Part shown: positions 1-41,942 of the stretch, piece by piece | Numbering within the stretch: the first letter of the stretch is position 1 | How the letters are laid out: the number at the start of each line of letters is the position of its first letter | Assembly: GCA_049685715.1 (NCBI GenBank) | Contig: JBAVHJ010000508.1 | Location: 1 to 41,942 of the forward strand | Length of the DNA: 41,942 bases | Source of the DNA: Terriglobia bacterium | GTDB lineage: Bacteria > Acidobacteriota > Terriglobia > JAIQFV01 | Direction: 5' to 3' | Translations under genes and position numbers: made by a program | The notes under the pieces: generated by a model | What the model was told of the DNA's origin: nothing | The model's database searches: none | What the model saw: the letters and a program-made list of their open reading frames with translations, nothing else

Positions 1-166
1 GCTATGCGCCCCTACTGCGAAGATTCCACAATTGCTTCATGTAACCTTCTTCCGACGTTTGTATTACTTCCGCCGTTTCGGGTGCGAGCGCATCGGTCAA
101 ATCGGAAGAAATTGGAGAGTCCAGGTGACCCGACAGCTCATCATTTTTTGGGGTGCGCGGGCTTGC

Positions 167-204
167 TTTGGAGTGGGCAAGCTTGCTTGCGCAATGGTTT
201 GGTG
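167..204 (+). repeat. Dispersed short repeat, copy A (TTTGGAGTG followed by a GCAAG-CTTG-CTTGC hairpin)
   Basis: tttggagtgggcaagcttgcttgcgcaatggtttggtg matches 7589-7626 at about 33 of 38 positions. An inverted partial copy lies at 256-281. Confidence 0.6.
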
Positions 205-255
205 TAACCTTTCGCACCTAGGGGATGGGGCCGCACCAGGTTTCTCCGTGGGAAA

Positions 256-281
256 GCGGGAGCAAGCTTCCGCACTCCAAA
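256..281 (-). repeat. Dispersed short repeat, copy C (inverted orientation)
   Basis: The reverse complement reads tttggagtgcggaagcttgctcccgc. It shares the TTTGGAGTG box and the AAGCTTGC-centred hairpin with copies A and B. Confidence 0.55.
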
Positions 282-407
282 CCCTGGTTAACTCCTTGAA
301 ATAAACTTACCCGGTAAGAGAAAGTCCAGCCTCTGCCTCGCTCTGATCCACTCACCCATTTTGGTGGCCATGTCACCTTCCCAGTAAGAATCTGTAAATC
401 TTATGCT

Positions 408-434
408 AACTTCCTGGCCGCAGGCGTGTCTTTA
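408..434 (+). promoter_or_regulatory. Candidate ECF-type (autoregulated) promoter
   Basis: AACTT (408-412), a 16-nt spacer, then TCTTTA (429-434). It sits about 20 nt upstream of the sigma-factor start and resembles the sigmaE-like GGAACTT-N16-TCxxA layout. Confidence 0.3.
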
Positions 435-454
435 GTAAATCGGAGAGACTGCTA

Positions 455-1012
455 TTGGACCGAACTGACAATATCCTGATTCAGGAATCTCTTTCCGGCT
501 CGATGGGCGCCTTTGATGACCTCATGGAGCGTTACCAGGGGTTGGTCTATAAAGTGGCCCTGCGCTATGGAGAGAGGCGGGAGCATGCGCTCGATATTAC
601 CCAAAACGTGTTCCTCCGCGTTTACGAGAAACTCGACTCTCTGCGCGCGGATGCGAGTTTCAAACCCTGGCTTCTGCGGATTACCTACCATGAGAGCATC
701 AACTGGTTGAGGAAACAGCGCCAGTACCAGGATCATGAGCCGGTCGATGAGAATGCTCCGCTGCCGGGCCGGACACGCACTCAGGAAGAGGCCCTGCTGC
801 GGCAGGAAAAAACCGAATGCCTGACCCGGAGCTTGTCCTGCTTGAATCCCAAACACCGGCTGGCAGTGACCCTCAAGTACTATGAAGGGATGTCAATCCG
901 TGAAATCAGCGCCGTCCTGGAATGCAGCGAGATGATGGTCAAAAATATTTTGTACAGAAGTCTCGAGAAATTGAGACAGAGATTAGTCCAGACAGGCGGG
1001 GTGGTCCAATGA
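455..1012 (+). CDS. ECF-family RNA polymerase sigma-70 factor
   Basis: Region 2 motifs (FDDLMERYQGLVYKVALRY, WLLRITYHESINWLRK) and a region 4 HTH (EGMSIREISAVLECSEMMVKNILYRSLEKLR). TTG start at 455 is preceded by GGAGAG. ATG at 503 is an alternative start. Confidence 0.9.
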   Translation: MDRTDNILIQESLSGSMGAFDDLMERYQGLVYKVALRYGERREHALDITQNVFLRVYEKLDSLRADASFKPWLLRITYHESINWLRKQRQYQDHEPVDENAPLPGRTRTQEEALLRQEKTECLTRSLSCLNPKHRLAVTLKYYEGMSIREISAVLECSEMMVKNILYRSLEKLRQRLVQTGGVVQ

Positions 1013-1941
1013 ACCAATGTAGTGAATTTGAACGACTCTTGGAAAAAATGGTGGCGGACGAGATTGGGCCGGCCGAAATTACGCAACTGCGGGAACACGC
1101 TCGACAATGCGATCACTGCCGCAGCCTCCTGAAGCTCCAGGAAGACTTAAGCGCAGCCGGACAAATCGAGGCGGATGTGCCCGCAGAAGATTTACAGCAA
1201 GTCCGTTATGCCGTTCTTCGCTCCATCCACCTTCACTCGCACCCTTCCACAGTTTCTACTGGGAAGGCGGGACTGACTCGTGGGTGGCTGGCGAGGTTGG
1301 CCTGGGCGGCAGGGCTTGCCACAGCCCTGTTGGTCGGTGGATTCTTCCTGGGAAATTTCTGGAGTATGCGGCACGGAGACCCGGGGAGCGCGCTGATTCG
1401 ACAAATCTACAGCGATGCCCGGAAAGAGAAGAGCCTCCGCGATGTCGAAAACTCCCCGCTCATGTATTCGAATGTGTCTTTCAGCAGGGTAGGCGACCAG
1501 AAGTTGTCCCTCAATTTTGATGTGACCCGTCATGTGGACCTTACGGCCGACCCGGAGGATCCGCTGGTCCGGGATCTGTTGATTCAAGCGCTTCTCAATC
1601 CCTCTCCCCTGGGAGCAAGACTTAAAGCCATCTCCTTTGCGGAGACCAATAGGGACCCGGAGGTCAAACGGGCATTGATCCTCTCCATGCTTAACGATCC
1701 AAGCGTTGCCGTTCGCCTGAAAACGGAATCCAATCTCCTGAATTACAAGGGCGACAGTGAAGTCCAGGCCGCCTTTCTGCAGGTGCTCCGAAAGGAAGAG
1801 TCCGTCCAATTGCGTTTGGTGGCGCTCGATTACCTGGTGGGCAATAACGTCAGCCAGGAAACCCTTCAGGGAGTTGTGCGAGACCTCAGATCTCAGGGTG
1901 AGACGGCCGTCCTGCGCAAAGCGGTCGCGTATCTCCACTAA
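1009..1941 (+). CDS. Anti-sigma factor (zf-HC2, single TM, HEAT-like C-terminal domain)
   Basis: ATG at 1009 overlaps the sigma stop codon (ATGA at 1009-1012). zf-HC2 motif HARQCDHC. TM helix LARLAWAAGLATALLVGGFFLG. C-terminal repeats such as DPSVAVRLK. The ORF-track start at 922 lies inside the sigma gene and was rejected. Confidence 0.75.
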   Translation: MNQCSEFERLLEKMVADEIGPAEITQLREHARQCDHCRSLLKLQEDLSAAGQIEADVPAEDLQQVRYAVLRSIHLHSHPSTVSTGKAGLTRGWLARLAWAAGLATALLVGGFFLGNFWSMRHGDPGSALIRQIYSDARKEKSLRDVENSPLMYSNVSFSRVGDQKLSLNFDVTRHVDLTADPEDPLVRDLLIQALLNPSPLGARLKAISFAETNRDPEVKRALILSMLNDPSVAVRLKTESNLLNYKGDSEVQAAFLQVLRKEESVQLRLVALDYLVGNNVSQETLQGVVRDLRSQGETAVLRKAVAYLH

Positions 1942-2011
1942 CGGGATTCAACCCTGACTGGATGGTATCGGTTTACTTCATGATTTTTTCGATCCCGAGA
2001 AAGGATACATC

Positions 2012-3169
2012 ATGCGAAGAATCATTCTGACCACCTTGGCCCTTCTAATTGCGACTCTAATCCTTACCGCAAGCACGGGTCAGAGGTCGTTCACCGTGTC
2101 ACCCGGACAAAAAGTGATTTTCAACCTCAGGACGGGTGGCTCGATCCACCTTGTCGGATGGGATCAACCTTCGGTCTCCATCGATTATGAAATCAGTGGA
2201 AGAAATGCGGAAGAGGTCCATGTGGATCTTCAACAGACCTCCCGCGGAGTCGAAGTCAACTCCCGCTACACAGGCACATCACGCGTCCAAAGCTCTAATC
2301 TTCAACTCCACCTGAAGGTCCCACGGAAATTCGATGTCGATATCGACACCATGGGAGGAGGCATCTCCATCTCGGACATCGAGGGCCGAATCGCAGGGAA
2401 GACAATGGGCGGAGATCTCACTCTCCAGGGACTCAAGGGAGTGGTGGAACTGAAAACCATGGGCGGGAACATTACGCTCACCCATTCTGAAGTCGATGGG
2501 CATTTACATACCATGGGTGGGAAGGTTTTGTTTCAGGATGTGACGGGGGATATTAATGGCTCTTCCATGGGCGGCAATGTCGTTTACAAGAATGTCCGCC
2601 CCATGAAGAAGTCCGACTCCGTTGAAGGCCTCGACCGAGTCCGCTCCGTTGGGGACGAAGTTCACATCAGTACCATGGGCGGAGATATTCGGGTGGAAGA
2701 AGCGCCCGAAGGCGCCAATGTGTCGACCATGGGGGGGAATATCGACATTCAAAGCGCCCGTCACTATGCCAAGGCAAAGACGATGGGCGGAGACATCACC
2801 ATCCATGCAATCGAGGGATGGGTCAACGCGGTCACGATGAGTGGAAATGTTGAGGTCCACATGGTCGGAAGAGGGGATGAAGTGAAGCGGGATGTCATGA
2901 TTTCGTCCAACTCAGGGGAAATCACCCTCTACGTGCCCGGCGACCTGTCCATGGAATTTGATATCTCGCTGGCCTATACGAAAAACAGCCGGCAAAATTA
3001 CCAGATCAAGAGTGATTTTCCCCTGCAAGTACGGGCGACCGACGAATGGAGTCAATCCGAGGGCACTCCCAGGAAGTACTTTTACGGGACCGGGAGTTAT
3101 CTGGGCGGGAAGCACCACATCAAAATCACCACCATCAACGGAAACATTTTCATCAAACGCACGCCGTAA
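2012..3169 (+). CDS. Secreted DUF4097-like (putative adhesin / beta-helix) repeat protein
   Basis: Signal-peptide-like N-terminus MRRIILTTLALLIATLILTAS. Eight [TS]MGG[GDNK] repeat units at roughly 20-aa spacing, plus a TMSGN variant. RBS AAAGGA lies upstream of the ATG. The gene follows the sigma/anti-sigma pair on the same strand. Confidence 0.8.
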   Translation: MRRIILTTLALLIATLILTASTGQRSFTVSPGQKVIFNLRTGGSIHLVGWDQPSVSIDYEISGRNAEEVHVDLQQTSRGVEVNSRYTGTSRVQSSNLQLHLKVPRKFDVDIDTMGGGISISDIEGRIAGKTMGGDLTLQGLKGVVELKTMGGNITLTHSEVDGHLHTMGGKVLFQDVTGDINGSSMGGNVVYKNVRPMKKSDSVEGLDRVRSVGDEVHISTMGGDIRVEEAPEGANVSTMGGNIDIQSARHYAKAKTMGGDITIHAIEGWVNAVTMSGNVEVHMVGRGDEVKRDVMISSNSGEITLYVPGDLSMEFDISLAYTKNSRQNYQIKSDFPLQVRATDEWSQSEGTPRKYFYGTGSYLGGKHHIKITTINGNIFIKRTP

Positions 3170-3214
3170 TCCCCGCACCAGGGGGGGCTTCAAATCTAAC
3201 CGGGTTACACCGGG

Positions 3215-5866
3215 TTACTCATACCGTAGCGCGACCATGGGATCGATGCGAACAGCGCGGCGAGCGGGGATGTAACACGCAAGGAAGGCCACCGCGGCAA
3301 GCAGCACGGCCGCTGCGGCGAAGGTCGTCAGGTCGTTGGCGCCCACCTCGAACAATAAACTCGAAAGCAGGCGGGTGGCGAACCAGGCGGCGGCAAGACC
3401 CACACACAGGCCGACAACCGCAGGCGAGATCCCTTCGGCCAACCCCAGTCTCAGCACGTCGCTGTGCTGCGCTCCCAGGGCCATGCGAATACCGATTTCG
3501 TGCGTGCGTTGGCCGACATCATAGGAGATCACGCCGTAAATGCCGACCGCGGCCAGCAGGAGCGCCGTCGCGCCGAAGATGGCGAGCAGCAGCGTGCGAA
3601 AACGCGGCGGCGCCATGGATTCGTGGAACACCTCGGTGAGCGGTTGAATGTCCGCGACGGGAAGGTCTTTATCAAGCGCTCCCACCGCTTCGCGCAGGAC
3701 GGGGCTGAACGCTGCGGGATCGCCGGCCGTACGCACCACCAACCCCATGGCCCACCAGGCATTCTGGGAGTAAGGCACATACATCTCGGGCCCGCCCGGC
3801 GCCGTCAAACTCGTTTGCTTGACATTGCCCACCACCGCGACAATCTGCCGGGGCACCTGATCGCGGTAACCGAAGATCAACTGTTTGCCGAGCGGGTCAT
3901 CGTTCGGAAAATAACGGCGCGCAAACGCATCCGAGATGGCGCACACCTTGGGCGCAGCCGCCGTGTCCCGCAAGGTAAAGAAGCGTCCTCGCAACAAGGG
4001 AATCTGCAGGGTCTGAAAGTAATCCGGGCTGATGGCGCCATAATCCGCGGAATAGTCCCCTCCTGCCCGCTGCGGCGGCTGCCCTTTAATCTGGAAGCCG
4101 AGGCTGAATCCCGATCCGGTCGGGGGCAGCGGCAGGGCAGCGGCCGCATTCAGCACTCCCGGTTGTACCTTCAAGCGATCGAGAAGTTGATCATAAAAGG
4201 CCGTCCATTGTTCCGGCTTCGAATACTGGGATTGCGGAAGGGAGAGGGTGGCGATCAGGACGTGCTCAGGCTCAAATCCCGGGTTCACTTGTTGTAAGCG
4301 CGCGAAGCTGCGCAGCAGGAGTCCCGCTCCAATCAGGAGCACGACAGCCAACGCCACCTCTGCAGCCACGAGCATGCGTCGGGCGTTCTTGCTCTTTCTG
4401 CTCTCTCCTGTGCCTCGACCCCCCTCCTTAAGCGCTTCATGCAAATCCGTGGACGCGGAGTGAAGCGCGGGAGTCAATCCAAACACAAGGCTGGCGAGGA
4501 GCGAAACCAGCAGCGTGAACCCCAGCACCCATCCGTCCACTCGAAATTCATGGATTCGCGGAATATCGTTTGGAACAAGAACAGCCAGGCTCCTGACGCC
4601 CCAGTAAGCCACCAGAAGACCCACCACGCCGCCGGCTCCGCCCAACACCACACTCTCCGTGATCAATTGGCGGATCAGGCGACCCCGGCTGGCGCCGAGC
4701 GCCGTGCGGATGAACATCTCCCTGGCGCGCACCACCGTCCGAGCCAGCAGGACACTGGCAACATTGGCGCAAGCAATTAACAGCACCAGCGCCACCGCAC
4801 CCAGGAGTGCCCATAAGGCGATTCGAACGTCGCCGACCATTTGCCGCTGAAGCGGAACGAGTCGTACCCCCCAGCCCCGATTGGCGTCGGGATAGGCTAG
4901 TGCCAGACGGTTGACAACCGTCACCAGTTCTGCGGTTCCCCGTTCGAGAGAAGTTCCCGGCTTAAGTCGACCCACCACCGTGTTCAGATAATGCCCCGCT
5001 CGCCTTTGAAATAGATCTTTGAAGTCAAGGTCCTCGAGCAGCGGGATCCATACTTGCGCCGATGGATTTTGGAACGGGAAGCGGAAACTCGCCGGAAGAA
5101 TCCCCACCACGGTGAAGGACTGCTTGTCGAGCAAGATGGTTTTCCCCACCAGCGCAGGGTCGGCGCCGAACTGCCGGCGCCAGAGACCTTCGCCGAGCAC
5201 AACAACCGGCGAGGCGTCCGCCTGGTCATCCGCCGGCAGAAAAGTTCTCCCGAAAATCGGTTGCACGCCCAGAAGGGGAAACAGGCTGGATGTCACCGTC
5301 GCGCCATCCACGTAGGACGGCTCTCCGTTGCCGGTCAATGCGAACGACTTTTGACGTAGGGCGGCGATTTCCTCAAACCCCTTGCTTTGCTGATGCCAAT
5401 CAGTGAAATTGGGATAGGAGACCCCGGCGTCGGTGACCCCCTGTTCAGGCAATGTCTGGAAAATCTGCACGAGTTGTTCCGGATGGACAAAAGGCAATGG
5501 CCGCAGCAGCACAGCGTTCACCACGCTGAAGATGGCCGTGTTGGCGCCTATGCCGAGGGCAAGGGTCAATATTGCAACCGCCGTAAACCCTGGTGACTTT
5601 GCCAGCATGCGAAGGCCGTGGCGGAGATCGTTGCCGAGGTCATCGACGAGATGAAGGCTGCGCGCTTCCCGGCACCGGTCCTGATAGGCTTCCACGCCGC
5701 CAAACTCGATGCGAGCACGACGCGCCGCTTCTTCCCGGGAGAGGCCCGATCGCACCAGGTCGCCCATGCGTGCTTCCAGGTGAAACCGGAGTTCCTCATC
5801 CATCTCGTGCTCGAAGGCAGAGCGTCCCCAAAGCCCCTGCCAGAATGAACGCAATCGCGAAAGCAT
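3215..5866 (-). CDS. ADOP-family ABC transporter permease (duplicated FtsX/MacB-like)
   Basis: N-terminus MLSRLRSFWQGLWGRSAFEHEMDEELRFHLEARMGDLVRSGLSREEAARRARIEFGG is the conserved leader of acidobacterial duplicated orphan permeases. Two FtsX-like TM modules are present. ATG at 5866 lies 2 nt after the PadR stop. The ORF-track extension to 5929 was rejected. Confidence 0.9.
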   Translation of the reverse strand: MLSRLRSFWQGLWGRSAFEHEMDEELRFHLEARMGDLVRSGLSREEAARRARIEFGGVEAYQDRCREARSLHLVDDLGNDLRHGLRMLAKSPGFTAVAILTLALGIGANTAIFSVVNAVLLRPLPFVHPEQLVQIFQTLPEQGVTDAGVSYPNFTDWHQQSKGFEEIAALRQKSFALTGNGEPSYVDGATVTSSLFPLLGVQPIFGRTFLPADDQADASPVVVLGEGLWRRQFGADPALVGKTILLDKQSFTVVGILPASFRFPFQNPSAQVWIPLLEDLDFKDLFQRRAGHYLNTVVGRLKPGTSLERGTAELVTVVNRLALAYPDANRGWGVRLVPLQRQMVGDVRIALWALLGAVALVLLIACANVASVLLARTVVRAREMFIRTALGASRGRLIRQLITESVVLGGAGGVVGLLVAYWGVRSLAVLVPNDIPRIHEFRVDGWVLGFTLLVSLLASLVFGLTPALHSASTDLHEALKEGGRGTGESRKSKNARRMLVAAEVALAVVLLIGAGLLLRSFARLQQVNPGFEPEHVLIATLSLPQSQYSKPEQWTAFYDQLLDRLKVQPGVLNAAAALPLPPTGSGFSLGFQIKGQPPQRAGGDYSADYGAISPDYFQTLQIPLLRGRFFTLRDTAAAPKVCAISDAFARRYFPNDDPLGKQLIFGYRDQVPRQIVAVVGNVKQTSLTAPGGPEMYVPYSQNAWWAMGLVVRTAGDPAAFSPVLREAVGALDKDLPVADIQPLTEVFHESMAPPRFRTLLLAIFGATALLLAAVGIYGVISYDVGQRTHEIGIRMALGAQHSDVLRLGLAEGISPAVVGLCVGLAAAWFATRLLSSLLFEVGANDLTTFAAAAVLLAAVAFLACYIPARRAVRIDPMVALRYE

Positions 5867-5868
5867 AT

Positions 5869-6210
5869 TCAACTCTCCTCCGGGACGGCTTTCAGGGCCG
5901 TTCCGATGGCGGACACCAGACGGTTCCAACTTTCGGTCTCCTCACGGAGTCTCCTGCGGCCGGCGACCGTCAGCCGATAGAATTTGGCTTTTCGATTGTT
6001 TTCCGACGTCCCCCATTCGGATTTCAGCAACCCCTGATGCTCCAGGCGGTAGAGGGCAGGGTAAAGCGCCCCCTGTTCAATCAGGAGAGCCCCCCCGGAA
6101 ATCTGGCCGATGCGAAGGAGCACGCCATAGCCATGCATCGGTTCGAGTGACACGGCTTTCAGAATGAGGAGATCGAGGGTGCCTGGCAGCAGACTGGCCT
6201 GGTCGGTCAT
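5869..6210 (-). CDS. PadR-family transcriptional regulator
   Basis: LDLLILKAVSLEPMHGYGVLLRIGQISGGALLIEQGALYPALYRLEHQGLLKSEW matches the PadR winged-helix signature. It is translationally adjacent to the ADOP permease. Confidence 0.9.
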   Translation of the reverse strand: MTDQASLLPGTLDLLILKAVSLEPMHGYGVLLRIGQISGGALLIEQGALYPALYRLEHQGLLKSEWGTSENNRKAKFYRLTVAGRRRLREETESWNRLVSAIGTALKAVPEES

Positions 6211-6346
6211 GACATTCTCCTAACGTATTTAGGAAAGGATAAACCATCTCTCCTAAGCTGTCAAGGGGAAGGGGGTCATTGTCCTGGAAACCCGCAGGGG
6301 GGAAGATTTTGGGGTGGTGTGGGGGATTTTGGGATCAGAGGAGCGC

Positions 6347-6593
6347 ATTTGTGGACTCGTAATCCAGTCTATCCGGTCTAGCTCCAAGTTGATTGATCCC
6401 CTTCCCCGAAGGGGAAGTCTTCAATAGCCCAGGGTTGCCCCTTGGGCAACCCTGGGTTCAGGAATTTTATTTGGTCCATGGGATACCCTGAAAGGGTATC
6501 TTCAATTCAGGGGTTTTATATGAACTTGTGAGGGCAACTTCAGAGGAGTCCAATCTGCACCAACTGGGCATGTTGACTTGGATTACCACAAAT
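6347..6593. repeat. IR-bounded cluster of three perfect hairpins (MITE/REP-like or structured RNA)
   Basis: Left arm atttgtgg-actc-gtaatcca (6347-6366) pairs with tggattaccacaaat (6579-6593). Internal hairpins are at 6401-6417 (7 bp), 6428-6456 (13 bp) and 6482-6500 (7 bp). Two of them are followed by CTTCAAT. Confidence 0.5.
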
Positions 6594-6648
6594 ATCTCTT
6601 CCCGAACTGATTTAGATCGGTATATCAAGCTTCTCATTTAAACGGCAT

Positions 6649-7575
6649 TCAACCGCGGCCGCCATCTCGAGAATTCGAAATCCCCTGCAGGGTCCATTCT
6701 GATTCAAACTCGCATCGACGCCCTGTCACAGGATCCTGAAACGAAAGCTGCTTGGCGACCAACTGTAACGGGCTGGAATAATCCAGGGGGGGAATCAATC
6801 GCAATTCCGGGTAGAACGGGTCATTCAGGATCGGGAAGCCGAGTGAAGCCAAATGAACGCGCAGCTGGTGCTTCTTTCCCGTTTTCGGATACAGCTCGAA
6901 CCATCCCGAATCGCCGCGCTTGTCCTTGAGAACAATTCGGGTGAACGCGTTCTTCTCCCCTTCAACGATCTTCATTCGGAACCACGGCTCTCCTCTGACC
7001 AGGCGATTTTCAACCTGCCATTCCTGACCTGCCACGCCCTTCGGCGCCGCTGCAACCGCCAGGTACTGCCGGAGGACGGCCCCTCGTTCAAACATTTGAT
7101 GGAAGAGCCCGCGCGTTTCTTTCCTGAGAGCGAAAAGCACCAGTCCGGCGGTTTCGCGATCCAGACGATGAACCGGAGTCAGGTCCTCAAGTTCCGTGGT
7201 CCTTCGCAAGCGGGAAAGCAGGCATTGGTTCACGCACGATCCGGAGGGCGTGACGGGAATGAAATGGGGCTTGTCAGCGATTAGAAAGTGCTCATTATGA
7301 AAAATGATTCTTTCTTGAAACGGGATCAGGGGCTCTTCAGGGACTTCGCGGAAATAAAGAACCGTCTTCCCCGGCTGATACGGCGTGGATTGAGAAATCG
7401 GGACCCCGTCATCGAGCCGCACCGAGCCCTCTTTGACCCGCGACTCCCAGACTTCGCGGCCGACCCGGGGAAACCTTTCGATAAGATGCTCGAGAATTGA
7501 TTGAGGGACTTTCTCAAGCCGGGGGAGATAGGCCCGGGAGGGATATGGCGATTTGCTGACAGGATCACGGCCCAT
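6649..7575 (-). CDS. RluA-family pseudouridine synthase
   Basis: Catalytic motif HRLDRETAGLVLFA with an S4-like N-terminal segment. The start is set at ATG 7575 (MGRDP). The longer ORF to 7641 runs through dispersed repeat copy B, so I treat that part as non-coding. Confidence 0.8.
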   Translation of the reverse strand: MGRDPVSKSPYPSRAYLPRLEKVPQSILEHLIERFPRVGREVWESRVKEGSVRLDDGVPISQSTPYQPGKTVLYFREVPEEPLIPFQERIIFHNEHFLIADKPHFIPVTPSGSCVNQCLLSRLRRTTELEDLTPVHRLDRETAGLVLFALRKETRGLFHQMFERGAVLRQYLAVAAAPKGVAGQEWQVENRLVRGEPWFRMKIVEGEKNAFTRIVLKDKRGDSGWFELYPKTGKKHQLRVHLASLGFPILNDPFYPELRLIPPLDYSSPLQLVAKQLSFQDPVTGRRCEFESEWTLQGISNSRDGGRG

Positions 7576-7588
7576 AAGACTCAAATCA

Positions 7589-7626
7589 TTTGGAGTGCGC
7601 AAGCTTGCTTGCGATTTGGTTCGGTG
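7589..7626 (+). repeat. Dispersed short repeat, copy B
   Basis: tttggagtgcgcaagcttgcttgcgatttggttcggtg contains the hairpin cgcaag-cttg-cttgcg. It lies between the tRNA 3' end and the pseudouridine synthase start. Confidence 0.6.
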
Positions 7627-7689
7627 CGCTTGCCGCGTCAAGGGGATGTGTGCCGGCAGCTTTCCCGATCGAACATAGGGATGACGTTG

Positions 7690-7766
7690 TGGTGGGCCCA
7701 GTAGGACTTGAACCTACGACCAACGGATTATGAGTCCGCCGCTCTGACCAACTGAGCTATGGGCCC
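7690..7766 (-). tRNA. tRNA with CAU anticodon (elongator Met, or Ile2 if lysidine-modified)
   Basis: The reverse complement GGGCCCATAGCTCAGTTGGTCAGAGCGGCGGACTCATAATCCGTTGGTCGTAGGTTCAAGTCCTACTGGGCCCACCA folds as a cloverleaf. It has a 7-bp acceptor stem, D arm GCTC/GAGC, anticodon loop CTCATAA, T arm GTAGG/CCTAC and an encoded CCA. The G1-C72 pair argues against an initiator tRNA. Confidence 0.93.
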
Positions 7767-8033
7767 TCACGATTCGGGCTGCCGTCGAGGAACCGCTGAC
7801 GGAGCAGTTTACCACGAAATTTCACCTTGGGGCATCGCCAGGAGGAGCTAGGCATTGCGCTTGAAACTTCGACTTCCTGTATTCACGGCCTCCCGGAGCT
7901 TACGACCCAGGATGTCCCGAGTAAATGCGATGGCGGGAGGCGCCACTCAACAAAATCAAAATCTTGTCAGACAGGTCTGCGGTGCTTGGAAGCAAAATTG
8001 CGGCGTGAAAAATTGCACAATATCTCCGAATTA

Positions 8034-8061
8034 TTGACTTCCCCAGTACTCGAATTAGAAT
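8034..8061 (+). promoter_or_regulatory. Near-consensus sigma70-like promoter in an ORF-poor region
   Basis: TTGACT (8034-8039), a 16-nt spacer, then TAGAAT (8056-8061). It lies about 720 nt upstream of the 8790 start codon. Confidence 0.35.
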
Positions 8062-8789
8062 GGGGTTGATAAGACTCATTCCCTTTTAGCGGGACCCTCA
8101 TCATCCCCGGAAAATTCGGTTGAATTGAACCGACAGAGTCGGAGATCAATTTCTTTCCGCGGATTCTGCCGATGTTCTTCCCGAATTGGAAGGCAGTTCG
8201 TTTCGGTACCGATGGAGACCTTTCGATGCACACACGAGGCCCTCAACACTCCCAGATGGGGGGTCCTGCTCCTGGTCTGGTCACGGGATGCTTCCTTCCA
8301 GTGTGTGCCCCAATCATGGGAAGAGAGCCAATCCCTGAGATTTTATGATTGGTGAAGTTCGCGAAGTACTACTGGCATCTGCTGGCGGATGGCTGGACAA
8401 ATACAATTGGAACAATGGCTCCTGCAGTGGTCATCGGTGTGGACCCACGGGCGCCTGTACCGCGAGTAACTGTGACTACTTCTACTTTCACGGCGTGGGA
8501 GCTTAGGCTTGCGGCGCCCTGTACCAGACGGATGGTACTGCTAATCGCTTCCACTCGCCCAACCAAGTCCAAGTCGAGTTCCTCTGCGACGTTGCTGATT
8601 ATCCCCAAGGTTGGGTGCCGGCCAGTGTGAGCCAGGCCGCTCGAACTGACGCCGATGCCCGAGCCACGCAAAGATTTATTAACGGCCCAGGGTACAAGTG
8701 CGGCGATCCAAGACCTTGGTGAATGAAAAGCAACCGATGCCGGGGAAGGCGGCCAGAAATCCCCATATTCCAAATCAAAGGAGGAGTTT

Positions 8790-17746: not shown

Positions 17747-18073
17747 GAATGGCACGAAGTTAAGAAATTCCGTCTTTCCGAGGCCTGACCAGTCTCGAGT
17801 CCGCTTCAGCGGACTTGCCTTGAGACAGCCCGCCGGTTCACCGGCGGGAAGGTGGGGAGGGAATTCTGTCAAGCCCCGATTGACGGGGACTTGGGTGGAA
17901 AATGGGCGCCCTGTTAACGGGCCGCCGGGAGACCTCAACCCCGATGAATCGGGGTGAAGGAACCGAGGCGATCCCTTCCCGCCGCTGAAGCGGCGGGCTG
18001 GTAAAAGACAAGGCCGCCGAGGCGGCCTTCGAACGAGTTCCGTCGTTCTCCAGCCCTTAACTTCGTGCCATTC
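17747..18073. repeat. 327-bp element bounded by perfect 18-bp inverted repeats and packed with seven GC-rich hairpins
   Basis: gaatggcacgaagttaag (17747-17764) is the exact reverse complement of cttaacttcgtgccattc (18056-18073). Internal hairpins lie at 17798-17815, 17829-17848, 17874-17888, 17905-17926, 17939-17954, 17978-17997 and 18010-18029. Confidence 0.55.
18002..18029 (-). terminator. Candidate intrinsic terminator downstream of the giant kinase gene
   Basis: On the minus strand an 8-bp GC-rich stem (aaggccgc / gcggcctt) with a 4-nt loop is followed by GTCTTTTA. It lies about 290 nt after the stop at 18323 and inside the palindromic element. Confidence 0.3.
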
Positions 18074-18322
18074 GCAACGGACGCTACAGGGGGGAACAAA
18101 GGCGGTCGGATTCCCCAGGCGTGGACCGGGGGGTGTGGAAGGGGAGACCAGGGCCGAGACGTCCATTGCCAACCAAGAAAATCGCTGGCGGGCCCTCGAG
18201 CCGGGCAGACCGATCAATAAAGAGTTCTCTGACTGGAATTCACAAAAGCCCTCAGAACGCACCGACGAAGCTGCCGAGTCCTCAGTCTTGATCCTGGAAT
18301 GACAAGAGGATGTCACGGCCTT

Positions 18323-21300
18323 CTAGCCACTTTGCTTTGAACTCTGACTCCCTGCGTCCAACACTTCGCGAACCCTTCGGGCCAGGGCTTCGGGAGTAAA
18401 CGGTTTTTGGAGAAAGACCATATCGGCTTCCAGGGCGCCGTGATGCAGAACGGTGTCATCGGTGTAGCCGGACATGTAAAGAACCTTAATCCCGGGTTTC
18501 ATGGGGACCAGTCGCTCTGCCAGCTCACGGCCGCTCATTTGCGGCATCACCACGTCGGTCAGAATCAAGTGAATCGTTTCCGGGTGTTGCCTGCAGCGTT
18601 CCAAGGCCTCCTCTCCCGCCGATGCCTCCAACACCGTATAGCCGTTCATTTCGAGGATATCCCGAACGAGGTCTCGGACTCCATCCTCATCTTCAACGAC
18701 AAGGATCGTTTCGGATCCATGCATGGGAGTGGTCTGTTCCGGACTTATTTGCAGGGGCTTTCCAACTTCTTCATGCCGCGGGAGGTAGACCTTAAATGTC
18801 GTGCCGCTCCCCACCTCGCTGTTAACCCAGATGTAGCCCCCACTTTGCTTCACGATTCCATAGACGGTCGACAGTCCCAGCCCGGTACCCTTGCCCATTT
18901 CCTTCGTGGTGAAGAAGGGTTCAAACAGATGTTTCTGGATCTCGCTGTCCATTCCGGTTCCAGTATCCCGGACTCCTAACACGACATAAGATCCCACATG
19001 CATCCCGGCATTCCGGCTCGCGTAGGCTTCATCGATATCCTCATTTGAAGTCTCGATGGTGAGTTTGCCTCCTTTCGGCATGGCATCCCGGGCATTGACG
19101 GCCAGGTTCATGAGCACCTGCGCCACCTGCCCTGGATCCACCTTGGTCTTTCCCAGGTGCTCGGCGCGCAGGGTGACCAATTCGATATCTTCTCCGATGA
19201 GCCGTCGAAGCATCCGATCCATATCGGCCACGACCGCATTCAAGTCCAGCAGTTTGGGCTGCAAAACCTGTTTCCGGCTGAAGGCCAGCAATTGTTGTGT
19301 CAACGAGGCCGCCCGGTCTGACGCTTTTTTGATTTCTTCGGCGTGGCGGCGGAGAGGATCCCCCAGCGGGAGGCGCATGAGCATGAGGTCTGAATATCCG
19401 GTGATGGCGGTGAGGAGGTTGTTGAAATCGTGCGCCACCCCCCCTGCCAGCCTCCCGACCGCTTCCATCTTTTGCGCCTGTCGGAGTTGTGTCTCCAACA
19501 GCTTTCGCTCCGTGACATCCTCCTGGACTGAGATGAAGCCAATCATCGTCCCCTGGGGGTTAACCACCGGGTTGACGGAAGATTCGACGGTCACCAGTTC
19601 GCCGTCCTTCCGCCGGTTGGTCATCACCCCTCGAACACTCTTTCCAGACAAGAGAGTTTTCCAGAATTGTTCGTAGTATTGAGGGGTCAGAAGTCCGCTT
19701 TTAATGATACGAGGATTCTGGCCGATGGCTTGCGCAGGGGCGAAACCGTACACCTTCTCAAAAGCGGGGTTGACGTAGGTGATGGTGCCGTCGAGCCCGG
19801 TCATGAAAATCACTTCATCAGTCTGTTCCACGGCGCGAAGCAGCCTTCGCTCCGATTCCTCAGCGCGTTTCCGAGCCGTAATGTCCCGGATGGCGACTTG
19901 GGCCGCAGGCTTATTCCTGTAAACGAAAGGGATGGCGGTGACCTCAACATCGATGACGGTGCCATCGAGCCGGAGGAACCTCTCTTCAATCAGGGGAACG
20001 CGTTCTTTGAATTCAAGCAGCGTTCCCAGCCGAGCCTCCACGACCCCTCGATGGTCCGGGTGCACTCGGTTCAGAATCGGCGTGCCGATGAGATCCATCG
20101 TTCGGTTGGCTCCGAACAATCTCATGGCCGCTGAGTTTATAAAAACGAACTTTCCTTCGCAGTGAACTACAATGGCCTCGGGCGAGAATTCGACCAGCCG
20201 GCGGTATCGTTCTTCACTCTCCCGCAAGGCCTCCTCCGCCTGTTTTTGGGCGGTAATATCGCGCTGGGTGCCCCACACACGGACCAACGATCCCTGTTCG
20301 ATGATGCCCACAAGGTTATTGAGAAAGTTCCGGGGATCGCCCTCCCGCGTGAGCTCCAAGGTCTCCGCCTCGCTCAGCCGATAGCCGGAGCGAATGAATT
20401 GGCGCAGGGTTTCAACATTCCGCTCGTCGGATCTCGGGAGCAGGTCGCCGATTCGGGTGCCAATCATTTCCTGGGCGGCGGAGAAGCCGTACAGTTGTGC
20501 CATGACATCATTGCACTCCGCCAAATAACCGTTTTGAAAGAACAGCTCGATTTGTTCGTCGATGGGGAGATGAACTGGGACGGGCGACTGTGCCTCAAAC
20601 CGCCAGATGCCTTCGGAGCTCTGCCGCACGAACGCCCGGTAGCGCTCTTCGCTTTGTCGAAGAGCATCCTCGGTCCGCTTGCGCTCAATCGCGAGGGCGA
20701 TCTGATTTCCCACCGAGGCCAGAAATTCAAGGTCTCTCTGGTGATAGGCATGGGGGTCCTTGTAATGCTGAACGACGAGCACCCCGATGGTTCCGATGGG
20801 GGTATTCAAGGGTACGCCCAACCAGGCAGGACAGGGCGTTCCGTATAGATCCACTTCGCCTTGTTCCTCCAATTGGCGGAAGTTCTTCTCGGTGAGGAGC
20901 AGGGGTTTCCCGGTGCGCAGGACATAGGCGGTGGCTGTTTTGGCGCCCTTCATCGGGACGGGAGGGGGATCGTACTGGTCGATGAAGAAGGGAAACTCAA
21001 GGATGTCCTCGTCCTTCTTATACAACGCGATGAAGCAGTTCTCCGCAGAAACAACACGGCTCAGGGAGTGATGGATCAAACGGAGCAGCTCGTCAAGATT
21101 ACTGGTTTGGTTGACCCCCGCGCTGATCTGGAAGATGACCTGGCGCTCGCACTCCGCCCGTATGCGCTCGGTGTTGTCTTCAAAGATCCCGAGGCCCGCC
21201 CGGACTACGCCGGCCACATCGCGCAGAGGGGCGGCGGAAGCGCTGACATCGACCAGGGATCCATCCTTCTTTACCCGTTGAGTTTCCATACCCGTAAAAC

Positions 21301-23896
21301 TGTGGCCCCCAATGACCTTCTTAAGCATTTGAAGATGTTCTGCTTCCTCCGCTTTCGGGATGCAGGGATTGGGTTTGCCGAGGACCTCTCGCTCAGTCCA
21401 CCCAAAGAGCTTCTCGGCGGCAGGGTTCCAGAGCAAAACCTTCCCATATCGATCCAGACTGTTGATGGCCAAAGGAGAGCCCTGGATGAGGGCCCGCAGG
21501 GTCTCATTGGTGTTGTCCAGTTCTAGTCGCGACTGTCGCCTCATCTCCTCCACCCCGATGGCCGACGCGAGCACGCTCATCACCCGCTTGTCATCCTCGC
21601 TGGGGACATAGTCTTTCTGATAGACCACACACAGCGATCCCGCGGTTTCGCCGGCAACGAACACGGTGCGGCCGACATAGGTTTTCAGCCCGAAAGCCCG
21701 CACATTCGGGTCCGTCTCCGCATAGGGAGTCTCGTCCAGATGACGCACCACCTTCACTTCATCGCGACCTTGCTTGATGATGTCAAAACAGATATGTCCC
21801 TCGGGTTTGTCCTCCGGCTTGAAGTCCGGGGGAGTACTCCATTGTCCCCAGGAGCAAAGCATTCCGTGATCAAGGCGGTTGTACAAGGCGCTGGTAGCGC
21901 CCAACAGTTCACCGCACAAGGCGGTGAGGCGATTGATGTTCTCGATCGGGTCGATTCCAAATCTTAAGAAGCACTCATTAATCTTTCGAAGTCTTCTCTC
22001 GGCCTTCTTTCGTTCGGTGATATCGTGGGCCATTCCGCGGACAACGGGGGCCTCCACTCCCTCGGTCCGAATGGTGCTGTAATATTCCCAGATGCGAGTC
22101 TCACCGCTGTGTGTCTGCGCTCGCATGAATCCGTGGACGACACCGCGGTTCTTTATGGCGGCCAAAAACGCATCAAACTCCGGTTGAGACTCGGGGGGCA
22201 GGAAATCGCGGATGTTTTTGCCGACGACTTCGTTTTGGGTATAACCCAGCACCTTGGTGGCCGCCTCGTTGGCGGAGAGAATCCTCCCTTCAAGGTCATG
22301 GGTACAGATCAAATCATGACTGTGTTCCACGAGGTCCCGGTAGCGATCCTCGCTTTCGCGCAGGGCTCTTTCCGCCTGCTTGTGTTCTGTGATGTCAGTG
22401 ATGACCCCTTCGAGGATTCCCTCATCCTCTCGCAGATTGGCGGAGATGGAAGCCCAAAATGGGGAGCCGTTGGCGCGTTTAAGTTGAGTCTCAAAGTTTT
22501 CGACCGCACCGTGCCTCAGGATTTGTGCTTTCATCCGCCCCCGGTCGTCGGGGTTCAGATACGTATCGACGGTTCGTCTCCCTTTGAGATCTTGAACTCC
22601 AAACATTTTCAGAACGGCCTGGTTGCAGTCCAGGACCCTTCCTTCGGCGAGAGAGCTCCGGTATATCCCGACCGGCGATTTGTCGAAGAAGTCCCGGTAC
22701 TTCTCTTCACTGTGTTTGAGGGCCTCAGTGGTGCGCTTTAACTCGGTGGTGTCGGTCCCCGACCCGAGGAAGCCCAGGAAGGATCCATCCGCATCGAGCC
22801 GGGGAACGCCCGAGTCCAGAATCCATCGATACTCCCCGTCGAATCGCCGGAGGCGGTATTCCATTTTGAACGGCTGACGTGCCTTGAAGGCGGTCCAATA
22901 GGTCTGTAAACATCGGGGGAGATCCTCCGTGTGAACATCCCTCGTCCAGCCGTTTCCGAGGATCTGGCTCAGGGTCCGGCCGGTGAAATCCAACCACCCT
23001 TGATTGAAAAAGGTACATAGGCCTTCGGCATCCGAAAGCCAAATCAGGACGGGTGCACTGTCGGCCATCGTCCGAAACCGCTGTTCACTTTCAACTAACG
23101 TTTCATGGACACGCTTGGAAGCAGTAATGTCGATCAGTGTTCCCTCATAGGACAATACCTTTCCCCCGCTTTCAGTGATCGCGCGGGCATGTTCGGACAC
23201 CGTGATCCGACCTCCATCCCTTTTTCTCAGCTCAAATTCGGCGTCGGTAAGTCGCCCTGTTTTATGGAGTTTTTCGAGGTTTCTTCGGCGCACGGAGGGA
23301 TCCACATACAAACTCTTTTCGATGTCGGCCTCCAGGAGCTGTTGGAGCGATTCGTATCCCAGCATCCGGATGAGTGCAGGGTTTGCACGAAGGACCTTTC
23401 CCTCCGGGGTGCTCTGGTACAATCCAATCATTGCCTCCTCGAAAAAGCTGCGGGACCGTTCCTCAGCCGCCCGAGCGGCTTCTTGGGCCGTTTTGAGGTC
23501 AGTGATATCGCGAGCGCGCCAAGTGGCAGAGCCTTTCGTTATCGGAGAAACAACGACGGAAAACCAGGTCTCCCGGTCGCCCAGCGGGAAAAGGTACTCG
23601 GCCTCGATGGTTGTGCGCTTCTTCAGGGATCGTCTCAGGTGCCCCATGATTGAGTCGATCTGGGTGAGAGGGAGAACCTCTTGCAGTGTTCTGCCAAGGA
23701 TCCTCCTGGCATTCATCTTGGTTGGGTCAGGGTTGTGCGGATAGACTTCGAGGATGCGCCCTTGCGCGTTGACGACCAGGGTCAGTTCTCTCAGGGTTGA
23801 AATCCAACTGCGACCGATCCGGGGAGAGGGCGGCGACTTTGCGGTTGCCCTCTTGTTGACCTTCGGAATTGTCTTTCCGCTTGGCTTCTTCTTCAT
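18323..23896 (-). CDS. Giant multi-PAS/GAF hybrid sensor histidine kinase / response regulator (~1857 aa)
   Basis: About ten PAS modules are separated by coiled linkers of the type ITE.K.AE.ALRESEERYR. Two GAF-like segments are present, with H-box [17 protein letters not shown], HATPase motif [20 protein letters not shown] and REC motifs ILVVEDEDGVR and LILTDVVMPQMSG. The start is set at ATG 23896, preceded by GGAGG. The ORF-track start is 23935. Confidence 0.9.
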   Translation of the reverse strand: MKKKPSGKTIPKVNKRATAKSPPSPRIGRSWISTLRELTLVVNAQGRILEVYPHNPDPTKMNARRILGRTLQEVLPLTQIDSIMGHLRRSLKKRTTIEAEYLFPLGDRETWFSVVVSPITKGSATWRARDITDLKTAQEAARAAEERSRSFFEEAMIGLYQSTPEGKVLRANPALIRMLGYESLQQLLEADIEKSLYVDPSVRRRNLEKLHKTGRLTDAEFELRKRDGGRITVSEHARAITESGGKVLSYEGTLIDITASKRVHETLVESEQRFRTMADSAPVLIWLSDAEGLCTFFNQGWLDFTGRTLSQILGNGWTRDVHTEDLPRCLQTYWTAFKARQPFKMEYRLRRFDGEYRWILDSGVPRLDADGSFLGFLGSGTDTTELKRTTEALKHSEEKYRDFFDKSPVGIYRSSLAEGRVLDCNQAVLKMFGVQDLKGRRTVDTYLNPDDRGRMKAQILRHGAVENFETQLKRANGSPFWASISANLREDEGILEGVITDITEHKQAERALRESEDRYRDLVEHSHDLICTHDLEGRILSANEAATKVLGYTQNEVVGKNIRDFLPPESQPEFDAFLAAIKNRGVVHGFMRAQTHSGETRIWEYYSTIRTEGVEAPVVRGMAHDITERKKAERRLRKINECFLRFGIDPIENINRLTALCGELLGATSALYNRLDHGMLCSWGQWSTPPDFKPEDKPEGHICFDIIKQGRDEVKVVRHLDETPYAETDPNVRAFGLKTYVGRTVFVAGETAGSLCVVYQKDYVPSEDDKRVMSVLASAIGVEEMRRQSRLELDNTNETLRALIQGSPLAINSLDRYGKVLLWNPAAEKLFGWTEREVLGKPNPCIPKAEEAEHLQMLKKVIGGHSFTGMETQRVKKDGSLVDVSASAAPLRDVAGVVRAGLGIFEDNTERIRAECERQVIFQISAGVNQTSNLDELLRLIHHSLSRVVSAENCFIALYKKDEDILEFPFFIDQYDPPPVPMKGAKTATAYVLRTGKPLLLTEKNFRQLEEQGEVDLYGTPCPAWLGVPLNTPIGTIGVLVVQHYKDPHAYHQRDLEFLASVGNQIALAIERKRTEDALRQSEERYRAFVRQSSEGIWRFEAQSPVPVHLPIDEQIELFFQNGYLAECNDVMAQLYGFSAAQEMIGTRIGDLLPRSDERNVETLRQFIRSGYRLSEAETLELTREGDPRNFLNNLVGIIEQGSLVRVWGTQRDITAQKQAEEALRESEERYRRLVEFSPEAIVVHCEGKFVFINSAAMRLFGANRTMDLIGTPILNRVHPDHRGVVEARLGTLLEFKERVPLIEERFLRLDGTVIDVEVTAIPFVYRNKPAAQVAIRDITARKRAEESERRLLRAVEQTDEVIFMTGLDGTITYVNPAFEKVYGFAPAQAIGQNPRIIKSGLLTPQYYEQFWKTLLSGKSVRGVMTNRRKDGELVTVESSVNPVVNPQGTMIGFISVQEDVTERKLLETQLRQAQKMEAVGRLAGGVAHDFNNLLTAITGYSDLMLMRLPLGDPLRRHAEEIKKASDRAASLTQQLLAFSRKQVLQPKLLDLNAVVADMDRMLRRLIGEDIELVTLRAEHLGKTKVDPGQVAQVLMNLAVNARDAMPKGGKLTIETSNEDIDEAYASRNAGMHVGSYVVLGVRDTGTGMDSEIQKHLFEPFFTTKEMGKGTGLGLSTVYGIVKQSGGYIWVNSEVGSGTTFKVYLPRHEEVGKPLQISPEQTTPMHGSETILVVEDEDGVRDLVRDILEMNGYTVLEASAGEEALERCRQHPETIHLILTDVVMPQMSGRELAERLVPMKPGIKVLYMSGYTDDTVLHHGALEADMVFLQKPFTPEALARRVREVLDAGSQSSKQSG

Positions 23897-24295
23897 GCCT
23901 GCCTCCGACCGTTTGCTGAATAGGGGTTTTACCAAAAGAGGCGGTCGTTCAGAGATGCTTGGACGGTCTCATGGGTTGAGCCTGCACACTCGTAACCTTG
24001 GCCGTCGCCATTTCATCGGGGATCTGCATCCTCAATGGTGCTTATCGACGCTTATCGGAAAAGGGTTTAGTCCCTTTATGGAGCCTTGCAAAACGCCATC
24101 GGGGAGAATACCTGCGGATTCATTCTATCGGATGGCCCACGATCACGCCAGAAAATCATTCTTAAATTGAGGGTCGATTCTTCTCCCATGCGGGCATTTC
24201 CAGGTGACTGAAAACACAATCACCGGCAGGGTCAGGGATTTCTTCTCACCACGCGGCCCCCGCCGATCGACGACTCGAGGGCAAAGAGCCATTAC

Positions 24296-24325
24296 TTGAC
24301 AGTTGCGCTATAGTATCGTTGCAAT
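24296..24325 (+). promoter_or_regulatory. Candidate sigma70-like promoter for the amidohydrolase / xanthine dehydrogenase-family operon
   Basis: TTGACA (24296-24301), an 18-nt spacer, then TGCAAT (24320-24325). It lies about 40 nt upstream of the GTG start at 24368. Confidence 0.25.
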
Positions 24326-24367
24326 TGACATCACGTGTCCCCAAACCCTTGGTCGAGGTGAGTTTCC

Positions 24368-25804
24368 GTGGGAACGGTCCTCTTTCAACATGCCTTGATA
24401 GTCGCGACGATGAACGACCGCCGCGAAAAAATACCGGACGGTTTTGTGCTCGTCCGAGACAATGTCATTGAAAAGGTCGGCTCGGGGGAATTCGATGGAC
24501 AGGTGGATCGTGTGATCGAGGCTACAGGAAAGGTCCTCCTTCCCGGTTTTGTCAATTGCCATCATCATTTATACCAGACTCTGACCCGGAACATTCCGGA
24601 GGTTCAGAACGTGCCCTTGTTTGATTGGTTAGTTGGGCTCTATGAGATCTGGCGAGAATTAACGCTCGAAGGCGTCCACACAAGCACTAAGGTGGGGATT
24701 GCGGAGTTGCTCCTTTCAGGTTGTACCACGACGACAGATCATCTCTATCTCGTTCCCCGGGGAGTCGAAGCAGTTCACGACGAAGAGATTCGCGCGGCGG
24801 GGGAGATGGGAATTCGGTTTCACCCCACCCGTGGATCCATGTCTCGCGGCCGTTCCCAAGGGGGCTTGCCTCCGGACGACGTGGTTCAGACGGAGGCTGA
24901 GATCATGCAGGACTGCGAGCGAGTAGCAAGCCGATACCATGACGGCTCGAAGTTTTCCATGTGTCGCATCGCCCTGGCTCCCTGTTCTCCCTTTTCGGTG
25001 ACAAACGAGCTCATGAAAGCCACCCTCGAATTTGCACGCCGGTCCGGCTTGCGCGTTCACACCCATCTGGCTGAGACCCGGGATGAAGAGGAATTCTGCC
25101 GGAAGACCTATGGATGTCGCCCCGTGGAGTTGATGCAGAAGTTGGGCTGGCTTGGCGGTGACGTTTGGTTTGCCCACTGTGTTCATCTGAACGAAACGGA
25201 ATTGGATGTTTTCGTGAGAACCGGGACCGCCGTGGCGCACTGTCCGACTTCCAACATGCGCTTGGGCAGCGGGATTGCACCGATTCGTGAACTTGTCCAT
25301 CGGGGCGCCCGGGTGGGTCTTGCCGTGGATGGATCTGCCTCCAACGATACATCGAATTTTCTCGCGGAAATCCGGCAAACGCTTTTACTGCACCGTTTGC
25401 CCGAAGCAGAGAGGAAGATAGTCGGAGCGGCGGGGAAGGGGCCGGAAGCTTCGAGGCCCTGGATGTCTGCGGAGGACGTTTTATGGATGGCCACGCGGGG
25501 AGGGGCCAATACTTTGGGTTACGCCCATGAGATCGGATCCGTTGAAGAAGGGAAGGCCGCGGACTTGATCCTGATCGATACGAACCAGCTCAGCTTTGCC
25601 GGCGCCATGAGTGACCCTCTGGCAGCCATGGTCTTCTCGCAATCGTCCAACACCGTGCACACCACGATGGTCAATGGTAGAATTGTCGTGGAGGCGGGTA
25701 AACTGCTGCATCAAGACCTGGACAAGCTGGTGCGGTCCCACAACCGTCTGTCTGCAGAAATGCTAAGGCGATCGCAACAGAGGAGAAAGGGCTCTGCGGG
25801 TTGA
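24368..25804 (+). CDS. Amidohydrolase of the ATZ/TRZ-SsnA-8-oxoguanine deaminase group
   Basis: LPGFVNCHHHLYQTLTRNIP...LFDWLVGLYEIWRELT is the metal-binding HxH plus signature seen in 8-oxoguanine deaminase-like enzymes. Downstream motifs are VHTHLAET and AVDGSASND. GTG start follows SD GAGGTGAG. Confidence 0.85.
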   Translation: MGTVLFQHALIVATMNDRREKIPDGFVLVRDNVIEKVGSGEFDGQVDRVIEATGKVLLPGFVNCHHHLYQTLTRNIPEVQNVPLFDWLVGLYEIWRELTLEGVHTSTKVGIAELLLSGCTTTTDHLYLVPRGVEAVHDEEIRAAGEMGIRFHPTRGSMSRGRSQGGLPPDDVVQTEAEIMQDCERVASRYHDGSKFSMCRIALAPCSPFSVTNELMKATLEFARRSGLRVHTHLAETRDEEEFCRKTYGCRPVELMQKLGWLGGDVWFAHCVHLNETELDVFVRTGTAVAHCPTSNMRLGSGIAPIRELVHRGARVGLAVDGSASNDTSNFLAEIRQTLLLHRLPEAERKIVGAAGKGPEASRPWMSAEDVLWMATRGGANTLGYAHEIGSVEEGKAADLILIDTNQLSFAGAMSDPLAAMVFSQSSNTVHTTMVNGRIVVEAGKLLHQDLDKLVRSHNRLSAEMLRRSQQRRKGSAG

Positions 25805-25879
25805 GCCGGCCGCCGGGCTTGGGGCGACTTTTGAAGATCATGGGAACAGGCCTCCTTTGCGGGTCAGGTATTTGAATTC

Positions 25880-26758
25880 ATGCTGCCGAATCTTAGAAAA
25901 TATTACCGTCCCCGTTCCATTGAAGCGACGCTGCGCCTCCTTAGCGCCAATCCAGTACGGTGCGCCGTGCTGGCCGGCGGGACGCACCTTCTCGCTTCGT
26001 CCCGCCGCGATGTCGAGGATGTGGTCGACATTTCGGCATTGAAGCTCAAAATGGTGAAACGGAAAAATGGAGATGTCTGTATCGGCGCGACGGCCACCCT
26101 GCAATCCATCCTCGAGAATCCCCGATTGAGAAAATTCGCCGATGGAATCCTCGTTGAAGCGTGTCACCGGAACTCTGTGTCCCGGATGATTCGGAATCAA
26201 AGGACGATGGGGGGGGAGATCTGCGCGAACTGGAAACGTTCCGATCTGGCAGCGGTTTTGCTGGCCCTGAATGCCCGGGTGAAGCTCATGAACTTCTCTC
26301 TCGAGGAAAAGGAGATGCTGATTTCCGATTTCTGGTCTATGCCCGCATTTCGGGCTGGGAAAAAGGGCTCCGGCCTGGTGTTTCCCGGGCTGCTCTTGGA
26401 ATTGATCCTTCCGACGCCTGCTCCCCCTTTTGCGGCCGCGTTCGAGCATGTAGAACAGATTGAATCGCAACCCAGCTTTGTGTCTTCGGCAGCGGTTTTA
26501 GAGTTTGGTGAGAATCGCCAGTGTGGGGAGGCGCGGGTTGCCTTGAGCTCTTTCGCTGATGCGCCCTGTCGACTTCCTCGGCTTGAATCGTTTTTGAAGG
26601 GGAAAACGTTGACGCCGGAGTCAGTCGAATCCGCCGCGGCACTGGGGTTCGGTGAGATTCGACCCCTGGTCGACTCACGCGCCTCGGGAATGTACCGCCA
26701 GGCTGTGGCGCCCGTGTTGATTCGACGTTTACTCGGTCGCTGTTTGAAGGGGCACTAA
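25880..26758 (+). CDS. FAD-binding (medium) subunit of a xanthine dehydrogenase / CO dehydrogenase-family molybdoenzyme
   Basis: LAGGTHLL, ATLQSI and RNQRTMGGEI fit the FAD_binding_5 / CoxM-XdhB pattern. It is followed 7 nt later by the 2Fe-2S subunit. Confidence 0.85.
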   Translation: MLPNLRKYYRPRSIEATLRLLSANPVRCAVLAGGTHLLASSRRDVEDVVDISALKLKMVKRKNGDVCIGATATLQSILENPRLRKFADGILVEACHRNSVSRMIRNQRTMGGEICANWKRSDLAAVLLALNARVKLMNFSLEEKEMLISDFWSMPAFRAGKKGSGLVFPGLLLELILPTPAPPFAAAFEHVEQIESQPSFVSSAAVLEFGENRQCGEARVALSSFADAPCRLPRLESFLKGKTLTPESVESAAALGFGEIRPLVDSRASGMYRQAVAPVLIRRLLGRCLKGH

Positions 26759-26765
26759 TCCCGTT

Positions 26766-27470
26766 ATGAAAATGACCATCGCATTGAACGGTGAGGAGAG
26801 GGAATTTGACGTTCCAGCCAACACGACCCTCTTGTCCCTGCTCAGGGACCAGGCAAATTGTTTTAGCGTGAAGCATGGATGCGAAACGGGGGAGTGTGGC
26901 GCCTGCGCAGTGATTTTTGATGGGCGAATCGTCAACGCCTGCATTCTGCTGGCCGCCCAGGCCGACGAGCGGGAGGTCATTACTCTCGAGGGAATCCCTT
27001 GGATCATGGCGACCCTGAACAGCGTGACCCCTAACGTTGAGAGAGCCCCGACGGCTGGGGCGGACGCCACCCTCCAGCCCAACTCATCTGAGCCCCCTAC
27101 GGAATCGAGATCCTCCTTTCAGAATCCTGCAGCCTTCTCCCGGGAGGAGCATCCGTCGGCCTATGAATTGTTACATCCCGTTCAACAGGCTTTTGTCGAT
27201 ACGCACGCCATCCAATGCGGTTACTGTACGCCCGGGATGATCCTGTCGAGCCTGTCGTTACTTGCCGAGAAGGGTTTCATCAATCTGCCTTCGATTAAGC
27301 GGAAAACGAGGGCGCGCTCCGGGCGGAGAAAATCAGGCTCGAAAGGACCGCTTCTCAACGAGCAGGAAATTCGAGACGCCCTAGCGGGCAATCTGTGCCG
27401 TTGTACCGGCTATGTCAAACCCGTCGATGCAGTCCTCCAGGCAGCCGAGAAACTGATCACAGAGCGTTAA
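26766..27470 (+). CDS. [2Fe-2S]-binding small subunit, with two extra insertions
   Basis: Plant-type cluster motif GCETGECGACAV...NAC and second cluster motif QCGYCTPGM...GNLCRCTGY. At 234 aa it is longer than the usual ~160 aa. Confidence 0.85.
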   Translation: MKMTIALNGEEREFDVPANTTLLSLLRDQANCFSVKHGCETGECGACAVIFDGRIVNACILLAAQADEREVITLEGIPWIMATLNSVTPNVERAPTAGADATLQPNSSEPPTESRSSFQNPAAFSREEHPSAYELLHPVQQAFVDTHAIQCGYCTPGMILSSLSLLAEKGFINLPSIKRKTRARSGRRKSGSKGPLLNEQEIRDALAGNLCRCTGYVKPVDAVLQAAEKLITER

Positions 27471-27553
27471 TCCATGGGGGCGGGAGCGCCCTGAGCAAGG
27501 GCCCAGAGCGGAAGAACGCGACAAGTTCCTGTGGGGGTAGAAGAAAAGAAGTT

Positions 27554-30082
27554 ATGCCCACACGCGATTTCAAGAGCGTCAATCAAAACACCCGCCGCGT
27601 TGACAGCGTCAAGCTGGCATCGGGGAAGGGAACGTTTGTGGACGACATCAAATTGGATGCCGTCCTGTATGCAAAGATCCTGCATTCACCGCACGCCCAC
27701 GCCCGCATCAAGAAGATCGACGTGCAGAGGGCGGAACAGCTCCACGGCGTCCATTGTGTTCTTACGTACCGGAATGTGCCCCGGGTTCCTTATACCACCG
27801 CCGGACAGGGGTGGCCTGAGCCGTCCCCCTACGACACCGTGATGTTTGATTCGGTGGTTCGGTTCGTGGGGGACCGGGTGGCTTGCGTGGCGGCGGATTC
27901 CGAGGAAATTGCTGAGCGGGCACTCGATCTGATTGAGGTTGATTATGAGGTCTTACCGGCCAACTTTGATCCACGAAAGGCGATGGATCCCGGCACCCCT
28001 CGACTTCACCTGGAGCCGGACAAACGGGGAATTCATTCTGCCCCGCGAAACATTGCAGCCCATGTCCAGGCCGACGTGGGCGATGTCGAGAAGGGTTTCG
28101 CTGAGGCCGAATGCATTCATGAGGGAGAGTATTCTGTCCATTATGTGCAACAGGCATCCATCGAGCCTCATATCACGATCACTTGGCTGGATGAAGATGG
28201 ACGCCTGATGGTCCGGACGTCCACCCAGGTCCCGTTTCATGTCCGCCGCATTATCGCGCCGTTGATCGGTCTGCCGATACAGAGGATCCGGGTCATCAAG
28301 CCGCGGATCGGCGGGGGTTTTGGCGGAAAGCAGGAAATTCTCATTGAGGACCTGTGCGCCATGGTGACGGTGCGTACCGGGAGACCCTGCCGGCTGGAGT
28401 ACACGAGGGCAGAGGAACTCTATGCCGCACGCACGCGCCATCCGCAGATTGTACGAATGAAGACCGGGGTGAAGAAGGATGGAACGCTGACCGCCATCTC
28501 GATGCGCATCCTCGAAAACACAGGGGCGTACGGCACCCACGCGCTCACGGTGCAATGCGTCAGTGGAAGCCGCGCGTTGTCACTGTACCGCTTTCCCAAT
28601 ATTCACTTTGAGGCCGATGCGGTTTACACGAACCTCCCGGTGGCGGGGGCCTTCCGGGGTTATGGGAGTCCGCAAGGTTTCTTTGCCCTGGATTCGCACA
28701 TGGACGAGTTGGCCGAAAAGCTGGGAATTGATCCCCTGGAATTCAGGAGAAAGAACCATGTGCGCGAGGGAGAGCCGACACCCATCGCCGAGGTGCTGGG
28801 GGAGGGGCGCGAGGGATATAAGCAAATCATCCAAAGCTGTGGCCTCGATGAGTGCATTGAGCTCGGAGCGAAGGAGATCGGGTGGAAGACCCAGCGAAAT
28901 CCGGATCCCCGGGCACGAATCCCCGGACCCACGGTCTTTGATGCGTCGAACTCCGGGATCTCAGGTTTAAAATCTGAAATTTCAAATACGGAATCGAATT
29001 TGAAATCGAATATGCCGCATTTGAAATCTGAAATCTCAAATCTGAAATCCGGAATTCCGGGACCTGTTGTCCGCGGTGTCGGCATGTCGTGTACCATGCA
29101 GGCCTCTGGAATACCCGGTGTTGACATGGGAGCGGCGTGGATCAAGATGAACGAGGACGGCTCCTTCAACCTGAAGGTCGGAGCCACGGATATTGGCACG
29201 GGGGCGGACACCATGTTCGCCCAGGTGGCGGCTGAAACCCTGGGGACCTCACCGGAAAAAATCATTGTCTACTCCTCGGACACCGATATGACGCCGTTTG
29301 ATCCCGGGGCGTACGCTTCGTCAACCACCTACATTTCGGGTGCCGCCGTCAAAAAGGCCTGTGATCAGGTGCGGGAGCAGATCCTTGAAGTGGCCGCGGA
29401 AATGTTAAACCCCAAGAAGGGAATAGCGACTCACCCGCCATCGGAGAGATCTTTGGCCGGGGCAGTGCGGACGGAAAAGAAGGATCTGTTGGTGCACGAT
29501 GGCAAGGTATGCGTGCCCGATGGACGCTTCGTGACCTTCGAACAAATCTGTTTGCGCTCGCTCTACCAGGAAAATCAGTTCCAAATTCAGGGGCATGCGT
29601 CGCACATGTCCTATGATTCTCCGCCGCCCTTCTGTGCCCAGTTTGCAGAAGTGGAGGTCGATGTGGAGACAGGGATCGTGAAGGTCAGACGATTGGTCAC
29701 GGCCGTGGACTGTGGTGTGGCGATTAATCCGAAAATGGCAGAAGGTCAGATTGAAGGCGCAGTGACCCAGGCTCTGGGATATGCGTTGACGGAGCAGATG
29801 GTGTTTGATGAGAAAGGACGACCGTTGAATCTCAGCTTCAGGGACTACAACATCTATACGGCCGTGGACATGCCTGAACTAAGATCCTTCCTCGTCGAGA
29901 CCTACGAACCCACGGGCCCTTACGGGGCGAAAGCGATTGCGGAAATTCCCATTAATGGCGTGGCTCCCGCTATCGCCAATGCGGTCTACAATGCCATCGG
30001 CGTTCGGATTCGCGATCTCCCGATCACGCCGGAGAAGGTGCTGAAGGGCCTGACATCTCTACAGTCCGGCGCTTTGGGGTGA
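27554..30082 (+). CDS. Molybdopterin-binding large subunit (xanthine dehydrogenase / aldehyde oxidoreductase family)
   Basis: RRVDSVKLASGKGTFVDDI, ASIEPH, GGGFGGK, AFRGYG and the C-terminal GAKAIAEIPINGVAPAIANAV are typical of the family. The start is set at ATG 27554. The ORF-track start at 27395 overlaps the small subunit. Confidence 0.9.
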   Translation: MPTRDFKSVNQNTRRVDSVKLASGKGTFVDDIKLDAVLYAKILHSPHAHARIKKIDVQRAEQLHGVHCVLTYRNVPRVPYTTAGQGWPEPSPYDTVMFDSVVRFVGDRVACVAADSEEIAERALDLIEVDYEVLPANFDPRKAMDPGTPRLHLEPDKRGIHSAPRNIAAHVQADVGDVEKGFAEAECIHEGEYSVHYVQQASIEPHITITWLDEDGRLMVRTSTQVPFHVRRIIAPLIGLPIQRIRVIKPRIGGGFGGKQEILIEDLCAMVTVRTGRPCRLEYTRAEELYAARTRHPQIVRMKTGVKKDGTLTAISMRILENTGAYGTHALTVQCVSGSRALSLYRFPNIHFEADAVYTNLPVAGAFRGYGSPQGFFALDSHMDELAEKLGIDPLEFRRKNHVREGEPTPIAEVLGEGREGYKQIIQSCGLDECIELGAKEIGWKTQRNPDPRARIPGPTVFDASNSGISGLKSEISNTESNLKSNMPHLKSEISNLKSGIPGPVVRGVGMSCTMQASGIPGVDMGAAWIKMNEDGSFNLKVGATDIGTGADTMFAQVAAETLGTSPEKIIVYSSDTDMTPFDPGAYASSTTYISGAAVKKACDQVREQILEVAAEMLNPKKGIATHPPSERSLAGAVRTEKKDLLVHDGKVCVPDGRFVTFEQICLRSLYQENQFQIQGHASHMSYDSPPPFCAQFAEVEVDVETGIVKVRRLVTAVDCGVAINPKMAEGQIEGAVTQALGYALTEQMVFDEKGRPLNLSFRDYNIYTAVDMPELRSFLVETYEPTGPYGAKAIAEIPINGVAPAIANAVYNAIGVRIRDLPITPEKVLKGLTSLQSGALG
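28967..29050 (+). repeat. AT-rich internally repetitive segment embedded in frame in the large-subunit gene
   Basis: ttaaaatctgaaatttcaaat (28967-28987) and ttgaaatctgaaatctcaaat (29021-29041) match at 19 of 21 positions. Further TGAAATC units are present. The segment encodes LKSEISN...LKSEISNLKS. Confidence 0.7.
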
Positions 30083-30108
30083 GGATTTCATTCGCAGGAG
30101 GTACCCAA

Positions 30109-32322
30109 TCACTTCATTCGCTTCGCCCCCACCGGTATCCCTCCCACATTAAGGTAATTCACATACTTCGGATTCAATACCCCGCGCAGAACGGAATTCA
30201 TGGTCAGGTAATTCTGCATGTCGATCACTGCCTCCTCCACGTTTTCAAAGAGCCGATGAGACAGGGGGCGGCGTGTGGAATACTCGAATTCGACGTCAGC
30301 ATACTCCGTGCGAAACCGCGCCCTGTCGCCGAGGGGTTCGACTTCGAGAAAGAACTCGTTGCCGTAAAGGCGCGCCCGCACCCGTTTGACATGCTGTCCC
30401 GCTTCCACTAAGAAGCCGTCGTGAGAGGTCCATTTCTCGAAGGCCGCTGCAGACCCGAAGAGCCTCGGCTTTTCGACATAGGGGCCGCCGTCTTCGGGGC
30501 AAAAGACATCGCAATTGCCACACTCGTTGCAGAAATCCTGGAACGTGGCGAGTTGGTGCGCTCCCTTGACCTCAAAATGTCCACCGGGCACGGCCAGGAG
30601 CCCCCCTGTCGTCAACCGATAATTGAGGTAATCAAGGGAGCAGGATTCAGTCTCGTAGACGAAGTTTGCATCGTTGGGACAGACGGGAACACATTTGTCG
30701 CAGTTGATACAGTCAAACAGGTAAAGGTGGGAACCGATCTTGCGGGGGGTGGAACGATTGTTCTTGGCGTAGTACCGCTCATCGCGGGTCGTTCGATCGA
30801 CAATGCTTTCCGTGTTCAGGAGGCCGGCCTCAGCGATGAGCTCAGCATAGAATCGGGGTAGGTCTTCCTTCACCCGGTCCGCACCGTACTGTGATCCCAG
30901 CGATTGCACGTGCTTTCCAATGAGATCTCGGGTGGGGGCACGTCGCTCCAGACTTTCCCGGAGGGTGATAGCGAAAGGAGGAATCACCTCTTGAGTGAGT
31001 ATGGGTCGAGAGTCGGGCCGGCCCGCGATGACCCTTCCGTCCGGGGCGGTCAAGCGGTCCAACGCCCTCAACCCATTCCCTTCGTAATACAGAATGAACT
31101 CCCCCAGATCGCTGACGCCCATTTCTTTCATTTTGGCTTCAAGTTTGTACAGGTAATTCGGTAATCGCCCGTAGCCACCCGGACGGAGCAAGTCAGTGCA
31201 CGTTGTAACCGGGGTAAAATTCATGGCCACGGTATTGCAGAAGTTCTGTGCGTCCACTCCCGCCGAGAATGAAATGGGGTAAGCATTGCCCACCGCATGG
31301 CGCCACTTCTTGACGAGGTTCAACGTGATCACATGCAGCGGCTGGCCCGAGAGATACATCACTCGTTCGCTGGAAGGGAGAAAGTTGTTGTTGTTGAGGA
31401 CGACGAGGGTGTTGGAAAACTTGACGCCAAGTTTGCGCCCGAGGGATCGGGCGGTCTGGTCCAGCCGCGAGCAGATCTCGATGGCCTGATCGAATTGCAG
31501 GTCTTTATCGAAGAACTCCTGTTCGGTTTGAATCTCGTGGTACCCCATGACGTCGTGCAGCAGGTGGTCAACCGCCGCTTTACCGAGCAACGTGGGGTTC
31601 AACTTGATAATCACGTGGAGCCCCATTTCACGGAGCAAAAAATCAACGATACTTTCAATCTCATGGGCGGGGCAGCCATGAAAGGTTGACAAGGTCAGGG
31701 TGTCGCTGAGCCGGGTATTAAAATTAAGGTCGCGCAGCCGCTTGAATTCTGCGGGGATTTGACGTCGCAACTCTTTCACGACGGGCGACGCATCCTTCAT
31801 CGATTCGATCCAGTTGCGGACGCGAGGTGTGGAAATGCCTGCGAGGTCGTAACCGACGGACATGTCAAAAATCGTTTGAGTTTTTTCGGAGGACCCCTCC
31901 ACGTCGGCCATTCCGGACGATTTCAAAACGTCAATCAGCATCGACCCGGCGACGTATTCGTGCAGCGATTGTTCGAGCTTCAGCTCCTGGGACCATTCAA
32001 TATTGAATCCAATGTTATGGACGTCGATGCAGGGCCGGGGGATCTTGAGTTCGTCGTTAATCTGGACCGTTTTAAGCTCCAGGATGCGGGAGCCCGCGAG
32101 CCAGGCGAGCACGATGTTCTGGGCCATCTGGTCCTGAGGGCCGGCCGCGGGGCCTAACGGTGACGACGCGGGGTGTCCATGCATGCGGACTGAGGTGTCG
32201 AGCGATACATCCGCCTTGTAAAATTTTCGCTTGGACAGGTCGAATATCTTCCCTTCGCGTTCGTATTCGACGAACATGCGCTTGAGAAGATTTGCAAATG
32301 GAGCAGGATAAAGTTCAGCCAC
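30109..32322 (-). CDS. YgfK-N-terminal-like Fe-S protein (DHOD/DPD-like barrel plus two 4Fe-4S motifs), lacking a GltD-like module
   Basis: PFANLLKRMFVEYEREGKIFDL...GPAAGPQDQMAQNIVLAWLAGSRILELKTVQ resembles the N-terminus of E. coli YgfK as I recall it. Cys clusters CINCDKCVPVCP and CNECGNCDVFCP are present. I saw no GxGxxG Rossmann motif. Confidence 0.75.
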   Translation of the reverse strand: MAELYPAPFANLLKRMFVEYEREGKIFDLSKRKFYKADVSLDTSVRMHGHPASSPLGPAAGPQDQMAQNIVLAWLAGSRILELKTVQINDELKIPRPCIDVHNIGFNIEWSQELKLEQSLHEYVAGSMLIDVLKSSGMADVEGSSEKTQTIFDMSVGYDLAGISTPRVRNWIESMKDASPVVKELRRQIPAEFKRLRDLNFNTRLSDTLTLSTFHGCPAHEIESIVDFLLREMGLHVIIKLNPTLLGKAAVDHLLHDVMGYHEIQTEQEFFDKDLQFDQAIEICSRLDQTARSLGRKLGVKFSNTLVVLNNNNFLPSSERVMYLSGQPLHVITLNLVKKWRHAVGNAYPISFSAGVDAQNFCNTVAMNFTPVTTCTDLLRPGGYGRLPNYLYKLEAKMKEMGVSDLGEFILYYEGNGLRALDRLTAPDGRVIAGRPDSRPILTQEVIPPFAITLRESLERRAPTRDLIGKHVQSLGSQYGADRVKEDLPRFYAELIAEAGLLNTESIVDRTTRDERYYAKNNRSTPRKIGSHLYLFDCINCDKCVPVCPNDANFVYETESCSLDYLNYRLTTGGLLAVPGGHFEVKGAHQLATFQDFCNECGNCDVFCPEDGGPYVEKPRLFGSAAAFEKWTSHDGFLVEAGQHVKRVRARLYGNEFFLEVEPLGDRARFRTEYADVEFEYSTRRPLSHRLFENVEEAVIDMQNYLTMNSVLRGVLNPKYVNYLNVGGIPVGAKRMK

Positions 32323-32344
32323 GAGAACCCCGGAACCTGAGAAT

Positions 32345-33592
32345 CTAACTCGTCGTTATCCGTTTCTGGAGTGCTTCGAAAGTGGGTTCAATGGGCGAAG
32401 GAATCTCGACCGTGCGGAGCGCCGAGGGAATGTCCTTCAGTCCATTGCCGGTATTGACGACCACGACTGCATCGATGGATGAAAAAATCTTCTTCTCAAC
32501 CGCCTGGAGAAATCCGGCATAGGCGCAGGACCCGGCGGGCTCAGCGAAGACTCCGGTCTCCCGGGGAAGTCTCGCCAGGGCGGCCAGAATACTTTCATCT
32601 GAGACCTTCAGGGCACGCCCTTTGGATTCTTGAATCGCCATGACGGCGCGTCGCCCATCCCGGGGTTTCCCCACATTGATCGAGTCGGCGAGGGTGTGAG
32701 CTTCAACCGGCTGAATCCCGTCCATCGCTGCCGGGTTGAAGCCGGATTCAACCGCATCGACAATCGGAGAAGCCCCTTCGGACTGCACGCCGAGCATCCG
32801 GGGCAGCCGGTCAATAATCTTCATCGCATACCAATCCTTGAATCCCTTCCATAAACCACTCATGATGTTGCCGTCCCCCATACTGACCACGACCCAGTCG
32901 GGAGCGTTCCAGCCTAATTGTTCACAAATCTCGAAGGCGGCTGTCTTTTTCCCTTCTGCCGTGTACGGGTTGATCCCCGTCGAGCGATTGTACCAGCCAA
33001 ATCGCTGGGTGGCTTCACTACACAAATCGAAGGCCCGGTCGTAATCGCTCCGGACTCGGATGACCAGGGCTCCATATAAAAGGAGTTGGGCCACTTTGGC
33101 TTGCGGGGCAGCCTCGGGAACAAAGATAACGCTCTTGAGGCCGACGGACGAGCACATGGCCGCAAAGGCGGCCCCGGCATTTCCGGAAGAAGCTGTGGTG
33201 GCGATTTCGGCGCGGTATTCCAACGCTTTCGCGGCCACCAGGGCCGAAGGTCGGTCCTTGAACGAGGCCGTGGGATTTCGGCCGTCGTCCTTTACCGTTA
33301 GAGATCGGATCGAAAACTTATGAGCCAGGGCAGGGAGGTTGTAGAGGGGGGTCCATCCGACATGAAGTAAAGGTTTGCGCGTCTCCGGATGCAGCGGCAG
33401 CAATGGCAAATAACGCCACATGGAAAAGTTCCTGTTTTCGGCAAGATGCTCCCGCTTGAATTCCTTGCGCAGGGCAACGTAGTTGTAAATCACATCCACG
33501 TTCGACCCGCACTTCAGGCAGGTGTAGAGGATCTCCGAAACGTCAAATTCAGCCCCACAGGAAAGACACTTCAGTCCAAGAACATTCTTCAT
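32345..33592 (-). CDS. Threonine synthase-family PLP-dependent enzyme with an N-terminal zinc ribbon
   Basis: CLSCG...CLKCG zinc ribbon, PLP-lysine motif SFKDRPS and glycine loop SSGNAGAAFA. The start is set at ATG 33592 (MKNVLGLKC). It lies 22 nt upstream of the YgfK-like gene on the same strand. Confidence 0.8.
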   Translation of the reverse strand: MKNVLGLKCLSCGAEFDVSEILYTCLKCGSNVDVIYNYVALRKEFKREHLAENRNFSMWRYLPLLPLHPETRKPLLHVGWTPLYNLPALAHKFSIRSLTVKDDGRNPTASFKDRPSALVAAKALEYRAEIATTASSGNAGAAFAAMCSSVGLKSVIFVPEAAPQAKVAQLLLYGALVIRVRSDYDRAFDLCSEATQRFGWYNRSTGINPYTAEGKKTAAFEICEQLGWNAPDWVVVSMGDGNIMSGLWKGFKDWYAMKIIDRLPRMLGVQSEGASPIVDAVESGFNPAAMDGIQPVEAHTLADSINVGKPRDGRRAVMAIQESKGRALKVSDESILAALARLPRETGVFAEPAGSCAYAGFLQAVEKKIFSSIDAVVVVNTGNGLKDIPSALRTVEIPSPIEPTFEALQKRITTS

Positions 33593-33801
33593 AGGTAGAT
33601 TACAAGGGATTGCGTGTCCGCGTGGACTTATCAAAGAAAAAAAGGAGAGGTCCTGTCGGAAAGGTATCGGTGAGGGACTTGGCACTACATTTGCTGAAAT
33701 CGGGCTTCCGACCCTCGACTACAAGATTCTGCCTTTTGCTCTCTGAGTTCTGGCATGGGATGCAGGGACTCGCGTCTCTCTCTCATCGCTCCTGCCGGAT
33801 T

Positions 33802-34722
33802 CTAACCCAGCACCATCGAGAGCAGGGCCATCCGGACGAATAATCCATTCTGGGCCTGGCGAAAGTAAGCGGCTCTCCGGTCGGTATCGACGTCGGTGGT
33901 AATTTCTCCAACACGGGGCAGCGGATGCATCACAACAGACCGTTGCTTCATCAAAGACAGGATCGTCTCATCGATGATGTAAACCCCTTTCGATTTTTCG
34001 TAGTCCTCAATGCGGTCGCCGAACCGTTCCTTTTGAATTCGCGTCTGATAGACGACATCCACTTCCGGCGCGACCTTGGCGAGATCAGATTCCTCCGCGT
34101 GCCAGACATGATGTTCCTCCAGGTGTTGGAGGATATCGTCCTTCATCTTCAGGGCTTCGGGGGCGACAAAATAAATTTTTATACGGTCAAATTTGCTGAG
34201 TAGATAAGTGAGGGACCGCACGGTACGGCCCTGCGCCAGGTCGCCTACCATGGCGATTTTCAATCCATCGATGCTCCCAAGCTCTTTCTGAATGGTATAC
34301 AGATCAAGCAGCGCCTGGGTGGGGTGCTGACCGATGCCGTCCCCCGCATTGATCACCGGGATCTGGGATACGGCCGCCGCTCGTTTTGCAGCCCCGACTT
34401 CATTGTGCCGCATGACAATGACATCGGCATAGCCATTGATCACACGAATTGAATCTTCCAGCGTCTCCCCTTTCGCAATGGACGAAAATTCACGCGCATT
34501 TTCGGTGGAGATACATCGTCCTCCCAGCCGGATCATCGCCGCCTCAAACGAGAACCGGGTACGGGTGGAAGGTTCGTAAAAAAGCGAGGCCATGATCTTC
34601 CCGCTGTAATCCTTGGTTCCGCCGCGCGTGACGACTTTCTCCATGTGCTGGGTCAATTCAAATAATTCCCGAAGCAACGGAAGGCTGAACTGCTGCGATT
34701 CGATGACATGGTGAATTTTCAT
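33802..34722 (-). CDS. pyrB: Aspartate carbamoyltransferase catalytic subunit
   Basis: STRTRFSFE, HPTQALLD, TRIQKERF and HPLPR motifs in a 306-aa protein. Confidence 0.9.
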   Translation of the reverse strand: MKIHHVIESQQFSLPLLRELFELTQHMEKVVTRGGTKDYSGKIMASLFYEPSTRTRFSFEAAMIRLGGRCISTENAREFSSIAKGETLEDSIRVINGYADVIVMRHNEVGAAKRAAAVSQIPVINAGDGIGQHPTQALLDLYTIQKELGSIDGLKIAMVGDLAQGRTVRSLTYLLSKFDRIKIYFVAPEALKMKDDILQHLEEHHVWHAEESDLAKVAPEVDVVYQTRIQKERFGDRIEDYEKSKGVYIIDETILSLMKQRSVVMHPLPRVGEITTDVDTDRRAAYFRQAQNGLFVRMALLSMVLG

Positions 34723-35102
34723 GTACGGAGGCCTCGTTATGGACGAATTCGAAGAAGGTTGTGGTTGGCTGCCGATACTGCCGTGATGATCCTAAGGGTG
34801 AAACGTTCCTTCCTTGACTGACTGAAGAGGGTGCTTGAGTCCGCCCTCTTCCTGATGAGTGGAAGCGGGTGGATGATCGGGAGGGCATCTTTTCGCCCAT
34901 GCAAAAGTTTAATGTAAGGTATCTTGAACAAAAATTATAGAAAAATCTTGTTGTTCCGGATGAAACCGGCCCTCGAAAGGACTCCTGGGTCACGAGGACA
35001 CGTTCCCCCGAAGATTTGTCCAAGGATAGTCTCTTCGGAGTTACAATAATTTCTAATGGGTGGCTCGTGGCTTTTTCGTCTTAAGTCCCTTCCTGGAGGT
35101 CA

Positions 35103-37691
35103 ATGATGAATCTATTCCGCTCAACACCCTCCCGCATTTTGATGGCTGCCTTGTTTTTCGCTCTGTTACCGACCCTCGGGACAAGGTTTGCGAAGGGGTC
35201 AAGTTCAGCACCGGCCAAGTCCCTTTTTGCAAATTCCAGGAACTTGCAAACCCTGACCGGCGAGACAATCGCCCGAGCGGTCGATCACTTTGGGAGTACC
35301 GGTTTGACGGCTGACAAGATCGCCATGACTTTGATCGATCTCAATGACCGCAACCACCCCGTATGGGCAAATCATCGGGGAGATGAGCCCATTTATCCCG
35401 CCAGTGTCGTCAAGCTGTTCTATCTGGTTGCTGCCCATCATCAAATGGAGTCGGGGGCCCTTAAGGAATCTCCGGAGATGGATCGCGCGCTTCACGACAT
35501 GATCGTGGATTCATCCAACGACGCCACGCATTATGTGGTTGATATACTCACTGGAACAACCGATGGGCCGGAGCTCGATGCTGTGGCGCTTCGTGACTTC
35601 ATGGAGAAACGGAATTTCGTAAATACCTATTTCACCCACCTCGGATACAGCCAGATCAACGTGAACCAGAAAACCTGGTGTGAAGGCCCCTATGGACGTG
35701 AAAAACAGGGTCTGGGCCCCAACCTTGAGAACCGGAACAAGCTCACGACCAATGCAGTCGCTCGACTCATCTTTGAGATCGTTACTGGGCGCGCGGTGTC
35801 CCCCGCTCGGAGCGGGGCCATGCTGAGCCTGATGCACCGCGATCCTTTCCTGAAGTCCGCGGACCCTGATGGTCAGGCGACGGCTTTTTTGGGGAAGTCC
35901 CTCCCCATCGGTTCCCAGTACTATTCGAAGGCCGGCTGGACCTCGCAGACGAGGCATGATGCCGCATACATTCGACTGCCCAACGGCACAGAGTATATCC
36001 TCGTTGTCTTTACGGTCGATAACAGCGGGCAGACTGATATAATCCCTTTCGTGTCCAAACAGGTCGCTGAAGGCATATCCCGAACTCCCCCCACAGCCGA
36101 CTTAATCCTGTTCAACGGCCGCCTGTGGACGGGGAACCCGTCGCAGCCATGGGCCGAGGCCCTGGCCTCGCGCGGAGAGCGCATCATCGCAGTGGGTTCG
36201 AATGAAGACATCAAGAAGCTGGCGGGTCCCAAGTCTCAGGTGATCGACCTTCAAGGTCGACTGTCCCTGCCGGGGTTCATTGACGATCACACGCATTTCA
36301 TGAGCGGGGGATTTCAGCTGCTCTCAGTTGATTTGCGGGATGCACGCACTCCCCAGGAGTTCGCGCGAAGGATTCGGGAAAAGGCGGAAAAGCTGGGCGC
36401 GGGTCGATGGATTACGGGAGGCGACTGGGACCACGAACTCTGGCCGGGCGCACCGCTTCCCACAAAGGGACTGATCGATCCCTTCACGGCGAACCACCCG
36501 GTCTTTGTGGGCCGGCTCGATGCCCACATGGCGTTGGCGAACAGCGTCGCCCTCCACATGGCAAAGATAACAAAGGAAACCCAGGATCCGCCGGGGGGAG
36601 CGATCGTCCGCGATCCGAAATCGGGCGAGCCGACCGGAATCCTGAAAGATGCCGCCATGGGGCTGGTTTGGCCTTTGATCCCGGAGCCGACAATCGCTGA
36701 AAAAGAAGAGGCCTTCGCGGCCGCGCAAGCTGAGGCGGCACGCGACGGAGTCACATCCATCCAGGATATCACCCCCTGGAGCGATTTCGAACTGTATGAA
36801 CGTTCTCACAACGCCGGCCGGCTCACGGTCCGTATCTCTGCCCGAACTCCCCTGAATCAGTGGAAGCAGCAAGCCGATCTTGTGGCACGACAGGGAAGCG
36901 GTGATGCATGGCTGAGGTTGGGTGGATTAAAGGCCTTCATGGATGGCTCACTCGGTTCGACTACCGCCCTCTTCTTCGATCCTTATCTGGACGCACCCAC
37001 CACGTCGGGGCTGATGGCTGACGACAACATTCCCGAAGGAAGGTTGAAGCAGAATATCCGGGACGCCGACAAGGCCGGACTCCAGTGTTCGGTTCATGCG
37101 ATAGGAGACGAGGCCAATCATCTACTCCTCAATTATTTTGAAGAGGTTGAAAAGGAGAATGGTCCCCGGGATCGCCGATTCCGGATTGAGCATGCCCAGC
37201 ACCTTCTGCTCAGCGACGTCCCGCGTTTCGCCCGGCTGGGTGTCATCCCCTCTATGCAGCCGTATCATGCCATCGACGACGGACGCTGGGCTGAAAGGCG
37301 CCTCGGCCCGGCTCGCCTCAAAACCTCGTACGCATTCCGGGCACTGCTTGACGCCGGGGCTACCCTGGCCTTTGGATCCGATTGGAACGTTGCCCCTCTC
37401 TCGCCGCTGATAGGAATTTATGCGGCCGTTACCCGGGAAACTCTCGATGGGAAGAACCCTCAAGGCTGGATTCCACAGCAGAAGGTCACTGTCGAAGAGG
37501 CGGTGCGCGCCTATACCACCGCAGCGGCGTACGCTGGATTTGAGGAGCGCGAGAAGGGGTCACTTGAAGCCGGGAAGCTCGCGGACGTGGTGGTGTTGTC
37601 GCAAGACATATTCCGGATCCCCCCTCACGACATCTCGAAGACTGAGGTGGTAAACACGATCGTTGGGGGTAAGGTCGTTCATACCCGGTAA
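35103..37691 (+). CDS. Secreted fusion protein: class A beta-lactamase-fold serine hydrolase domain plus amidohydrolase-3 domain
   Basis: Signal-like N-terminus. The N-terminal domain has SVVK (Ser-x-x-Lys), SSND and KAG motifs. From about residue 335 the motifs [26 protein letters not shown] and GSDW are typical of the Amidohydro_3 family. Confidence 0.85.
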
Positions 37692-37805
37692 AGCGATTCT
37701 GTTTTCCGGCGCGAGGGGCGGGAAACCATCGATTCGCGACTGCATTGATCTTGCATTTTTGTCTTGGACTAGTGGATGTGACTTGAGGTAACGAAGGGAC
37801 TTTCA

Positions 37806-41942: not shown

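Follow-up and report, generated by a model that had tools for sequence, protein, structure and literature searches.

A palindromic multi-hairpin element between two hybrid kinase genes: very probably a MITE with IS4-type ends and an interior from Y1-transposon ends

The locus and the architecture of the element

The window, by which we mean the whole stretch of 41,942 nucleotides analysed here, is contig C508 of the genome G000, an assembly of 5.05 Mb in 754 contigs. Two hybrid kinase genes lie on its minus strand (14331-17402 and 18323-23935), the C-terminal halves of which are 54-56% identical, and the 920-bp spacer that separates them contains a palindromic element of 329 bp (17746-18074; Table 1). 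A repeat search finds this element bounded by a perfect terminal inverted repeat (TIR), the arms of which are 291 nt apart; a preliminary description of the locus was right about perfect inverted ends, but their length is 19 nt, one more than the 18 it had given. Between these ends, seven GC-rich hairpins follow one another in mirror order, as had been described, which is borne out both by direct reading and by an imperfect inverted repeat of 55 nt (17798-17852 and 17974-18028, 80% complementary) that accounts for the mirror symmetry. The reported loops, TTCA in the left half (H1 and H2) and TGAA in the right (H5 and H6), can likewise be read directly from the sequence, and the hairpin noted near the midpoint is H4, with GTTAAC at 17913-17918. 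The compensatory change described between H2 and H6 is found in the loop-closing pair (GG..CC vs GC..GC), and both stems stay paired.

An open reading frame of 198 aa (17720-18316, minus strand) covers the element. It matches no Pfam family at E<=1, and in the orthologous copy of the sister genome its longest open stretch is 163 codons instead of 200, so that the earlier view of this frame as a by-product of the hairpins is a reasonable one. For the annotation of the locus, this removes the spurious 198-aa frame and, for the reasons given below, a candidate 'structured RNA' as well.

Table 1. Features of the element and its immediate flanks (window coordinates)
Feature	Position	Strand	Remarks
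Left flanking 9-mer, GGACAAGCT	17737-17745	.	resembles the family target GGACAGNCN; no right-side match
Left TIR, CGAATGGCACGAAGTTAAG	17746-17764	+	IS4-type end; 19-nt perfect inverted repeat with 18056-18074
Left subterminal 'shell' of type A MITE	17765-17797	+	conserved across type A copies; kept in C426:2595-2706
Left double-hairpin module	17798-17852	+	H1, spacer ending in ACAG, H2, then AAGG
H1	17798-17815		loop TTCA
H2	17829-17848		loop TTCA
H3, CCCCGATTGACGGGG	17874-17888	+	one base shorter than in sister copies
H4, central hairpin	about 17904-17926	+	centred on GTTAAC, the symmetry centre of the core
H5, CCCCGATGAATCGGGG	17939-17954	+	loop TGAA
Right double-hairpin module (H6, H7)	17974-18029	+	inverted copy of the left module
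H6	17978-17997		loop TGAA
H7	18010-18029		part of the right module
Right subterminal 'shell' of type A MITE	18030-18055	+	conserved in type A copies and the C426 deletion derivative
Right TIR	18056-18074	-	reverse complement of the left TIR; perfect inverted repeat
Right flanking 9-mer, CAACGGACG	18075-18083		differs from the left 9-mer (direct match 3/9)

A family of elements with shared ends

The genome-wide search for the termini and the hairpin units that the preliminary description had proposed reveals a multi-copy family, which we call type A; the refuting case named there, that of no other copies, does not arise. Five full copies are found in G000 and three in G001, a sister species that belongs to the same genus, as do G002 and G003. 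The four further full-length copies in G000 (C152:4627-4955, C139:974-1302, C404:2095-2423 and C351:908-1234) lie at loci with unrelated flanks; in addition, there is a truncated copy in C184 and there are many partial matches, several of them at contig ends. In pairwise comparison, the copies in C152, C139, C404 and G001:C28 are mutually 95-98% identical, the window copy is 87-89% identical to these, and C351 reaches 81-84%; the family therefore has older and younger members. A 112-bp sequence (C426:2595-2706) was considered as an 'empty shell' ancestor, but it retains part of H1 and is for this reason better seen as an internal-deletion derivative. A sequence in G003:C12 was rejected as a type A copy at only 60% identity.

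The ends are more widespread than type A itself. The 19-mer, with the consensus CGAATGGCACTAAGTTAAG, occurs about 45 times in G000 and bounds at least three types of elements, namely type A (327-329 bp), type B (393-403 bp) and type C (296 bp), the interiors of which are unrelated to each other. At no more than one mismatch, an 18-mer of the TIR is found 28 times in G000, 7 times in G001, 5 times in G002, 33 times in G003 and twice in G005, which represents a sister genus; in 35 other genomes of the class it was found 0 times, as was the reversed control. One copy of type B (C448) is common to G000, G001 and G003 and is old. The MAG is broken into 754 contigs because many repeat copies end contigs. 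At one such contig end, C223:5342-5576 of G000, the terminus forms an array of three tandem 83-bp units, each opening with a MITE end that is preceded by GGGGTCAGACA.

Target duplications and empty sites

For 28 TIR-bounded elements in G000-G003, we compared the flanking 9-mers and found a direct match of at least 7/9 in 16, which is perfect in 7, while the control 9-mers next outward never match at more than 5/9. Target-site duplications, which had been suggested as something to look for at other copies, thus exist and measure 9 bp; among type A, they are 9/9 in C139 (CGGCTGTCC) and in G001:C28 (TGTCTGTCC). We also considered whether these 9-mers might be part of a longer inverted repeat and rejected this for most copies, where they are non-palindromic and repeated in direct orientation. 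The target of types A and B is GGACAGNCN or its complement, and that of type C and of the IS described below is GGTCAG.

A comparison of G000:C39 with G001:C59 shows a clean empty site for a sister-type MITE. In G000, the order is GGAGAGACA, a type B MITE and GGACAGACA, and the flank alignments overlap by 10 nt; in G001, the MITE is absent and the site reads ...CGG GGACAGACA CCTG..., with GGACAGACA occurring once. Given this empty site, the MITE family has moved after the divergence of G000 and G001. For type A, a possible empty site lies in G002:C65.

Many of these insertions involve a second, still smaller repeat. G000 contains about 50 copies of a mini-element of 57-62 bp, here called E, with 12-bp inverted ends (GGGACAGACACC and GGTGTCTGTCCC) and several interior subtypes; examples are C404:2037-2095, C397:6303-6363, C152:4955-5013, C39:1239-1297 and C43:66-196. 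MITEs with IS4-type ends are placed exactly in its 12-bp termini (GGGACAGACACC) and duplicate 9 bp thereof, for which reason the termini of E look like a preferred target. The window copy is not adjacent to an E element.

The age of the window copy can be judged from the sister species. G001:C25 carries the element at the same locus and matches the window at 92% identity across 2.7 kb; the element itself is 93.6% identical (308/329 aligned columns; 94.2% by a separate pairwise alignment), and the spacers that flank it are 91% and 85% identical. Since the locus is occupied in both species, the window copy is an old, fixed insertion. No target duplication is recognisable around it, the flanking 9-mers matching directly at 3/9 positions: the left flank, GGACA(A/G)GCT, is target-like in both species, and the right flank, CAACGGACG, is unrelated to it. 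As the G001 ortholog has the same flanks, the duplication would have been lost or have decayed, or the right flank would have been rearranged, before the species split, and we reconstruct the insertion event of this copy from its siblings because it has no duplication of its own. At this locus, conservation in G002 and G003 is limited to the large kinase (79%), next to which lies a different gene; accordingly, no empty site is demonstrable in G001, where the site is occupied, or in G002 and G003, where synteny breaks at the kinase stop codon.

The IS4-family partner

G000 also contains an autonomous insertion sequence with similar ends. It spans 1837 bp (C78:416-2252), is bounded by CGAATGGCGCTTAGATAAG, which matches the MITE end at 16/19 positions, and encodes a transposase of 461 aa that scores 188 bits with the IS4-family model NF033592 (cut-off 115) and matches the Pfam family DDE_Tnp_1 (PF01609, 5.7e-27), with the motif YRRRWQVELFFRDIK in the translation. 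The same IS harbors a 110-aa frame of the DUF6788 family (442-774 of its locus, minus strand; Pfam 6.5e-12), in divergent orientation to the transposase gene. G002 has two 95%-identical copies of the IS, and perfect direct repeats of 9 bp, GATCTGACC and GGTCAGGGT, border them. Relatives of the transposase at 35-61% identity are found in Verrucomicrobiae, PVC, Thiobacillus, other MAGs and Verrucomicrobium sp. BvORR106, and they retain GAATGGC(G/A)C... ends as well as 9-bp duplications; its closest plasmid-borne relatives are annotated IS4-family transposases of cyanobacteria.

This resident IS differs from the type A/B end at 3/19 positions and has GGTCAG, not GGACAG, as its target, and no IS that carries the type A/B end exactly (GGCAC...AGTTAAG) turned up in the genus assemblies searched. 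The true partner of type A may be lost, or it may be unassembled, as the MAG consists of 754 contigs with many repeats at contig ends. GGCAC ends, which are those of types A and B and of the IS in Verrucomicrobium sp. BvORR106 (duplication AGACAGGCT), are found at GACAG sites, and GGCGC ends, which are those of type C and of the C78 and G002 IS copies, at GGTCAG sites. This pairing of end variants with target variants suggests two IS4-type transposase specificities.

The hairpin core and its relation to Y1 transposons

Inside the shell lies a core of about 230 bp (H1-H7), which consists of two inverted copies of a double-hairpin module of about 58 nt and three inner hairpins. The same core recurs in what we call type D, an unrelated repeat that measures about 630 bp and has inverted arms of 156 nt, and the left module of the window element aligns with both ends of the type D core. 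Solo H1-H2 modules are present, too. In G000, type D loci are C655:6292-6922, C413:1360-1962, C245:938-1534 and C348:4447-4971; type D arms are furthermore found without the core in C89, C70, C587 and C234.

Hairpins of this kind accompany genes for Y1 transposases. There are 22 matches to Y1_Tnp (PF01797) in G000 and 36 in G003, many with their own inverted flanking hairpins (e.g. G000 C345:9203-9463, C626:3955-4176 and C253:682-1095; G003:C99:1633-1974). One Y1 gene in G003 is surrounded by 12 copies of CCCAGGGC-n-GCCCTGGG, and it is this hairpin, found flanking Y1 genes, that fills the type B MITEs. For type A, the relevant gene is G003:C22:32052-32393, which has three tandem copies of the module (hairpin, CTTGATTACGTACAG, then CCCGCTGGTTTACCGGCGGG) upstream and one inverted, i.e. 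reverse-complement, module downstream; the left module of the window element aligns with all four of these flanks. H3, judged by eye, resembles the inner hairpin AGCCCCGTTCACGGGGCT that adjoins the start of the G003 gene, and H4 resembles hairpins that abut Y1 genes (GCCCGTCAACGGGC in G003:C22, GGCCGTTTTAACGGCC and GCCCGTTAAAACGGGC in G000:C253). Because the same arrangement flanks the G003 gene, the core is most likely a gene-less derivative of an IS200/IS605-type Y1 transposon, and it resembles the REPIN or 'TIRtron' dimers described by Di Nocera et al. (2013; PMC3733652).

The protein encoded by the G003:C22 gene scores 79 bits with the IS200/IS605 model NF033573 (cut-off 55); its identity as a canonical RAYT was rejected at 24.6 bits with NF047646 (cut-off 80). 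The G000 assembly yielded no Y1 gene cognate to the CCCGCCGG hairpin; the best homologue there, C253 (54% identity), shares the architecture and differs in the flanking stems. Within the genus, the hairpin is tagged with ACAG; in relatives, TCAG or ATAG takes its place. Allowing for fragmented assemblies, which may undercount, there are 24-38 ACAG-tagged hairpins per genome in the genus and 6-13 with a TCAG tag in two sister genera; the ACAG-tagged form is almost absent elsewhere in the class.

Folding and conservation of the hairpins

The element is predicted to fold with -183.4 kcal/mol on the plus strand and -185.4 kcal/mol on the minus strand, compared to means of -135 and -132 for dinucleotide shuffles (z-scores of -8.1 and -9.7), and 0/100 shuffles are as stable. 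A pattern for the hairpin unit has 56 matches genome-wide vs 0 in the reversed control. The covariation check on homologues that had been proposed is addressed by an alignment of 12 cores, eight of type A and four of type D: in the seven local hairpins, 97.2% of the cells are paired and 10 pairs are changed on both sides, whereas pairing falls below 50% when the partner columns are slid. The stems of H1 and H2 are maintained via compensatory changes, H4 differs in both partners of three pairs when type A copies are compared to those of type D, and H5 is nearly invariant in all 12 cores compared. Since the independent events are few and mainly separate type A from type D, we regard these changes as support, not as proof.

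Long-range pairing had been suggested as an alternative. With H2 against H6 and H3 against H5, it does not hold at the columns that tell it apart from local pairing: columns 47-208 can pair in 1/12 cores, whereas the local pair 47-52 forms in 12/12 (GC in seven, CG in five). A giant cruciform with long-range pairing of the two halves, as drawn by RNAalifold at default settings, was therefore rejected, and the units appear to be preserved as individual hairpins. This preservation of local hairpins fits the recognition of ssDNA hairpins by a Y1 enzyme.

Interpretation and alternative readings

We are confident, though short of certain, that the element is a type A MITE which is moved by an IS4-type DDE transposase in trans and has an interior from Y1-transposon ends. 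It combines a size of 329 bp with the lack of coding capacity, a 19/19 inverted repeat and dispersed copies at unrelated loci, and the MITE-like insertion that had been one of several initial proposals is strongly supported, given also the IS4-shared termini, the 9-bp duplications within the family and the empty site of a sister type. An IS4-family DDE transposase, acting in trans, would recognise the 19-bp ends, cut its target with a 9-bp stagger and prefer GGACAGNCN-like sites, often the termini of the separate repeat family of about 60 bp. The interior is not derived from the IS; rather, the core of about 230 bp would have inserted into a MITE or been captured by one, and the whole 329-bp unit would subsequently have been copied by the IS4-type enzyme and, in the window, would have become fixed long ago in the DNA that separates the two hybrid kinase genes. 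The data show the repeat family, the shared ends, the IS partner, the 9-bp duplications, the empty site of a sister type and the module in common with the Y1 gene flanks; as to the transposase copy that moved type A, the order of shell and core and any effect of the element on transcription, we infer.

One might ask whether the element has been recruited, and is retained, to terminate transcription between the two same-strand kinase genes or to insulate them from each other, a reading that we consider possible yet doubtful. On the minus strand, and hence in the sense of both genes, a possible terminator is made up of H7 (18029-18010, AAGGCCGCCTCGGCGGCCTT) and, after it, GTCTTTTACC; it lies 249 nt beyond the stop codon of the large kinase and, as a hairpin plus T-tract, matches a loose terminator consensus. 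Other copies are intergenic as well and lie near gene ends, and the element is kept in two species at 93.6% identity vs 91% and 85% in the flanking spacers; this excess in conservation is, however, small. Moreover, the three terminator-like sites in the region do not exceed the number in shuffles (1.3 +/- 1.3), and a separate one lies outside the element at 17648-17625. Such a role would come on top of an origin as a MITE and would not replace it. For the kinase locus, termination or insulation is the only plausible consequence of the element. The separate site, between the element and the small kinase gene (17625-17648, minus strand), consists of the hairpin CCTGGCCGGATGGTGTCGGCCAGG followed by TATTTGG.

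Given its core, the element might alternatively be a REPIN-like unit that is moved mainly by a Y1 enzyme (IS200/IS605/RAYT-like) acting on ssDNA hairpins, with the IS4-type ends as a passive relic. The inverted double-hairpin modules around the G003 gene, the 22 and 36 Y1_Tnp matches in G000 and G003, many with hairpins of their own, the occurrence of the core outside IS4-type ends in type D and in solo modules, and the wider spread of the ACAG-tagged hairpin (the genus and two sister genera) compared to these ends would all agree with this. Nevertheless, we find it improbable: the full type A copies have the complete shell and ends, and 9-bp direct duplications flank members of the family (the window copy, at 3/9, is not among them). 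Y1 (IS200/IS605) transposases are not known to produce such 9-bp duplications. The failure of the Y1 protein with the RAYT model (24.6 bits, cut-off 80) and the cognate gene not found in the G000 assembly also speak against it.

A structured non-coding RNA gene, with the hairpins conserved for RNA function, is hardly credible despite the strong predicted structure, the pairs kept via compensatory changes and a weak match to the Rfam family Acido-Lenti-1 (RF01687; 23.1 bits, E 0.0099), as this match is restricted to H6 and falls short of the gathering score (37), a search for promoter-like sites gave none, the strands fold equally, as expected for a DNA palindrome, conservation is close to that of the flanks, and the copies have transposon ends and target duplications with hairpins that are transposon-end modules and also flank transposase genes. 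An Rfam scan of the element at a permissive E-value yielded sub-threshold matches only and no other family, and an RNA family identity was rejected on these grounds.

Relation to known mobile elements

Bacterial MITEs that are moved in trans by a resident IS are known from several systems, such as RUP with IS630-Spn1, Correia/NEMIS and Nezha (PMC3733652; PMC10969869). Like these, the elements described here are small and non-coding, have terminal inverted repeats of 15-30 bp that they share with an IS, duplicate their target site (the window copy excepted), occur in several intergenic copies and have a strongly folding interior. They differ in their partner, which is of the IS4 family with a 9-bp duplication and a sequence-specific GGACAG/GGTCAG target, and in their interior, which is unrelated to the IS and built from the end modules of another transposon class. 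The element is thus ordinary mobile DNA of an already known kind, a MITE, with an unusual and instructive mosaic build. It documents an IS4-family subgroup with a sequence-specific 9-bp target and non-autonomous derivatives, and it clearly exemplifies how miniature elements of the DDE and Y1 types exchange modules, in a poorly studied lineage that the relatives of the IS would place, as a guess, in PVC/Verrucomicrobiota.

For the interior, the closest parallels are the REP/REPIN-RAYT systems, where Y1 genes flanked by repeat families are documented (PMC3733652; Bertels and Rainey, 2011, PMC3116915), and TIRtron/TIRYT, in which the Y1 gene stands between long inverted repeats that are in part self-complementary and also make up repeat families of moderate abundance (Di Nocera et al., 2013; PMC3733652). 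The hairpin module with a short 5' tag (here ACAG), the two inverted modules that flank a Y1 gene (seen in G003, not in G000), the gene-less dimers dispersed in intergenic DNA and the many Y1 paralogues per genome, each with its own hairpin, are common to all of them. By contrast to REP/REPIN-RAYT, the tag is ACAG/TCAG instead of GTAG or CGTC, the protein scores as an IS200/IS605 TnpA instead of a RAYT, there are tens of copies instead of hundreds, and DDE-type ends surround the dimer, which is moved along with them.

The Y1-associated hairpin family in type A differs from that in type B. It is conceivable, although we think it rather unlikely, that in this genus IS4-type ends are a vehicle that repeatedly captures gene-less dimers of Y1 ends and thereby gives rise to chimeras which can be moved by both DDE and HUH enzymes and home to the termini of a 60-bp repeat. 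If true, this would amount to a three-layer hitch-hiking network of miniature elements.

IS1397 and ISKpn1 insert into REP/BIME loops. The homing of IS to repeated palindromes resembles the behavior of the IS4-type MITEs, which target the termini of a repeat exactly, with the difference that here the target is the terminus of a miniature inverted-repeat element, not a REP loop. The nesting of small elements in each other is documented, as is the use of MITE hairpins as terminators; the pneumococcal elements BOX, RUP and SPRITE, for instance, insert into one another (PMC10969869). Nested forms are also seen in this genus. In G000 C604:1296-1729, another end-bearing element has split a type C element, and G003:C59:52761-53687 is a 929-bp type B element with a further inverted-repeat insert. 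The flanking 9-mers of the latter composite are inverted, not direct, probably through recombination.

Follow-up and report, generated by a model that had tools for sequence, protein, structure and literature searches.

Short repeated DNA that is found within bacterial genes has been described in several forms. Dispersed heptanucleotide repeats, known from Mrazek et al. (2007) as "long SSRs" (see the summary in PMC4679880), include TAACTGA repeats in Beggiatoaceae and cyanobacteria (PMC4679880) and GGGAATC and GGGGAYT repeats in Xanthomonas and Nostoc (PMC4692102). Those copies that fall within genes are located at protein ends or between modules, and some orientations contain stops in every frame; heptanucleotide simple sequence repeats also drive phase variation in other bacteria (PMC4679880, PMC4692102). 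The RPEs of Rickettsia are discrete elements of ~150 bp that belong to defined families, each with a conserved peptide (summarised in PMC10969869).

The insert that we describe here lies in a gene for an XdhA-like molybdopterin-binding large subunit, on a 41,942-nt stretch of DNA to which we refer as the window (features in Table 1). It belongs to the known translated heptanucleotide repeats and is RPE-like in its behaviour, while the repeat unit and the host differ from those described. As in the known heptanucleotide repeats (PMC4679880, PMC4692102), 7-nt units are arranged head to tail, usually three to four per array; there are tens to hundreds of loci per genome, mainly intergenic and with few in genes; the phylogenetic spread is patchy; arrays often occur as opposed pairs able to form hairpins; and close relatives differ by whole units (21 nt in the case of a gene on contig C302). 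The differences are that the unit is YTSARAT, with a CCGCAAT/CCGAAAT variant, that it occurs in a genus of soil Acidobacteria (Terriglobia), and that a stepwise history within one enzyme linker can be read from the orthologues. The YTSARAT unit, being AT-rich, cannot form a G-quadruplex. Our literature search found nothing that combines Acidobacteria with heptanucleotide repeats.

In common with RPEs (PMC10969869), this is palindromic repeated DNA that is found between genes and also in frame in unrelated metabolic genes, where it is read as an added peptide at places that the fold can accommodate. It differs from them in that repetition is confined to the 7-nt unit, whose arrays vary in length, and in that the remainder of the insert is unique and changes in length between species. 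The original prediction had likened the insert to RPEs, and the likeness is good as regards the hairpin, the reading frame, the permissive loop and the presence of arrays in at least two other genes, but does not extend to a discrete element with conserved length and sequence at many sites. In Nostocaceae, very small dispersed repeats are reportedly linked to short tandemly repeated heptamers, sometimes nested and sometimes within coding sequence (work attributed to Elhai et al., 2008). A similar arrangement is seen in one orthologue (P0008), which has a 60-nt hairpin-bearing piece between two arrays in the same loop, although the phylum and the sequences are different and the window's own copy contains no nested small element.

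Table 1. Features of the XdhA-like gene and its linker insert (positions in the window).
Feature	Position	Strand	Remarks
XdhA-like molybdopterin-binding large subunit gene (xanthine dehydrogenase / 4-hydroxybenzoyl-CoA reductase family)	27554..30082	+	Pfam, NCBIfam and structure matches
Variable linker holding the entire insert	28910..29071	+	Residues 506-559 of the 895-aa frame; orthologue alignments, AlphaFold2, pN/pS
Left part of the loop, GC-richer, RARIPGPTVFDASNSGISG	28910..28966	+	Genus-level clade only, hypervariable; predicted hairpin joins its 3' end to the right-hand array
IPGP-coding 12-mer, first copy, ATCCCCGGACCC	28919..28930	+	Paired with the second copy in G000 and G001 only
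Heptamer array 1, TTAAAAT CTGAAAT TTCAAAT, encoding LKSEISN	28967..28987	+	Three units
Spacer, 33 nt, encoding TESNLKSNMPH	28988..29020	+	Forms a 54-nt module with array 1; three copies in G003, one here
Heptamer array 2, TTGAAAT CTGAAAT CTCAAAT CTGAAAT CCGGA, encoding LKSEISNLKSG	29021..29053	+	Four units
IPGP-coding 12-mer, second copy, ATTCCGGGACCT	29054..29065	+	Other sequences at this place in G002, G003 and P0004

The open frame of the XdhA-like gene runs from a GTG at 27395 to 30082 (895 aa; 927 aa if measured from stop to stop), and the start is likely the ATG at 27554 (MPTRDFKS). The protein contains PF01315, PF02738 and PF20256 (Pfam), which correspond to an a/b-hammerhead domain and two Moco-binding domains. 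Its top NCBIfam model is XdhA (NF043082), with a score of 706.8 bits that lies under the 780-bit cut-off, and so we treat the protein as an XdhA-type family member without a substrate assignment. The closest solved structure is 1rm6_A, and the first Foldseek match is also 1rm6 (E = 7.7e-61), which has the XDH/4-HBCR fold. Near homologues are 842 aa long, that is, 895 minus 53. The protein is the Mo subunit of a three-subunit enzyme, with FAD and 2Fe-2S subunits, encoded at about 25880-30082.

All of the features that the original prediction read from the sequence are recovered by the analysis, at the positions given there. The two IPGP sites are present and are spaced 135 nt apart, and the segment is in frame with the ORF of 27395-30082, which reads IPGP-TVFDASNSGISGLKSEISNTESNLKSNMPHLKSEISNLKSG-IPGP. 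The segment is AT-rich (GC of 0.34 in 28950-29049, vs 0.55-0.62 in the flanks), and TGAAATC occurs four times at 29022-29049 (Tandem Repeats Finder). The 20-mer TGAAATCTGAAATCTCAAAT is found again at 28968 with two mismatches (no matches in 100 shuffles of the window), and the opposite strand does read ...FEISDFK..., within a minus-strand ORF of 201 aa (28660-29265). The repeat unit of the insert is 7 nt, with the consensus YTSARAT read as LKSEISN, and is arranged in two arrays around the spacer. Array 2 is the most conserved part of the insert, and is the counterpart of the single array in family-level relatives. Stops are avoided in that every third heptamer has C rather than G at the S position of its T-S-A codon, giving TCA (Ser) and not TGA.

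The insert is restricted by lineage, and the orthologues form a graded series: outgroups lack the motif, family-level relatives have one array (SQISNLKSE), and members of the genus have an array-spacer-array arrangement. In the tree, a clade of 15 rows has a single SxISNLKS unit, and a clade of six rows (SH-aLRT 100) has array-spacer-array. The loop of G003 is extended by a further 108 nt, comprising two 54-nt modules for a total of four arrays, and its units U2 and U3 are identical at 46 of 54 positions; in the P0006 lineage the loop is contracted. Insert lengths range from ~30 nt to ~270 nt among orthologues, and all eight sequenced versions of the loop are in frame. The single unit in P0009 reads CTCAAATCTCAAATTTGAAATCTGAG, which is an intergenic-type core (compare the intergenic array on contig C526). 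In the alignments, the more distant members of the family do pass almost straight into the RG(V/I)G(M/I) strand, as had been expected. The proposal of a lineage-specific in-frame insertion holds as regards the extra piece and its frame, but the graded series and the contraction do not describe one discrete element; stepwise growth in place fits the series (none, one, array-spacer-array, four arrays, one contraction) better than a single 135-nt insertion. A search of the genome with the non-array parts of the insert found no further copy, and the locus on contig C508 is a singleton in flank clustering.

The structural position of the insert is that of a linker between two Moco-binding domains. 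It is located between PF02738 and PF20256, and connects the helix of residues 484-508, in the first Moco domain, to the strand of residues 558-568 (RGVGM), in the second. In the AlphaFold2 model, which is based on an alignment of 110 sequences (an earlier alignment of 18 sequences gave a mean pLDDT of 52), residues 512-555 are predicted to be coil with pLDDT < 50 (27-35 for the loop), and the flanks are well predicted. Unrelated indels occur in the same linker in other lineages (P0008, P0014 and P0024), making it an indel hotspot. Nicotinate dehydrogenase (NdhL/NdhM, PDB 3hrd) has a break in the polypeptide at this same linker: 3hrd_A aligns to residues 57-468 of the query and beyond, and 3hrd_B begins near residue 557. 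The case is one of a split gene and not of inserted repeats, and the break indicates that the site tolerates complete interruption.

The loop evolves under relaxed constraint, with pN/pS values of 0.6-0.9, as compared with 0.09 in the remainder of the gene. Codons that vary in amino acid account for 32 of 36 in the non-array loop but only 126 of 770 elsewhere in the gene (p = 4e-20); within the two LKSEIS arrays, which are better conserved than the spacer, the count is 6 of 18. GC3 is 0.22-0.44 in the arrays and 0.69 in the gene. DNA-level and peptide-level constraint were compared by exploiting the coprimality of 7 and 3: of the 12 variable array columns, nine coincide with degenerate positions of the heptamer (p = 0.17) and seven with third codon positions (p = 0.07). 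The synonymous share of array variation (7/12) does not differ from that of the gene (404/627).

The unit belongs to a dispersed family. Runs of at least three tandem units of [CT][CT][GC][AC][AG]AT give 80 matches in this genome, at ~50 loci that are mostly between genes, as compared with none in three shuffles, and so the unit is not unique to this site, in agreement with what had been supposed. All four genomes of the genus contain YTSARAT x3, each with 16-34 occurrences per strand, and a control with the reversed pattern had no matches in any of them. YTSARAT x3 is absent from G004 and G005, which represent sister genera of the same family and have short, non-repetitive XDH loops. Most arrays lie in short ORFs or in none, with a minority in genes (the ORF context was assigned without running a gene caller); only the XDH ORF and the ArgZ-like ORF of contig C302 have runs of at least three units well inside a long ORF. 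An intergenic element family of ~250 nt with an array core has 9-10 copies. At three loci that were compared, the intergenic arrays have the same positions in G000 and G001, with no trace of recent movement, and no clean empty site was found at these loci, where the segments could not be aligned to G002 or G003.

Parallel cases are present in other genes of the genus, in-frame arrays being found in XDH, the ArgZ-like gene, HypF and one four-helix-bundle gene, whose internal array reads HLKSEISDLKS. The ArgZ-like gene has, in an inter-domain loop, a 77-nt in-frame array that is absent outside the genus, and G000 is longer here than G001 by exactly 21 nt (three heptamers). The HypF loop array is likewise genus-specific and in frame, reads PQSGIRNPNS, and is lacking in G005. 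In G002, the third A of the HypF unit (family position 6) is C in all four of four units, a change from CCGCAAT-type to CCGCACT-type. In both HypF and the ArgZ-like gene, these type-ii arrays are read as IRNPQSA, a peptide quite unlike LKSEISN, and they show the same behaviour.

The segment is an imperfect palindrome, with arms of 48 nt each (28947-28994 and 29012-29059) that are 73% complementary. Its RNA folding gives z = -2.6, within the range of -1.9 to -4.8 for array-bearing orthologues, and orthologues without an array have z > 0. We rejected a conserved RNA structure because the predicted minimum-free-energy topologies vary between species, even though all are self-complementary; an Rfam search of ten intergenic array-bearing loci returned nothing but spurious matches of the microRNA-hairpin type, at one perfect hairpin.

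Such a palindrome might represent a discrete mobile element, RPE- or MITE-like and ~135-150 nt in length, which entered the gene by a single transposition, duplicated its target (IPGP or GAAATCCGG) and stayed in frame thereafter. The better-than-shuffled folding of all array-bearing orthologues, the related arrays dispersed in the genome, the in-frame arrays in further genes, the ~250-nt intergenic elements with their array core, and the occurrence of GAAATCCGG on both sides of the loop in G000-G002 are all in keeping with this. We nevertheless consider it unlikely, as the insert has no fixed length (one 27-30-nt array in relatives, four arrays in G003), its non-array parts have no counterpart elsewhere in the genome, and the intergenic arrays occupy shared loci in G000 and G001. 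The target duplication that the original prediction saw in the IPGP pair is not supported by the junctions of five orthologues, among which the pair is limited to G000 and G001; the junction residues elsewhere are ILGS.../VSHP (G002), ILGP.../VSRR (G003) and IPAG.../DSGP (P0004). Both junctions have only GAAATCCGG in common, and as this sequence is a repeat unit of the heptamer type, it provides no independent evidence for a duplication. On the same junctions, we rejected a target-site duplication, and likewise conserved ends with terminal inverted repeats. Selection could instead act on the peptide, with the LKSEISN heptads serving as an amphipathic linker or as a docking segment between the Moco domains or to a partner subunit. 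LKSEIS is retained in all members of the genus while the remaining loop varies, a period of seven residues puts Leu and Ile at i and i+4, and P0007 preserves SQISNLKSE by six synonymous and no non-synonymous codon changes relative to P0009 although its DNA repeat is destroyed, which suggests that some selection on the peptide is possible. Against this, the copy number varies from one to four, the lineages of G004, G005, P0006 and P0012 have an eroded motif, the segment is modelled as coil with pLDDT < 35, and the type-ii arrays behave alike despite their different peptide; furthermore, an explanation at the peptide level has no need of the low array GC3 or of the same DNA motif being common between genes. 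A selected module appears quite improbable.

Heptamer repeats are prone to slippage, and a 21-nt step separates G000 from G001 in the ArgZ-like gene; both would be in keeping with a contingency (phase-variation) switch, in which gain or loss of a single 7-nt unit would shift the frame and turn the enzyme off or on within populations. We regard this as very unlikely, given that the eight XDH loop versions include no frameshifted allele among assembled sequences, and that the arrays are short (3-4 units) and imperfect, leading to less slippage. There is next to no probability that the insert is an assembly or binning artefact, that is, a repeat-induced chimeric join in a fragmented metagenome-assembled genome. 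The genome is in 754 contigs, and assemblies are often broken or wrongly joined at repeats, but three further genomes of the genus, as well as independent NCBI and ENA metagenome contigs, have the same in-frame insert at the same place, and these independent assemblies refute the artefact.

The explanation that we favor, and consider probable, is that the XdhA-like linker holds a translated heptanucleotide array that grew in place and is carried as a tolerated passenger. A single array of ~27-30 nt, belonging to the dispersed YTSARAT family and read as SQISNLKSE, would already have been in the loop in the common ancestor of the family-level clade; it may have been inserted as a ready-made array or have nucleated in place, as both fit. 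Within the genus, duplication of repeat-bounded pieces would then have led to array-spacer-array, with two more 54-nt modules in G003 and contraction in one lineage, likely by slipped-strand mispairing or unequal recombination between repeats. The frame would have been kept since only length changes in multiples of 3 nt survive (21 nt for three heptamers; 54 nt for one module). Judging from the intact frame in eight sequences, the surface-linker insert is presumably translated, and the resulting loop peptide would be disordered, nearly unconstrained and tolerated by the enzyme. Growth and shrinkage in frame, by whole-codon steps, look like those of a tolerated passenger at the DNA level rather than of a new functional part, that is, a catalytic or structural innovation.

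On a broader scale, the heptamer arrays, rather than being passive products of slippage, could be traces of an active spreading process that operates in Acidobacteria and may be connected with cassettes of PF05635 four-helix-bundle genes (23S-rRNA-intervening-sequence type), with the linker arrays being old, remodelled landing sites. Four-helix-bundle genes average 10.2 in array-bearing and 2.2 in array-free genomes (Spearman 0.57, p = 1e-4, uncorrected for phylogeny), and one of these genes contains the array itself, as noted above. Their physical linkage to the arrays is weak, with only two of 52 array loci within 300 nt of such a gene, and G005, which has 10 four-helix-bundle genes and no array, counts against a spreading process, to which we accordingly give little credence.

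Whatever the source of the arrays, the heptamer-repeat family of this soil Acidobacteria (Terriglobia) genus has no earlier description in the literature that we searched. It is expected to yield recurrent low-complexity "hypothetical" peptides (of the FEISDFK, IRNPQSA and IADCGL types) and odd loop inserts in annotated proteins. For work on the enzyme, there is probably no need to take account of the insert, and constructs for expression or structural studies could probably do without it. The locus is a clear, datable example of a non-coding simple repeat turning into part of a protein, and the three conditions for a 7-nt repeat in a gene can all be read from the orthologues: a permissive linker, steps in multiples of three (e.g., 21 nt), and avoidance of the stop-forming variant of the unit.

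The insert is read in frame within the molybdopterin (Mo) subunit gene, whose translation gives IPGP-TVFDASNSGISGLKSEISNTESNLKSNMPHLKSEISNLKSG-IPGP, with the two IPGP-coding sites located as originally noted (Table). Its AT-rich contrast with the surrounding gene also held (GC 0.34 in 28950-29049 vs 0.55-0.62 in the surroundings), as did its internal repetition, which consists of tandem heptamers (YTSARAT, reading LKSEISN) and a 20-mer whose imperfect recurrence was never seen in shuffles of the window. The insert forms an imperfect palindrome with 48-nt arms (73% complementary), and the folding predicted for its RNA is better than that of 198 of 200 shuffles. Since 7 and 3 share no factor, a perfect (CTGAAAT)n repeat contains TGA in all three frames; in the Mo-subunit gene, a heptamer that places its third base in a T-S-A codon uses the C variant without exception (ATC TCA AAT). 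An open frame requires this, so it does not count as independent evidence. Length differences between relatives are 21, 54 or 108 nt.

Coordinates of the insert, its host gene and heptamer-bearing loci elsewhere in the genomes
Feature	Location	Remarks
2Fe-2S subunit ORF	26766-27470	window
Mo-subunit ORF	27395-30082	window
Extension upstream of homologues' start	27395-27553	53 codons; overlaps end of 2Fe-2S subunit ORF; AlphaFold2 pLDDT <35
IPGP-coding sites	from 28919; from 29054	ATCCCCGGACCC; ATTCCGGGACCT
Array 1; spacer; array 2	28967-28987; 28988-29020; 29021-29053	
TGAAATC x4	29022-29049	Tandem Repeats Finder
20-mer, second occurrence	28968	TGAAATCTGAAATCTCAAAT, 2 mismatches
ArgZ-like Rossmann domain gene, array	C302:524-586 (L054)	77 nt, in frame, ...KSKIRDSKSKIRNPQSAIRNPKY...
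HypF, array	C260:882-902 (L062)	in frame, PQSGIRNPNS from CCGCAAT-type units
PF05635 four-helix-bundle gene	C158:328-648	HLKSEISDLKS from same array, in last helix region
Tandem PF05635 domains	G003:C9:18486-19343	two domains, array in each, one 444-aa open frame
Intergenic array	C375:6811-6833 (L021)	~340-nt spacer in G000/G001
Equivalent place in relatives	G002:C35, G003:C100 (L047, L048)	GC-rich terminator-like hairpin
~200-250-nt element copies, own genome	C20:2645, C222:442, C237:7391, C315:1630, C355:3987	
Further copies, own genome	C599:5470, C724:234, C433:8617, C434:3889	
Tandem ~145-nt units	C735:18560-18980	two to three units, long heptamer array at end of each
Perfect long hairpin	C682:1-75 (L028)	CCTTCCCCCAATGGGATC ... 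GATCCCATTGGGGGAAGG, array at tip

The host ORF has the domain set of the xanthine dehydrogenase family, an a/b-hammerhead plus two Moco-binding domains. Among NCBIfam models it scores best with XdhA, but under that model's cut-off, and the nearest solved relative is the alpha subunit of 4-hydroxybenzoyl-CoA reductase. Since homologues have 842 aa or fewer, translation probably starts at ATG 27554. Orthologous contigs share the gene order amidohydrolase, FAD subunit, 2Fe-2S subunit, Mo subunit and convergent Fe-S protein. By their source names, close homologues put the organism in Terriglobia (phylum Acidobacteriota). The insert occupies the linker between PF02738 and PF20256, immediately ahead of the RGVGM strand, and the two matched blocks of the 4-hydroxybenzoyl-CoA reductase alignment stop and resume on either side of it. 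Nicotinate dehydrogenase is naturally split at this place into two chains (3hrd_A, query residues 57-468; 3hrd_B, 562-885), and three homologues from other lineages (P0008, P0014 and P0024) carry unrelated extra segments here. In the AlphaFold2 model (110 homologues, mean pLDDT 70.9, pTM 0.72), residues 512-555 are coil with pLDDT 27-35, flanked by well-predicted elements, and we infer that the loop is solvent-exposed. In the P0008 loop (metagenome contig L018), two opposed heptamer arrays enclose a ~60-nt piece in which two small hairpins lie, an arrangement suggestive of another small element inserted into the array.

Alignment of orthologues places the insert in frame in all four genomes of the genus (G000, the window's own, to G003). 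The G003 loop is longer by 108 nt, representing two additional copies of a 54-nt module (array plus spacer), and its units U2 and U3 are identical at 46 of 54 positions. G004 and G005, from two other genera of the family, have a short, non-repetitive loop, and more distant homologues have none. Several metagenomic homologues at 82-84% identity (P0007, P0009 and P0011) contain a single SQISNLKSE unit or a close variant of it, with a looser version in P0010; P0005 has two adjacent units, and P0004 has array-spacer-array. In the tree, all motif-bearing sequences fall within one clade of 15; the expanded forms group, together with P0006 and its contracted loop, in a single clade of 6 with strong support. 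The single unit of P0009, CTCAAATCTCAAATTTGAAATCTGAG, is indistinguishable from intergenic arrays; P0007 encodes the same peptide, but its DNA has lost the repeat through six synonymous codon changes.

A search of the window's own genome (754 contigs, GC 0.556) for at least three consecutive heptamers of the form [CT][CT][GC][AC][AG]AT returned 80 hits at about 50 loci, vs 0 in shuffles, so that the unit does recur beyond this gene. The family divides into a YTSARAT sub-type, whose typical form CTGAAATTTCAAATTTGAGAT is a pseudo-palindrome, and a CCGCAAT/CCGAAAT sub-type. Triple YTSARAT occurs 16-34 times per strand in every genome of the genus and was not found in G004 or G005; the dispersed family therefore tracks the expanded insert. 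It is also present, patchily, in further genera of the class (G032, G040, G016, G034, G008 and, with two reverse-strand hits, G024). At the three loci compared, G000 and its close relative G001 share the positions of their intergenic arrays. Neither G002 nor G003 yielded a clean empty site, because the array-holding segments cannot be aligned to them. At the C375 locus, the same two genes flank the array-holding spacer and the hairpin of G002/G003. Some heptamer cores (21-28 nt) lie inside a ~200-250-nt intergenic element with conserved flanks (...GGCACGGGCCGATCGCAGCG... / ...GATCGGGRACTGCCTCGCGACGGGGCTGAAG...), a candidate MITE or unknown RNA; the four copies searched against Rfam had no match. 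The C682 hairpin drew spurious microRNA matches in Rfam.

Arrays also lie in frame in other genes. That of the ArgZ-like gene is exactly 21 nt (three heptamers) longer in G000 than in G001, shorter in G002 and G003, and absent from relatives outside the genus (orthologues compared, L055-L058). The HypF array is genus-specific, with none in G005; in G002, all four units carry C in place of their third A (family position 6), giving the CCGCACT type (orthologues L063-L066), a pattern suggestive of concerted repeat evolution. Across 41 genomes from the class, PF05635 genes average 10.2 in array-bearing vs 2.2 in array-free members; without phylogenetic correction, the Spearman coefficient is 0.57 (p = 1e-4). 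G005 lacks arrays despite having 10 such genes, and in G000 just 2 of the 52 array loci have one within 300 nt.

Comparisons among species of the genus give the loop an uncorrected pN/pS of 0.6-0.9 vs 0.09 for the rest of the gene. Amino-acid-variable codons make up 32 of 36 in the non-array loop vs 126 of 770 elsewhere (p = 4e-20), with the arrays intermediate (6 of 18). GC3 is 0.22-0.44 in array codons and 0.69 in the gene. The arrays may be maintained by selection on the DNA or on the peptide, or through homogenization of the repeat. Loops of all array-bearing orthologues fold better than shuffles (z -1.9 to -4.8), while those of array-less orthologues do not. The predicted shapes differ from species to species, which suggests that self-complementarity comes with the repeat family rather than reflecting a conserved structure.

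A target duplication represented by the IPGP pair is disfavored, as the pair is confined to G000 and G001. The suggested likeness to Rickettsia palindromic elements (RPEs) applies to behavior, in that the repeat DNA is palindromic, presumably translated and found in more than one gene, but not to membership, because there is no discrete element of fixed length. The closest described systems are heptamer repeats dispersed in the genomes of Beggiatoaceae and cyanobacteria (TAACTGA) and of Xanthomonas and Nostoc (GGGAATC), which like the insert have in-gene copies at module boundaries (PMC4679880, PMC4692102). The best-supported reading of the sequences is that the insert represents a translated heptanucleotide array in a permissive inter-domain linker. 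The array would have been seeded in the loop before diversification of the family-level clade, and repeat-mediated duplication and deletion would then have expanded and contracted it in frame-keeping steps, with the protein carrying it as a nearly neutral, disordered loop.
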